DNA from: Escherichia phage sortkaff | Sequence record: MN850581.1 | DNA length: 42,446 nucleotides | Strand: one strand, 5' to 3' | Shown: positions 1 to 42,446 of the stretch, piece by piece | How positions within the stretch are numbered: the stretch's first letter is position 1 | Layout: each line of letters starts with the position of its first letter | The notes under the pieces: model-generated | Databases searched by the model: none | Seen by the model: only the letters and a program-made list of their open reading frames with translations | What the model was told of the DNA's origin: nothing | Translations under genes and position numbers: made by a program

Positions 1-13
1 GCTCGTTCGCCAT

Positions 14-66
14 GATAAAAAAATCCTCCGGTTACTCCTGGATGTTTACAGGGTTCGCGGAGGATT
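14..66 (-). terminator. rho-independent terminator at the end of the leftward early operon
   Basis: Minus-strand reading gives a 9-bp stem AATCCTCCG/CGGAGGATT (plus 22-30 and 58-66) with inner CCTG/CAGG pairing, followed by a U7 tract (plus A-run 14-21). It lies directly downstream of the last minus-strand ORF 89..382. Confidence 0.5.
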
Positions 67-88
67 GTCGTCTATCACTGGACCGTTA

Positions 89-382
89 TCAAGTGGAGCG
101 CCCCGGCGAGAGGTCAGGGCATAGGTGCATATTCTCCGCCGTGATGGGCCAGGGGCTAACCGGGTGGGCGTAGGCCAGCTTGTCGGCCCGTTTGGCGATG
201 TAGCCCGTGCGCTTGCCCGTGTCCTCAAACTTCGCACAGATAACGCACGTCCCGTTACTGGTGAAACGGGTGAAGTTGCCCCGGTGCGCCTTGCACTCGA
301 TCCCCCGGTAGGTGGGGACTTTCATCGCGATAGCCTGCGCGCGGCTGAATGCGACGGGTTTCTCCTTCGTCGCGCCCGCCAT
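89..382 (-). CDS. hypothetical small protein, possible zinc-binding (C-x2-H ... C-x2-C)
   Basis: 97-aa ORF; its ATG overlaps the stop of the upstream gene (TAATG), suggesting translational coupling. Cys/His cluster CKAHRGNFTRFTSNGTCVIC. Confidence 0.5.
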   Translation of the reverse strand: MAGATKEKPVAFSRAQAIAMKVPTYRGIECKAHRGNFTRFTSNGTCVICAKFEDTGKRTGYIAKRADKLAYAHPVSPWPITAENMHLCPDLSPGRST

Positions 383-798
383 TAGTCGCAGGCTCCGCCG
401 CTGGGGGTGCTGCTGTCGCCACTGTCATAGCTGGGGCTGCTGTCGCTGTCGTGGCTGGAGTGGTGGCGGTGGCTGGAGTTGTCCCAGTCGTTGCGGTCGT
501 TGACGTGGTAGACCGGGTTTAGTGGCGAGGTCAGCGAAAGCGGGTTAAGCGGGTCGAGGTCGTCGCCCTGGCGGTGGAGTGCGCGCCGGGTCGGGTCACT
601 GCGGAGCGCGGTCGCCATGCGCTGCTCGTGGTGTCGCTGGTTGTTGCGACGGTCGCGGGAGGCGATGGACATAGCCCGATCGATCTCCGCCCCCATTTTG
701 GCCGCCTGGCTCTTTGCGGCCATGCTGCGCGGGGCGATGATAATCCGCTCCGTGGGCTTGCGGTTAAACAGGCGCTTAATGCTGTCAAAGATGGACAT
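382..798 (-). CDS. hypothetical protein with His/Ser/Asp-rich low-complexity C-terminus
   Basis: 138-aa ORF with a strong RBS (GAAGGAGAGAG) just upstream of the ATG at 798. Confidence 0.65.
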   Translation of the reverse strand: MSIFDSIKRLFNRKPTERIIIAPRSMAAKSQAAKMGAEIDRAMSIASRDRRNNQRHHEQRMATALRSDPTRRALHRQGDDLDPLNPLSLTSPLNPVYHVNDRNDWDNSSHRHHSSHDSDSSPSYDSGDSSTPSGGACD

Positions 799-868
799 TG
801 CTCTCTCCTTCGTCTGGGTGGAATCGGCCCCAGCATAGCGCCGGGGCGTACATCATTCAAGCGCGATA

Positions 869-1126
869 TTATCGGAGCATCAGGAGGAGGCAGCCGACCA
901 CGAGGCCGATCGCCAGCGCCTTAATGATGCCGGGACATTTGGGCCGCTCGTCGTGCGGGAAGTACATCACGCAGTCGCGCATAAGCTCCGCGCGCTTGCG
1001 GTCTATGTCGGCCTGAGTGACTGGCGGACGCGTCAGCCATGAAACCGGGATGTAGGCCGGAGGGACTCGATCCCCCCAGCTCCCGGCGGTCACTTTGCGC
1101 GGCGGTACTGCTTCACGTCGGACCAC
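869..1126 (-). CDS. hypothetical small protein with C-terminal hydrophobic segment
   Basis: 85-aa ORF with a GTG start and GGAGG about 13 nt upstream; overlaps the 3' end of the upstream gene by about 37 nt; C-terminal IIKALAIGLVVGCLLLMLR looks like a transmembrane helix. Start is uncertain. Confidence 0.35.
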   Translation of the reverse strand: MVRREAVPPRKVTAGSWGDRVPPAYIPVSWLTRPPVTQADIDRKRAELMRDCVMYFPHDERPKCPGIIKALAIGLVVGCLLLMLR

Positions 1127-2028
1127 TCGACCACGCCAGCCTCCAGCGTGTTACCTGCGCCGTTGTGGAGCATGATATCCACCAGCGCGTCGTCCGGCAT
1201 GTTGTGCGGCTTATAGCCCCATTCCCACACGATCCAGCCCTCGGAGTCCGGCTTCTCGCGCCCGGTCAGCGCGTCGAGCAAGTCCTGGCCGATCTCGGTC
1301 GGGATCCGGCCCGTGGCCGCCAGCGCCTGGATCTTGCTGCGCAATGCTTCGCCGCGTTTGGTATGCCAGCGGAGGCTCTGCTCCGTCTCCTGCTGGACGC
1401 GCGTCTCAAACCACGCCACGCGCTCGGCGTTGCAGTCACAGCGCGTCAGCTTCTCCATGTTCTCCTGTCCGCGCACGAAGTCCCGAAGGTGGCCGTTAGG
1501 CATCCTGAAAACATTCCAGTTATACGGGAGGCGCTTCTCGTCGCAGTTGGTCACGTAGCGCTCCAGCAAGTCCACGCGCTCCTCGGCCAGTCTGGCCGCC
1601 TTGTCGAATGCCCCGGCCTTGTCGGCCTTTGCCACCAGCTCGCGCGCTACCTGCTCCGTCCAGGCGATGTGTTGAGGCTCGCCCATGATGCCGCGCCAGC
1701 CGTGCGGGACGTGCATCGCGCCGATGATCTCGCGCAACCGGACATAGTAGCCGGACACGGTGGCCTCTGCGGCCCGCATCTGGTCCAGCTCCTGCTCCAG
1801 CTCGCGCTCGCGGTACTTGTCGCGCCACTTCTCGCTCTCGGCATGGACGCGAGCCAGCGCATCGTCGGACAGGAGCGGCAGGTGGCAGGGGGAGAGGTCC
1901 GGCTCCGCTTTGAAGCCGTTCGCCATAGCGTCGGCAATGTCGGAAACGCGGATCTTGCGCTGGGTGTAGCGGGCGCGGTCCTCGTGGGACATATGCGCGT
2001 AGAGTAATCCTTCGTCGTGGCTGTTCAT
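1090..2028 (-). CDS. hypothetical protein (312 aa)
   Basis: Long ORF; ATG at 2028 is preceded by a purine-rich GAGAGAGAGAACC. The in-frame upstream extension to 2217 has no ATG and would begin inside the predicted promoter, so 2028 is preferred. Confidence 0.7.
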   Translation of the reverse strand: MNSHDEGLLYAHMSHEDRARYTQRKIRVSDIADAMANGFKAEPDLSPCHLPLLSDDALARVHAESEKWRDKYRERELEQELDQMRAAEATVSGYYVRLREIIGAMHVPHGWRGIMGEPQHIAWTEQVARELVAKADKAGAFDKAARLAEERVDLLERYVTNCDEKRLPYNWNVFRMPNGHLRDFVRGQENMEKLTRCDCNAERVAWFETRVQQETEQSLRWHTKRGEALRSKIQALAATGRIPTEIGQDLLDALTGREKPDSEGWIVWEWGYKPHNMPDDALVDIMLHNGAGNTLEAGVVEWSDVKQYRRAK

Positions 2029-2219
2029 GGTTCTCTCTCTCGGTTGGTTGAAGGTGGGCGGCGTTGCTTCGTCGGTAGCCTCGGTTCGATTCCACTGGTA
2101 AGCGTTCTGCCTTGCGGCGAGTGTCCAGCGTTCGGCCTCACGGTTGGGAATCCTGACACTACGATCAAGCCCCTGCGTTGCTCCTCTCCGGCTGCATCCT
2201 GCCGCCGCCCTACGCAATA

Positions 2220-2248
2220 AAGATAACGGAAGCGTGATATTAATGCAA
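2220..2248 (-). promoter_or_regulatory. sigma70-like promoter (-35 TTGCAT, 17-bp spacer, -10 TATCTT) with ATCACGCTTCC in the spacer
   Basis: Minus-strand reading TTGCAT-taatATCACGCTTCCgt-TATCTT; near-identical in layout and spacer to the Dam promoter at 15484..15512. Confidence 0.45.
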
Positions 2249-2255
2249 GGATTAT

Positions 2256-2531
2256 TTATTCTTTATCATCACCCCATCGGCCAGGCTTTAGCAGGTTGCC
2301 GCGTCGCCAGTCGTCCCACACGAAGTACGGCCAGAATGCGAGCGTAAGCGCCAGGAAGAAAACGACAATCACCGCCACCAGCGCCGCCGCCAGTGGCACG
2401 AGCGACGAGGGCAGGGTGGCCGCCTCTTTGGCACAGGCGCGCCCCAGGTAGAGGCCAGCGCCCGCCCATATCTCGATCAGCATCCACGCCGCGCCGATCG
2501 CCAGGTAGGAGAAAATCATTTCGTAGAGCAT
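2256..2531 (-). CDS. hypothetical small membrane protein (two predicted TM helices)
   Basis: 91-aa ORF with hydrophobic stretches LAIGAAWMLIEIWAGAGLYL and LAAALVAVIVVFFLALTLAFW; its ATG overlaps the upstream stop (TGATG). Confidence 0.55.
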   Translation of the reverse strand: MLYEMIFSYLAIGAAWMLIEIWAGAGLYLGRACAKEAATLPSSLVPLAAALVAVIVVFFLALTLAFWPYFVWDDWRRGNLLKPGRWGDDKE

Positions 2532-2734
2532 CAGTAGATCCCATTGGTCAGAAGATACAGCCGCCCGTTTCGCATCAGGCGGATCATGTTGCTGGTCCCG
2601 TGGCCCATCGGGACCGGGTACAGGTTGCCATCTGCGGCGCGCATATACAGGCGGTTGCGGACGCGCCAGCCTTGCAGGGTGTGGCCCCGGCGTCCGTACT
2701 CGTCGCGCTTCACGTCCACGATCCGGCAGTACAC
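2531..2734 (-). CDS. hypothetical small protein
   Basis: 67-aa ORF with a GTG start and weak RBS. Confidence 0.3.
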   Translation of the reverse strand: MYCRIVDVKRDEYGRRGHTLQGWRVRNRLYMRAADGNLYPVPMGHGTSNMIRLMRNGRLYLLTNGIY

Positions 2735-2757
2735 CGGAGCCTAGTCAATCTGCATCA

Positions 2758-3138
2758 TCACCACTTCCTCCAGTCGGCAGGGTCGCGCGGGAGCTGCGCC
2801 AGGTCATGGTCCCACTTCGGGGCCTCGTCCGGCTTGCGGTAGCCGTCGTAAAGCATCTGGACCGCCGCGATCGGGTGAGCCGGGAGCGACTCATGGATGT
2901 ACAGATAGAACATGCCGCGCCGTCCCTCGTGGGTGATGCCGAAGCCGCTCCGGGTGTAGGTGTGGAGCGGCTGGTCGCCAGGTGCGGTCGGCATGGTGTC
3001 GGCGAGATACTGGATCGCGCTGGCGTGGAGTGGTGACGGCATCATGATTTGCGGCGTCCCTTCGGTCAGGGTGACGCGCTTGCCATCGTGCGGGCCTCCA
3101 ATCAGGAGCGCCTCGACTAAGTTTGCGGGGTGTTGCAT
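2758..3138 (-). CDS. hypothetical protein
   Basis: 126-aa ORF with RBS GGGAGGA 3 nt before the ATG. Confidence 0.65.
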   Translation of the reverse strand: MQHPANLVEALLIGGPHDGKRVTLTEGTPQIMMPSPLHASAIQYLADTMPTAPGDQPLHTYTRSGFGITHEGRRGMFYLYIHESLPAHPIAAVQMLYDGYRKPDEAPKWDHDLAQLPRDPADWRKW

Positions 3139-3222
3139 GGATCCTCCCAGTCTACGGGGTCGAATGATTAGCGCCTACTTGCGGCCCTCTGGGCTTCCAT
3201 CGTTCGGCGCTGGTGGTATCGG

Positions 3223-3573
3223 TCAGAATGGCGCGCCGTGGGTAGCGCGTAGCTCGTCTGGAGTCAGCGGCAGGCCGACCGGGCCGACTGGCCGCGATGC
3301 CTTGAGCTGGTTCCAGTAGGCAAACGGTCCAGCGTCGCGCCATGAATGATTGTACTTGCCGAAGGACAGGGAGCCGGAGCTGGTGGCCGGGCCATCGTAG
3401 CCGACGCGCTCAAGCTCTGCGAGCGGGACTAACATCAGCGTGTCCAGGGTGTGGACGCCATCGGGATAGCGGTAAACCTCGGCGCGCACGAGGGCAGGGA
3501 AGCGGACACGCTCGAAGCCGCTCCGCCCGTTGTAGCCGTAGGCGTCGGCGTGGAGGATCTCGATCATTTTCAT
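3223..3573 (-). CDS. hypothetical protein
   Basis: 116 aa from ATG-AAA-ATG (MKMIEIL...) within the longer six-frame ORF; purine-rich leader. Confidence 0.55.
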   Translation of the reverse strand: MKMIEILHADAYGYNGRSGFERVRFPALVRAEVYRYPDGVHTLDTLMLVPLAELERVGYDGPATSSGSLSFGKYNHSWRDAGPFAYWNQLKASRPVGPVGLPLTPDELRATHGAPF

Positions 3574-3625
3574 GGTGTTGTCTCTCGTCGGGTGGATGAA
3601 TGCCCCGTTGCCGGGGCGCTGGTGG

Positions 3626-3859
3626 TCAGACGCCGTAACGGTCGGCAAGGAAAGAAAACCAGTTTTCAAGGCTGGCGCGTTGTTTGGCTGAAATGCCGTC
3701 GCCGTAGCGCTCCACCATTTCCGCAAACTTGCCTTTGATTGCTTTGAGGCGTTCAGCGTTCACGAAGTACGGGCCGAATGCGTCAAACGCGAAGCCGGAG
3801 CGGTCGCCCGCGCGGTTAAGAATGTCTTTGATTTGTGCAACGGTGAATTTATTAGCCAT
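3626..3859 (-). CDS. hypothetical small protein
   Basis: 77 aa from MANKFTV...; RBS GGAGAAA 5 nt upstream of the ATG. Confidence 0.65.
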   Translation of the reverse strand: MANKFTVAQIKDILNRAGDRSGFAFDAFGPYFVNAERLKAIKGKFAEMVERYGDGISAKQRASLENWFSFLADRYGV

Positions 3860-3966
3860 TTTCGTTTCTCCTCTGGGGGTCGGCGATGTTGCCGCCCTAT
3901 GTGATATAAGATAAACACTTTCGGGCGGCATGTCCAGAGAAATATCACGAAAAGATTAAATTATTT

Positions 3967-4155
3967 TCAGGCCAGATCGTCGTCCACTCTCCGGCCCAGC
4001 GCTGCCACGTCGTCCTCGGTTGCCGGACGGTAGCCATAACCAGGCCCCAGCTTGCGGGCGATGTGCTGCGCCTGCGCCTGGTTCAGCGTCACGGCGATCA
4101 GATTATTGGCCGCATCGACCACGCAGTGGGCTGCGTTTGCTGCTGCTATGTTCAT
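3967..4155 (-). CDS. hypothetical small protein
   Basis: 62 aa from MNIAAANA...; RBS GAGGTGAG; ATG overlaps the upstream stop (ATGA). Confidence 0.6.
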   Translation of the reverse strand: MNIAAANAAHCVVDAANNLIAVTLNQAQAQHIARKLGPGYGYRPATEDDVAALGRRVDDDLA

Positions 4156-4388
4156 CGTCTCACCTCGTCCGCCAGCTCCTGCTCCAGTTGGGAGACCTGC
4201 GCGCAAACGTCGTCGAAGTCCTCCATCTTGTCCAGCAAGCGGCGCGCAAGATGCCTCACGACCTCCTCGCAGTCGAGGCCGCCGATCGAGCTGGGCGGAT
4301 AACCTTCGCTTAACATGGTCAGCTCTGCGTCGTCCAGCTCCTGCTCGTCCAGGTGGCGGACTGGTCGGGCCAGTTCCAGCTTATTCAT
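4152..4388 (-). CDS. hypothetical small acidic protein
   Basis: 78 aa from MNKLELARP...; RBS GAAGGGAGG; start overlaps the upstream gene's end. Confidence 0.6.
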   Translation of the reverse strand: MNKLELARPVRHLDEQELDDAELTMLSEGYPPSSIGGLDCEEVVRHLARRLLDKMEDFDDVCAQVSQLEQELADEVRR

Positions 4389-4611
4389 TGTCGCCTCCCT
4401 TCGCTGCTGCTCTGCGCTGCTCGTCCATCTTCGCCACAAACTCCCGGACGCCCTGCTCCGCGAGCGCCGTCGCCTGGTTATGGCTGTAGCCCTTGCGGCG
4501 GGCTATGTCGTAAAGCTGCTGGCGCATCGTCGCCCGTTGCTGCGGTCCTACATACATACGGGAGAGGTCCGTCACGCTTGCCGCCTGCCCTTTCGTCGTC
4601 TCTTTCATCAT
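4381..4611 (-). CDS. hypothetical small protein
   Basis: 76-aa ORF starting ATGATG with RBS ACGAGG. Confidence 0.6.
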   Translation of the reverse strand: MMKETTKGQAASVTDLSRMYVGPQQRATMRQQLYDIARRKGYSHNQATALAEQGVREFVAKMDEQRRAAAKGGDNE

Positions 4612-4631
4612 TACCTCGTTTTGTCGGGGCC

Positions 4632-5081
4632 GTAACGAAACCGTTACAGCTTGAGAATGTTACACACGATCGCGATTAACAGCGTTAACCCTGCGCCGTA
4701 GACTGCGAAACATATCCAGAGAAATGTCCACGATCCGACGGCTTCCCGGAGTGGTGTTTCCTGCTCCGGCGATGTTCTCCCTCGCGCTTTCCGGGAGGGG
4801 AATTTTATCACGTTAATAGTATGCTCCTTTGCATCACGTTTCAATGATAATTATGTGTGGAAATGGTCGGGGGTTTTGGGGTTTTAACCCCCGGCAAAAT
4901 CCCCGCCGTAACACTCAAAAAATACCCGTTACCGGAATGGCTGTAAGTTACTGAATATCATCGGTAACATTGTCGGTGTAACAGTGTTACCTTTTTGAAA
5001 CTTCGGAGCCACTGGGTAACGGTAACATAAATATATACCCCCTTTAGGGGGTATATGTTATGTAACCCGTGACCGTTACCA
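4632..5081. repeat. cluster of GTAAC/GTTAC iteron-like repeats and palindromes in a roughly 480-bp largely non-coding region
   Basis: About 13 GTAAC/GTTAC pentamers in about 450 bp: palindrome GTAACGAAACCGTTAC (4632-4647), CGGTAACAttgtCGGTGTAACAGTGTTAC (4962-4990), GGTAACGGTAAC (5015-5026), GTAACccgtgaccGTTAC (5062-5079). Also a 10-bp-arm palindrome ATATACCCCC-TTTA-GGGGGTATAT (5033-5056) and hairpin CGGGGGTT/AACCCCCG (4868-4893). Confidence 0.6.
4816..4844 (-). promoter_or_regulatory. sigma70-like promoter (-35 TTGAAA, 17-bp spacer, -10 TACTAT) with CGTGAT in the spacer and again just after the -10
   Basis: Minus-strand reading TTGAAA-CGTGATgcaaaggagca-TACTAT-taaCGTGAT; would drive the downstream early small genes (4611 leftward). 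Confidence 0.4.
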
Positions 5082-5094
5082 GGAAATGTGACCG

Positions 5095-6753
5095 TTAAAA
5101 ATCGTTAAGATCGTCGGCCCCGTCGTCGGCTTTATTGCCCCAGTCAGTCGGGCGCGGATCGTTATCCTTTATCCCACCCAGGAGCGGGATCGCTTCGTTC
5201 ATGGCGGTGAGCGTTTCGTCCCCGGCCATCTTGATCAGGATCTGCTTTTTGGTGGCATGTTCAAAGGCGCGATGGAATTGCATCTTGTCCATCGGGTCGT
5301 CGGTCCCGGTGCGCGCCCAGTCCGATAACATGCCTTTGGTAAGTTTCGGCGTCCGGTAGTTCTTTTCCTTTCGCGTCAGGTTGTACTCGTGGACAAACTG
5401 CGCCAGCCGGAGGGCGTTCTCCTGCGTCCGGCTCACCTTCTGCGCTGCGGCCTTCTCCTCGTCCGCGCCTGCGTCCTGTTTCACCAGCTCCGGCTCGTTG
5501 ATAACGATCAGGGTCGTGTCATTGCTGCCGATGTGCCACGCGGCGGGGCCGTCCTTCCCAGGTGCGGACATGCGCGCCATTGCGTCGCGTTTGGCCTTGA
5601 CCAGCTCCGGCGGGAGTTTAACGGACTTCGTGCGGAATGCGCGCCGCTCCAGCATGGCGGAGCCTTTGGCTTTGGTGTGATCGAATACGAACAAATCGCG
5701 GTCCTTGTGCTTCGAGAGCGTGATCTCAAAGGCGGAGTTAGCCTTGAGGGCAGACGCCCCACGTCCGCCGCGCGTTGCGTCCTTCCCGGAGTGGTGGAGG
5801 ATCACCACGGCACAGTCCAGCGCCTCGGCCAGCTTCTGCGCGTTGGCTAACAGGATCGCCGCCTGGTCGTTGTTGTTCTCGGTGAATGGCTCGCCGCCCA
5901 CCCAGCGCCCCGGCTCGTTGTCCTTCGGTTCGCGCCACTGCTCGCCGATCTTCTGGCCTGCGGAGTTGGCGCTATAGGTATCGATCACGACCAGCGCGGG
6001 CTTGTTGCCCTCCAGCTCGAAGAACGGGGAGGCGTTGAATTTGGCCGCGAATTTCATCAGCTCGCGCTCCCGGTGCAACGGTACGGGCTGCGCGATGATA
6101 AACAGGTTATCAAGCGGCTTGTTTTTGTTCTGGCTGTATACCCAGCCCGCATAGCGCTCTTTCACGCCGTCGGCGTCCTCTGGCGCGAAGTACAGCACGG
6201 AGCCTTTACGGACGGGCAAGCCCCCGAAGTGGTGGCCCTTCGCCACGCAGATAGCCATCTGGAGCGCACAAAACGTTTTCTTTGCCCCGGACTCGCCGAC
6301 CAGGAAGCCCACGGACCGCTCCGGGATCAGGTTCTGGATCACGAAGTTGATAACACGCGGGGCGCTGGCCTCCCGGAGCTTGTCCAGAAATTCGTCCGGC
6401 TGCTCCGCCAGCATGGCCTTAATTTTCGCCAGGTCACGCTCGCGGCGCTCCTCGGTGGTCAGGCTGCGCGGCATCATGGCGGGCTGGTTGTCCTCGTCCA
6501 GTACCATGTCCCACTCGTGATCCGCTTCGTTTGTGCCGAAGTGGTAGAGCTGCACGTCCTCTAACGTCATTCCCTGCTCTGCGGCTGCGTCCTCGTCGAT
6601 CGCCATCTGTCGGGCCAGCTCGTCCTCGCTCATTCCCGGCGAAGTCTCCAGCCATTCCGGCGGCTGCTCCAGAGGCCCGTCGTCTGGGAGGATCTGGTCG
6701 AGTAGCTCCTCTTTGCTCGGCTCCTGCTGGTCGTCTCTTTCGTCTTGGATCAT
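5095..6753 (-). CDS. RepA-like / RecA-fold (AAA_25-like) replication ATPase, putative replicative helicase or initiator
   Basis: 552-aa ORF with a degenerate P-loop VGESGAKKTFCALQMAICVAKG followed by hydrophobic-Asp Walker B (ALVVIDTYS) and an ILHHSGK motif; RBS AAGGAAAG; flanked on both sides by GTAAC repeats. Confidence 0.6.
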   Translation of the reverse strand: MIQDERDDQQEPSKEELLDQILPDDGPLEQPPEWLETSPGMSEDELARQMAIDEDAAAEQGMTLEDVQLYHFGTNEADHEWDMVLDEDNQPAMMPRSLTTEERRERDLAKIKAMLAEQPDEFLDKLREASAPRVINFVIQNLIPERSVGFLVGESGAKKTFCALQMAICVAKGHHFGGLPVRKGSVLYFAPEDADGVKERYAGWVYSQNKNKPLDNLFIIAQPVPLHRERELMKFAAKFNASPFFELEGNKPALVVIDTYSANSAGQKIGEQWREPKDNEPGRWVGGEPFTENNNDQAAILLANAQKLAEALDCAVVILHHSGKDATRGGRGASALKANSAFEITLSKHKDRDLFVFDHTKAKGSAMLERRAFRTKSVKLPPELVKAKRDAMARMSAPGKDGPAAWHIGSNDTTLIVINEPELVKQDAGADEEKAAAQKVSRTQENALRLAQFVHEYNLTRKEKNYRTPKLTKGMLSDWARTGTDDPMDKMQFHRAFEHATKKQILIKMAGDETLTAMNEAIPLLGGIKDNDPRPTDWGNKADDGADDLNDF

Positions 6754-6790
6754 ACTGCTTTCCTTAAATCATGGTAACGTTGTCGGTAAC

Positions 6791-6819
6791 AATGTACCCC
6801 CGACGCGTTACCCGGTCAA
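6791..6819 (-). promoter_or_regulatory. leftward promoter for the RepA-like gene (-35 TTGACC, 17-bp spacer, -10 TACATT)
   Basis: Back-to-back with the rightward promoter. The predicted transcript start falls inside two direct GGTAAC repeats (6773-6778 and 6785-6790, 12-bp period) that sit between promoter and RBS. Confidence 0.4.
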
Positions 6820-6842
6820 CCCGCCGCCAGCAAAGAAAAAAC

Positions 6843-6871
6843 TTTACATCATGGTTTCATTGTTCTAATGT
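6843..6871 (+). promoter_or_regulatory. rightward early promoter (-35 TTTACA, 17-bp spacer, -10 TAATGT) with upstream A-tract
   Basis: TTTACA-tcatggtttcattgttc-TAATGT preceded by caaagaaaaaac; downstream RBS GGAGG 5 nt before the ATG at 6898. Confidence 0.5.
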
Positions 6872-6897
6872 CGATAGCGAACAAACCGGAGGCATTT

Positions 6898-7353
6898 ATG
6901 GACCTGTTCAAAGACGAGCCGCGCGCCCCACTTCGGGCCAACGTGGCGCAACGTAAGACGCCAGCGGAGAGAATGCTGGAGATACTGGAAAAGGTTAAGC
7001 CGTCCGATCTCTCCATTCAGGACGCCATCGATCGCGGTGTACTCGATCCGTTTGGTGTAACGCAGGAAGTCCGGGACGCTTTCGCCCGGTTAAAACCGTC
7101 GGAGCAAATCTTCGCCGCGTTCTGGGGCGTTGCTGGTGTGGACAGTAAGGCATTGCTGGCCCTATGCCGACACGCCGCATTCATGGAGCGCGACGGACTG
7201 CTCCGCGATCTCAAAGTGGACAAGGAGCTGATCGCCTGCCCGGTGTCAGACTCCGACGGACTCGACGACGTGATCCCCCCAGGGGCGCCAGTCGGGCCGG
7301 AATTAGCCGCCGCTGCGTTGCGGTGTAAGCAGGCGTTACGGAGTGAGAAATGA
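6898..7353 (+). CDS. hypothetical protein (first gene of rightward early operon)
   Basis: 151 aa from the second in-frame ATG; the first ATG at 6868 lies inside the predicted -10 hexamer and lacks an RBS. Confidence 0.65.
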   Translation: MDLFKDEPRAPLRANVAQRKTPAERMLEILEKVKPSDLSIQDAIDRGVLDPFGVTQEVRDAFARLKPSEQIFAAFWGVAGVDSKALLALCRHAAFMERDGLLRDLKVDKELIACPVSDSDGLDDVIPPGAPVGPELAAAALRCKQALRSEK

Positions 7354-7553
7354 AACTTTTGTTAAAGAGGATCTACATTAACGCAATCATTCTGATTGTG
7401 GTTTATGTGGCCGTTTGGGCGCTGTTCCCCGGCCATGTCCCGTTTGATTATCTGGAGGGCTGGGCGTTCGCTGCGACGCTGGCCGCTCTGGTTGGCGTGG
7501 ACTACCTGCGGGAATATATCGACAAATTACTGGACCAGAGAGGAGACGCTTAA
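7350..7553 (+). CDS. hypothetical small membrane protein
   Basis: 67-aa ORF overlapping the upstream stop; hydrophobic helices (IILIVVYVAVWALF, WAFAATLAALVGV). Confidence 0.55.
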   Translation: MKLLLKRIYINAIILIVVYVAVWALFPGHVPFDYLEGWAFAATLAALVGVDYLREYIDKLLDQRGDA

Positions 7554-8294
7554 ATGTTTATCGCCGTGAAAAAACATAACAGGCCCGTATTTTTGAACGT
7601 GAACGAGATCAAGATCATTCGCGACGCGGAGCCGGATATCCACAACCCGGACTATGATCCGAAGATCCACCCCGGCAGTGTGATTTTTACCACGACCGAT
7701 CAGCACAGTACGCTTGAGCGGTATTTCTCCAGCATGTCGCCGGAGGACCTGCGGGACGTGATCAACGATGCCGCCGCCCAGGTTTACGCGGCTCCTATCG
7801 CCGCCCGGATCATGAGCCTGGACAATTGCGTGGCCCGCCTGGCCCGGTCTATGGAGGACTGGCTGGAGCTGGCAAACACGCCGATCATTAACGGCGAGGA
7901 TCTGGACGTCCAGCGCATACTCGACGAGACAAAGCAGACGCTGGACAGCATCCAGCCGCGCCTCGTCGCTGGTGGTTCGCCCGGTAAGCCCCGGCATTTT
8001 GTCGGGCTGGACTCGGACGTGTTTAACGTGGTTCAGCTCCTCACGTCGCACGAGTGGGCCGATCACTGCACCAGTACGCAGTTAGGCCAGCGCCTGGAGT
8101 CGGCGATCACGGACCTGCATAACCACACCAGCGAGATCCGCCAGCGTAAGGACCGGGCGGAGGAGCTGCTGGCCGAAGTGTGGCACGAGTGGAATAACGA
8201 CGACGCCACGCGGAAAGCGCTCGGCGAGGATATGGGGAAAGTTATCGGGAATTTTTTGTGGCCCGATGAAAATAAAACTTGTGAGAAAGAATAA
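7554..8294 (+). CDS. hypothetical protein (246 aa)
   Basis: ORF with RBS GAGGAGA upstream; ATG immediately after the upstream stop. Confidence 0.7.
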   Translation: MFIAVKKHNRPVFLNVNEIKIIRDAEPDIHNPDYDPKIHPGSVIFTTTDQHSTLERYFSSMSPEDLRDVINDAAAQVYAAPIAARIMSLDNCVARLARSMEDWLELANTPIINGEDLDVQRILDETKQTLDSIQPRLVAGGSPGKPRHFVGLDSDVFNVVQLLTSHEWADHCTSTQLGQRLESAITDLHNHTSEIRQRKDRAEELLAEVWHEWNNDDATRKALGEDMGKVIGNFLWPDENKTCEKE

Positions 8295-8307
8295 ATCACG
8301 ATATAGT
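8279..8307 (+). promoter_or_regulatory. sigma70-like promoter (-35 TTGTGA, 17-bp spacer, -10 TATAGT) with ATCACGA in the spacer, followed by a GC hairpin
   Basis: TTGTGA-gaaagaataaATCACGA-TATAGT; the -35 overlaps the last codons of the upstream gene; hairpin GCCGGGG-aatgg-CCCCGGC at 8317-8335 lies in the leader. Confidence 0.4.
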
Positions 8308-8354
8308 TAAGTTGTCGCCGGGGAATGGCCCCGGCAATAACGGAGATTAAGACG

Positions 8355-8594
8355 ATGGCAAAATTAACAGTAGTTTCCCCGACTTCCCAGGAACGTGGCC
8401 GCCAGTGGGCTGTTAACTTCCACGTCGTAGGCGCTCCAGTTCGCCGTCGCTTCCTCTCCTGGAAAGCGCCGGAGCTGCTGAAAGGCGAGGAGCCGGAGGT
8501 GGAGGATTACGTGGACGAGTACACCACACGCGGCGAATACGAAGCCCGCCGCATCATCCATCGCAACAACCTGCGCGCCGCTGAATACTACTAA
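8355..8594 (+). CDS. hypothetical small protein
   Basis: 79 aa from MAKLTVV...; GGAG about 8 nt upstream. The ATG at 8325 lies inside the leader hairpin, so 8355 is preferred. Confidence 0.6.
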   Translation: MAKLTVVSPTSQERGRQWAVNFHVVGAPVRRRFLSWKAPELLKGEEPEVEDYVDEYTTRGEYEARRIIHRNNLRAAEYY

Positions 8595-8637
8595 CCACAC
8601 GGCCCCTACGGGGGCCACATCCACCCAGGAGCAAGCC

Positions 8638-8985
8638 ATGACAACAATCATTTACGCCTTACCTAAGCGCACATCACACGCGCGCACGTCTCGATCCACG
8701 CCACTGATCAGCCGTAAAAATTACAGCCTGATTACAGTCGGCGAGCTGGTGAAGTCCACGCCGAAAGGGAAGAAAATTATCCCGCTCTGGTACAACAATC
8801 CGCGCCCCCAGTTTTTCGGGAGCGACTCTTATCACTTTTTCGATAACGTCAAAGACGCGGCGGAGCATATCCGGCACGAGCTGGCCGGGACGTACAAACT
8901 TCTTAACGATCAGGCGAAGTTTATCGCGGAGCTGATCGAGGAGGCGGATCAGATCTACATATCAGCCACGGATCCAACGGCATGA
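8638..8985 (+). CDS. hypothetical protein
   Basis: 115-aa ORF with RBS GGAG (cacccaGGAGcaagccATG). Confidence 0.65.
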   Translation: MTTIIYALPKRTSHARTSRSTPLISRKNYSLITVGELVKSTPKGKKIIPLWYNNPRPQFFGSDSYHFFDNVKDAAEHIRHELAGTYKLLNDQAKFIAELIEEADQIYISATDPTA

Positions 8986-9203
8986 TCCCGGCGGACATTC
9001 AGCGCAAGGCTAAAAAGGTCCTCCAGCGCCACCTCGCCGGGGAGATTAAGCCCCGGAAGCTGGTCGGCGGTCTGGGCCTCGCGCTGGAGGTTGGTTATCG
9101 CTGGCGGCTGCTGTCACGCGATAAGGGCCAGACGTGGGATCTCATGTCCCACGAGAAGTACAACAAACTTACACGGGGCAAAAAGCCCCCTAAAATGAGA
9201 TGA
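8982..9203 (+). CDS. hypothetical small basic protein
   Basis: 73-aa ORF; start overlaps the upstream stop (ATGA). Confidence 0.55.
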   Translation: MIPADIQRKAKKVLQRHLAGEIKPRKLVGGLGLALEVGYRWRLLSRDKGQTWDLMSHEKYNKLTRGKKPPKMR

Positions 9204-9487
9204 TCACAATGGAAAAATACTGGTATTTGTTCGAGGCGCACGGTCGCCAGGTCCTGGTCCGCAAGGGGTCAAACGACGACAACGATCCGACGATCGATCT
9301 CGTGGTCCAGATCGCCGGGGCGGAAATTTCTTTCGCGGTTATCTACGGGAACGAGGGCGGCGAGGAGGAGCGCGATCGCATGTTCGACACGAAGGAGGAG
9401 GAGCTGAAAGGGGCGGCTACTGCTTTCGCGGAAAAATTCATCGGCATCACTAACCCTATGGACGCGTTAGCCGCTTTACAAGGTTAA
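9200..9487 (+). CDS. hypothetical small acidic protein
   Basis: 95-aa ORF; start overlaps the upstream stop. Confidence 0.55.
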   Translation: MITMEKYWYLFEAHGRQVLVRKGSNDDNDPTIDLVVQIAGAEISFAVIYGNEGGEEERDRMFDTKEEELKGAATAFAEKFIGITNPMDALAALQG

Positions 9488-9513
9488 TCAGCGCCTTAAC
9501 ATTCGATCGATAT

Positions 9514-9540
9514 GGAGCCTTTGCGGCTCCATTTTTTTTC
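9514..9540 (+). terminator. rho-independent terminator
   Basis: Stem GGAGCC-tttgc-GGCTCC followed by ATTTTTTTT. Confidence 0.7.
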
Positions 9541-9587
9541 GTGCTACCCTTTTAGCGGTTACTCAATTGTTAAAAGGGATCAGGATA

Positions 9588-9944
9588 ATGTCCGAACATA
9601 GCACGCTCTGGCAGTTGTTCCAGGTGTACCGCGTGGAGTTGGGTTACTCCTTTGTGTCTGCGGCGGTCGCCGTCTTTCGTCACTGGCAGTTAAAACACCC
9701 ATTCCGTGATATAGTTACGGGTGGCGCTTTGTGCGCTTTCGTCGCGTTTGGGATGAATAATATCCTTTCGTTTTTTAATATTGATCACGGGACCTGGGGC
9801 TATCTGGCCTCTGTATTCCTGGGCTATATCGGCGTAGAGACTGCGCTCGACTGGGCCAGCGAAAAGATCCCGTTTCTGAAAAAAATCCGCGCCACTCCGG
9901 CGCATACCACTAACCCGGAGGATCCGACCGATGGCAAAGTTTGA
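9588..9944 (+). CDS. S: class I holin, lambda S-like
   Basis: Similar to lambda S as recalled from memory (SVFLGYIGVETALDW versus lambda SVFIGYIGTDS); hydrophobic TM segments; ATG with AGGA RBS. An in-frame TTG at 9567 would add MLKGIRI. Confidence 0.75.
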   Translation: MSEHSTLWQLFQVYRVELGYSFVSAAVAVFRHWQLKHPFRDIVTGGALCAFVAFGMNNILSFFNIDHGTWGYLASVFLGYIGVETALDWASEKIPFLKKIRATPAHTTNPEDPTDGKV

Positions 9945-10404
9945 AGTTACTACCCAGCGCAAGGCGTTTCTGGACGCTCTGGCCGTTGGCGAGGGGACCG
10001 ATAACGGCAAGCAAAAAACGAACAATCACGGCTACGACGTGATCGTGGGCGGCGAGCTGTTTACCGATTACAGCAAGCATCCGGCGAAGCTGGTCCGCCT
10101 GCGCCCCGGCCTCTCCTCTACCGCTGCTGGCCGTTATCAGCTCCTGAGCAAGTATTACGGCCACTATAAGGACCTGCTGGGCCTGCCGGACTTCTCCCCG
10201 GCGTCGCAGGACCAGATCGCCCTCCAGCAAATCAGCGAGCGCCGCGCGCTGGCCGACATTGACGCAGGCCGGATCGCCGACGCGGTGAAAAAATGTAACA
10301 CCATCTGGGCCTCCCTGCCTGGCTCGCCGTATGGTCAGCGCACGGAGACGCTCGACGACTTCCTGAGCTATTTCCGCAAGGCTGGCGGTAAGGTCGCCGA
10401 ATGA
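9931..10404 (+). CDS. R: endolysin, lambda R-type lytic transglycosylase
   Basis: 157 aa with extended similarity to lambda R recalled from memory (QRKAFLD, EGTDNG, NHGYDVIVGGELFTDYS, AGRYQLL, FSP.SQD..ALQQI, IWASLPG); catalytic-Glu context GEGT; RBS GGAGGA. Confidence 0.9.
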   Translation: MAKFEVTTQRKAFLDALAVGEGTDNGKQKTNNHGYDVIVGGELFTDYSKHPAKLVRLRPGLSSTAAGRYQLLSKYYGHYKDLLGLPDFSPASQDQIALQQISERRALADIDAGRIADAVKKCNTIWASLPGSPYGQRTETLDDFLSYFRKAGGKVAE

Positions 10405-10922
10405 TGGCCGCCCTCCGGTTGTTCCTGCGCGCCTACTGGAAGCCGCTCGCGGTGCTGGTTGCCGTGCTGCTGGCTCTGGGGGGATCTTTCTGGGCTGGTC
10501 ATGTCTGGACCGATCGAGGCTGGCAGGTGAAGGAGTCCGCCCGCAAGGCAGACGAATCCGCCCAGGTCGCCATCGGTGAACATGCCGCCCGTATCATTGA
10601 ACAAGGGCGGGACATTGCCCGCGAGGAGGCTGTAAAACATGCGAACGAACAAGCCGCACGGGCGCGCGCTGATTCCGCTGCTGCTGGGGCTGCTCTTGAT
10701 CGGCTGCTCGCACGAGCAAAGGCCGCCGAACAAGGTAACGCCGCCGCAAGTGCGACCGCTGCCCTCGGAAGCCAGGCAAGGGACAAGACCGCCCGAATGT
10801 ACGCCGACTTGCTCGAAGGGACTGGAGCGCTCGCTCGACGGTATGCTGATATAGCCGACGACGCGATCACGAGGGGGGAGACTTGCGAAAGGATCTATGA
10901 CTCGATAGTGAGTCAGCAATGA
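10401..10922 (+). CDS. Rz: i-spanin (Rz-like)
   Basis: 173 aa; N-terminal TM (LAVLVAVLLALGGSFWAG) then Ala/Glu/Arg-rich coiled-coil-like region; directly after the endolysin with overlapping start (ATGA). Confidence 0.75.
   Translation: MMAALRLFLRAYWKPLAVLVAVLLALGGSFWAGHVWTDRGWQVKESARKADESAQVAIGEHAARIIEQGRDIAREEAVKHANEQAARARADSAAAGAALDRLLARAKAAEQGNAAASATAALGSQARDKTARMYADLLEGTGALARRYADIADDAITRGETCERIYDSIVSQQ
10639..10854 (+). CDS. Rz1: o-spanin (Rz1-like lipoprotein) embedded in a different frame within Rz
   Basis: 71-aa ORF wholly inside Rz in another frame; lipoprotein signal with lipobox LLIGC, proline-rich mature part; GGAGG about 9 nt upstream. Confidence 0.7.
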   Translation: MRTNKPHGRALIPLLLGLLLIGCSHEQRPPNKVTPPQVRPLPSEARQGTRPPECTPTCSKGLERSLDGMLI

Positions 10923-10926
10923 GAGA

Positions 10927-10949
10927 GGGGCCTTGCGGCCCCTTTTTTT
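10927..10949 (+). terminator. rho-independent terminator of the lysis operon
   Basis: GGGGCC-ttgc-GGCCCC followed by T7; the T-tract overlaps the stop of the convergent Ig-like gene. Confidence 0.75.
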
Positions 10950-11949
10950 ATGCGGTGACGGTGAGAGCGCAAGCCGTGGAGGTTGCAGTCTTTCCGCCCG
11001 CGTCAGTAACGCGGCAAGTGTAGGATCCTGCGTCGCCAGACGCCGCTCCGGTTTTCGTGAACGTGGCCGACGTTGCGCCGGAAACTGCTACGCCATCCTT
11101 AAGCCACTGATAGGTTAACGGGGCTACGCCGCCGGAAGCCTGCACAGGGCCGATCGAGATATTGCCACCAGTAGCGACGGAGGACGTCGCCGGGGGCTGC
11201 GTCGTAAACGCCGGGAGCGTGTTTAACGTCACGGCGCAAGCCTGAGACGTAACGGAGCCTTGCGGCACGGCGCTGTCCTTCACAATACACGTATACGTCG
11301 CATTGTCCCCGGTCGCGGCGGTTTTGGTATACGTGGCCGCCGTGGCCCCGGCGATGTTTACGCCGTTTTTCTGCCACTGGTAGGAGTACGGCGCGAGGCC
11401 GCCAGCCGCTGCGACGGTCAGCGTCAACGGGTCGCCGATGTAGACGGCTTTAGTCGGCGTCAGGTTGGTAGAGAGGGACAGGGCGACTTTGAGGCGGATC
11501 CGCTGGGAGTCCTTCGTCTGGCCCTGGCTGTCCGTCACGGTCACGTAATAGTCGCCGTTGTTGCTCGCCTGGTAGTTGGCGATCGCATAGCTCGGCGAGT
11601 TGGATCCGACGTTAACAGTCGTCCCGCCGGAGACTTTCTTCCACTGGTAGGACAGCGGAGCGATCCCCCCAGAGGCGGCGACGGTCAGCGTCTGCGTTGC
11701 GCCAGCCGCGACGAAGGTCGATCCGGCATCACCGCCAGCCACGCCGGGGAGGTCCTGCGTAAACACGATCGGAGGTAGCAGGTTCGGATCGTACTCGATG
11801 TAAAACATTTTCGTGGGGTCGAGGTTAGTCGGGTCAGCGTCTAACCAGATAAGATCTTTTTGCGGAGTCGCGCCGCTGGCCGGATCCTCGATCCGGGTGA
11901 CTTTCCAGCCCAGCAAGTCCGGGCGGTAGTAGCGATGCCAGTAACCCAT
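10948..11949 (-). CDS. protein with three tandem bacterial Ig-like domains after a 95-aa N-terminal domain
   Basis: 333 aa; three repeats of about 80 aa each containing P(L/Y)(S/T)YQW(K/Q/L)K and Y(Y/T)(V/C) motifs typical of Ig-like folds; RBS GAGGA; bounded by terminators on both sides. Confidence 0.8.
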   Translation of the reverse strand: MGYWHRYYRPDLLGWKVTRIEDPASGATPQKDLIWLDADPTNLDPTKMFYIEYDPNLLPPIVFTQDLPGVAGGDAGSTFVAAGATQTLTVAASGGIAPLSYQWKKVSGGTTVNVGSNSPSYAIANYQASNNGDYYVTVTDSQGQTKDSQRIRLKVALSLSTNLTPTKAVYIGDPLTLTVAAAGGLAPYSYQWQKNGVNIAGATAATYTKTAATGDNATYTCIVKDSAVPQGSVTSQACAVTLNTLPAFTTQPPATSSVATGGNISIGPVQASGGVAPLTYQWLKDGVAVSGATSATFTKTGAASGDAGSYTCRVTDAGGKTATSTACALTVTA

Positions 11950-12024
11950 AATTTTGTCCTCGTGGTGTGGCCGTGGTATAGTTCCCCGGCATTGTAGATC
12001 ATCTTTGGGCCGTAAACGAAAGGA

Positions 12025-12051
12025 GCCGCTTTTTAAGCGGCCCTTTTTTTT
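12025..12051. terminator. bidirectional hairpin terminator
   Basis: Stem GCCGCT-tttta-AGCGGC. Plus strand: followed by CCTTTTTTTT. Minus strand: hairpin follows the stop of the 33-aa ORF and is followed by a U-rich stretch. Confidence 0.6.
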
Positions 12052-12151
12052 ACAGTGCTAATGATACGGCGTAACCAATTGCGGCCCATGCTGCCGCGCT
12101 GGCGGCGATTACGGCCCAGATTACATAGCGGTGTCCGCGTAAGTCTTTCAT
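12050..12151 (-). CDS. putative 33-aa single-TM peptide
   Basis: MKDLRGHRYVIWAVIAASAAAWAAIGYAVSLAL; ATG overlaps the upstream stop (ATGA); immediately followed by a terminator. Not listed in the ORF track because it is short. Confidence 0.4.
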   Translation of the reverse strand: MKDLRGHRYVIWAVIAASAAAWAAIGYAVSLAL

Positions 12152-12543
12152 TTGAATTTCCCCTCTCTCTTGAATTTCATGATCCGCCCACGAAGGGACG
12201 GGACAGTTTTGCCTAACCAGTTGGCGACGTGCGCGTGGGTCAGCTCGTCCGGGACTACCACGCCGCGCCCGGTGGAGATCACCAGCTCGTCCAGGTCTGC
12301 CTCGGTCAGCTCGTGCTCCAGGAAGCGTAGGAGCCTGCTATCCTCCCCGGTGGTCCATTCCGTATAGGTCCGGTTGAATGCCAGCGACACGCCCAGCTCC
12401 GACGCCCGGACCTGCATCTGGCGGAAGTTGCGCCCGATTTTCTTTGCCAGCTCCTCGCGTGGCATGGTCCCGGCCAGGCGGATCAGCTCCGCGTCCTGCG
12501 CGTCAGTCCATCCGATAATTTCCGCTGTTACTTTACCCATCAT
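12148..12543 (-). CDS. hypothetical protein with two helix-turn-helix-like repeats
   Basis: 131 aa from ATGATG preceded by AAGGGGGA; the longer six-frame ORF (to 12840) overlaps upstream genes and its N-terminal part is Gly/Arg-rich, so is probably not translated. Confidence 0.6.
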   Translation of the reverse strand: MMGKVTAEIIGWTDAQDAELIRLAGTMPREELAKKIGRNFRQMQVRASELGVSLAFNRTYTEWTTGEDSRLLRFLEHELTEADLDELVISTGRGVVVPDELTHAHVANWLGKTVPSLRGRIMKFKREGKFK

Positions 12544-12734
12544 CCCCCCTTGAGGCGCTTTCTGTTTTTGGTGGCCGCTATGGCCTCTTTGAGCGTCGTC
12601 TCTTTGCCGCCGCCCGGTTGTACCCGGTCCAGTTTTGGGTCCGGCTGGTGGAGGAAGATCTCGCCCTCCGGTGTCTCGATCGATATGTCCGCGATCGCCT
12701 CTTTGCCAAAGACTGCCGACACTTTGCTGATCAT
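12540..12734 (-). CDS. hypothetical small protein
   Basis: 64 aa from MISKVSAV...; stop overlaps the downstream start. Confidence 0.4.
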   Translation of the reverse strand: MISKVSAVFGKEAIADISIETPEGEIFLHQPDPKLDRVQPGGGKETTLKEAIAATKNRKRLKGG

Positions 12735-12790
12735 GTCGTCCAGTCCGGCGGCCTGCGCCGCCTCCCATACCTCGCGGCGCGTACCCTGTT

Positions 12791-13027
12791 TTAACAATCT
12801 TTGTGGTCGTCCCACGGTCCGAAGCCTCCCACGTAGACAAATTCTCCGCCGTTCTCCCGGCGCTCCTGCCTGGCGTGATATGCCGCGTTCTGCCCGGTTC
12901 GTTTCTCCTGCTTCATTGCCTTGCAGGTCTTGGAACAAAAGCGGCCCCAGCCCCGTTTAAGGTCCGCCACGCGGACCTCGTGCATTTTGCCGCACCATTC
13001 GCACGGCTTGATTTTTTTAGCGGCCAT
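12791..13027 (-). CDS. hypothetical zinc-ribbon protein
   Basis: 78 aa with CEWCG ... CSKTC (C-x2-C ... C-x3-C); start overlaps the upstream gene's end. Confidence 0.55.
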   Translation of the reverse strand: MAAKKIKPCEWCGKMHEVRVADLKRGWGRFCSKTCKAMKQEKRTGQNAAYHARQERRENGGEFVYVGGFGPWDDHKDC

Positions 13028-13298
13028 ATGCTTTCCGTAATGCGTCGTTAGCGTTAGCCATCAGCTCGGCGATCTCGCGCTGCGTGGCCTTGTATGCCTC
13101 CGGGCCTGCGTACCACATGCGGAGGCGGTTGGTAAGGCACTGCGCGTTAAAGGCCAGTGTCTGCGCCTGGACCAGCATCAGGCGGCTAACTACGCGCGCT
13201 TTGTTTGTGCGGGCGAAAATGGTCCCCGGCTGGTCGCCCCAGTATTTGGCGCGGAGGTCTGCCAGTGTCTGGCCGTTTTTGTTGGTTGCTGTAGTCAT
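13017..13298 (-). CDS. hypothetical protein
   Basis: 93 aa from MTTATNK...; RBS GAGGAAAA. Confidence 0.6.
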   Translation of the reverse strand: MTTATNKNGQTLADLRAKYWGDQPGTIFARTNKARVVSRLMLVQAQTLAFNAQCLTNRLRMWYAGPEAYKATQREIAELMANANDALRKAYGR

Positions 13299-13329
13299 TT
13301 CGTTTTCCTCGCTGGTTGGTGTGAGAAAG

Positions 13330-13358
13330 AATATAACAAAGGATAAATGGGGCCGCAA
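13330..13358 (-). promoter_or_regulatory. sigma70-like promoter (-35 TTGCGG, 17-bp spacer, -10 TATATT) for the small-gene operon
   Basis: Minus-strand reading TTGCGG-ccccatttatcctttgt-TATATT; CGTGAT at 13377-13382 upstream; overlaps the 13-mer GTGAGAAAGAATA (plus 13321-13333). Confidence 0.4.
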
Positions 13359-13380
13359 GGATTATTTTAATTATTTCGTG

Positions 13381-13410
13381 ATAAAAGAGAAAAGGCCCCG
13401 GAGTGGGGCC
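13381..13410 (-). terminator. rho-independent terminator after the Dam operon
   Basis: Minus-strand stem GGCCCC-actcc-GGGGCC followed by UUUUCUCUUUUAU. Confidence 0.7.
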
Positions 13411-13415
13411 TGAGA

Positions 13416-14153
13416 CTAGCGGACGTTAGCGAGGAAGGTCGCGAGCGCGAAGCCCTCCGGGGTGGCGCTGCGTATGTTCTTTGTGCGGGTACTCGATCCG
13501 CCCAGCTTGGACCAGCCGGGATTATCTTTAGCCGCCGGGACTGGCTTCACCTCCGGCATAACGAAGCCGCCACCACACCAGATCCCGGTCTGCTTCGGAT
13601 AGGCATCGCGCGCCGGGTAGATCTCCGGGTATAGGCGGTGCTGGTGGTCGTCCGGCAAGTAGCCGCCGTAATGGTACGGGTGAAACCAGTAATCACAGGG
13701 CCGCCACATCGTCGAGAGCCGGGAGATCTTCGGATTCTCCAGCATCCACGGAACGGGCCGCGAATCGTCATAGCTGCCATTCTCATAGGCGGCGAAGTTC
13801 GCCACCTCCTCCACCATGCGAGCCAGCGCGACGGCCTTGTGTTGGAAGTACGGATCCCGCGCCCGTTTCAGCTCCCACCAGCGCGCCCCGGTGCAAGTAA
13901 GGTCGGTACACTCGGCAAACGAGGCGACAAACTCAATACCGGGGCCGACCTCCTCGACAATGGTCAGCGCCTCGATCTCGGTATGCTGCGCGTTAAACAT
14001 GCGCCCGACGCGGATAAGGTTCGGCTCCTGCGGGTCTGGGTGGATCCCGTCCTCGTGCTGGCCGTCATACATCCAGCATTGATAGCCAGCCCGGAGCCAC
14101 GGATCAACCATGATCCGCGTAAGGTTGAATAAGAATATCGCCTTACGCGTCAT
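13416..14153 (-). CDS. hypothetical protein, possible nucleic-acid-modifying enzyme (unassigned)
   Basis: 245 aa, aromatic-rich, with short motifs reminiscent of but not diagnostic for C5-methyltransferases (LENP, TPEGFALA). Translationally coupled to the upstream gene with a GAGG RBS. Confidence 0.7.
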   Translation of the reverse strand: MTRKAIFLFNLTRIMVDPWLRAGYQCWMYDGQHEDGIHPDPQEPNLIRVGRMFNAQHTEIEALTIVEEVGPGIEFVASFAECTDLTCTGARWWELKRARDPYFQHKAVALARMVEEVANFAAYENGSYDDSRPVPWMLENPKISRLSTMWRPCDYWFHPYHYGGYLPDDHQHRLYPEIYPARDAYPKQTGIWCGGGFVMPEVKPVPAAKDNPGWSKLGGSSTRTKNIRSATPEGFALATFLANVR

Positions 14154-14154
14154 G

Positions 14155-14739
14155 TTACGGCCTCGCTGGCATAATGATCATCGTGGACGGTCCGAAAGGC
14201 GTCTTAAACTCGACGCGCATCGGCATGTTATTACCCGCGAAGTGGAGATCAACAAACGGCATCTTAATCCCGAATTTTTTCCCCAGCTTTTCGACGAGGC
14301 CCAGATATTCCGCCATCACCTTAACGTCCGTCACGGCTTTGGAGTTGTTCTTCGCGCTCTCGATCACTGCGGTAAGGTTCGGATAATTGGCGTCCACGAC
14401 GTCAACCGTCCCGACGGCCAGGCGCTGGCGGCGGAAGTCGAAGCCCTCCAGGTCCTGCGGCTTGTCTGCCATCTGCGCGCACCAGTACACGATCCCGGCT
14501 TCGGTATCGATCACGGCGGTAGAGTAGGCGCGCCCGGTCGGCGGTGTGGAAACGTTCAGGATCAGGCCATCCGCCGGGGCCTCGGTCAGCGCGGAGCGGG
14601 TGGAGAGCGCTACGTGGCCGTTAGACGTCTGGATCTCGTCGCCTTTGAAGTGTAAAGCGTTCAGGTAATACCGCACATCCTGGCGGCCTTTGGTGAGCTG
14701 GTGAGCGCGGAGCGCGTCAACGGGTGCATAGATGATCAT
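14155..14739 (-). CDS. hypothetical protein
   Basis: 194 aa; RBS AAGGGGGA 8 nt upstream; sits between the Dam gene and the 245-aa gene in the same operon. Confidence 0.7.
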   Translation of the reverse strand: MIIYAPVDALRAHQLTKGRQDVRYYLNALHFKGDEIQTSNGHVALSTRSALTEAPADGLILNVSTPPTGRAYSTAVIDTEAGIVYWCAQMADKPQDLEGFDFRRQRLAVGTVDVVDANYPNLTAVIESAKNNSKAVTDVKVMAEYLGLVEKLGKKFGIKMPFVDLHFAGNNMPMRVEFKTPFGPSTMIIMPARP

Positions 14740-14752
14740 CTTTGAGTCCCCC

Positions 14753-15453
14753 TTAAATCAGGCTTTTGCCTGCGTACATCATTTCGGTAAGCGTTACGTA
14801 TTCCGTCTTGATCTCGCCGCGCTTGCGGGGCTTGATCAGGAATAAAACGGACGACTTCGCATTTTTGCCGCCAGGTTCCCCGGTCACGGCATCCACAAAC
14901 GCCACGCGCCCGGACGTCTCGCCGTCGCTGGTGATGTGGACAATGACGGACGCATGATCCAGCGCTTTCTTAAACCAGGCCGTAGAGGCGTCGGAGTTCA
15001 CGAGGAGGACCGTCGAGACGCCGCGCGTCTTTGCCTGCTCGATCGCTTTGGTCACAAACGGCATCGGCTCCGCGTATGGTGGGTTACACCACGCCAGCCC
15101 GTTCTCCGCGCCCCAGTTCACTTCGTCGCGGAGGGCGTTCGTCTCCTGTCCAGATAGCAGGCGCACAGGGCGTTAATCTTCTCGGCGGCCACGTCGATCC
15201 CAAACTCGCCGAAACGCTTACGCGCCCAGGCGAAAAGCCACTCCGGCGTCCGCCACTTCTGGCGCACTTTGTCCGGCGTCTTGCTGCCTTTGAAACGGCG
15301 ACCGCTCACGCGGTTCTCGTCGTCGGCCATGATCTCGTTAGTCGCTTTCTGGCCGATGGCCGCGAGCTGGGTCATAACGCCGGGGGCCACGCCATGCTCC
15401 GCGCCTGCCTGCTCCAGCATTTCGATCGTGCTCTTGTCGTTCTCGTATTTCAT
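14753..15453 (-). pseudogene. dam: phage Dam-type DNA N6-adenine methyltransferase (NPPY motif), interrupted by a frameshift
   Basis: N-terminal part (15118..15453, ...WRTPEWLFAWARKRFGEFGIDVAAEKINALCACYL) and C-terminal part (14753..15166, ...NWGAENGLAWCNPPYAEP...) lie in frames offset by one base. Frame switch must fall between plus 15121 and 15171; no slippery heptamer seen. Confidence 0.65.
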
Positions 15454-15483
15454 TGGATTATCCTTTGTTGGTGGATCGCAATT

Positions 15484-15512
15484 AACATAATGGAAGCGTG
15501 ATTTTATTTCAA
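15484..15512 (-). promoter_or_regulatory. sigma70-like promoter for the Dam operon (-35 TTGAAA, 17-bp spacer, -10 TATGTT) with ATCACGCTTCC in the spacer
   Basis: Minus-strand reading TTGAAA-taaaATCACGCTTCCat-TATGTT-aATTGCG; closely matches the promoter at 2220..2248; RBS AAAGGA before the Dam ATG. Confidence 0.45.
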
Positions 15513-15592
15513 GAGGAAAATGTGATTTACTTGTGCTGTCTCTTTCCTTCGTCGGAAAAAATTAGCGCCCGCTGGTATCGGTCGCGCCCATT

Positions 15593-15618
15593 GGCCCCTC
15601 GTGCGGGGCCTTTTTTTT
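15593..15618 (+). terminator. canonical rho-independent terminator oriented for plus-strand transcripts
   Basis: GGCCCC-tcgtgc-GGGGCC followed by T8. The T-tract overlaps the primase stop codon on the opposite strand; no plus-strand gene is evident upstream. Confidence 0.55.
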
Positions 15619-16429
15619 ACCCAAACGCGCCGCAATAGTCAGCGCCCCAGCAAGCCCTCCCCGTCCGCTCGTGCCGATACATCCAGATCTCGTCCGGGTC
15701 AGTCGCCACCATGCGAAGCTCCCGATCGCCCTCATACTCCAGCGCCACCTCGACGGCATTACCCGGCGTAAACGTCAGCCAGACCTCGGCCCCTGTCCGC
15801 GCGGCCACCTTTGCAGCATGGCCGGGATCGGCCACCAGATAAGCCGTCTTGCCCTCGGCGACTGGGTGGATCAGGCCGTAGGATCCCCACGTCGGGCCGC
15901 CTGCTGCAAACGTCACGGAGCGGTCAGGCGCTATCTTCGCCACATTGCAGGGCGATCCCCCCAGCGCACGGAAGCACGGCACATACAGGAAGCCGCCGCG
16001 CATGGTCCCTTTGCTCATGATCAGCTCGACCTCCTCCGGCTTGAGGCTCCAGTCCTCGCGGGGCCGCTGCTGCATGGCTGCGAATTTCTTCGCCTCTTTG
16101 ACGATGGTTTCCCGCTTCTCCGGGGTGAGTCCGCCGATCCAGTCGCCCAGGTCGTTGATCGCCTCGTTGAATGGCTGGTTACGGGAGGCCATAAACCAAA
16201 ACATCCCATCACGCGCGCCGCCACACGAGCCGGAGCAATACGCGAAGCCGTCCCGGCGTTTTTCCTTGTCCTTGTGGCCCCAGCGGAAACGGTCGTTTCC
16301 TCCACATATCGGGCATGGTTGATGCCGCCCCTTGAATATGGCGCGGTCCCAGCCGCACAGCTCGATCAGGACTTGCTCCCATTTGTCCGGCATGGCGGCC
16401 AGTACATCCTCTTTTTTATAAATTGCCAT
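15617..16429 (-). CDS. DNA primase (zinc-ribbon plus TOPRIM-like domain)
   Basis: 270 aa; T7/P4-type primase zinc ribbon CPICGGNDRFRW ... YCSGSCGG; downstream acidic motifs (VAEGKTAYLVADPG, ATDPDE) consistent with TOPRIM; RBS GGAGGA. Confidence 0.7.
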   Translation of the reverse strand: MAIYKKEDVLAAMPDKWEQVLIELCGWDRAIFKGRHQPCPICGGNDRFRWGHKDKEKRRDGFAYCSGSCGGARDGMFWFMASRNQPFNEAINDLGDWIGGLTPEKRETIVKEAKKFAAMQQRPREDWSLKPEEVELIMSKGTMRGGFLYVPCFRALGGSPCNVAKIAPDRSVTFAAGGPTWGSYGLIHPVAEGKTAYLVADPGHAAKVAARTGAEVWLTFTPGNAVEVALEYEGDRELRMVATDPDEIWMYRHERTGRACWGADYCGAFG

Positions 16430-16497
16430 GTTGTCCTCCGGTTAATTCTGCATTACTATAAATCACGCTTTAATGATATTACAAGGAATAAAAAGGC

Positions 16498-18552
16498 ATG
16501 GTAGAGACACTGGAGCGCCAGATAGCGGCGATCGACAAAGACGCCATACTCCGCGCGCTGGGCGACTTGCCCGTGACTCCATACGATCATCAGTTCGTAG
16601 CGTATGAGGCTTGTCAGCAAGCTATCCGCAAATATCCCGGCCCGGTTATTGTGGATGCCGCCGTTTCTGCGGGTAAGACAATCATGATCGCCATGCTGGC
16701 GCGCCGGATCCGCGATCTCGGCTATCCGGCCATGATCCTGTCCCGTCAGGCGGAGATCATCGATCAGGACCATGAGGAGCTGAAAAACTTCCAGGTGTGG
16801 TCCTCGATCTACTGCGCGGGCATCAATAACACGAAGTCGAACAAATTCCCGATCATCGTCGGCTCGGAGGGTACGGTGATCGGCGGCATTAAGCCAGGCG
16901 AAAAGCTGGCGAACTATGCGCCGCTGTTCCTGCTGATCGATGAATGCCATCACGTCAACATAGAGGACCTGATCCGCTCTGAAAATCGCAAGGTCCCGGA
17001 GTACCTGGTGGAGAATGGGGCCTATGTGCTGGACGAGTTCGGCGAAAAGGTTCAGGTAGGGGAGCACGTCGGCGAGACTTACGAAGAAATGATCGAGAGT
17101 GGCCGCGCCGCCTATACGATCATCATTCGCACTTTTCAGGAGCGATGCCGCCGCGTCCACGGTAAGGAGCTGCGGATCATCGGTTACACCGGGACGCCTT
17201 ACCGGGGCTGCGAGTCCATCATCCAGCCGGACCTTAAGGAGCCGGGATTCTGGCGTAAGAAGGTATGCGAGATCTCTACGGAATACCTTGTAAGCGTCGG
17301 CGCTGTCGTCCCGACACGCTTCGGGATCTCCGATCTCCGGTACGACCTGAGCCAGTGGCGATCGACGGGCGAGGAGGGGATCAAGGAGTTTTCCGACGCT
17401 GATATGAAAGCGATGGAAGCCGCGATCCACAAGGACAAAAAGCTAACACAAAAAATCATGGCGGAAGTGTACGCCATCACTGAAAACCGTAACGGGGTGC
17501 TGGTGACGTGCGCCGGGGTCCGCCACTGCAAAGAGGCCGCCGCCGCGCTGCCGGAGGGGACGCCGTTCGCCATCATCACGGAGGACACGACGCCGCGCAA
17601 ACGCCGCGAGATCCTCAAAGATGCCAATACGGGCAAAATAAAATTCATCTTCCAGGTTAACGCGCTCACGACGGGCGTCAACGTGCCTTTCTGGGACACG
17701 TCGGTGATCCTGCGTAAGATTGGCTCCCTCACCCTGTTAACCCAGCTCTTAGGCCGTGGTATGCGTATTCTTAAGCCGTTCCATCTGGCCGCCGGGTACA
17801 CGAAAGAGGATCACCTGGTACTCGACTACGCCGGGACGCTCGACGAGCTGGGATCGTTGTACTTCTCCCCGCTGCTGGAGGCTTACCAGCATAACGCCGA
17901 CGAGAGCAAGGGTAAGCTGGTTCAGCGCTGCCCGAAATGTTACGCGGCTGGCCGCACGGTCATGAATGGCGAACATGCCCGCCGTTGCCGCTGGGTGGAT
18001 CCTGATACGAAAATCCGATGTGACCACTTTTTCACGTTCATAACCTGCGACGACTGGAAGGACTCCAGCGGGAAGATCGTCACGCAAAAAGGCTGCGGCG
18101 CGAAAAATGACATTGTGGCCCGCATCTGCCGCTGCTGCGGTAATAGCCTTGTGGATCCGAATGAAAAGCTATCACACACGGCATACAGCAAAGATGATTA
18201 TTGCACGGTCCGCGATTTCAGGATCGAGCCAGCGCGAGGCCGTAATGGCAACGATACGGGCGGCGTGGCTTTCCGGTACGTTCTGGAGCGTGACGGCGTG
18301 GAGTTTATCGCGTGGCAAGTGTTCTGGCCGGGTAGCGATTCCCCCCAGGCGCGCAAGGAGTGGCTACATAACGCGGTCAATAAGCACGTACTGGACGGAA
18401 GCATGAGAAAACAGATCAAGGAGTGCCGGACGGTCGGCGCTGTCATGAGTTACGCCGGGTACTTTATGCGCCCGCTCAAAGTGACTCACCGCAAGATCGG
18501 CAAGGGTAAAGACGTTATTTCGAACAAAATTTTTCTGAATGAGGACTTTTAA
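16498..18552 (+). CDS. superfamily-2 DNA helicase (DEAH-box) with C-terminal Cys-rich zinc-finger-like region
   Basis: 684 aa; Walker A DAAVSAGKT, DEAH box LLIDECHH, C-terminal CPKC ... C ... CRCC cluster. Confidence 0.8.
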   Translation: MVETLERQIAAIDKDAILRALGDLPVTPYDHQFVAYEACQQAIRKYPGPVIVDAAVSAGKTIMIAMLARRIRDLGYPAMILSRQAEIIDQDHEELKNFQVWSSIYCAGINNTKSNKFPIIVGSEGTVIGGIKPGEKLANYAPLFLLIDECHHVNIEDLIRSENRKVPEYLVENGAYVLDEFGEKVQVGEHVGETYEEMIESGRAAYTIIIRTFQERCRRVHGKELRIIGYTGTPYRGCESIIQPDLKEPGFWRKKVCEISTEYLVSVGAVVPTRFGISDLRYDLSQWRSTGEEGIKEFSDADMKAMEAAIHKDKKLTQKIMAEVYAITENRNGVLVTCAGVRHCKEAAAALPEGTPFAIITEDTTPRKRREILKDANTGKIKFIFQVNALTTGVNVPFWDTSVILRKIGSLTLLTQLLGRGMRILKPFHLAAGYTKEDHLVLDYAGTLDELGSLYFSPLLEAYQHNADESKGKLVQRCPKCYAAGRTVMNGEHARRCRWVDPDTKIRCDHFFTFITCDDWKDSSGKIVTQKGCGAKNDIVARICRCCGNSLVDPNEKLSHTAYSKDDYCTVRDFRIEPARGRNGNDTGGVAFRYVLERDGVEFIAWQVFWPGSDSPQARKEWLHNAVNKHVLDGSMRKQIKECRTVGAVMSYAGYFMRPLKVTHRKIGKGKDVISNKIFLNEDF

Positions 18553-18999
18553 ATGTACCTGTTAACCCGTGGAAATGTGACGATCGACGTAAACGAGGGC
18601 AAGGACTGGCTGGAATTTACCCGCCGCCATAATCTGCCGCTCTGCCCGCTGGAGGCGGTGGAGCAAAAGGAAACTAACACTTACTTGCGCTACTTCCACC
18701 CTGAGATCCTGGCGTTCCATCCGGTCAACGAATCGGGGGCCGCTGGTGATGAAAAGTACGGCGCGGAGCTGAAAAAACGCGGACGCCTCACCGGGATCTC
18801 CGACTGGGTGATCCTGGAGCCACGGGGCGGCCACCCCTACGCCCTGATCGAGCTTAAGCGAAACCTTAAGAGCAAGAGCCGATTAACGCCGGACCAGAAA
18901 GAGGTCTTGCTGGCGGCCAAAAAGCGCGGCGCGTGGACTGCGGTCGCGTGGGGTTGTGACGCTTTCGAGGCGGCGCTGGAAATGTATCTTGCTTTGTAG
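18553..18999 (+). CDS. VRR-NUC domain nuclease
   Basis: 148 aa; PD-(D/E)XK-type motif ISDWVILEP ... ALIELKR characteristic of VRR-NUC; immediately downstream of the helicase; RBS GAGGA. Confidence 0.7.
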   Translation: MYLLTRGNVTIDVNEGKDWLEFTRRHNLPLCPLEAVEQKETNTYLRYFHPEILAFHPVNESGAAGDEKYGAELKKRGRLTGISDWVILEPRGGHPYALIELKRNLKSKSRLTPDQKEVLLAAKKRGAWTAVAWGCDAFEAALEMYLAL

Positions 19000-19028
19000 T
19001 TGCGAACATCACGAAAGCATGATATAAA
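19000..19028 (+). promoter_or_regulatory. sigma70-like promoter (-35 TTGCGA, 17-bp spacer, -10 TATAAA) with ATCACGA in the spacer
   Basis: TTGCGA-acATCACGAaagcatga-TATAAA upstream of the exonuclease gene. Confidence 0.45.
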
Positions 19029-19060
19029 ATAAGCCTACCCACCACGAAAGAGACGAGACG

Positions 19061-20107
19061 ATGGAACTACAAACAAACGGCCTGATCCCTGAGCTGCCGA
19101 CGATGGAAGTTTACGGATCGATGTTTATCGACGCCCGCGCGGCGGAGGACCTGAGTAACGAAGCCTATCACGAGGACGAGATCTATATTACCGGGTCGAG
19201 CCTCTGGACTATCTTTAGCCAGTGTCCGGCGGCGTGGCGTTTCCAGAAAGCACAGGAGGACAAGGCCAAAAAACTTAACTCCGCCCAGAAGCCGCTCACG
19301 TTCGGGACCACTTCCCACACGATGTTACTTGAGCCGGACCGCTTCCAGCGCGAGTTTTACCGCCTGCCTAACCCGGACGACTTCCCGGAGCTGATTACCT
19401 CTATGGCGAAGATGCAAGCCTGGTTAAAGGAGCGCGGCCAGAAGGGCTACTCCAACAAAACGGCGGAGGAGCTGATCGCGATGTGTCGCCAGATCCAGCA
19501 ACCGGACGAAGTGCTAAACATCTGGCACGAGATCGAGGCAAACGCCATCAAAGAGGCGAACGGTCGCGAGATCGTCCCGGCGAAGGACTGGGACCGCGTT
19601 CACTCTATGCGCGACGTGCTGCTGGCTAACCACAATTACCGCCGGATCATTGAGACGGGGATCCCGGAGCTGTCCATCTTCTGCATTATCGACGGCGTTC
19701 CCGTTAAGGTGCGTCTGGACCGCGTAACGGACCTCGGCGAGATCATCGACTACAAAACCACGCAAAGCGCGGAGCCGGAGCGCTTCGGTCGTCTGGCTCA
19801 CGATCTGGGCTACTGGTGCAAGATGGCGTTACAGCATGACTGCTTCCAGCTCTGCTACCAGCAAAACCCGACCGGGACGAAGTTACTTGTACAGGAGAAG
19901 GACGAGCCGTGGCTGGCGCTCATGAATCGCCTTACGCCTGAGCAATTGATGATCGGGCGCGGCCAGTACAAGACGGCGCTCCAGCTCTTTAAACAGTGCC
20001 GCGATCTGGATATCTGGCCCGCATACGCGAACGGCCAGGAGGAGATCGACCTCCGCACTCCGATTTATTTACAGCAACGTTACAAAGAATATTTTAAGGA
20101 GATCTAA
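19061..20107 (+). CDS. PD-(D/E)XK recombination exonuclease (RecB/YqaJ-like fold)
   Basis: 348 aa; motif LDRVTDLGEIIDYKTT (D ... DYK) typical of RecB-family nucleases; sits directly upstream of the ERF annealing protein. Confidence 0.7.
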   Translation: MELQTNGLIPELPTMEVYGSMFIDARAAEDLSNEAYHEDEIYITGSSLWTIFSQCPAAWRFQKAQEDKAKKLNSAQKPLTFGTTSHTMLLEPDRFQREFYRLPNPDDFPELITSMAKMQAWLKERGQKGYSNKTAEELIAMCRQIQQPDEVLNIWHEIEANAIKEANGREIVPAKDWDRVHSMRDVLLANHNYRRIIETGIPELSIFCIIDGVPVKVRLDRVTDLGEIIDYKTTQSAEPERFGRLAHDLGYWCKMALQHDCFQLCYQQNPTGTKLLVQEKDEPWLALMNRLTPEQLMIGRGQYKTALQLFKQCRDLDIWPAYANGQEEIDLRTPIYLQQRYKEYFKEI

Positions 20108-20833
20108 ATGGAAAACATCATCCAGTTTTCGGCCACTCGTGGCGAGTTTATGAAAGCGTTTTTTGCCGCCCGGAAGAACATCGGCACGATCTCCAAAACG
20201 CGCAAAAACGATCACTTAAAATCGACTTACGCCAACCTGTCGGACTACCTGGACGCCATCGACTCCGCGATCGAGGAGCAAGGCTTGATGGTGATCCAGT
20301 CTCCGGGCGCGTTTACCGCTGCGGGCGATATGCCGATGGAAACCAGGATCGAGCATGTCGAATCGGGCGAGTTTATGGTGGCGCTCATGGAGATCCACGT
20401 CGATCGTAAAAACGCCCAGGGCGACGGCTCCGCGATTTCCTACGCCCGCCGCTACCACATCGGCGCGCTGTTCGGTCTGACTGCCGACGACGACGACGGC
20501 CACGGCGCTAAACGCAAGTTTGCCGACTACAAAAAAGAGTTTGACCTGATCGAAGATATTACCGAACTGAAAAAAGAGGCCCGCGTGGCGTTCATGTACC
20601 TGAAAGGCCAGGAGACGGAGCAAAACCTGATCCACGAGTACGTCGCGAAGCGTGAAGCCAAAGCGGCGGCCTCTACTGCGGTCGGTTTCAATCCGGCGGC
20701 CCCGGTTGCTCGTCGTGGTCAGAAGCCGCAAAATGCGCAAGCCCCGGTACAGGGGCAGACGCCGGAGCCGGAAACGAAAGAGGCCCCTGCTCCGGTACAG
20801 GACGACAAAAAACCGAATCTTGAGGACTTCTAA
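20108..20833 (+). CDS. erf: ERF-family single-strand annealing protein
   Basis: 241 aa; similarity to P22 Erf recalled from memory ([14 protein letters not shown] and [15 protein letters not shown] versus P22 SSYARKYCLNGLFG); RBS AAGGAG. Confidence 0.8.
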
Positions 20834-20835
20834 AC

Positions 20836-21384
20836 ATGGCATCACGCGGCGTAAATAAGGTGATTCTGGTCGGCAATCTGGGACAGGATCCCGAAGTAAG
20901 ATATATGCCGTCGGGCGGGGCGGTCGCGAACATCACGATCGCCACCTCTGAGTCTTGGCGCGATAAGCAGACCGGGGAGCAAAAGGAGCAAACGGAATGG
21001 CATCGCGTGGTGCTGTTCGGCAAGCTGGCGGAGATCGCCGGGGAGTACCTCAAAAAAGGCTCGCAGGTCTACATTGAGGGCCAGCTTAGGACGCGCAAAT
21101 GGACAGACCAGCAAGGCGTCGAGAAGTACACGACGGAGGTCGTCGTGAACGTTGGCGGCACTATGCAAATGCTGGGTAGCCGGGGCGGGAATGATGGCGG
21201 CCAGTCTGGGGGGAACGGTGGCGGGCGTCAGTATTCCGGCCAGACCTCCGGCGGGAATGGCAATTCTCGCAATTCTCCGGGCCGTGGCGGGGCGCAAACG
21301 CAAAAAGGAGGGGGTAGTAGCCAAAATGCGGGACAAGGCGCTGGAGAGCCTCCTATGGACTTCGACGATGATATCCCGTTTTAA
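20836..21384 (+). CDS. ssb: single-stranded DNA-binding protein
   Basis: 182 aa; classic SSB OB-fold N-terminus ([43 protein letters not shown]...[12 protein letters not shown]), Gly/Gln-rich linker and acidic tail DFDDDIPF. Confidence 0.95.
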
Positions 21385-21427
21385 CTCACTGGCCCCTCCG
21401 GGGGCCTGATCCTCCCAGGGGTCGAAG

Positions 21428-21868
21428 ATGAAACAATGTACAATCTGCAAAGAGCTTAAGCCGCTGGAGGCGTTCCACAGAAACCGGAGCAAAAAGGACG
21501 GGCGTGACTGCCGCTGTAGCGCCTGCAAAAACGCGAAGGGCCGGAGCTACTACCACGCCGATCCAGTGCGCAAAGAGAAGATCATCGCCAGCGTAAAGGC
21601 ATACCAGGCCGGACCGGGACGCGAGCTGGCAAACGCCACAAAGTCGGCATACCACACGCGACACGCCAAAAAGCGGCGCGCTCATAATCTGGTCTATAAC
21701 GCGTTAAGGCGCGGGGACCTCGTGAAAAGCCCGTGTGAGTGTTGCGGGGAGTTAAAGGTGGTAGGGCATCACGACGACTACGATCGCCCGTTAGACGTGC
21801 GCTGGCTTTGCGAGAGGCATCACAAGGAATGGCATCGGCTCCACGGGGAAGCCTTAAATCCCGATTGA
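21428..21868 (+). CDS. HNH endonuclease
   Basis: 146 aa; N-terminal CTIC ... CRCSAC zinc knuckle and C-terminal HNH core CECCG ... HH ... N ... WLCERHH. Confidence 0.7.
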   Translation: MKQCTICKELKPLEAFHRNRSKKDGRDCRCSACKNAKGRSYYHADPVRKEKIIASVKAYQAGPGRELANATKSAYHTRHAKKRRAHNLVYNALRRGDLVKSPCECCGELKVVGHHDDYDRPLDVRWLCERHHKEWHRLHGEALNPD

Positions 21869-21893
21869 CGTAAATCACTAACTAATTAATAAT
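21865..21893 (+). promoter_or_regulatory. sigma70-like promoter (-35 TTGACG, 17-bp spacer, -10 AATAAT) with AATCAC repeats
   Basis: TTGACG-taaATCACtaactaatt-AATAAT-cACGGAG; upstream of the XRE regulator gene; ATCACG spans the -10/+1 junction. Confidence 0.4.
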
Positions 21894-21910
21894 CACGGAG
21901 ACGTTAACAA

Positions 21911-22138
21911 ATGTTGGAGCCTATGATGGCACAGAAACTTAAGCCCGTTTGCCTCGTGAAAGAAGTCCGCGAGGCGAAGGGCGTAAAACAGAAAGATTTA
22001 GCGGACGCGACGGGCATCCTCCAGCAACGTTTAAGCTGCTATGAGAACGGCCACGAGCTGCCGTCTGTAACTAACCTCTGCCGCCTGGCTATGGCGTTGG
22101 ATGTTTCCATTAACGATCTGATCGAGTACGGGGTGTAA
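21911..22138 (+). CDS. XRE-family helix-turn-helix transcriptional regulator (Cro/CI-type)
   Basis: 75-aa ORF; HTH signature QKDLADATGILQQRLSCYENG; most likely start is the ATG at 21926 (GGAG 6 nt upstream). Confidence 0.7.
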   Translation: MLEPMMAQKLKPVCLVKEVREAKGVKQKDLADATGILQQRLSCYENGHELPSVTNLCRLAMALDVSINDLIEYGV

Positions 22139-22139
22139 A

Positions 22140-22514
22140 TTGAGCGATATCGACGGCATCAAAACGATCGAGGCGATTGTGGACATTATCGCCCGCACTT
22201 TCCACGAGGCTAATCGCGCCTATTGCCAGGCACTGGGCGACGATAGTCAAAAGAGCTGGGACGAGGCCCCGGAGTGGCAGCGGGAGAGCGCCCGTAACGG
22301 CGTACTGTTCCACCTTAACGGCGATCACGGCCCGGAAGCCAGTCACGAGTCCTGGCTGGCTGAGAAGCGCGCACAGGGCTGGAAATATGGCCCGGTTAAG
22401 GATGCCGAAGCGAAAGAGCATCCTTGCTTTGTGCCTTATAGCGAGCTGCCGCCGGAGCAAAAAGCGAAAGATTACATTTTCCGCGCGATCGTCCACGCGC
22501 TCGGCAAAGCGTAA
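22140..22514 (+). CDS. hypothetical protein, RyR-domain-like
   Basis: 124 aa, apparent TTG start; motifs SHESWLAEKRAQGWKYGPVKD and HPCFVPYSELPPEQKAKD recalled as typical of phage RyR-domain proteins. Confidence 0.55.
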   Translation: MSDIDGIKTIEAIVDIIARTFHEANRAYCQALGDDSQKSWDEAPEWQRESARNGVLFHLNGDHGPEASHESWLAEKRAQGWKYGPVKDAEAKEHPCFVPYSELPPEQKAKDYIFRAIVHALGKA

Positions 22515-22538
22515 TTGTTAAATCGGTATCGAGAGAAA

Positions 22539-22562
22539 GGGGCCTGAGCGGCCCCTTTTTTA
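22539..22562. terminator. bidirectional rho-independent terminator between convergent replication and tail operons
   Basis: GGGGCC-tgagc-GGCCCC followed by T6 on plus; U-rich after the hairpin on minus. Confidence 0.75.
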
Positions 22563-22565
22563 TGG

Positions 22566-24929
22566 CTACGGCCCGGAGGTGATACGCGGGCGCGTTACGA
22601 TCTGCTTGTACATCCTGATCTGAGTCTCCGCCGGGACCGCCGTCTGGATAGGGTCGGCAATGTCCACAACGATCGGCTTGCCCGTATCGTCCGGCGGCGT
22701 CTGGTACGGAGGGCGGACGACCGTCGTAACGAGGTCAGCGCCACCAGCGCCAGCGCCGGGGATAACGATCCGCGTACCGGGGGACAGCATCGTGGTATAG
22801 AGCCACGGGGATCCGGTACTCGTGCCGTTAGGCGTCAGCCATTGGGTGATCGACTTCTGGCCGACACTGGCGGCGAGGATCTTCGCCTGGTTCCCGGTCG
22901 GGAAGTACGCGCCAGCCTCGACGACCAGATAAGGCTTAAGCCCTACGATCCCATTAGGACCGCCCGCCGGGTCGTTGCTGCCATAGTCATAAGTCCAGAC
23001 CAGATCGCCCCGGTCAAACTCGCGGCCACACGGGAAGAAATTACCGTACCCGCCGTGGGAGGTGATATCAGGGAAAAACTGCTTAGACACTCCCCCCAGC
23101 ATGGCCCCCAGAGAGCCGTCAATATTGACGTACATCCGGGCCTCGACGTTACAGTTAATCATGTTGATATTGCTGTAACGGCATTTGCTCCACGCCTGCG
23201 TTACCGGGTTCAGGCTGTTCACGTTCATCATGTTCAGCACGGACTTAGTACGAATGTACTGGCCGGAGGAGGTGGTCCCGCCTGCGGAGTCGTCGCCGAT
23301 CGCGTCCAGCTCCCAGAAATTCACGTTAAACATGTCGAGCTGAGTCGCCACGCCGAAGATCGTCAGCTTATAGCAGTCGATGTTTTCCAGCTTAACGCGG
23401 TTGTCGTGCGGCGCACGGTTGACGCCTGCGGTCGGGTCGCCGGGGTCGGCTGCTACCGGGCAGTAAACGCGGCCAGTTTTCGTCTTAACGTTGCGGATCG
23501 TGTAGTTGCGCGGCGCGGACTGGCGAGGCGGCCCCCATTCCATATGGATGATTCGCAGATCGTGGACGTCGGTCGTCGCGTTGCCGACGGGTTCCCCGGT
23601 CACGCCGTCGATCACGAAGTCTTTACAGCCAGACGTGTAGATCCCGGCGGTGGTGATACCAGTCCCCACGGACTTGTTAACGTCAGGGTTTACGCAAACA
23701 TTCTCGATCACGAAGTCGCGGCCCATTTCAACGTGAATACACTGTTTACACGCATTAACAAGGACGTTACGGATCGTGAAGTTGCGCGCGTAGTTTTCAT
23801 CAGGCAGATCCCAGCCGTAAGGGCCTTTGCCCGCCACGCCGATCCCCAGCCCCCAGTTAGACGCAAAGCTGCCGGGGTTAATCCCGTCGATGTTGTCGAG
23901 GAGGATATTTTCGATCACGCATCCATCCTGGAAACACTGGTGGACCACGTTAAGCTCGATCCCGTCGCCCTGCATGTTGACGAAAGCGAGGTTGCGGAAG
24001 ATGCCGCGCGACATAAACGCATTCCCGCCCTGGTGAATGATGCCGTTATAGCCGTTGGTAAACAGACAACCGTCGATCTCGATCGTTCCCCAGATCTGCG
24101 GGCCGCCGGATTGTACGCCCTGGATGTTGATATGGCTGTTATTGCTGCCGCCGGGGATCCCGTCGTACCAGCAATCGAACATCCTCACGTCGCCGCCGTC
24201 ATGGCGCATACGGTGGCCGTTACGGCCATTAACGCCGCGTAGGGTGGTATTCTGACACCACATCGAACGACCGCGCCACGTACCGCCGATAACCTCGCAA
24301 TTCACGAAGCGGGGATCGTTGCCAGTCAGCGTCCAGTCGCCGCCGAAAATGCGAATATTGGAGGCAGTCAGGATCCCGTTAGTGGTCCCTTTCCAGCCGT
24401 CCGCCCGGACGTCGAGGCCGTTCGCGCTGGCGTAGTCAAACATGGCCTGTAAAGCTGCCGTTACAGTTGCGTAAGGTGCTTTGCCGACGAAGTTCCACGG
24501 CGTCACATAGCCGTTTAGCTGCTCCTGCACATTGCCGACGGGCGTCCCGACGTACTTCGCCCCGTTCTGGGACAGAAGCAAATTCCACATCTGGACGGGA
24601 TCATATTTAAAGAGATTGGAAAAGGTGAAGATCACGACGTCGTTTTGGTCTGCGACGACCATAGACGACTCAATTTTGGTGATCAGCTTGACCACTTGAC
24701 CATTCCAGACCGGGAAGCCTGCGACGTTCGTCCGCACGGGTTGCGGGATAGGCGTCAGGGTCCCGTCCTCGTTCTCGACGTAGACCTGGACCTGGTTCGC
24801 CGGGTTAGTGGGATCCGTGTCAGCCTTTCCCGCGTAGATCTTCCCGTTCGCCAGCGCGGCGAAACGGTCGTTGCGAAAGAAAGGTTGCGACGGCATTCCC
24901 AGATTGGAAAAGACCTCAAGATCTGCCAT
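22566..24929 (-). CDS. tailspike protein with P22 gp9-type N-terminal head-binding domain and right-handed beta-helix-like receptor-binding domain
   Basis: 787 aa; N-terminal about 110 aa align with P22 tailspike recalled from memory (FAALANGKIYAGKADTDPTNPANQVQVYVENEDG ... NGQVVKLI versus [34 protein letters not shown] ... NGQLVKIV); the rest is divergent, Gly/Asn-rich and repetitive. Confidence 0.85.
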   Translation of the reverse strand: MADLEVFSNLGMPSQPFFRNDRFAALANGKIYAGKADTDPTNPANQVQVYVENEDGTLTPIPQPVRTNVAGFPVWNGQVVKLITKIESSMVVADQNDVVIFTFSNLFKYDPVQMWNLLLSQNGAKYVGTPVGNVQEQLNGYVTPWNFVGKAPYATVTAALQAMFDYASANGLDVRADGWKGTTNGILTASNIRIFGGDWTLTGNDPRFVNCEVIGGTWRGRSMWCQNTTLRGVNGRNGHRMRHDGGDVRMFDCWYDGIPGGSNNSHINIQGVQSGGPQIWGTIEIDGCLFTNGYNGIIHQGGNAFMSRGIFRNLAFVNMQGDGIELNVVHQCFQDGCVIENILLDNIDGINPGSFASNWGLGIGVAGKGPYGWDLPDENYARNFTIRNVLVNACKQCIHVEMGRDFVIENVCVNPDVNKSVGTGITTAGIYTSGCKDFVIDGVTGEPVGNATTDVHDLRIIHMEWGPPRQSAPRNYTIRNVKTKTGRVYCPVAADPGDPTAGVNRAPHDNRVKLENIDCYKLTIFGVATQLDMFNVNFWELDAIGDDSAGGTTSSGQYIRTKSVLNMMNVNSLNPVTQAWSKCRYSNINMINCNVEARMYVNIDGSLGAMLGGVSKQFFPDITSHGGYGNFFPCGREFDRGDLVWTYDYGSNDPAGGPNGIVGLKPYLVVEAGAYFPTGNQAKILAASVGQKSITQWLTPNGTSTGSPWLYTTMLSPGTRIVIPGAGAGGADLVTTVVRPPYQTPPDDTGKPIVVDIADPIQTAVPAETQIRMYKQIVTRPRITSGP

Positions 24930-24967
24930 TTATCGCTCCATTAGAAAGGGGGCTTGCGCCCCCGTTG

Positions 24968-27900
24968 TTACTGCTGGTTATCGTCTGCGGCGGCTCGTCC
25001 GCCAGCGCCCGAAAAGAAGCCCACGATCCCGGCCCGGTTAACTGCTGCCTGTTCCTCCGGGGTCATGGCTGCGAATAGCTCGCGCCACTGGGGGGAATTT
25101 GCCATTTCGCGCTCGGCTTCGTTGACGAAAGTCCGGCCCGCCGGGGTGAGCTTGCCGGAGCTTTGCGCCGCTGCTGCCTGCATGAGTTTATTAAAATTCG
25201 TGCCGGATAGCACATTATCCGCAAGGACCGATCGCGGGACACGGTTCGCACGGGCCAGGCCCTGGGCTGCGGACAATGCGGCGTTACCTGCCGGACCTGC
25301 TGCGGCGTATGCTGCGGCATGTTTCCCGATCCACCCAGCCGCGCCGTAGAGCTTGGACAGCGGACCGCCAGCTCCCGGATCGTCGAAGCGTTTCACGAAG
25401 TCATTGATCGCCCCGGTGGTCGTGGTGAAACGTTGTGCGCGGTCGATACCATTCGCGACGCGGTAGATCTGCATGAAGCGGACGCGCTGCTCTCGCGGTA
25501 GGTGCTTCATAACGTTCCCCAGAGTGCCGTTAGCCTGCGCCGTCTTGTACCAGTCCACGAAGCCGGGGACGGCGAAAGTATTACGCGCGCTACGTGCGCC
25601 CAGGGTACGCTCCAGCGCGTTAGCCACTACCTCGCCTTTGAGGCTCTCCGGGGTTGCCGCCATCAGCTTGTCCCAGTCGCGGGCGCTGCCGCCTTTCTTG
25701 CCCAGGTTAAGGATCGCGTTTTGCACTTTCCCGGTGATCGAGTCGTTGAGGTTTTTCCCCAGCGTGTCGATCGCGATCGTCTCCAGGTCCTTACGACGCT
25801 TAACGAGCTGTTTCCCCACGTTCCAGTCGTCCGCCGCGCCGTACTTGGCCGCGATAGCCTCCTGATCCTCGGTTAATCGCGCGTAGAGCTGTTTTAGCGC
25901 TGCCTTGTCGGAGTCCACAAACGGACCGGATCGCGTGTTAAGCGCCTGGCCTACCTGTCGGCGGAGCTTGTCCAGACGGGCATAAGTCGGCGGCCCCATA
26001 GAGTCGTTAACAGGCTGGAGCCAGTCCAGCGCCTTACGCTCTGCCGCGTCCAGCGTCCCCAGCCCCTCTACGTCCGCCTTGTCCCAGATATGGCGTAACG
26101 TGTTGTTTGCGTCCACGGTTTCGTTTTTCGGGATTTTGGTCGCGATCTGGTTATAAACGTCGTCCGCCTGTTTCCCCAGGTCGTCAATAATGGCACGGGT
26201 GCGGGTGCTAAACGCCTGATCGATCGTCTGCGCGTTCATGGTCCCCATGCTGTCGATCAGCTCGTCCGCTTTCCCGGCCAGACGTCCGATCCCTTCGAGC
26301 TGCTGGGCTTCCAGATTGGAGCCTTTGCGGCTAACGAGCTGCTGGACCGTCGCGCGGAACTGAGGATCACGCGCATAAGCCGCCGGGGTCAGCGAATCCT
26401 CGATCCCCAGTTGCTGGGCGGTGCGCATCAGCTTTTTGTCCACGTCGGCCATGTTCGCAAGGTCGATCGTGTCCTGGGAGGCCCGGAGGTTCTCGCCGTT
26501 CGGCGCGGCCACGTTCTCGTCGCCAGTAAAGCGGAATTTGCTTTGATCGCGGGCCACGGCGTCCGAAATGTTGGCCTCGGTGGCCGCCGGGGTCGGTGCT
26601 GCATCGCCAGCGGCACGAGAAGCCGCTCCAGCTTCCTCCCAGACGCCCTTAGCCGCATTCCATACCTTGCTTGCTCCGCCGATAAGCGCACGGCCTACGG
26701 CCTCGCCAGCGGGCGCTAGTGCGATGTTAGTCAGCGTCTCCTCCGGGTCGCCACGGCCAGCCGCGATCGAGCCGGGAACGGCACGAGCCGCCGGAGCTGC
26801 CACCCATTTCTCCACGCCATCGGCGACGCGGGTCAAAACGCTGGCGACTTCTGGGCTTGCGCGCTCTGCGAGGCCCATCAGCTCCGTAGCTGCTTTGGCC
26901 TTACCTGCGGACGGCAACGGCGCGAGGAGGTCCCCGATCAGGGTCCCGATCTGCGCGTATTTGTCGGTAGGCGGTTCGAAGCCGGGGATCGTCCCCGGCG
27001 GGATGTTCGGCGCTTGCGTGTCCTGGTCAACGATACCCAGCGACTTACCCGCATCCGTGGCCGCGTTGGAAACCATATTGACCAGCGAGATCGGCGTGTT
27101 GAGGAGGTCGATCCCGGTCTGGACGATACCGCGCCCGCCCTGGTCGAGAGCGTGGAGCGCGGTCTGGCCTAACTGTTCCCAGTTTTGGGCGGCTTGCTCG
27201 TTGGGATCGACGGATCCAGGGGCCTGTCCGGCTTGATCAGCGCTGCCCGGCTCTCCGTTACCGTTCGGCGCTGCCGCCCCTCGTGCGACATTAGATCCCG
27301 CTTGATTAGGTGCATTGCCAGCGGGGACGGCTGCGACTTGCTGATCGGCCCCTCCGGCTCCGGCGGTTGCGCCATTTTCTCCAGCTCCGGCGGTAAAGGT
27401 TCCTGCTTCGTCGAACTGGTCGAAAAAGTTACCAGAAGATTTAGAGCCATCCCGGCGGGCGCTGGTTGCGCGCTGAATAGGTTCGCCGCTATCGCCAGCC
27501 CCTCGACTAGTCCACTCGTTAAAACGTTCATCCACATATTGACGCCCCTCCGGGCCGGGGGTTGCCTGGCCCGCCAGTTGTTTGTCTACGTTGCCGGGGC
27601 CGTCGTGGTAAGCCTGGAGCGCAAGGCCCCAGTCTCCGTAACGCTGGTACATCTGGGAAAGGTACTGAGCCCCGGCGTCAGCCTGGAGCGCCGGATCGCT
27701 CTTGAGAGCGTTCCAGTCGTAACCCATATCCTCCGCCGTGCCTTTCATGACCTGCGTTAAACCGTGCGCGCCTTTGCTGGAGACGGCGGACGTAGGATCC
27801 GCCGTGCCGCCCGTTTCCTTGCTCGCGAGTGCCGTCATGATGCCAGCGGGTAGGCCCCATCGTGCCCCGGCGCTCTCCAGTAAATCAGAATACCCGCCGC

Positions 27901-27991
27901 CCGACGATCCCGCTTGAGACGGAATCTGATTAGGGAGCGCCGTCGCATTTTTCGGCATGTTCTGATCAAACTGGTCGAAGAAATTCGCCAT
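24968..27991 (-). CDS. internal virion / ejection protein with N-terminal soluble lytic transglycosylase (SLT) domain
   Basis: 1007 aa; SLT motifs KETGG ... GAHGLTQVM ... AGAQYL ... AYHDGPGNV; Ala/Gly/Gln-rich remainder; occupies the position of P22 gene 16. Confidence 0.8.
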   Translation of the reverse strand: MANFFDQFDQNMPKNATALPNQIPSQAGSSGGGYSDLLESAGARWGLPAGIMTALASKETGGTADPTSAVSSKGAHGLTQVMKGTAEDMGYDWNALKSDPALQADAGAQYLSQMYQRYGDWGLALQAYHDGPGNVDKQLAGQATPGPEGRQYVDERFNEWTSRGAGDSGEPIQRATSARRDGSKSSGNFFDQFDEAGTFTAGAGENGATAGAGGADQQVAAVPAGNAPNQAGSNVARGAAAPNGNGEPGSADQAGQAPGSVDPNEQAAQNWEQLGQTALHALDQGGRGIVQTGIDLLNTPISLVNMVSNAATDAGKSLGIVDQDTQAPNIPPGTIPGFEPPTDKYAQIGTLIGDLLAPLPSAGKAKAATELMGLAERASPEVASVLTRVADGVEKWVAAPAARAVPGSIAAGRGDPEETLTNIALAPAGEAVGRALIGGASKVWNAAKGVWEEAGAASRAAGDAAPTPAATEANISDAVARDQSKFRFTGDENVAAPNGENLRASQDTIDLANMADVDKKLMRTAQQLGIEDSLTPAAYARDPQFRATVQQLVSRKGSNLEAQQLEGIGRLAGKADELIDSMGTMNAQTIDQAFSTRTRAIIDDLGKQADDVYNQIATKIPKNETVDANNTLRHIWDKADVEGLGTLDAAERKALDWLQPVNDSMGPPTYARLDKLRRQVGQALNTRSGPFVDSDKAALKQLYARLTEDQEAIAAKYGAADDWNVGKQLVKRRKDLETIAIDTLGKNLNDSITGKVQNAILNLGKKGGSARDWDKLMAATPESLKGEVVANALERTLGARSARNTFAVPGFVDWYKTAQANGTLGNVMKHLPREQRVRFMQIYRVANGIDRAQRFTTTTGAINDFVKRFDDPGAGGPLSKLYGAAGWIGKHAAAYAAAGPAGNAALSAAQGLARANRVPRSVLADNVLSGTNFNKLMQAAAAQSSGKLTPAGRTFVNEAEREMANSPQWRELFAAMTPEEQAAVNRAGIVGFFSGAGGRAAADDNQQ

Positions 27992-29308
27992 TTAAAGCCC
28001 CTCCGGTAAAAATCCGAATTTTGCCTTAAATTGCTCTTTACGGGTAGGGGTAGGCTCCGCATAAAGTGCATCGATCGCCGCCTGCGCATTTTGAACGGGC
28101 ATCCCCCCAGCCGAAAGCTGGCCGACTGCTGCGGTCTTGCTGTCGTCGATCGCAATGTCGCGCTTGTACGCTTCGACGCGCCCGCCCTGCGATTTCTCGA
28201 TCGCGTCCTTGCCTTTGCTGAGGGCGTCAACGTAGCGCTGCATGACGTCTTTTAGCTGCTGCTCGCTCATGGTTCGCGGGTCTGCGCTGATCAGTGCCTG
28301 AGCTGCGGCGCGGCCCTCCTGCTCGGTTACGGGGCCAGTACCGCGCAAAGCCTGAATACCCGCGACGCGGGCCTGGTCTTTCATCTGGTTAAACTGGTTC
28401 ATGATTTCCGCCGTAGCGTCACCGCCACCAGTGGCCGCACTCCATGCCCTGTTACCCAGACCGTTGATCCCGGTAACGAAGCCCAGATCCTTACGCTCAA
28501 GCAAGCGTTTCGCCTGGTCGATCGCCGTGTCGATCGGCGCGAGCGTGGTCTGGTACGTCTGGAGAAAATCGCGTTTCGTGTTGAGCTGGTCGGCCTGCAT
28601 CTTGCTTTGTTGCTGGAGCAATTTCGAGCGCTCAATGTCGTTTTTCTCCTGAGAGATCCGCGTGTTAAGGCGCTCCGTTTGCAGACCGATGTAACGGAGG
28701 TTACGGTCCGCCGCGTTACTGGCCGCCGTGACGTCCTGGCCCCGGATCGTGGTCTGGTTCTTCATGACCTCTTTCGCGTAGTCCAGTTGATCCTTGCTGG
28801 TATTGCTCGCCAGGTGGAGCGCCTGCACGGAGCGACGGAAGCCGTCCGGGTCGGTCGCTGCGGCCTGATAGGCTTTCTGCGGGTCGATACCCAGCGCCTT
28901 AAGCGCGTCCGCGTTCTGCTGGACAAACTGCTGGGTCTGCTCCGGCCCCTGCGAGAGCGCGACGTCTGCCTGGCTGGCGAGCTGCGCGCCCTGCTGCTGG
29001 CGGATCCCGTCCATCATGCCTAAGCGCTTTTGTAGCGCCTCGATCTGGTTCGGGTACTTGTACGCCAGCGCCTGCAATTTCGACGGATCACCCTGCGCGG
29101 CCTGCCAGTCAGCATTGAATTGCTTCATTTGCTCCTGTTGCTGCTGGGCGGCCTGCATTGCCATTCCCTGCTGTCGGTTCTGGATCGCCGCTGCGGTGTT
29201 CTGCTGGATCTGGCCGTAGTTGTTTAGCGTGTCCTGCGCGCCCTGCTGAATGATCCCGATATTCTGCGCGAAGGATCCAACGTTGGGATCAGTGCCGAAA
29301 ATAGCCAT
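27992..29308 (-). CDS. ejection protein (P22 gp20-like by position and size), Gln-rich coiled coil
   Basis: 438-aa ORF contiguous with neighbours; Q-rich helical sequence; assignment by synteny only. Confidence 0.6.
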   Translation of the reverse strand: MAIFGTDPNVGSFAQNIGIIQQGAQDTLNNYGQIQQNTAAAIQNRQQGMAMQAAQQQQEQMKQFNADWQAAQGDPSKLQALAYKYPNQIEALQKRLGMMDGIRQQQGAQLASQADVALSQGPEQTQQFVQQNADALKALGIDPQKAYQAAATDPDGFRRSVQALHLASNTSKDQLDYAKEVMKNQTTIRGQDVTAASNAADRNLRYIGLQTERLNTRISQEKNDIERSKLLQQQSKMQADQLNTKRDFLQTYQTTLAPIDTAIDQAKRLLERKDLGFVTGINGLGNRAWSAATGGGDATAEIMNQFNQMKDQARVAGIQALRGTGPVTEQEGRAAAQALISADPRTMSEQQLKDVMQRYVDALSKGKDAIEKSQGGRVEAYKRDIAIDDSKTAAVGQLSAGGMPVQNAQAAIDALYAEPTPTRKEQFKAKFGFLPEGL

Positions 29309-29970
29309 TAGATAAAGCTCCCGAACATATTACCGAACATGGAGGCCCCGGTGTTCATATCCTGCGCCACGCCCTGATTAAGCGCATTCTGGCTGTAGCC
29401 TGCCACCTGCCACGGCAAGGCCGCTTTAGCCGCGTTTACGTTGCCTTTCTGGCCCTGTAGCGCGTTAAGGGCGTTGGTCCCTTGTGCCGCTGCTGCGGAC
29501 TGCGCGCCAGCGCCGGACAGTCCCACGTTAGCCAGGCCCATAAGCTGGTTATACATGTCTTGTTGCTGCGCCGTCATTTGCGCGAGGTAGTTCTGGCCCA
29601 GCGTCGGCGCGATCGTGGTCAGGGAGTTAGCCGTGGCCGCCCCACCTAAGTTGCCCGTAGCCTCTGCGCTGGCTAACAGGGAGTTACGCGCCTGGCCCTC
29701 CTGCATTTTGTACTCATTGCCGCCGTAATACTGCTGGAGCGTTTTCTCCCGATCGATCGGCTGTCCCGCGATCGCGATAAGGTCAGGTAGCGCGCCCGTC
29801 CCGGCTTCGCGGAAAGGCGAGAGCCAGGCGTCTTGACGGTTCATTAAGTCGCGCTGCCAGTCCATTTGTTTGTCGAGGCTCTTTTGTTGCTGCTTCGCCG
29901 CTTTATTCGCGCCGATGCCGCCTAAGATACCGCCGACGGCGTTACCAATTCCGCTAACAATGCCGCCCAT
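29308..29970 (-). CDS. ejection protein (P22 gp7-like by position)
   Basis: 220 aa, Gly-rich N-terminus; assignment by synteny. Confidence 0.55.
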   Translation of the reverse strand: MGGIVSGIGNAVGGILGGIGANKAAKQQQKSLDKQMDWQRDLMNRQDAWLSPFREAGTGALPDLIAIAGQPIDREKTLQQYYGGNEYKMQEGQARNSLLASAEATGNLGGAATANSLTTIAPTLGQNYLAQMTAQQQDMYNQLMGLANVGLSGAGAQSAAAAQGTNALNALQGQKGNVNAAKAALPWQVAGYSQNALNQGVAQDMNTGASMFGNMFGSFI

Positions 29971-30349
29971 CTGGTGGCCTCCTCATGAAAATCATTTGCA
30001 CTTTTTGCCCGGTGATCAATTCTACTTGCTGCGGGTCGCTTTCAACAAATCCAAAGCGGCGCAAACAATTTCGGACGCCCTCGTGACCTGGGAGGATCGG
30101 CGCTCGGATAGGGACGCTGCCAAACTTCGCCATAAAGTCCGCCAGCGCCTCCCTAACGTACTTTCGGAAGCCGGGACGCATTGCCATATGCCCGTCCAGT
30201 CCGCCCTCCTCGTTGGCGTTGATGGCGAATATGCCGCACTCTCCCCATAGCCAGTATGTGCATACATCGTTTTCCGGCCATTCAGGGACGCCCCACGCGC
30301 GCATAAGGGCCGCGCCGTAGTCCTCCGGGACCTGCCTTAAGCCGATCAC
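29954..30349 (-). CDS. virion protein (P22 gp14-like by position)
   Basis: 131-aa ORF overlapping neighbours; assignment by synteny. Confidence 0.5.
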   Translation of the reverse strand: MIGLRQVPEDYGAALMRAWGVPEWPENDVCTYWLWGECGIFAINANEEGGLDGHMAMRPGFRKYVREALADFMAKFGSVPIRAPILPGHEGVRNCLRRFGFVESDPQQVELITGQKVQMIFMRRPPDGRHC

Positions 30350-30924
30350 GTCCCGGCCATCCCGTGCGACATAACGAGCGCCACCAGCGCCGCGATCACC
30401 TGGCGAGCCTCCACCAGCCCGTCCGCGAGCGCCTGGATCTCCGCTTGCGAGTACGTCGCCCCGGCGGCGTAAGCCGCGCTACCATTGATCGCCCCCTTTT
30501 TGAGCGCCCCGGTCGGGGACGTCCAGCCCGTTTGACGGCCTCCCATCACCTTGATGTTGTTCACGCGGATCTCGGTCCCGATCGAGAGAGGTCCGTCCAT
30601 TACCTGGAGCGCGTCCTCATTTAGTTTCACAACGTTATTATTAATGGTGATAATGGAGCCGTTAAGGTTATCGATCTCGCCGTTAATCTGGGAGATCTGG
30701 CCCTGCTGGTCGGTCAGCGCGGCGTCCTGCTGGTCGTTGCGGATCCTTTGCTGCTCTGCGACCTGAAACGCGTCGGAGGCATCACTCCCGGCCTGATCTG
30801 CGGCGCTCCCTGCGCTGGCAGTAACTCCCCCCAGGCGGGTAAGCCAGTCCTTAAAAGCGACGGACGTCCCCGGCGGGAGGCTGCTTAAGTTGAGCTGCTG
30901 GATAAGGAATTTAGTATCAGCCAT
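30346..30924 (-). CDS. tail needle protein (P22 gp26-like)
   Basis: 192 aa; C-terminal similarity to P22 gp26 recalled from memory (GGRQTGWTSPTG ... YSQAEIQALADGLVEARQ versus GARQTGWTAATG ... YTQTEIQAIANALITERR); heptad-like N-terminal region. Confidence 0.75.
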   Translation of the reverse strand: MADTKFLIQQLNLSSLPPGTSVAFKDWLTRLGGVTASAGSAADQAGSDASDAFQVAEQQRIRNDQQDAALTDQQGQISQINGEIDNLNGSIITINNNVVKLNEDALQVMDGPLSIGTEIRVNNIKVMGGRQTGWTSPTGALKKGAINGSAAYAAGATYSQAEIQALADGLVEARQVIAALVALVMSHGMAGT

Positions 30925-30934
30925 GAGGCCCCCA

Positions 30935-32395
30935 TTAGCTTACGCGGACGCGCGCACGGGACAGCGTGGCAGGCGTAGCGCCTACGGTGCGGATCTTGAA
31001 TCCGACGACGGTCCGGCAACGTCCGACCTTGTGCAAAATAACGCGTTTTAGCCACTGCTGCGGCGTGTTGTAGTCGATCAGGATCTCCTGTCCGAATACG
31101 CTCCCGTCCTCCGTGGCGCTGATCCACATCCGGCTCGTTACGCTGTCGCCGCCCACGCTGGCGTCGATCTCGAAGTCGCTTAACATCATGCCCGTAAACG
31201 GCATCAGCGGCGTATAGAGGACGATCTCCTGGTCTGCCCCGTACTGCGCGCAAGTGGTCATATCAAACGCGCCCAGTACCGCCAGCGTCTTGTCTCCGAC
31301 CGTTACGCGGTTCCCTTCGTTAACGTAGTCGATCGCGCGGTGCGGTCCGCTGGCATTTTGTACGCCCGTTTTAATGATCGTCCAGACCGGGAGGCCCTGC
31401 GCCTGGCTAACCGGGTGATCGTAGACGAGCGTTTGATCCGGTAAGTGGACAATAAGCAATTTATGGCTTTCAAAGCTGATCGCCTCCAGTCGCGTTTGTT
31501 GGAGCTGGGCCACGGTGTACCCGGCCAGAATCTTTTTAACCTGCACGGAGGCCAGATCAGACCAGTCTCCGCCGCCGGGGTTCATCAGCGCGATCGTGTA
31601 CTCGCCCACGAAAGGCGACGTAAGAAATGCGAAGCTGTTCAGGTACTGGCATACGGTTTCACGGCCCAGCGTCCCGGCCTCGACGGTGTAGGATGGCTGA
31701 TTGGCGTAAACGTTCTGGGCGTCCCCGGTCAGGCCGAAAAACTCGATCGAGGCGGTCCCGAAGCAAATCACGTAATCGCGCCACGCCCTGATCGCCACGA
31801 TGCCGTCCGGCATGGACTCCGCACGATAGAACGGCGCGATCTTGTCCGGGTGGCTCTCGTCCTCCAGCGAGGAGATCCAGAAAGTGTCCGAATTTTTCAC
31901 GCTGAAAATGTAGCGCTGGCGGAGGTGGCACACGTCGTTAATGTCGCCCCAGGTGAATTGCGGGTTGTTGACGCCCGTCCCGGAGTCCAGCGGCCAGTTA
32001 CTAAACGTCTTGCGGGTCCCGTCGTAGCGGTAGAGTAAGAGCTGGTTTCCGGTCACGACGCCCTGAGAATCGCGGCTATGGGCCATAGGAGTACGATCCT
32101 CGCCGTTGACGTCGCCGACCTCCACGCCTGCGTTATACAGCTTGCCGCCCATTACCCTATAAGCGGAGTTCGAAACCGTGTTCCAGTCGGAGCCACGGGA
32201 CAGGCCCGCCACGTCCGCGACTTTCTTAAGCCCCGGCATCATGCGCATATAGCCGTTACCGCCCTTAATCTGGCGAGCAATGGCGAGCATGTTCTCCGGT
32301 AGCCGGGTGATCCAGTCGAAGTCCGTCCGGCTGCGGCCATCACCGAAAACGATCGGCAGGTTAACGACCTGCCCGCGTTGCGCATAAGCTCCCAT
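30935..32395 (-). CDS. tail hub protein (P22 gp10-like by position and size)
   Basis: 486-aa ORF; synteny with the P22 late operon. Confidence 0.6.
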   Translation of the reverse strand: MGAYAQRGQVVNLPIVFGDGRSRTDFDWITRLPENMLAIARQIKGGNGYMRMMPGLKKVADVAGLSRGSDWNTVSNSAYRVMGGKLYNAGVEVGDVNGEDRTPMAHSRDSQGVVTGNQLLLYRYDGTRKTFSNWPLDSGTGVNNPQFTWGDINDVCHLRQRYIFSVKNSDTFWISSLEDESHPDKIAPFYRAESMPDGIVAIRAWRDYVICFGTASIEFFGLTGDAQNVYANQPSYTVEAGTLGRETVCQYLNSFAFLTSPFVGEYTIALMNPGGGDWSDLASVQVKKILAGYTVAQLQQTRLEAISFESHKLLIVHLPDQTLVYDHPVSQAQGLPVWTIIKTGVQNASGPHRAIDYVNEGNRVTVGDKTLAVLGAFDMTTCAQYGADQEIVLYTPLMPFTGMMLSDFEIDASVGGDSVTSRMWISATEDGSVFGQEILIDYNTPQQWLKRVILHKVGRCRTVVGFKIRTVGATPATLSRARVRVS

Positions 32396-32404
32396 GCTCG
32401 CCCC

Positions 32405-32860
32405 TTAGTTGGCCGTGTCGTCGTCGTAAAAGCGGCTATGCGCCCAGGTCGATTGATTCCCCGCCCCGGTCGGCATGTCGTTACGGCGTTTGAGCGTCGG
32501 CACTTCGTAGAATGCCACCTTAATGTCGTCCCATTTCTCCTTAAGGAGCGCCCGGACGTCTGCGGGGAGTTCCATCTGGTTATCGATCAGCATCCTTTGT
32601 GCCATCTTGAGCGCGATCGCCTCCAGCGTCCACAGCTCCAGACCGGAGTCCTCGTTGCCATCGGGGATCCCGTCGGAGTTGGTGGTGAAGATGTACGGAA
32701 AATTCAGGTTATCCTTGATACACTCCGCCATAAAAGCCTCTAAATCAGTCAGCCCGTCAACGACGGACTGCTGATCGGCAATTAGGAGGGTTGCAGTCGA
32801 GGACAGGCCCGCACGGCGTAACGCCTGGTTAACGATCCTGATCTTCTGCAACGTCGCCAT
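32405..32860 (-). CDS. tail adaptor protein (P22 gp4-like)
   Basis: 151 aa; motifs DLEAFMAEC and MPTGAGNQ resemble P22 gp4 as recalled; synteny. Confidence 0.65.
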   Translation of the reverse strand: MATLQKIRIVNQALRRAGLSSTATLLIADQQSVVDGLTDLEAFMAECIKDNLNFPYIFTTNSDGIPDGNEDSGLELWTLEAIALKMAQRMLIDNQMELPADVRALLKEKWDDIKVAFYEVPTLKRRNDMPTGAGNQSTWAHSRFYDDDTAN

Positions 32861-33399
32861 TATTTTTTCCCTTTCGCCTCAGTGTCCACTTTCTGGCCGT
32901 CTACTTTCTGGCCGTCTTTTTTGCCGTCGTCCGCTTTGGCGTCGTCCTTCGGCTCGTCTTTCTTCGGCTCCACTTTCACGCCGTCCGGCTGTTCAGAAGC
33001 GACGATCGTCTCCCCTTCGGTGTGGACCTGATCGCCCACCAGTTTCTCGTCCTCCGGGGTCGGTGCTGCGGCTGCGGGGACGACCTGAGCCTGGCCCTCT
33101 GCCACCTGCACGGCGTCCAGTTTAAGGCGCTGCTCCTCGACCTCCTGCTCCGCCTGGGTGGATTTCTGTTCGCGGCTGGCGCGCTCGGCTTCCTTCTGCT
33201 TCGCCTCCTCGATCGCTTCGTCCAGGATGTGGATCTTGTTCGGGTGATCCACCCAGAGGCCCGACTCCAGACGCTTTTCGGCTTCCAGCGCCGGGAAAAT
33301 AGCATAGTGGACGAGGTGCGGACCGCAACGGACGGCAGTCAGGCGGATCGCTTCGGTGATGATGTTCGGGCGGGTGTAGATCATTTGTTCGTAGGACAT
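32860..33399 (-). CDS. hypothetical protein with Lys/Asp/Glu-rich low-complexity C-terminus, located between coat and tail adaptor genes
   Basis: 179 aa from MSYEQMIY...; RBS GAGGAG; no counterpart in the P22 gene order as I recall it. Confidence 0.6.
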   Translation of the reverse strand: MSYEQMIYTRPNIITEAIRLTAVRCGPHLVHYAIFPALEAEKRLESGLWVDHPNKIHILDEAIEEAKQKEAERASREQKSTQAEQEVEEQRLKLDAVQVAEGQAQVVPAAAAPTPEDEKLVGDQVHTEGETIVASEQPDGVKVEPKKDEPKDDAKADDGKKDGQKVDGQKVDTEAKGKK

Positions 33400-33441
33400 T
33401 GGAGACACTCCTCTGGTTAGTTAACGGGACAAGTATAAGCG

Positions 33442-33467
33442 AAAAAAAAGGGGCCACAAAGGCCCCC
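33442..33467 (-). terminator. rho-independent terminator immediately after the major capsid gene
   Basis: Minus-strand stem GGGGCC-uuugu-GGCCCC followed by U8; about 25 nt after the coat stop; an A8 tract precedes it on plus, so it could also work for plus-strand transcripts. Confidence 0.7.
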
Positions 33468-33489
33468 TTTCTCATATTGCCGCGCCAGC

Positions 33490-34752
33490 TTACGCGGGCT
33501 GCTTCGGCAGTAACAGCCCCACATATTCCGGGACCAGTACGGACACGCCGTAAAGCGTGGTAAAACGAGCCGTACACACGCCCGCGATGTGGTTAAAGTC
33601 CCAGGACATGATCAGGGTAGCGCCGTTCTTCGTGCGGCTACGCATGACTTTAGGCCCCATGTCGGACGGGAATGCCAGGTTGCCGAACATGAGTTCTACG
33701 GAGCCGTCGGCCCATGCCAGGTTTCCGTTAGCGGCCACTTTGTTGATCACGGTGATAGCCGCGCCGCTTGCTGCGTTGGCGTCAACGTTAGCATACGGAC
33801 GAGACGGCAGATCGGCGTTATTGACCGGGAGGATCTGCGGGGTGATCGTGATGTTGTTGCCGGAAACGTCCAGGACGCGGAACGTCTGGAGCTGGTCGGT
33901 CGTGTCCTTGCTGATCATATGGACGGAGTGAACGCCCGCGATCGTGAACGCGTCGCCCGCTTCCAGACCATGACCAGCGGAAACGGCGATGATGCCCTGG
34001 CGGTTATCGATCGGGACGTCGTTCGCGTTTTTGGACTGGACTTTGTGCGCCGGGGCAGCGGTCAGGGTGATCGCGCCAGTCGGGCCAGCGCCTACGCGCG
34101 GAGCCAGATCGACCTTATACGCGTCAAAGCTCGCGATATCCGGGATTTTCGCCTTTTCGAAAGCGCTCTGGTTGATGCCTGCGGAGTACGCACGGCCCGC
34201 CAGCTCGCCCGCGATATCTTTGTAAGAGAACGGCTCTACAAAGGCGCGGCGAGGGACGCCCATCGGGATCCCGATAGAGGTCATTTTCGCGTCCAGGGTC
34301 GCGAAACCGTTCCACAGGTCTTTACCCAGCGTACCCGTAGAGTTATCGCCTACGGTTGCGACCTGAGTCGCGTAACGGCCTGCGGTGTTCGCCACGTCAG
34401 AATCGATCTGAGCGGCCAGACGCAGGGCAGCGGCGCGGCCCATTTCTTTCATGTACTCCGGGCGACGCATTTCGCGCGCGTCCAGTTTCCACAGGACGTT
34501 CTGAGGCTCTTTGAACGCAGACGGGACCAGACGCTCCACGATATCGGTCGGCTGTTTGGAGGTCAGATCCAGACCTTCGACGATATCAGCGTGGTAACGC
34601 TGCGGGCGATAGATGACGTCACCTGCTTTCTGCATGGTTTCATCATCCGGGCGGTATTTGGAGGCGTTGTTAGACATTACGCAGGCAGCGTCAAAGCTCT
34701 CTACGTACTCCTCCCACATAATTTCTACTTGCTTTGCTACCTGGTTAGCCAT
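33490..34752 (-). CDS. major capsid (coat) protein, P22 gp5-like
   Basis: 420 aa from MANQVAKQ (RBS GGAG 8 nt upstream); C-terminal similarity to P22 coat recalled from memory (RPYANVDANAASGAAITVIN ... LAWADGS versus [20 protein letters not shown] ... VFWADDA). Confidence 0.85.
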   Translation of the reverse strand: MANQVAKQVEIMWEEYVESFDAACVMSNNASKYRPDDETMQKAGDVIYRPQRYHADIVEGLDLTSKQPTDIVERLVPSAFKEPQNVLWKLDAREMRRPEYMKEMGRAAALRLAAQIDSDVANTAGRYATQVATVGDNSTGTLGKDLWNGFATLDAKMTSIGIPMGVPRRAFVEPFSYKDIAGELAGRAYSAGINQSAFEKAKIPDIASFDAYKVDLAPRVGAGPTGAITLTAAPAHKVQSKNANDVPIDNRQGIIAVSAGHGLEAGDAFTIAGVHSVHMISKDTTDQLQTFRVLDVSGNNITITPQILPVNNADLPSRPYANVDANAASGAAITVINKVAANGNLAWADGSVELMFGNLAFPSDMGPKVMRSRTKNGATLIMSWDFNHIAGVCTARFTTLYGVSVLVPEYVGLLLPKQPA

Positions 34753-34785
34753 TCTCTGTTTCTCCAACCGATGGGCGAATAGGGT

Positions 34786-35754
34786 TTAGTCTTTCTTCTC
34801 TAACTTTGCTTTCAGCTCAAAATATGCGTCCCAGTTGCCGGAGCTGCGCGCTTTTTCCTTCGCTGCTTCGAGCTGGCCGATATTTTTAGCGCCGCCGTTG
34901 CCTTTCACCTGCGGAGCGCCGTTAACGTCTTTCTTCGCTCTCGGCGCGGTTCCTGCTCGGCGATCAATGTCGGCGATCAGGTAGCCCAGGCGAATATGGT
35001 CGTTATTATAGGCGTCCTCGATCTCTTGTCGCAATTTTTCGTTACGCGCAAGAGCCATAACGGTAAGGGTAGGCTTTTGACTGTTCAGAAGCAAAGCGGC
35101 TTGCAGCGGCTCCGGCAGGGACGACACGATCTCCTCTGCCTGCTCATAGCCCGCGAATTTCTTCACGGCCACGGCGCGCTCCTGCTTGTACACTTCGCCG
35201 CGCTCCTGGATACGCGTCTGGAATTGCTCGGCCTTAGCCTGCTGGGTTTTCTGGTGAGCTTCGGCCTCGGCCTTTTGCTCATACCATTTGTCCATCGCCT
35301 CGGCCAGCTTGCCCTCGTCCCAGTCGATCCCCTCGTCGCCTAACTGCGGCTTAGGCGGCAGATTGTCGAGACTGGTCGCGGGCTTGTGTTCGGTCTGGGT
35401 GGATTTCTGTTTGAGCTGGCGGGACTGCTCGCGGAGCTGCGCGCGTAATTTCTTCACCAGATCGGAGTCGTTCGCGCCGTCCTCTACCTCGTCAGGATCC
35501 GCCAGGGGCTGGCCGTCGAAGGTAAACTCCTCGCCCTCGTCCTCGCCGTTCGGATCGTCGGTGGTGGTGCGCTGGCGCTCCGGGTTGTCGTCGTCGTTCG
35601 GATCACCTTCGCCGCGCTCGCCATTGTCGCCCGGATCGGAGTCGTCGGTGGTGGTTTCTGCGGTCTGTTCAGCCGCTCCGCCGCCAGCGTCGCCGCCCTG
35701 AGTGCCGTCGTCAAAGGCTGCGTAGTATTTTAACCATGCGTTACGAAATTTCAT
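34786..35754 (-). CDS. scaffolding protein
   Basis: 322 aa, acidic N-terminus, helical middle; C-terminal coat-binding helix resembles P22 gp8 (WDAYFELKAKLEKK versus VETYRKLKAKLKGIR as recalled); directly upstream of coat. Confidence 0.75.
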   Translation of the reverse strand: MKFRNAWLKYYAAFDDGTQGGDAGGGAAEQTAETTTDDSDPGDNGERGEGDPNDDDNPERQRTTTDDPNGEDEGEEFTFDGQPLADPDEVEDGANDSDLVKKLRAQLREQSRQLKQKSTQTEHKPATSLDNLPPKPQLGDEGIDWDEGKLAEAMDKWYEQKAEAEAHQKTQQAKAEQFQTRIQERGEVYKQERAVAVKKFAGYEQAEEIVSSLPEPLQAALLLNSQKPTLTVMALARNEKLRQEIEDAYNNDHIRLGYLIADIDRRAGTAPRAKKDVNGAPQVKGNGGAKNIGQLEAAKEKARSSGNWDAYFELKAKLEKKD

Positions 35755-35811
35755 TGTAGATCCCCGTTTTGTTGCATACGCGATGTATTTCGCCCATCGG
35801 TGGCGGGGATA

Positions 35812-35841
35812 AGTGTAAGAGAAGTTTTACATCATATGCAA
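35812..35841 (-). promoter_or_regulatory. candidate promoter upstream of scaffold (-35 TTGCAT, 18-bp spacer, -10 TACACT)
   Basis: Minus-strand reading of the 127-bp gap between the cassette and the scaffold gene; weak call. Confidence 0.25.
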
Positions 35842-35881
35842 GGGGGAAAGGTTTAAGGCCGATCCCCCCAGAGGTGGCGGG

Positions 35882-36148
35882 CTATTTCGTGGCGGCTTTC
35901 ACGAGGCATTGAGACAGATATAGCGCTTCGTGGTGCGGCGGGACCGAAGCGGGGATCACGCAGTACAGCGCGACGTTAGGCCCCGTGTTCGCGTGGATCA
36001 TTTCGCTGGCGACTATCCGCCACTTTTCGCCGTCCGGCCCGGTCAGGATGCCGTCGAGGTCGTGTAGTTCTTCCTTGACCTGCGCGATCCGGCTTAACGT
36101 TGTCGGTCCCTTCCCTGGGAACGCGAGATAGTGATGGACGGTTTTCAA
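35882..36148 (-). CDS. hypothetical protein (cassette gene D)
   Basis: 88-aa ORF whose start overlaps the stop of gene C (ATGA). Confidence 0.55.
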   Translation of the reverse strand: MKTVHHYLAFPGKGPTTLSRIAQVKEELHDLDGILTGPDGEKWRIVASEMIHANTGPNVALYCVIPASVPPHHEALYLSQCLVKAATK

Positions 36149-36615
36149 AATGGTATGTCCAGCGGCTTGTCGTTGTTGGCCGGAGGAACGATCTCGGCGT
36201 CCTCCACGTCCTCCGCTTTGCGCGGGTTCACTTCGCGGGCTGCGTCCGCTGCGGCCACAAAATCGCCCTCCAGCGGCCCCTTGTAGGTCAGTTGTTTAAT
36301 GCTGGCGATATCTGCGAGGAGCTTCGACTCTGCCACTACAAAGTCGGCGCGGAGTTTCTGGAGTCCGGCTTCCATGATCGGGAGGCTGATCTCTGCCTGC
36401 TCCTCGGCGGTCGGCATGGTGTAATCAATATCGATCTCGATCTCTTTTAACAGGACGTAAGCCGCATTTTTGCCGCCTGAATTAATATGCTCCTGGACGC
36501 CCCAGATCGCGCCGTAATCGTAACTTTCCACGGACACGGATCCGCGCTTGTCGCCGCCCTGGCTACCTTCGGCCACGCAAAGGCAAACGTACATTGTTTT
36601 TTTGATAGTTGGCAT
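36145..36615 (-). CDS. hypothetical protein (cassette gene C)
   Basis: 156-aa ORF; RBS AAGAGGA; no recognisable motif. Confidence 0.65.
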   Translation of the reverse strand: MPTIKKTMYVCLCVAEGSQGGDKRGSVSVESYDYGAIWGVQEHINSGGKNAAYVLLKEIEIDIDYTMPTAEEQAEISLPIMEAGLQKLRADFVVAESKLLADIASIKQLTYKGPLEGDFVAAADAAREVNPRKAEDVEDAEIVPPANNDKPLDIPF

Positions 36616-36664
36616 TGTCTCTAATCCTCTTTGGGGTGGGGCGGGACGATGCCCGCCGCCGGGG

Positions 36665-37081
36665 TTATTTGTTGCGAGCGCCGATCATGCCCTGCCACAT
36701 GAAAACGACGGTATCAGATAACAGCTCTTTCACCTCGTCCTCGCCCATCTGCTCATAAAGCGAATCAAGCGCGCCGGGGATCTGCTCCCATAGTGCCTTT
36801 TGCCCTTCTTCCACCTGCGCGTCCGTCGGCTGGAGCTGGACCTCGATCGGGGAGGGTTCAGTGTCGCCGGACTTGACGCGGGGGTGAGCGTTAGCCATGA
36901 GGGCCTCGGCCTGCATACCCACCAGCGCGAACGCCGTCGCCAGTGCCGCCAGATCCTCCTCGGTCGGCTGCTGGATAAACATCTGGGCCAGACGGGCCTC
37001 CATAGTGCGGACCTTATCGCCGATCCCGTTCTCGTCGCACTCGGCCAGAATGATCGCGCGCGCTGCTTTTACTTGATCCAT
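36665..37081 (-). CDS. hypothetical acidic protein (cassette gene B)
   Basis: 138-aa ORF; RBS GAGAGAGAA. Confidence 0.65.
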   Translation of the reverse strand: MDQVKAARAIILAECDENGIGDKVRTMEARLAQMFIQQPTEEDLAALATAFALVGMQAEALMANAHPRVKSGDTEPSPIEVQLQPTDAQVEEGQKALWEQIPGALDSLYEQMGEDEVKELLSDTVVFMWQGMIGARNK

Positions 37082-37132
37082 TGTGTTCTCTCTCGTCGGT
37101 TAATGATGCCCCGGCGGTCCGGGGCGGTCTGG

Positions 37133-37570
37133 TTATGCGTTGCCCTGCGCCTGAGCGGCCAGGAGCTGGATAATCGGCTCCACGTCGGCCTCCGCCGCCG
37201 GGATAGGCAGGTCAACCACGCCGCGCGGCTCGCCTTTGGAAATGTGGAATTTCCAGATCGCCATCACGTCGTCCAGCGAGTAGCCCGCCAGGATCTCCTC
37301 GTGGATCTTCTGCGCGCCGTTGGTTTCGTTAAACTCCAGGACCTGATCAACGGTCGGCATCTGGTTCCCGAATTTCGCCATTGTGCGGGCCATGACGACC
37401 ACGCCGACGCCACGGGACAGGAAGGTGTTACCCTGCTCGCCGCCGGAAACCATCACGGCGATCTCCGGCTCGTCGGTGTTCGGGTGGTAGGCAAGGGCGA
37501 GGGTAACGAAGCCGCCGCGCGGGGTGACTTCGAAAACGCGAGCTGCTGGGGTGGTGGTGATCTCTTTCAT
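37133..37570 (-). CDS. hypothetical protein (cassette gene A)
   Basis: 145-aa ORF; RBS GAGAGAGGA; preceded by its own promoter and operator-like palindrome. Confidence 0.65.
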   Translation of the reverse strand: MKEITTTPAARVFEVTPRGGFVTLALAYHPNTDEPEIAVMVSGGEQGNTFLSRGVGVVVMARTMAKFGNQMPTVDQVLEFNETNGAQKIHEEILAGYSLDDVMAIWKFHISKGEPRGVVDLPIPAAEADVEPIIQLLAAQAQGNA

Positions 37571-37588
37571 GGTGTCCTCTCTCAGTTA

Positions 37589-37645
37589 ATCACGATAGCG
37601 TGATGTTGTGTGAGAAAGAATAGCCCGGACGTACCGGGCTGTAAA
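37589..37645 (-). promoter_or_regulatory. promoter (-35 TTTACA, 17-bp spacer, -10 TATTCT) plus 16-bp near-palindrome ATCACGATAGCGTGAT in the leader
   Basis: Minus-strand reading TTTACA-GCCCGGTACGTCCGGGC-TATTCT; the spacer is the portal terminator stem-loop; near-palindrome at plus 37589-37604 lies about +6 to +21. Confidence 0.45.
37611..37640 (-). terminator. rho-independent terminator after the portal gene
   Basis: Minus-strand stem AGCCCGG-uacgu-CCGGGCU followed by AUUCUUUCUC, about 30 nt after the portal stop. Confidence 0.55.
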
Positions 37646-37671
37646 GTGTTTTTTTACTGCTTTCGTTAAAA

Positions 37672-39906
37672 TTATTGTGCGGCACGTTCCAGGGTGTTGT
37701 CGGCCTGCTGCTGCGCCTGGCGCTCGGCCAGTTGCTGCGCTGCTCGGTCGCTCTGGATCTGGTGGCCCTGCCCTACGGATTTCAGGAACAAGTCGGCCTG
37801 TTTGTGCGCGTCCTGGCTCTGGGCCGTGACGTACTTCTGGAGGATGGCAACGGCGGCCATTAGCTGATCCTGCGGGATAGCTGCGGCCTCGGCCATCGTC
37901 TTGACGGTCTGCGCCTGCTTGAGCTGGCCGTCTGCCTGCGTCCCCTGCGCCTTGAGCTGCAATTCTAAGCGCTTGTTGTCCTGCTCCATAACGGCGGCCT
38001 TGCCCTGGTCTGCCACGCCCTGCGCTGCGACCATCTGCGCGTCCGGCTGGTCCTGCTGGCTCTGCTGGGCCTGCGCTACCATCTGTTTTTCCTCGTCCGT
38101 CTGCGGCTTCACAATGCCGGAGAGTAAAAGCTGGTTGCGGGTGTACTCTTTGAAGTCCTGGAGGCCCTCGCCGTCCATGTTCGCGATGATCAGGCTCATG
38201 ACGATCGTCGCGTTAGGGTCGCCCGGTTGCATGGTCGCTAACAGGTTAGTCAGGCTGCGGACAGTCTGCTGGCGTCGCGTCTGGGAGGACTCGCCGACGT
38301 CGGCCACGATCTCATATTTGCCGCGCTTGAGGTCGTTAATCGCGATCACTTCCTTCGTCTCGCGATCGACTACCTTCCCGGTCATTAACACGAGGTCGTC
38401 GCTCCCGTCCTCCTGCTGGATCCTCACGTAAGACTCGGAGCCGTAAACCTTGCGAGCGGCGGACAGGTAGACGCGGCCACAATGGCGCAACGTCTTAGCC
38501 AGGTTGTCCATGTAGAGCGCGCCCTGGCCGTCCATGCGCGCGAAAATTGCCTCCACGGTTTCAGTCGCCAGATTCGACGGCAGCGCTTCGAGCTGGGAGG
38601 ATCCGACAATCTGCTGGATCGTCGCCCCGGTGTACTGGAGAACGGCAGCGAGCGCCGGAGAGAGCGGAGTCGCCGGAGTATAGCCCAGCGGTCCGGCCTG
38701 CTGGACGACCTCACCAGACGCATTACGGAGCGATTTAGCGGGCAGATACGCGGGGCGCTTCGTGTTGCGATCCCCCCAGGCGTTGGCGAGATTTCCGGGG
38801 ATCATGTCGATATCCATGATCGGGATGTTGTCGCCGCCTGCCTGCGCGGCCTGGTCGGCCATCATCGACACGATCAGGTTTTCCAGACGCTGGGCGTCCA
38901 TCGCGAGCGTGGCGTGGCCCATCACGCGCTCCTGGTTGTCGATAAACGAGCGGCGCGCGTTGAAGATGAAAACCGGGATCCATTCGAACGGGATCAGCTT
39001 CGGCTCCTCGATCCACTCCCCGCCGGAAAACAGACCGCAATAGACCTTACGACGTTTGACACGGCGATCCTTGAGCTTTTTCCAGCCTGCGGCCTTAAGC
39101 TCGTCGAAAACCTGCTCCATGTCGTCCTCGTCGTAGACCTCCGTTTCCCCGGTGAGCGGGTTCTGGTAGGAGATCACGGTGGTGTCCTCGATCTTCACCT
39201 CGTAGTAACGGGCGATATAAATCGCGTCTTTAGAGGCCCAGTCAAACCATTTGCCCGTGTTCAGCTCCATGAGGTCCTCCGGGGCCATCGCGTCCGGGTA
39301 ACGCTCCTCGTACTTCTCCGGGGTCATGCTGAATAGCTCGGCCATCCACATAGCATCACTGCGATCGTACATTTTGGAGTCAGGATCGACAAAGAGGCAC
39401 GAGGCCGGATCGTAGATCGGGTAAAAGACGATGTGCCGCTCCTCGTTGTCGGGATCAAATTCGTCCTCCAGCTCCGTGTCCATGCGAAACGCGCCCATCC
39501 CGCCGTCGATGCCGTCGCCGTAAGTGTTATCGACGGACTCCGGCCCGTTGCTCTCGTTGTAGTCGGCGCGGAATTTGCCGTTTAGCTTGTCGGCCAGCTC
39601 CTCGGATGCCTTTTCGTCCTTCGGACGGAATACCACGGAGACACGGTTTAGGCGGTAATCGGTGATCAGGCGGTCGCACTCGCGGGCCACTTTGTTAAGT
39701 TCGAATCGAGGGTATTTCTCGAATCGTTCATCATCCATCGCAAAGCCGGAGTTGGTCGATCCTTCCCACTGCGCGCCCGGAATACGGACAAAGCGCTGGG
39801 TTTCGATCATTTTCTTGCGGCTTTGCTCCTCGCTGGCGATCGTCTGGCTCAGGCGCTTACGCGCCGTCTCATGCCAGTTCTGGGCCGATTTGGTGACTCG
39901 TGCCAT
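37672..39906 (-). CDS. portal protein, P22 gp1-like
   Basis: 744 aa; similarity to P22 portal recalled from memory (ARYYEVKIEDTTVISYQNPLTGETEVY ... KDRRVKRRKVY versus [27 protein letters not shown] ... AERQIKRRRVY); Gln-rich C-terminal helical region. Confidence 0.9.
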   Translation of the reverse strand: MARVTKSAQNWHETARKRLSQTIASEEQSRKKMIETQRFVRIPGAQWEGSTNSGFAMDDERFEKYPRFELNKVARECDRLITDYRLNRVSVVFRPKDEKASEELADKLNGKFRADYNESNGPESVDNTYGDGIDGGMGAFRMDTELEDEFDPDNEERHIVFYPIYDPASCLFVDPDSKMYDRSDAMWMAELFSMTPEKYEERYPDAMAPEDLMELNTGKWFDWASKDAIYIARYYEVKIEDTTVISYQNPLTGETEVYDEDDMEQVFDELKAAGWKKLKDRRVKRRKVYCGLFSGGEWIEEPKLIPFEWIPVFIFNARRSFIDNQERVMGHATLAMDAQRLENLIVSMMADQAAQAGGDNIPIMDIDMIPGNLANAWGDRNTKRPAYLPAKSLRNASGEVVQQAGPLGYTPATPLSPALAAVLQYTGATIQQIVGSSQLEALPSNLATETVEAIFARMDGQGALYMDNLAKTLRHCGRVYLSAARKVYGSESYVRIQQEDGSDDLVLMTGKVVDRETKEVIAINDLKRGKYEIVADVGESSQTRRQQTVRSLTNLLATMQPGDPNATIVMSLIIANMDGEGLQDFKEYTRNQLLLSGIVKPQTDEEKQMVAQAQQSQQDQPDAQMVAAQGVADQGKAAVMEQDNKRLELQLKAQGTQADGQLKQAQTVKTMAEAAAIPQDQLMAAVAILQKYVTAQSQDAHKQADLFLKSVGQGHQIQSDRAAQQLAERQAQQQADNTLERAAQ

Positions 39907-39923
39907 TGTGTTCTCCGTGGGTG

Positions 39924-41546
39924 TCAGTAGTTGCTCGGCACATTATAGCCGTGATAGTCGTCGTTTTTCACGCGCTCCGGCGGCTGCATCAACATGCAAA
40001 GCACGTCGGCCATGCCTGGCGATTTCATTTTGAGCTTGGTCCGCATCTGCGGCTTAGGCATACGGGCAAACTTGCCGTTGGTGTTGTATACGCGCGGAAT
40101 ACGGCAGACCTCGGCGCGTAACTTCTGCATATGCTCCCCGATCCCGGCCTTGTCCAGACTGATCAGCTCCTCCGGGTTGTGGTAGATGCCTTTCACGACG
40201 GCCTCGTAAGTCTTTTCGAAGCGACGGCGTAACAGGTAGATATCCTGGCTCCCCCTGTTCGCAAAAGCATCAACATTTTTCAGGAGGTTGTCGCCCTCGG
40301 TCTTGTTGTTGAGCCAGTGATCCAGCTCCACCAGCCCGTCCGGGTCTTTGACGCCCTCCCCGGCGTTGTAGCCGTCCACGATAACGTTAGTCCCGGCGTA
40401 AGCCTCCGTTACCTGGCGACGCAGGCCAGCGCCCAGCCCTGCCCGGTCCCACACAAAAGCCTCGACGCCGTGGATCTTCGCCTCGCCGATCGCCCGGTCT
40501 ACTGCGTCGTTAGCGTCGCCCTCGTACCACTCGGACATATGGGTGACGACTGGCCCCTGGCGCTCGCCATAGGCTTTGTTATCGGTCCCGACGTCCGCCG
40601 GGTCGAGTGCTGCGATCCTCATGCCGGACGGTTTAAAGCCTAAATGCAAATGAGCGTCGATCGCGGCATCAAACCATTCAGCCGGGATAATGGCATCCGG
40701 CACGGAGTCATTGAAATGACCTTCCCAGACGTGATCGAACAAGGCGCGGGAGAGGGTTTTCCGGTCAAACTCCATTTCTGCGCGGAGTTCGGGCGGAAAC
40801 CACGGGTTATCCGACCAGTTGACGCGGATAACCAGGTGGAGATCGTCCTCATAGATGCCGTCGCGGAGTAGATCCTCCCAGAATGGATTAATAAATCGCT
40901 TGCTGAATGGGTCCTCACTGGATCCGGGGTTGGCGGTGAATAGCATCATGCCGCCCTTTTCGCGCATGGTCGGCGTCAGCTTGCGGATCGACTCCTCGGA
41001 GAACGTTTGCGCCTCCTCGCCCCAGAATCGTTTGAAGCCGAAAGCGGATTTCACGCCGTCCGGGTCGCGGGCCATCCCCTTAAAACGGATGATCGCGCCG
41101 TTCTCGTGGCGGATCTCCTTCTCCAGAATTTCGAAGCCGTCCAGACCGTACTCCTCGATCCGGTTGGCGAGGAGCGGGTGGACAGAATCCTTGATCGACG
41201 CCTGAAACTCACGCAGACACATAGCGCTCGCGGCCTCGTCGTGGGCGTCTGCATCCACGATCCCGCCGACGGTGAGCGACTTCCCGGAGCCACGGCCCCC
41301 GACCAGGATAACGAAGCGTTTCGGGCGTAACAGGATGGGCGTCAGGCACTCGGCGATCGTAATGTCGTGCGGGTCGCTGGTGTAAACCCACTCGCCGTTA
41401 ACCTTGCGCATGTTGTACAGGTGGCGCGCCTGCAATCCATCCGGCGCATAGACGCCGTAAACCAGGCCGCCCTCGCGCGCCTTGTAGCGGAGCATGGCCT
41501 CCAGTCGGGCCAGTCGCTCGATCGCCTCCTTACGATTTTTTGCCAT
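39924..41546 (-). CDS. terL: terminase large subunit
   Basis: 540 aa; Walker A VILVGGRGSGKS; size and position directly upstream of portal. Confidence 0.85.
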   Translation of the reverse strand: MAKNRKEAIERLARLEAMLRYKAREGGLVYGVYAPDGLQARHLYNMRKVNGEWVYTSDPHDITIAECLTPILLRPKRFVILVGGRGSGKSLTVGGIVDADAHDEAASAMCLREFQASIKDSVHPLLANRIEEYGLDGFEILEKEIRHENGAIIRFKGMARDPDGVKSAFGFKRFWGEEAQTFSEESIRKLTPTMREKGGMMLFTANPGSSEDPFSKRFINPFWEDLLRDGIYEDDLHLVIRVNWSDNPWFPPELRAEMEFDRKTLSRALFDHVWEGHFNDSVPDAIIPAEWFDAAIDAHLHLGFKPSGMRIAALDPADVGTDNKAYGERQGPVVTHMSEWYEGDANDAVDRAIGEAKIHGVEAFVWDRAGLGAGLRRQVTEAYAGTNVIVDGYNAGEGVKDPDGLVELDHWLNNKTEGDNLLKNVDAFANRGSQDIYLLRRRFEKTYEAVVKGIYHNPEELISLDKAGIGEHMQKLRAEVCRIPRVYNTNGKFARMPKPQMRTKLKMKSPGMADVLCMLMQPPERVKNDDYHGYNVPSNY

Positions 41547-41955
41547 AGCCTAAGCCCTCGTAAGCCCGTTCAATCTGGGTAAACAGCGCGCCGACCAGAT
41601 ACGCCTCCGGCTCGTCGTTCTCCGGTCCCCAGGTGATATTAAAATCATCTGCGATAAAGTTTTTGATGTGGACGACCTCGTGGGCCACGACCGCGCGCCA
41701 GTGCTGGCTCCGCTTAATTTGCACGATCGCCACATAGGCGTCGTCGGTGACGTAGGCCGTCGCTCGGCCACTCTGGCAGGGCTTCGCCGGGTCGCGCCAG
41801 TTCTCCAGCGCCTGATCCATTACCTCCAGGTGCGCGTCGTTCTGCGGGTCGATACAGCAAACGAGATAGGGGTAAGGCGTCGCCAGAAACCACTCGATCC
41901 CCAGCTTGTCGAAGCGCCCGATCGTGTCAGGCGGTAACTTATTTTTTCTGCTCAT
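41530..41955 (-). CDS. HExxH-motif protein, possibly ImmA/IrrE-like zinc metallopeptidase
   Basis: 141 aa; RAVVAHEVVHIKNF fits the AHExxH signature of ImmA/IrrE-type peptidases; overlaps both neighbours. Confidence 0.55.
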   Translation of the reverse strand: MSRKNKLPPDTIGRFDKLGIEWFLATPYPYLVCCIDPQNDAHLEVMDQALENWRDPAKPCQSGRATAYVTDDAYVAIVQIKRSQHWRAVVAHEVVHIKNFIADDFNITWGPENDEPEAYLVGALFTQIERAYEGLGYGKKS

Positions 41956-42446
41956 TCAGGAGGGCCTCCAGCGCATCAAGACGGGCGATCAGGTCGGATA
42001 GTTCTTCTACCTCGGCCCCGTGGCGGATCATCTTCACAATCACCTCGGCAGCGTCGAACGGGAGAATGCCGTCCGCCACAGCCTGCGTGACCTCGCGGAT
42101 CTTGTCGCTGGCTTTGGTCCCCTTGAGTTCAAACTGGTAGATCGGCGCGGTCGGCTTCACGTATGGCACAAGGCGGCTCAGAATGTCGCGCATCATGGAC
42201 GGGTCATAAAGCGACATCTGGATCGCGCGCTGGATGTACATATCCTCGGTCAGCGCCACCTCCACCAGCTCGTCCTCCTGGCGGATTTCGCCCGTCTCCT
42301 TGTCCTCTACGTCGATCTTGCGCCCGGTCTTTTCTTTCACCTTCACTTTTCGGAGGGCGTCGAGTAGGAGGGTGCGGAATTGCTTTTCCCGCCCGCGTCG
42401 CTGCGGCTGGTTATCCTTGCTGAATCGGTTGCCTTTCTTAAGGTTC
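41939..42446 (-). CDS. terS: terminase small subunit, 5'-partial (N-terminus outside window)
   Basis: Reading frame is open to the right window edge (LKKGNRFSKDNQPQRRGREKQF... precedes the listed start); position upstream of the large terminase; family call rests on position and the basic N-terminal motif. Confidence 0.5.
   Translation of the reverse strand, partial: NLKKGNRFSKDNQPQRRGREKQFRTLLLDALRKVKVKEKTGRKIDVEDKETGEIRQEDELVEVALTEDMYIQRAIQMSLYDPSMMRDILSRLVPYVKPTAPIYQFELKGTKASDKIREVTQAVADGILPFDAAEVIVKMIRHGAEVEELSDLIARLDALEALLNEQKK

Follow-up and report, generated by a model that had tools for sequence, protein, structure and literature searches.

The question raised by this locus is how the small, strain-variable genes that follow the portal gene of Escherichia phage sortkaff are controlled. 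It was addressed with sequence record MN850581.1, and the whole stretch of 42,446 nucleotides that was analyzed is referred to as the window. It is approximately 98% identical to Klebsiella phage IME279 (Sortsnevirus). The portal assignment was supported by Pfam PF16510 (P22_portal) on homologous 744-aa products. A gap of 101 bp with three overlapping putative control elements separates the portal gene from the cassette. Host sigma-70 promoters were expected, because the annotation of IME279, and of the other relatives for which it was read completely, contains no phage RNA polymerase. The following features were assigned:

37672..39906, minus strand: portal gene, 744 aa (ORF list; the IME279 orthologue is annotated as portal protein)
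37674-37672, minus strand: portal stop codon TAA (sequence)
37649..37655, minus strand: A7 tract just 5' of the -35-like hexamer, at about -45 to -39
37640..37645, minus strand: -35-like hexamer TTTACA, 5/6 match to TTGACA (sequence and consensus scan)
37622..37640, minus strand: stem-loop AGCCCGG-TACGT-CCGGGCT with a 7-bp stem and a 5-nt loop (fold, covariation, terminator scan)
37639-37623, minus strand: putative promoter spacer GCCCGGTACGTCCGGGC, exactly 17 nt (sequence)
37617..37622, minus strand: -10-like hexamer TATTCT, 4/6 match including A2 and T6 (sequence and consensus scan)
37611..37620, minus strand: pyrimidine tract TTCTTTCTCA, the tail of the putative terminator (sequence and fold)
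37616-37605, minus strand: gap TTCTCACACAAC of 12 nt between the -10 hexamer and the palindrome (sequence)
37609..37611, minus strand: predicted transcription start, 6-8 nt past the -10 hexamer (standard sigma-70 geometry)
37589..37604, minus strand: operator-like palindrome ATCACGCTATCGTGAT, i.e., ATCACG-CTAT-CGTGAT (plus strand ATCACGATAGCGTGAT), at about +7 to +22
37588-37571, minus strand: 18-nt gap with GAGAGAGGA between the palindrome and the ATG (sequence)
37575..37584, minus strand: Shine-Dalgarno region TGAGAGAGGA of the first cassette gene (sequence and folds)
37570, minus strand: ATG of the 145-aa ORF (sequence)
35882..37570, minus strand: variable cassette of small ORFs of 145 aa (37133-37570), 138 aa (36665-37081), 156 aa (36145-36615) and 88 aa (35882-36148)

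On the minus strand (37645-37617), TTTACA and TATTCT were found 17 bp apart, as had been claimed in the initial annotation, and the spacer is indeed the GC-rich stem-loop described there. The stem even takes one base from each hexamer, the last A of the -35 hexamer being paired with the first T of the -10 hexamer. The U-rich tail begins at the -10-like TATTCT itself, and the putative terminator and the putative promoter share nucleotides in both ways. The palindrome had been placed immediately downstream; it does lie downstream of the promoter, at a distance of 12 nt from the -10 hexamer and not adjacent to it. Its description as two inverted copies of ATCACG holds for the outer 6+6 bases, which are symmetric, and not for the central CTAT, which is asymmetric.

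The spacer hairpin was terminator-like on both strands in the promoter and terminator consensus scan. Its stem begins 32 nt past the portal TAA, and folding gave a free energy of -14 kcal/mol (z = -5.3); four lineages gave values between -12.5 and -15.9 kcal/mol. In 9 distinct sequences from five related phage groups, stem pairing was 100%. Compensatory changes were present at two base pairs (GC to CG and GC to AU, in 5 cells) and amounted to 0 in controls in which the 3' partners were slid by 1-3 columns. The loops varied (TACGT, CAAGT, TCCG, TTCG, CGGA and GCAA) and included UUCG and GCAA tetraloops. As judged from this covariation, the stem-loop is under structural selection. Of the first 10 nt of the tail TATTCTTTCT, 7 are T; the tail is interrupted and passes a simple scan. 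It falls far short of the T8 tail behind the coat gene, and is poorer still in Skarpretter (TATAGTCTCC). With A and C residues breaking the U-tract (TATTCTTTCTC), termination is probably leaky. The hairpin, to which the role of portal terminator was assigned earlier, is regarded as a putative intrinsic terminator of the portal transcript or as a hairpin at its 3' end.

Elsewhere in the late region, a second terminator follows the coat gene and is itself followed by a conserved TATACT. A third hairpin (24963-24948) has a weak tail and no room for a promoter, and none is attached; late-region hairpins are therefore not all fused to promoters. Searching the whole window against Rfam gave nothing at the gathering score. 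A known RNA family at the site was rejected, the hits there being sub-threshold and on terminator-like sequence (GcvB with 20 bits versus a threshold of 42; Yfr1).

In the consensus scan, TTTACA-17-TATTCT corresponds to a 9/12 promoter match. Matches of this type occurred 5 times in 9.4 kb versus 2.5 +/- 1.7 times in shuffled sequences, so that the match alone is not significant. The GC-rich spacer, moreover, is not ideal for a sigma-70 promoter and counts against one. Comparison with the relatives was more informative. T1, A2, T3 and T6 of the -10 hexamer were invariant in all of them, and positions 4 and 5 varied (TATTCT; TATAGT in Skarpretter; TATTAT in Kc166B and Kc259). A -35-like hexamer was located 17-18 nt upstream in five phage groups with divergent flanking DNA. 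TTTACA is invariant in the Sortsnevirus clade and in Kc237; Murrayvirus, Skarpretter and C130_2 have AAGACA in this position, with a spacer of 17-18, and Kc166B has TAAACA. All sequences of the Sortsnevirus clade share the A6-7 tract and the CAC behind it without variation, and the DNA towards the portal stop diverges. The A7 tract may represent a proximal UP-element subsite (cf. Estrem et al. 1999). This pattern of conservation supports the view that the hexamers would act like promoter elements and not merely as flanks of a terminator.

Other promoter placements were considered and rejected. With the palindrome in the spacer, by analogy to the sites at 2223 and 15487, the only fit was CTCACA...GATTAA (4/6 and 3/6, no T6), which would leave the Shine-Dalgarno sequence without a leader. 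A promoter 5' of the hairpin, with the latter as a 5' stabilizer, was discarded on the grounds that the DNA between the portal stop and the A-tract is unconserved.

Apart from the palindrome at 37589-37604, the window contains no perfect ATCACG-N4-CGTGAT. A search that tolerated up to 2 mismatches found 14 sites in the window (1.85 expected, shuffle maximum 6). Eight of the 14 are intergenic, though intergenic DNA accounts for 7.8% of the window (binomial P = 2.5e-6). Seven sites are fully intergenic, versus 0.078 expected when each intergenic segment was shuffled separately (maximum of 2 in 500 shuffles). A census of perfect 5+5 palindromes in intergenic DNA was uninformative, being dominated by GC-rich terminator stems, and was replaced by a mismatch-tolerant census, in which ATCACG ranked first as intergenic half-site among all 4096 6-N4-6 palindromes. 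All eight intergenic sites are located on predicted core promoters, within -39 to +22, including that of the XRE-family gene, in agreement with the previous observation that the ATCACG half-site recurs in other promoters of this genome. The copies outside the portal locus are listed below, together with the XRE gene:

74..89, minus strand: operator copy preceding the first packaging-module gene, at -32 to -17 of TTGATA-17-GACAAT
2223..2238, minus strand: operator copy in the spacer and -10 hexamer of TTGCAT-17-TATCTT
4833..4848, minus strand: operator copy covering the -35 hexamer of TTGAAA-17-TACTAT (leftward early genes)
15487..15502, minus strand: operator copy at -25 to -10 of TTGAAA-17-TATGTT
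16462..16477, no strand assigned: operator copy common to the divergent primase and helicase promoters
19008..19023, plus strand: operator copy in the promoter spacer ahead of the exonuclease gene
21892..21907, plus strand: operator copy ATCACGGAGACGTTAA at -8 to +8 of the XRE gene's promoter TTGACG-17-AATAAT (21865-21893)
21911..22138, plus strand: XRE-family HTH gene (Pfam HTH_3, E = 2e-13; PHROG transcriptional repressor families)

Orthologous operator sites are conserved across genera; the one at 16462..16477 was recovered in all five relatives scanned. IME279, Sortsne and Lumpael carry the same 16-mer as that at 21892..21907, and Kc237 carries a nearly identical one. At the portal locus, the inverted repeat is kept in the same place in Skarpretter (TTCACGACAACGTGAA) and Kc237 and is weaker in Murrayvirus, C130_2 and Sortsne, where the right half is degenerate. 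The half-sites are kept there across relatives, and the central 4 nt vary (CTAT, ATAA, AAAC, ACAA). The palindrome thus combines what is expected of an operator for an HTH repressor, namely symmetry, copies on promoters, and an encoded HTH protein with a site at its own gene, and it is proposed as a candidate operator.

Orthologues of the XRE gene are present in all relatives, and its true start is probably the ATG at 21926, 6 nt past a GGAG motif, in accordance with the starts of these orthologues. The nearest solved homologues of the product were DdrO, C.BclI, C.AhdI, SinR and HipB, which are small dimeric repressors. No other HTH protein or recognizable DNA-binding protein was found in the phage. 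The XRE protein is the most likely candidate for the repressor acting at the operator.

The ORFs of the cassette downstream gave no Pfam match, and the PHROG match was to only one family, of unknown function. Only 8 homologues of the first cassette protein were found, all of them on Sortsnevirus-like contigs, and its AlphaFold model (pLDDT 79, pTM 0.74) had no significant structural neighbor in PDB or BFVD besides its own phage sortkaff entry. The gene content of the cassette differs from that of IME279 (98% identical) and among the other relatives, and the cassette is absent from Kc259. The control module is conserved, and the genes adjoining it downstream are variable: C130_2, STP9 and L041 carry an identical module, and the gene directly downstream differs. 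L041 was the one new contig of a portal-based IMG/VR search, which otherwise retrieved almost only phages already compared. The GC content of the cassette (0.56-0.64, versus 0.58-0.65 in its neighbors) is not atypical. At the cassette end, the minus strand of the window was free of terminator-like sites from 35755 to 35881; such a terminator is present in STP9 and C130_2.

The reading that we favor, with a probability of roughly 60%, is that of a portal terminator that is leaky and is fused with a sigma-70 promoter, the latter being repressed by a Cro-like phage regulator. The stem-loop and its U-rich tail would end or attenuate the terminase-portal transcript, and the stem-loop would probably also protect the 3' end of this transcript. 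The host sigma-70 promoter would be composed of the A-tract, TTTACA, the 17-nt spacer, which is the terminator hairpin, and TATTCT. Transcription would restart at approximately 37610, enter the variable cassette and probably continue in the direction of the scaffold and coat genes. The cassette promoter would be blocked by a phage HTH repressor, small and dimeric, bound to the 16-bp two-fold symmetric site (+7 to +22). Since the same motif is located on seven other promoters including the regulator's own, the cassette promoter would belong to a phage-wide, Cro-like negative-feedback regulon, in which it bears the best, perfectly symmetric site. The interpretation given in the initial annotation is supported to this extent, as all three elements passed the independent comparative tests available; the module may also serve as the insulator suggested there.

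It is unlikely that the locus is a terminator only, with the hexamers as incidental A/T-rich flanks and the palindrome as a roadblock to read-through or as the operator of some other weak promoter. Besides the insignificant promoter match, this explanation draws on an unrelated viral contig, in which a near-identical hairpin (loop CACGT) and TATTCTTT follow an unrelated gene without a -35 hexamer and without an operator; this copy is what a stand-alone terminator would look like. In addition, AAGACA of Murrayvirus and Skarpretter could be the A-rich flank of a bidirectional terminator instead of a -35 element; on the opposite strand it gives a T-rich tail. However, A2 of the -10 hexamer is invariant, and TATAGT in Skarpretter impairs the U-tract yet improves the -10 match. 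TTTACA of the Sortsnevirus clade is no A-tract and is invariant nevertheless, as is the A-tract upstream, which at 8-9 nt from the stem is too far away to serve the terminator. Kc259, which has neither the cassette nor a good terminator-like hairpin and tail, still carries TTTACA-17-TATTAT after its portal gene. Furthermore, the other seven operator copies all overlap promoters, and an operator at the portal locus therefore implies a promoter to be controlled. Quite unlikely is the converse explanation, a promoter and operator with essentially complete read-through from the portal gene, the hairpin being an element for stability or processing of the portal mRNA 3' end or a DNA spacer. The compensatory stem changes and the UUCG and GNRA-type loops point to a hairpin at the RNA level. 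The position of the stem relative to the stop codon, with U-rich sequence directly after it, is the anatomy of an intrinsic terminator, in line with the scan result, and the copy on the unrelated contig also sits at a gene end. What recommends this explanation is the broken tail, which is poorer in Skarpretter, the continuing need for expression of the structural genes downstream, and the occurrence of the weak-tailed hairpin at 24963-24948 inside the late region.

Two further explanations concern the palindrome. As RNA (AUCACG-CUAU-CGUGAU) it folds at -4.6 kcal/mol (z = -5), with conserved arms and a variable loop at the portal locus, and it lies within a larger predicted stem that would sequester the Shine-Dalgarno region. 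It could thus be a 5' UTR hairpin for mRNA stability or translation and not a DNA operator, which we consider very improbable: the hairpin is weak, the promoter-initiated RNA is no more stably folded than its shuffled versions (z = 0.27), most of the other seven copies are located wholly or largely upstream of the predicted start, in -35/-10 spacers or on the -35 hexamer, and would be absent from the RNA, and many copies cannot form a stem (e.g., ATCACGCTTCCATTAT, and ATCACTAAACCATTAC in Murrayvirus). There is a modest chance that the operator is real and bound by a host transcription factor or an unrecognized phage protein instead of the XRE protein. The recognition helix of the latter varies between genera (LQQR in Sortsnevirus, IPHQ in Murrayvirus, AERQ in Skarpretter), the half-sites remain nearly the same, so that co-variation of operator and regulator does not clearly point to the binding protein, and many small early proteins lack a detectable family. 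Against this, the conserved site over -8 to +8 of the XRE promoter in four lineages is the usual mark of autoregulation, a second HTH protein was not detected in the phage, and Kc166B, as one data point, combines a divergent XRE protein with the lack of intergenic ATCACG-type sites.

An extension of this reading, which we regard as doubtful, is that the hairpin in the spacer serves as a coupling and gating device beyond simple compaction. A polymerase terminating at the portal hairpin, whether released or retained, would be located on top of the next promoter and could re-initiate there. In read-through RNA, the pyrimidine tract (37620-37611) can pair with the Shine-Dalgarno region (37584-37575) of the first cassette gene (-15.9 kcal/mol, z = -3.7), and the unpaired probability of the Shine-Dalgarno sequence was 0.20 in this RNA versus 0.53 in promoter-initiated RNA. 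Read-through RNA might thereby be silenced, and RNAs starting at approximately 37610 would lack the tail. The pairing effect is lineage-specific. If this extension were true, expression of the cassette would depend only on the operator-controlled promoter, both transcriptionally and translationally, and the conserved module would also be a fixed junction for the exchange of cassette genes.

Several parts of this arrangement resemble known systems. With lambdoid Cro/CI and the C proteins of restriction-modification systems, sortkaff shares, as predicted here, a small dimeric HTH protein, two-fold symmetric operators of approximately 16-17 bp, and several degenerate copies on core promoters, including the regulator's own; C.BclI and C.AhdI, as mentioned, are among the nearest solved homologues. 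The half-site of lambda is TATCAC, which ATCAC of sortkaff resembles, and the spacing in ATCAC-N6-GTGAT is one base pair shorter than in lambda. In contrast to lambdoid networks, the sortkaff operators are dispersed over 8 promoters and are not clustered as in OL/OR. Neither IME279 nor Sortsne has an annotated integrase or other lysogeny gene, and a lysogeny switch was not recognized.

The 'morons' of Hendrix and Juhala are reportedly independently transcribed inserts in the late operons of phages. The sortkaff cassette likewise consists of strain-variable small genes between two conserved structural genes, behind a sigma-70-type promoter of its own (predicted), and the cassettes of C130_2 and STP9 also end with a terminator. 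It differs from morons in that the cassette in the window is without a convincing end terminator and its GC content is not atypical. Furthermore, the promoter module is conserved in sortkaff and the cargo is exchanged.

In enterobacterial operons, upstream intrinsic terminators are known to overlap the sigma-70 promoter of the next unit; this overlap is conserved over long evolutionary distances and has been proposed to couple or regulate both units (2019, PMC6735719). The likeness lies in the sequence shared by the upstream terminator and the next promoter. The sortkaff case, known here from sequence, differs by its location in a phage morphogenesis region, the hairpin that fills the -35/-10 spacer exactly, the added putative repressor operator, and a downstream unit that is a variable cassette and not a fixed operon. 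Class II terminators of T7 act as sigma-70 promoters (bioRxiv 10.64898/2026.02.12.705533), and also in this case termination and E. coli promoter activity reside in one short sequence, as predicted for sortkaff. The T7 signals are hairpin-less, are meant for T7 RNA polymerase, and possess an extended -10 element, whereas in sortkaff a hairpin terminator for the host polymerase would be nested between -35 and -10. The parts of the sortkaff module are standard and the control point is conventional; it is compact and well conserved.

Within the searchable literature, no regulatory analysis was found for Sortsnevirus, Murrayvirus, Skarprettervirus or Hungariovirus, and the papers on this group are silent on promoters and terminators. 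The present analysis provides a first regulatory map for these phages, with one predicted operator common to approximately 8 promoters and a repressor that is probably Cro-like and autoregulated. For the late region, a series of transcription units joined by terminator-promoter overlaps is predicted. A terminator nested exactly in a promoter spacer would be a handy natural substrate for studies of re-initiation and promoter occlusion, and for phage engineering the site of the module would be an obvious place for the insertion of payload genes. For the biology of the group, the module represents a conserved control point before fast-changing orphan genes, which are candidates for functions in host interaction or anti-defence.

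The gap that follows the portal gene was read on the minus strand. Its elements, all taken from the sequence, are listed below.

Elements of the post-portal module
37674-37672, minus strand: portal stop codon TAA
37655-37649, minus strand: A7 tract
37645-37640, minus strand: TTTACA, the -35-like hexamer
37639-37623, minus strand: GCCCGGTACGTCCGGGC, exactly 17 nt, the hairpin
37622-37617, minus strand: TATTCT, the -10-like hexamer
37616-37605, minus strand: 12-nt gap
37604-37589, minus strand: palindrome ATCACGCTATCGTGAT
37588-37571, minus strand: 18-nt gap including GAGAGAGGA
37570, minus strand: ATG of a 145-aa ORF

The initial annotation had placed TTTACA and TATTCT exactly 17 nt apart with the hairpin as spacer, as is found in the minus-strand sequence. 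The palindrome it described as immediately downstream is present, but lies 12 nt past the -10 hexamer and is not adjacent to it. Its interpretation is supported by the comparative evidence, and the module is read here, with a probability of about 0.6, as a leaky terminator with an overlapping promoter and a repressor operator.

The window was ~98% identical to Klebsiella phage vB_KpnS_IME279 (Sortsnevirus; sequence L007). Its first cassette protein matched a protein of Escherichia phage sortkaff with 100% identity, so the window is probably sortkaff itself or a nearly identical phage. Escherichia phage Sortsne, Kosakonia phage Kc237 and the Murrayvirus phages IME_EC2, sortsyn, ST231, Lumpael, sortregn and KMB41 were 77-89% identical; Skarpretter, C130_2/STP9, Kc166B and Kc259 were more remote. 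These phages are podoviruses of 41-42 kb and ~59% GC with P22-like portal and coat genes, and encode their own helicases, primase, exonuclease, recombinase and SSB. In the relatives whose annotation was read, no gene was annotated as RNA polymerase, so host sigma-70 promoters are expected in the group. Promoters and terminators were not mentioned in the papers describing these phages. The first packaging-module gene spans the window's end and start (41939-42446 and 1-14); the window is thus a circular permutation, offset by ~4.56 kb from the IME279 record. A 73-aa early protein (8982-9203, plus strand) matched a Pfam ParE-like toxin domain (PF24732, E = 1e-19).

A consensus scan listed TTTACA-17-TATTCT as a 9/12 promoter match. 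Five such matches were found against 2.5 +/- 1.7 expected, which alone is not above chance, so the argument depends on the relatives. Nearly all of them have TATTCT as the -10-like hexamer; Skarpretter has TATAGT, and Kc166B and Kc259 have TATTAT. T1, A2, T3 and T6 are constant and positions 4 and 5 vary. Termination would not obviously call for a constant A2 within a U-tract, and the hexamers appear to behave like promoter elements. The Skarpretter form improves the -10 match and worsens the terminator tail. The -35-like hexamer, 17-18 nt upstream, reads TTTACA in Kc237 and the Sortsnevirus clade; Murrayvirus, Skarpretter and C130_2 have AAGACA instead, and Kc166B has TAAACA. Within the Sortsnevirus clade, the stretch from the A-tract to TATTCTTT is constant except for the loop and one A-tract base, while the 15-20 nt adjoining the portal stop codon are divergent. 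Located around -45 to -39, the A-tract presumably matches the proximal UP-element subsite. TTTACA-17-TATTAT lies between the portal and scaffold genes of Kc259, though without the cassette of small ORFs and without a proper terminator. In Kc166B (sequence L024, 2880-2915, minus strand) the arrangement TAAACA / AGCCCGG-GCAA-CCGGGCT / TATTAT is kept, and a different inverted repeat, TTGCGT-N16-ACGCAA, follows the -10 hexamer.

The promoter/terminator scan rated the hairpin terminator-like on both strands. Its 7-bp stem reaches into both hexamers, pairing the final A of the -35 with the initial T of the -10, and its free energy is -14 kcal/mol (z = -5.3). The post-portal gap was aligned for 11 relatives plus C130_2, Kc166B and one unrelated contig. 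Most aligned phages carry AGCCCGG/CCGGGCT; Lumpael, sortregn and C130_2 have AGCCCGC/GCGGGCT instead, and Skarpretter has AGCCCCA/TGGGGCT. All 63 of 63 stem cells were paired, with compensatory changes at two pairs and none in controls whose 3' partners were slid by 1-3 columns; the loops (TACGT, CAAGT, TCCG, TTCG, CGGA, GCAA) are free to vary. This covariation with loop variation is the signature of an RNA hairpin under structural selection; self-complementarity is not required of promoter spacers. Its position 32 nt past the stop codon and its T-rich tail fit a putative intrinsic terminator. An unrelated viral contig carries a near-identical hairpin (loop CACGT) with TATTCTTT after an unrelated gene, without -35 hexamer or palindrome, which fits a terminator able to stand alone. 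The tail is interrupted (TATTCTTTCTC), so partial termination is expected; compare the canonical GGGGCC-TTTGT-GGCCCC hairpin with T8 that lies 3' of the coat gene. Elsewhere, GCCCAGCAAGTCCGGGC (11908-11924, plus strand) matched the relatives' portal hairpin at 16/17 positions, loop CAAGT included; it falls within codons 8-14 of an opposite-strand gene (10948-11949, minus strand), with a roughly estimated chance expectation of ~1e-3. A sub-threshold Rfam GcvB match antisense to the module (37527-37655, plus strand; 20 bits, gathering score 42) was probably driven by the hairpin and T-run.

The post-coat element forms a second terminator-promoter junction (33432-33467, minus strand), in which T8 is followed by conserved GCTTATACT with a -10-like TATACT (33437-33432); Sortsne, Kc237 and Lumpael all keep this TATACT. 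This hairpin also covaries, and TTG occurs in its loop and 3' arm, ~16-17 nt upstream of TATACT; fusion of a terminator with a restart promoter thus looks habitual in the phage family. It is not universal, since the hairpin GGGGGC-GCAA-GCCCCC (24963-24948, minus strand; weak tail TTTCTAATGG), in a 38-nt gap ahead of the tailspike gene, has no attached promoter and no room for one. That hairpin might serve in attenuation or in stabilising the RNA.

Putative operators were searched for in the whole window as ATCACG-N4-CGTGAT with up to two mismatches. There were 14 matches (1.85 expected; shuffle maximum 6), eight of them within the intergenic 7.8% of the window (P = 2.5e-6); seven copies were fully intergenic, with 0.078 expected from per-segment shuffles. 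When all 4096 6-N4-6 palindromes were counted without bias, ATCACG also came out as the top intergenic half-site, the remaining leaders being GC-rich terminator stems. The half-site had been noted in other promoters, and indeed the intergenic copies all overlap predicted core promoters.

Copies of the proposed operator relative to predicted transcription starts
74: -32 to -17
2223: -25 to -10
4833: -39 to -24
15487: -25 to -10
16462: -29 to -14 (primase promoter); -4 to +12 (helicase promoter)
19008: -29 to -14
21892: -8 to +8
37589: +7 to +22

By these predicted starts, the positions are of the repressor type. A role as RNA hairpin is argued against because most copies are situated entirely or mainly upstream of the predicted start, hence outside the RNA, and many are unable to form an RNA stem. 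Orthologous sites were found in IME279, Sortsne, Kc237, Lumpael and Skarpretter. The post-portal copy is in place as ATCACGATAACGTGAT in relatives L020 and L028, as ATCATGAAACAGTGAT in L019 and L025, as ATCACGAACCAATGAT in Kc237 (2 nt past the -10 hexamer) and as the perfect palindrome TTCACGACAACGTGAA in Skarpretter, with weaker forms in Sortsne, Murrayvirus and C130_2.

The ORF at 21911-22138 (plus strand) encodes an XRE-family HTH protein (Pfam HTH_3, E = 2e-13; PHROG repressor families). Its true start is probably ATG 21926, 6 nt past GGAG and in agreement with the orthologues. Among ~35 small proteins scanned, no further recognisable DNA-binding protein was found. In its promoter, TTGACG-17-AATAAT, ATCACGGAGACGTTAA spans the predicted start; IME279, Sortsne and Lumpael have the same 16-mer, and Kc237 has one that is nearly identical. 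An operator at a regulator's own promoter is the usual sign of autoregulation, which is suggested here. Its nearest relatives of solved structure, DdrO, C.BclI, C.AhdI, SinR and HipB, are all dimeric repressors of small size. Co-variation does not point clearly to the binder: the recognition helix varies between genera, and the half-site is almost constant. In the single case of Kc166B, a divergent XRE protein goes with a lack of intergenic ATCACG-type sites. On balance, the XRE protein is somewhat favoured as the operator binder.

In read-through RNA, the tail UUCUUUCUCA (37620-37611) is predicted to pair with the Shine-Dalgarno region UGAGAGAGGA (37584-37575; -15.9 kcal/mol, z = -3.7). RNA started at the predicted ~37610 lacks the tail.

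Probability of an unpaired Shine-Dalgarno region, read-through and promoter-initiated RNA
Window: 0.20 and 0.53
L020: 0.26 and 0.59
L019: 0.36 and 0.73
Skarpretter: 0.31 and 0.59 (both pairing sides differ in sequence)

No difference was obtained in Sortsne, Kc237, Murrayvirus and C130_2. Since a pyrimidine tail and a purine-rich Shine-Dalgarno region pair almost by default, sequestration is only a lead, and the pairing is tentatively considered an extra layer of control.

The cassette downstream comprises four small ORFs (145, 138, 156 and 88 aa), for which no family was assigned except one PHROG of unknown function. Its gene set differs between the window and IME279 and in every other relative. 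IME279 (30974-32374, compared with 35882-37130 of the window) carries a further gene of 90 aa (32055-32327), placed between those of 138 and 145 aa, and the 88-aa ORF of the window (35882-36148) stands in place of a 141-bp gap in IME279. In C130_2, STP9 and L041, an IMG/VR contig, the module is identical up to the palindrome and the genes directly after it are different. It is the control module that is conserved and the cargo that is exchanged. The cassette resembles a moron in having variable genes behind their own promoter, but departs from it in two usual features: the GC content is not atypical, and no closing terminator was found in the window, although one is present in STP9 and C130_2.

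Beyond the cassette, the scaffold gene is preceded by a conserved promoter-like TTGCAT-18-TACACT of its own (35841-35812, minus strand) and a conserved leader (35760-35800, minus strand; CCGATGGGC...CATCGCGTA), both also present in Kc259 and STP9. There is no operator at this promoter, so expression of the scaffold and coat genes probably continues once the operator-bearing promoters have been shut off. Scaffold autoregulation is known for P22, and the leader might be related to it.

The closest architectural precedent is the terminator-promoter overlap in enterobacterial operons (PMC6735719); T7 class II terminators have likewise been reported to combine terminator and promoter activity in the same sequences. 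The proposed operator network would work like lambdoid Cro/CI systems and restriction-modification controller proteins. All components of the module are standard. Particular are the hairpin serving exactly as the 17-nt spacer with an operator attached, and the conservation of the module across five phage groups beside exchangeable cargo. The site at 37604-37589 is the only perfect operator copy in the window and, if affinity tracks symmetry, the post-portal promoter would be the most tightly controlled.

Follow-up and report, generated by a model that had tools for sequence, protein, structure and literature searches.

Between the portal gene (37672-39906, minus strand) and the gene starting at 37570 on the same strand (hyp42), which is followed by more small genes and then by the scaffold and capsid genes, lies one of three copies of a short word that recurs in this phage genome. 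Another copy separates the methyltransferase gene (13416-14153, minus strand) from a small gene starting at 13298 (minus strand, hyp15), in whose operon a match to 'transcriptional regulator, D5-like' is encoded at 12148-12540; beyond this operon, after another gap, comes a tail or decoration protein gene. The remaining copy is found where a variable gene (7554-8294, plus strand) gives way to a conserved gene starting at 8355 (plus strand, hyp05), with the lysis cassette further downstream. We refer to the copies at 8281, 13321 and 37610 as A, B and C, respectively; all three sit in intergenic promoter regions.

The window, that is the whole stretch of 42,446 nucleotides, is the complete, circularly permuted genome of a podophage of the genus Sortsnevirus. 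Its identity to Klebsiella phage vB_KpnS_IME279 (IME279), from which the gene map was carried over by tblastn, is about 98%; within the genus, Kosakonia phage Kc237 and Escherichia phage Sortsne stand further away. Six Sortsnevirus genomes were compared, namely this genome, IME279, two IMG/VR contigs (one of them UViG_2751185941), Kc237 and Sortsne; few new genomes were gained from orthologue searches with the methyltransferase and hyp05 proteins. Neither a phage RNA polymerase nor a phage sigma factor is annotated in IME279, Kc237 or Sortsne, and a Pfam search with 30 small proteins gave no match to either; because both are absent, the promoters considered below are not of the T7 type. Protein searches pointed to only two regulator candidates, an HTH_3 protein (21911-22138) and the 'D5-like' regulator mentioned above. 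An Rfam search of the entire genome gave no match, and a tRNA scan found nothing. In the literature on Sortsnevirus, Murrayvirus and their relatives we found no analysis of promoters, transcripts or transcription control.

A genome-wide search returned three exact plus-strand copies of GTGAGAAAGAATA, at 8281-8293, 13321-13333 and 37610-37622, just as the first-pass annotation of this DNA had described; with up to one mismatch allowed, the whole genome held no match beyond these three. The annotation had also considered three copies to be beyond chance, and the shuffled sequences agree with it: the mean over 100 shuffles was 0.02 matches of GTGAGAAAGAATA, and three or more were reached in 0 of 100. 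The word actually common to the three sites is the 14-mer TGTGAGAAAGAATA, starting at 8280, 13320 and 37609 on the plus strand, and a word count showed it to be the sole word of 14 nt or longer with at least three copies in the genome. A longer repeat of trivial origin, such as an assembly artefact, was the objection raised in advance against the repeat; it is excluded because the flanks of the three copies (40 nt on either side) do not align with one another. It is hardly conceivable, then, that the repeat is due to chance or to an assembly or sequence artefact, the same sites being present in independently sequenced relatives. A scan of IMG/VR for the exact 14-mer gave at least 120 stretches; among the matches listed, all were single copies on contigs outside the relatives, and we set them aside as uninformative noise.

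Promoters were scored with a crude sigma-70 position weight matrix over 424,150 configurations. By this crude measure, each copy falls on one of the 17 highest-scoring sigma-70-like sites, with the rightward promoter at A ranking 7, B ranking 8 and C ranking 17. Both B and C show a TAnnnT -10 element placed 16-18 bp from a -35-like hexamer, lie 22 and 39 nt, respectively, upstream of an ATG with a ribosome-binding site, and face their gene. The reverse reading of copy A (GCGACA-19-TATTCT) ranked 856, its spacing falling outside 16-18 bp, and it runs into the upstream gene from the 3' side.

The features at copy C are as follows.

37609..37622, minus strand: copy C, TATTCTTTCTCACA on the gene strand; predicted -10 element TATTCT, discriminator and CA start, with the start predicted near 37611

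37617..37645, minus strand: predicted leftward promoter TTTACA-17-TATTCT for the gene from 37570 and the downstream head genes

37605..37613, minus strand: predicted leader start TCACACAAC, shared by the phage family

37622..37640, minus strand: hairpin AGCCCGG-tacg-TCCGGGCT of 7 pairs, filling the 17-bp spacer of promoter C

37590..37605, no strand assigned: perfect palindrome ATCACG-N4-CGTGAT, operator-like, in the leader of promoter C and 4 nt from copy C

Read on the gene strand, the order at C is TTTACA - GCCCGGTACGTCCGGGC - TATTCT - TTCTCACACAAC - ATCACGCTATCGTGAT - ribosome-binding site - ATG. This promoter is conserved across four genera, and the leaders diverge directly after the word. 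The spacer hairpin with its tail ATTCTTTCTC (an interrupted tract, 6 of 10 bases being T) was also scored as a terminator for the portal gene, and from its sequence it looks like an intrinsic terminator of that gene. Its stem covaries between genera (GCCCGG/CCGGGC, GCCCGC/GCGGGC and GCCCCA/TGGGGC), and for this reason we consider the hairpin to be real. Since the tail of the Skarpretter orthologue, ATAGTCTCCT, is not T-rich and the -10 element is kept, the promoter role appears to be the conserved one at C. In the vicinity, at 37082-37132, this genome lacks a gene of about 270 bp that is present in IME279 (gp41, 32055-32327), where it separates the homologues of 36665-37081 and 37133-37570.

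At copy B the arrangement is similar.

13320..13333, minus strand: copy B, TATTCTTTCTCACA on the gene strand; -10 region, discriminator and CA start, with the start predicted near 13322

13330..13358, minus strand: predicted leftward promoter TTGCGG-17-TATATT, with TGT just upstream of the -10 element, for the gene from 13298

13315..13324, minus strand: predicted leader start TCACACCAAC, common to the phage family

13393..13411, minus strand: terminator-like hairpin after the methyltransferase gene and upstream of promoter B, with the tail TTTTCTCTTTTATCACG

The gene strand here reads hairpin, TTTTCTCTTTTATCACG, A/T-rich stretch, TTGCGG-17-TATATT, CTTTCTCACACCAACC, ribosome-binding site and ATG, so that TGT-TATATT, 17 bp from TTGCGG, overlaps the word. 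The -35 element TTGCG and a 35-nt block running from the spacer to the leader are invariant in the six genomes.

Copy A differs in its orientation.

8280..8293, plus strand: copy A, TGTGAGAAAGAATA, inverted with respect to the local plus-strand genes and occupying about -34 to -21 of the rightward promoter

8279..8307, plus strand: rightward sigma-70-like promoter TTGTGA-17-TATAGT, predicted for the gene from 8355 with the lysis cassette further downstream

8295..8300, plus strand: ATCACG half-site in the spacer of the rightward promoter, 1 nt from copy A

The -35 and -10 elements of the rightward promoter are kept in relatives. Copy A includes the TAA stop codon (8292-8294) of the upstream ORF 7554-8294, so the overlap of this copy with a -35 element (TTGTGA) and with the end of a coding region, reported in the first-pass annotation, is correct. 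The same annotation had assigned to the complement of the other two copies a -10 element and the first transcribed bases. At 37610 the -10 element is indeed TATTCT of TTTACA-17-TATTCT; at 13321 the word overlaps the -10 element, the best-scoring hexamer being TATATT, 2 bp upstream; and at both places the word probably provides the first transcribed bases. Downstream of copy A in the antisense direction we found neither a convincing terminator nor a conserved hairpin that would mark an antisense product, only a weak 5-pair hairpin site at 8220-8203. Further along, 8982-9203 on the plus strand encodes a protein of 73 aa that carries a ParE-like toxin domain (E = 1e-19); its gene has small genes as neighbours, and the lysis cassette follows downstream.

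The half-sites of ATCACG-N4-CGTGAT are conserved in relatives, with a variable N4. Half-sites were noted at 2230-2235, 15495-15500, 16459-16464, 19008-19013, 8295-8300 and 13379-13384; they lie in the spacers of most predicted sigma-70 promoters, including most of those other than A to C, and also close to 21911-22138, which encodes the one clear HTH protein. All three copies adjoin predicted promoters and ATCACG elements, as had been claimed. The nearest half-sites are 1 nt from A, 4 nt from C and 45 nt from B (13379-13384), and because the spacing differs at each copy, the possibility that the word is part of the ATCACG-N4-CGTGAT operator was rejected. Likewise, none of the binding sites for DnaA, CRP, Fur, IHF, Fis, CpxR and RcsAB appears to fit all three copies.

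When two mismatches were allowed, two further sites came into question. The one at 20079 falls within the coding sequence of the exonuclease VIII (exoVIII) gene, in its conserved end part. The other is the following.

2257..2269, minus strand: doubtful fourth copy, ATGATAAAGAATA, upstream of TTGCAT-17-TATCTT and covering the stop codon of the upstream gene

We treat it as doubtful because about one match of such quality is expected by chance. Its reverse reading, GTGATA-17-TATTCT, scored 8.9 with the crude matrix, and the near-copy may be merely an A/T-rich upstream region.

Close to this site we observed a candidate leader RNA, a GC-rich stretch of 156 nt at 2056-2211 on the minus strand (AGGGCGGCGGCAGGAUGCAGCC...CGCCGCCC), which starts about 8 nt past the -10 element of TTGCAT-17-TATCTT and leaves 27 nt to the ATG at 2028. 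It is near-identical in IME279, Salmonella phage Lumpael and five other IMG/VR phage contigs, where it stands behind different promoters and ahead of unrelated genes, and it is absent from Sortsne, Kc237 and IME_EC2. Compensatory changes are present in two helices and, by eye, in the closing helix too; the folding energy is no better than that of shuffled sequences (z = +1.2), and an Rfam search with the region 1950-2330 gave no match. Several GGA motifs occur in it, including CAGGAUG. A mobile cis-acting leader, a put-like antiterminator and a CsrA-binding element are all possibilities. In IME279 an extra gene, gp51, lies between the leader RNA and the homologue of 1090-2028. Nearby, at 2734-2758 on the minus strand, the reading frame homologous to IME279 gp53 is interrupted by an in-frame stop close to its 5' end and is open only from the GTG at 2734.

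Other repeated elements of the genome deserve a brief mention. There are 19 copies of GATCCNCCCAG (for example at 1069, 7272, 11662, 15954, 35861 and 38769) against about 0.15 expected from base composition, and 5-20 copies in relatives. These lie on both strands, mostly within genes, and because they occupy all three frames and encode unrelated peptides, the motif is one of nucleic acid and not of protein sequence. The E. coli Chi sequence GCTGGTGG occurs 16 times versus about 2.4 expected (for example at 3209, 3379 and 3618 on the plus strand and at 22741, 30381 and 36919 on the minus strand), and these copies may protect against RecBCD; if the genome ends correspond to the start of the IME279 record (near 4545), three plus-strand Chi sites fall within about 1.5 kb of the right end. 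Long non-coding regions at 4576-5094 and 6754-6897 flank a RepA-like ATPase gene, are rich in GGTAAC/GTTACC repeats and contain the palindrome ATATACCCCCTAAAGGGGGTATAT; they are probably a replication origin and/or the genome terminus.

In the six Sortsnevirus genomes the three orthologous sites keep TATTCTTT-N-TCAC, the ninth base of the word being C, A or G. Most of the substitutions are of a kind that a promoter tolerates, affecting a free discriminator position (C/A/G), the weakly constrained middle of the -10 element (TATCCT) or the start, where A is changed to G. The one exception is an A-to-T change at the predicted start of a metagenomic copy C, in which CAC remains 2 nt downstream. 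Copy A is kept in IME279, UViG_2751185941, Sortsne (one change) and Kc237 (two changes), where it reads TATCCTTTCTCGC. An extra copy, TGGACA-17-TATTCTTTATCAC, is found only in Sortsne. Concerted evolution at the variable fifth base was also considered and dropped, being not significant with only two deep lineages.

A broader motif, consisting of a -10 box, 4-5 nt and then TCACAC(C)AAC, recurs in related genera, in Lumpael and in Kc166B. Skarpretter has four copies of it, with A exactly 7 nt past TATAGT, and in IME_EC2 it is found at the promoter of the exoVIII gene. Given that this arrangement is shared by the family, we regard B and C as the local form of a core promoter and leader start used family-wide. 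The first-pass annotation had proposed a conserved transcript 5' end. Because TCACAC(C)AAC trails the -10 boxes at several promoters of the family, this idea gains support for B and C; it does not extend to copy A, which is inverted relative to the genes and has no leader. At orthologous promoters of Murrayvirus, Skarprettervirus, Hungariovirus and Kc166B, a palindrome TAGCAC-N4-TGCTA is centred near -42. In the first three of these groups it is given as TAGCAC-N4-TGCTA(AA), at promoters without a good -35 element, and resembles the MarA/SoxS/Rob box. This suggests that the promoters of the sister genera are activator-dependent, whereas those of Sortsnevirus have self-sufficient -35 boxes.

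The thrice-repeated word appears to be an ordinary regulatory motif, hitherto undescribed. The explanation to which we give slightly better than even chances is that it represents the core (about -12 to +2) of a host sigma-70 promoter class, present in the sense orientation at B and C and inverted at A. Host sigma-70 RNA polymerase would find in such a core TATTCT as the -10 hexamer, TTNT as a T-rich discriminator and CA(C) as the start. B and C would restart leftward transcription after a terminator-like hairpin, B serving hyp15 (13298) and its operon with the putative regulator, and C serving hyp42 (37570) and the head genes, and the transcripts from both would begin with the family-wide CA-rich leader ACAC(C)AAC. 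At C, the T-rich bases would have a second role, forming the tail of the hairpin that lies in the promoter spacer and would terminate the portal gene. Copy A would be the same core in the opposite orientation, placed inside the -35/spacer part of the rightward promoter of hyp05 (8355), most simply a back-to-back divergent (antisense) core promoter or a relic of one, and it could hold polymerase facing the upstream operon.

Two spacings argue for a promoter core: TATTCT at C is exactly 17 bp from TTTACA, and the extra copy in Sortsne is 17 bp from TGGACA. Moreover, A, B and C share exactly the part contacted by polymerase (-12 to +2) and not the leader. On the other side stand the inversion of copy A, whose sole -35-like partner, GCGACA, is at 19 bp, the failure to find either an antisense terminator or a conserved antisense product there, and the 2-bp offset between the best -10 hexamer at B and TATTCT of the word. 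The conservation of copy A may be explained in part by the overlapping rightward promoter; for this copy, a weak antisense promoter, a site of protein binding and a relic all come into consideration. In addition, the 14-nt identity and the 35-nt invariant block at B exceed the needs of sigma-70, which hints at an additional factor.

It is possible, though rather unlikely, that the 14-mer is an asymmetric operator for a phage or host DNA-binding protein that co-regulates three operons (lysis, hyp15-to-regulator and head genes), occluding the -10/+1 region at B and C and the -35/spacer region at A. Since the orientation of a blocking site is irrelevant, one mechanism would then cover all three copies, and the shared identity longer than a promoter requires, like the invariant block at B, would find its reason. 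The palindrome near -42 at orthologous sites in the sister genera indicates that the sites form one co-regulated set, and both regulator candidates, the HTH_3 protein and the 'D5-like' protein, are at hand. Yet the word shows neither a dyad nor a direct repeat, the symmetry with which dimeric regulators are usually associated, ATCACG-N4-CGTGAT is already available as a clear palindromic candidate for an operator, no protein could be linked to the word, and the shared segment is in register with the -10 element and the start at two copies here and a third in Sortsne. A similarly doubtful proposition is that the 14-mer is more than a promoter core, namely a dedicated control element of Sortsnevirus, either an operator timing three late operons or, in its inverted copy, an antisense promoter. 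In the latter version, polymerase bound at 8281, and perhaps at 2257, may replace a terminator and insulate the late modules from early read-through; upstream hairpins are present at B and C, and there is none at A or at the doubtful copy at 2257.

We consider it quite improbable that duplication of a promoter cassette or a small inversion left copy A behind as a relic devoid of function, with the repeat marking microhomology at module junctions, much like the recombination-prone cassette envisaged at the outset. In its favour, 37610 is precisely where the homology to Kc237 breaks off, the change from the variable gene upstream of A to the conserved block downstream falls near 8243-8281, and the cassette of -10 box and leader fronts different genes in different genera; the Murrayvirus orthologue of promoter A has TATAGT-TCTTTCAC in the forward orientation. 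Nevertheless, 14 bp is little sequence for homologous exchange, no mosaic junction coincides with B, and decay in the spacer of promoter A would be the expected fate of a relic, yet copy A is kept with 0-2 changes. The copies occupy fixed orthologous positions in all six Sortsnevirus genomes, and the idea of a mobile module found no sign that the 13-mer moves.

Together with ATCACG-N4-CGTGAT and the TCACAC(C)AAC leader start, the word provides a first testable promoter/operator map for these phages, a group of P22-like lytic podophages infecting Klebsiella, E. coli, Salmonella and Kosakonia that includes candidates for therapy. The inverted copy A offers a simple test case for the use of divergent or antisense promoters in this group. 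The general understanding of promoters is unchanged by the word.

Several known systems resemble parts of this picture. The lambda pO/OOP and P22 sar promoters are antisense promoters, and from copy A, too, an RNA complementary to the 3' end of the gene upstream would be transcribed, its putative start lying just past the stop codon of that gene; in contrast to those systems, A has a weak -35 element, and neither a terminator nor a conserved antisense RNA was found there. The stoperators of cluster A mycobacteriophages are 13-bp asymmetric sites bound by the L5 gp71 repressor, occurring in 20-30 copies oriented with transcription. Our word is also a 13-bp asymmetric sequence in short intergenic regions overlapping promoters, but it has three copies, one of them against local transcription, and only generic regulator candidates were found. 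Promoter plus stem-loop cassettes (PeSL) of T4-type phages, reportedly described by Arbiol and co-workers in 2010, share with the present case a short repeated unit of promoter and hairpin at the boundaries of gene modules, and 2 of the 3 word copies are at mosaic junctions. Unlike such cassettes, which lie at variable positions flanking novel ORFs, the word has only three copies at the same orthologous sites in six genomes, with no sign of mediating shuffling. Overlapping terminator-promoter units have a counterpart at C, where the covarying GC hairpin and ATTCTTTCTC lie inside the promoter spacer, although the T tract is interrupted at C and the corresponding tail in Skarpretter is not T-rich. 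A further comparison is with phage promoter classes that host sigma-70 polymerase reads and whose conserved cores are specific to a family (such as T7 and T5 early promoters and published motif sets). From these the word differs in that its 14-nt identity spans the discriminator and the start, one copy is inverted inside a promoter, and its starts are predicted from sequence alone; it resembles them in the -35 and -10 elements spaced by 17 bp, in the location in intergenic gaps after terminators, in the repetition within the genome and in the conservation among relatives.

Follow-up and report, generated by a model that had tools for sequence, protein, structure and literature searches.

An apparently exchangeable zincin-like gene in the terminase operon of Escherichia phage sortkaff

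Sortkaff is a podovirus of 59.5% GC content that has been proposed as a member of Sortsnevirus; it was obtained on E. coli MG1655 as a lytic phage (PMC7552041). The minus strand of the sequence analysed here (MN850581.1, 42,446 nucleotides in total, henceforth the window) contains at 41530..41955 an open reading frame with an ATG start that encodes 141 amino acids, is 100% identical to 'hypothetical protein sortkaff_60' and is a member of PHROG 1365; we refer to it as the zincin. Its product contains the motif AHEVVH at residues 91-96, the HExxH codons themselves (H92-E93-V-V-H96) lying at 41668..41682 and the codons for N113-D-E115-P-E-A-Y119 at 41599..41619. On the same strand are found the gene for the large terminase TerL (39924..41546, 540 aa), recognized by PF04466 (Terminase_3, E 5.5e-31), downstream of it a P22-like portal gene (37672..39906; PF16510, E 3.9e-154), and, upstream of the zincin, a gene in the position of a small terminase (41939..>42446) that runs past the end of the window. 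As read from the sequence, the zincin shares 17 nt with each of its two neighbours: its start overlaps the stop of the upstream gene at 41939..41955 (ATGAGCAGAAAAAATAA), and its stop overlaps the start of TerL at 41530..41546 (ATGGCAAAAAATCGTAA). A preliminary description had reported a 141-aa frame with AHEVVH that overlaps TerL and the upstream gene, which is confirmed; that it is wedged between two terminase genes holds for TerL by PF04466, while for the other neighbour the label of small terminase comes only from where it lies.

This upstream gene matches phrog_9747, a PHROG of unknown function, and has no relative in Pfam or among PDB sequences, even when searched with an 8-member profile. 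Its homologues come from 277 phage records, and wherever the annotation of such a record was looked at, the homologue adjoined or overlapped TerL. Given this position the gene is a putative small terminase, and it is called TerS-like in the following.

The motif HExxH occurs four times across the six frames of the window, and the zincin is the sole case in which it lies in the frame of a real gene. Compared with a 79%-identical orthologue the zincin has a dN/dS of 0.20, the values for its neighbours being 0.10 (TerL) and 0.08 (portal), indicating that it is under purifying selection and evolves about twice as fast as they do. The zincin frame is a real, conserved phage gene. A GGAGG at 41965..41969 lies 9 nt upstream of its start and a GAGGG at 41555..41559 lies 8 nt upstream of the ATG of TerL. 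Translationally coupled genes usually overlap in this way and have a Shine-Dalgarno sequence 8-9 nt before the start, and the overlap between upstream gene and zincin is kept at 17-23 nt in Sortsne, IME_EC2, L014 and L095. From the 17-nt overlaps and the internal Shine-Dalgarno sites it follows that the zincin is made together with the packaging proteins; by this arrangement its translation would be coupled to that of the TerS-like gene and of TerL. A programmed frameshift that fuses TerS, zincin and TerL was considered and rejected: both overlaps of sortkaff contain A6T, but Sortsne reads AAGAAA at the second junction, so that there is no conserved slippery site. A scan of the Sortsne locus for promoters and terminators yielded nothing beyond the expectation from shuffled sequence and listed no site in the stretch that separates the TerS-like gene from the small genes before it.

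To which family does the protein belong? It matches the phrog_1365 profile with residues 52-133 (E 3.7e-13, 50.5 bits); PHROG 1365 has no functional annotation, and relative to it the sortkaff subtype carries an extra N-terminal helix-strand of about 30 aa. Searches of Pfam (E ≤ 1), NCBIfam and PADLOC returned nothing meaningful, phmmer and the family profile gave no match among PDB sequences at E ≤ 10, and Foldseek of a structural model against the PDB found nothing significant. With HMMER, an exhaustive comparison against 1.8 billion representatives brought up 33 relatives, almost all of them 105-150 aa long, and a profile made from 37 relatives recovered 618 clusters, none of which contains a Pfam domain. 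The members have a median length of 110 aa, a core of about 108 aa and a median pI of 5.9, the pI of the sortkaff protein being 5.3. PHROG 1365, of which the zincin is a member, is a large family specific to phages, with more than 600 clusters and with neither a Pfam model nor a solved structure.

In an alignment of 37 diverse homologues no exchange is seen at H92, E93, H96, E115 or Y119, and hardly any at N113, D114 and A118. All 148 family members checked contain HExxH-x18-E-x3-Y, and the spacing of 18 residues between HExxH and the glutamate is found in all but one of the counted motif matches; the HExxH is therefore, as had been supposed, a genuine motif of the zincin type. An AlphaFold2 model based on the homologue alignment (pLDDT 95, pTM 0.88) consists of a helix, two strands (21-24 and 30-35), a helix (40-49), two further strands (63-69 and 74-80), the predicted active-site helix 86-104 with the HExxH, and a long helix, 115-134, that begins with E115, the predicted third zinc ligand. 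In the published description of the zincin core, a small sheet and an N-terminal helix are combined with two C-terminal helices, of which the first bears the HExxH and the second the Glu ligand (PMC5512222). These structural features of gluzincins are found in the model, namely the HExxH on a helix, the Glu on the next helix, and an N-terminal β-sheet with a backing helix. Foldseek matches in BFVD are small phage proteins, a few of them labelled SprT-like, metalloprotease or PolyVal metallopeptidase. Judged by its motif and its modelled fold, the protein is predicted to be gluzincin-like and to stand outside every named family tested.

Homologues of 45-79% identity fill the same slot in Sortsne, IME_EC2, sortsyn, sortregn, KMB41, ST231 and metagenomic contigs. 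Moreover, the order TerS-like gene, zincin, TerL is conserved together with the overlaps in the four genera Sortsnevirus, Murrayvirus, Skarprettervirus and Hungariovirus, across which the zincins are 21-30% identical and keep every catalytic residue. The comparison of related terminase operons also includes phages that do without the gene: in Kosakonia phage Kc237 and in Vibrio phage K13 the zincin is absent and the TerS-like gene overlaps TerL directly, and in several further listed records the match covers both the TerS-like gene and TerL. For this type of packaging module the zincin appears to be dispensable.

A second line of evidence comes from Klebsiella phage IME279, a member of the same genus. 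By blastn IME279 has a counterpart, 91-99% identical, for 95.7% of the window, and only six segments genome-wide are unmatched; one of these, 41547-41936, coincides exactly with the part of the zincin gene that lies outside both overlaps, and another is an RyR-domain gene beside an XRE-type gene. The TerS-like proteins of the two phages are 99.4% and the TerL proteins 100% identical, but the zincins only 27.9%. Alignment of the DNA is near-perfect through the first overlap and again from the second, and between them the catalytic motifs alone align, so the swap has its breakpoints exactly at the overlaps on either side of the gene. The allele of IME279 clusters with the alleles found in Skarpretter (41%) and C130_2 (33%). 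The possibility that the phage encodes a partner or substrate which varies together with the zincin allele found no support in a comparison that covered Sortsne, IME_EC2, Skarpretter and C130_2, as the five other cassettes swapped between sortkaff and IME279 do not track the allele. In the four genera, then, the slot is in every case occupied by a zincin, yet one zincin can be replaced as a whole by another with the packaging proteins remaining identical. The gene thus has the appearance of an exchangeable accessory cassette and not of a co-evolving part of the packaging machine. A mis-placed accessory gene had been among the initial suggestions; the accessory character is retained, whereas the position in the terminase operon is a conserved trait of the lineage and not an error.

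Outside these genera the gene is found in very different surroundings. In Klebsiella phage VLCpiS6a a family member lies amid small unannotated genes, and in a T4-like Mosigvirus one lies between nrdG and gp55. At 78 IMG/VR loci the neighbours are highly diverse and include primase, DnaB, SNF2 and DEAD-box helicases, a RecA-Thy1-MazG cluster, a YqaJ-domain protein, GIY-YIG and HNH endonucleases and, by reading of the sequence, a probable GroEL-type chaperonin; in most other phages the family is located in replication or nucleotide-metabolism modules. A family-wide linkage to the terminase was rejected as a general rule, since the neighbours are heterogeneous and proximity to TerL is at chance level: among contigs of at least 30 kb, TerL is found within 6 kb of a family member in 9 of 41, with 8.6 expected from random placement. 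Two unrelated Flavobacterium phages have a family member that adjoins TerL, which fits accessory genes gathering at the borders of modules. Furthermore, among the neighbours of 88 family genes (220 clusters) no recurrent cluster is an XRE HTH, and no HTH recurs.

How could such a protein act, and on what? Taken as a whole, these observations are best explained, with moderate confidence, by an active, cytoplasmic, minimal gluzincin Zn-metallopeptidase that is an exchangeable accessory. According to model and sequence conservation, H92, H96 and E115 would bind the zinc ion, E93 would serve as general base and Y119 would aid the active site, and the enzyme is predicted from the same two sources to hydrolyze peptide bonds. 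The favoured candidate for its substrate is a host protein, whose cleavage would serve takeover or counter-defence; the XRE regulator, the terminase and the head proteins are less likely. This last element derives from the evolutionary behaviour of the gene and is a tentative proposal. It is put forward because replacement by an allele of 28% identity is hard to reconcile with an enzyme whose partners, TerS, TerL and portal, are themselves identical, and because the family lies mostly outside packaging modules. In addition, the Aravind group proposed that small phage SprT-like proteins target host proteins (PMC7824862), and by analogy with such similar small phage zincins the same might apply here.

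The alternative that survives best is a protease linked to packaging or to the head, which would process TerS, the portal, the scaffold or an ejection protein, or would be carried within the virion into the cell infected next. In favour of such a role could be cited, besides the probable translational coupling to TerS and TerL, that some zincin domains of polyvalent proteins have been linked to virion-packaged proteins (PMC5512222). The zincin is always found in the TerS/TerL slot of the four genera; this counts against the host-directed accessory peptidase and could indicate a packaging-linked role, as could the TerL-adjacent members in the unrelated Flavobacterium phages. However, Kc237 and K13 have homologous TerS-like and TerL genes and no zincin, two alleles of 28% identity serve identical TerS and TerL proteins, the zincin allele co-varies with no other swapped cassette, and family-wide proximity to TerL does not exceed chance. 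Neither Pfam nor PHROG matches the frame to a prohead or maturation protease family. The head module of sortkaff is P22-like, with scaffold and coat, and ten proteins of the head, connector and tail modules were scanned with no match to a head-maturation protease, so that a maturation protease is not obviously needed; to our knowledge, assembly of the P22 type requires none. All in all we consider a packaging-linked protease unlikely. A search of the literature found no virion proteomics for the sortkaff clade; the phage of PMC8427288 has a T7-type gene set and lies outside this clade.

It could also be imagined that the zincin fold is not used for proteolysis at all and that the protein hydrolyzes another amide or a small molecule, or only binds. 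The protein has no specific structural neighbour among solved peptidases, and its relatives are often found near the nucleotide-metabolism genes Thy1, MazG and RNR, as might be expected of a non-peptidase. Against this stands the full gluzincin catalytic set, which is unchanged throughout the 148 members checked and points to metal-dependent hydrolysis, and almost all enzymes with this set of motifs that we know of are peptidases. A non-peptidase therefore appears to us quite improbable.

Somewhat similar to these small phage zincins are the SprT-like proteins, and a SprT/Wss1-like protease for DNA-protein crosslinks, clearing adducts from phage DNA before replication or packaging, would suit the family members that lie within DNA-transaction modules. 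Ten of the 37 relatives match the SprT-like Pfam family, none of them reaching the threshold (best E 0.028), the name SprT-like is attached to some BFVD neighbours, and one BFVD neighbour, from phage Loki, may be Loki gp24, which HHsearch has linked to SprT-like domains (PMC5313236). The sortkaff protein itself, on the other hand, has no match to PF10263, and hhalign of the alignment of 37 homologues against one of enterobacterial SprT gave a probability of 16% over 22 columns, the HExxH helix only. SprT homologues have the Zn-ribbon PF17283 alongside PF10263 and an invariant H95 after HELAH; in the sortkaff zincin the Zn-ribbon is absent, as is any DNA-binding domain, and a glutamate, E115, is invariant where SprT has this histidine. 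The acidic to neutral pI of the family does not favour this role either. Crosslink repair is thus very unlikely, and, going by these alignments, the zincin does not appear to be SprT proper. Least probable, and in our opinion hardly tenable, is an anti-repressor role of the ImmA/IrrE type, in which the protease would cleave the XRE regulator of the phage and couple packaging to regulator turnover: the HExxH plus downstream Glu does follow the ligand logic of IrrE and the genome does encode an XRE-type HTH_3 protein of 75 aa (21911..22138, plus strand, E 2e-13), but Peptidase_M78 (PF06114) has no match to the protein at E ≤ 1 and is absent among the families matched by the 37 relatives, the spacing is x18 and not x26, the XRE gene lies 19.4 kb from the zincin and has the same remote place, following the ERF/SSB genes, in Sortsne, IME_EC2 and Skarpretter, no HTH gene is recurrent beside the 88 family members, the group was isolated as lytic phages (PMC7552041), and the XRE gene of sortkaff sits inside a blastn block that is 98.5% identical to IME279 (13023-22138) although the zincin has been swapped for an allele of 28% identity. 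By profile, glutamate spacing and neighbouring genes the zincin is very probably not an ImmA/IrrE repressor-cleaving protease. Of the initial proposals, the distance of about 20 kb to an XRE-type regulator was accurate, while the resemblance to ImmA/IrrE, the link between packaging and turnover of this regulator and a SprT-like membership have to be given up, with M78 and SprT both unmatched above threshold in the profile searches. The family profile likewise found nothing at E ≤ 10 among all PDB sequences, which include the deposited chains of IrrE/PprI and CapP.

Returning to the host-directed accessory peptidase, a more specific version might explain the location of the gene. TerL and portal are the proteins recognized by Avs-type bacterial immune sensors. 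The zincin could be a counter-defence protease that was placed in the terminase-portal operon in order to be made together with TerL and portal, with the allele swaps as the footprint of an arms race; this is a speculative idea with a low probability. If it were true, the swapping of alleles (28% as compared with 99-100% for the neighbours) would mark an arms race over the host protein that is cleaved. More generally, sortkaff and IME279 constitute a natural allele-swap experiment, and specificity and target of the zincin are directly testable because the genomes match at 91-99% over about 96% of the window and the zincins are 28% identical. The family spans, with its more than 600 clusters, phages of Enterobacteria and Bacteroidota as well as crAss-like and jumbo phages, and it contains a complete, invariant metalloprotease active site within about 108 residues, yet is covered by no Pfam model or solved structure. 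Should the target be a defence or housekeeping protein of the host, the family would represent a new class of enzymes for phage takeover or anti-defence; otherwise it would be one more accessory gene.

How does the zincin compare with known systems? In ImmA/IrrE proteins (M78, COG2856, including CapP) the HExxH and the glutamate are separated by about 26 residues, as exemplified by the IrrE active site H82/E83/H86/E113 (PMC12828697), as compared with 18 in the sortkaff zincin, which has no match to their profile. Unlike them, the zincin has neither an adjacent XRE substrate gene nor an extra sensor domain, and it is encoded by a lytic phage. SprT-like proteins (PF10263) and the 'SprT-like metallopeptidases' of phages (PMC7824862, PMC5313236) have a context of the HExxH helix similar to that of the small phage zincins, but the downstream ligand is a histidine in SprT and predicted to be a glutamate here, and the Zn-ribbon is found in SprT only. 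With the zincin-like MPTase superfamily, gluzincin type (Iyer et al., 2017, PMC5512222), the sortkaff protein shares the β-sheet with N-terminal helix, the HExxH helix and the Glu-helix after it. The named clades of this superfamily that were tested (M78 and SprT-like) fail to match it, as does every solved structure, and in comparison with the superfamily the sortkaff family is distinguished by its minimal domain of 108-141 aa, which stands alone, keeps strictly to the x18 spacing and has NDExxAY invariant.

Recombination breakpoints of the cassette swap, by which the zincin (141-aa HExxH) gene of sortkaff differs from that of Klebsiella phage IME279 of the same genus, lie at the conserved 17-nt overlaps of this gene with its neighbors, the gene in TerS position (41939-41955) and TerL (41530-41546). 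Both overlaps contain an A6T run, and basic, similar N-termini are encoded at the two sites (MSRKNK and MAKNRK). It could be imagined that the A6T run serves as frameshift signal, which is unlikely because the A-run of the overlap is interrupted in the related phage Sortsne.

The zincin gene is not the only exchangeable element. Four small cassettes (3634-3852, 3969-4318, 12792-13022 and 35894-36144) are missing from IME279 and occur patchily in other relatives, one being found in phage C130_2 at 78% and one in IME_EC2 at 70%. These cassettes are a flexible pool of accessory genes within the otherwise near-identical genomes of sortkaff and IME279. A gene for a RyR-domain protein (22140-22514, plus strand; PF02026, E 1.8e-12), immediately 5' of which the XRE HTH_3 gene is located, is also one of only six segments of the window unmatched in IME279, which is otherwise 91-99% identical and carries an unrelated 79-aa gene at this position.

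The protein in TerS position (41939-42446, minus strand) belongs to phrog_9747, a family also encoded at loci L001, L092, L097 and L100 and without match in Pfam or among PDB sequences. Homologues were found in 277 phage records, with TerL adjoining in those inspected. Their labels vary and include DUF5681, "putative recombinase" (Lumpael) and "DNA gyrase subunit A" (KMB41), all of which are probably mis-annotations.

Among relatives of the zincin (IMG/VR loci), homing-endonuclease-type genes recur one to few genes away, either GIY-YIG (e.g., L031, L077, L080) or HNH_3 (e.g., L048), and MazG or NTP-pyrophosphatase genes are also frequent nearby (L010, L003, L004). One metagenomic protein (P0036, 467 aa) contains the zincin domain twice, in identical tandem copies that may reflect a recent duplication or an assembly artefact.

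The zincins of Stutzerimonas phage vB_SstS_STP9 (OR754315.1, an unannotated record) and coliphage C130_2 share 95.8% identity, even though STP9 is listed with a host from a different order. The T4-like myovirus vB_EcoM_ESCO47 (Escherichia phage, Mosigvirus) also encodes a family member (L002, 3959-4369), which is 33% identical, shares the N-terminal extension and is surrounded by small genes, with nrdG/glutaredoxin on one side and gp55 on the other. Its presence in a T4-like phage suggests horizontal spread among coliphages.
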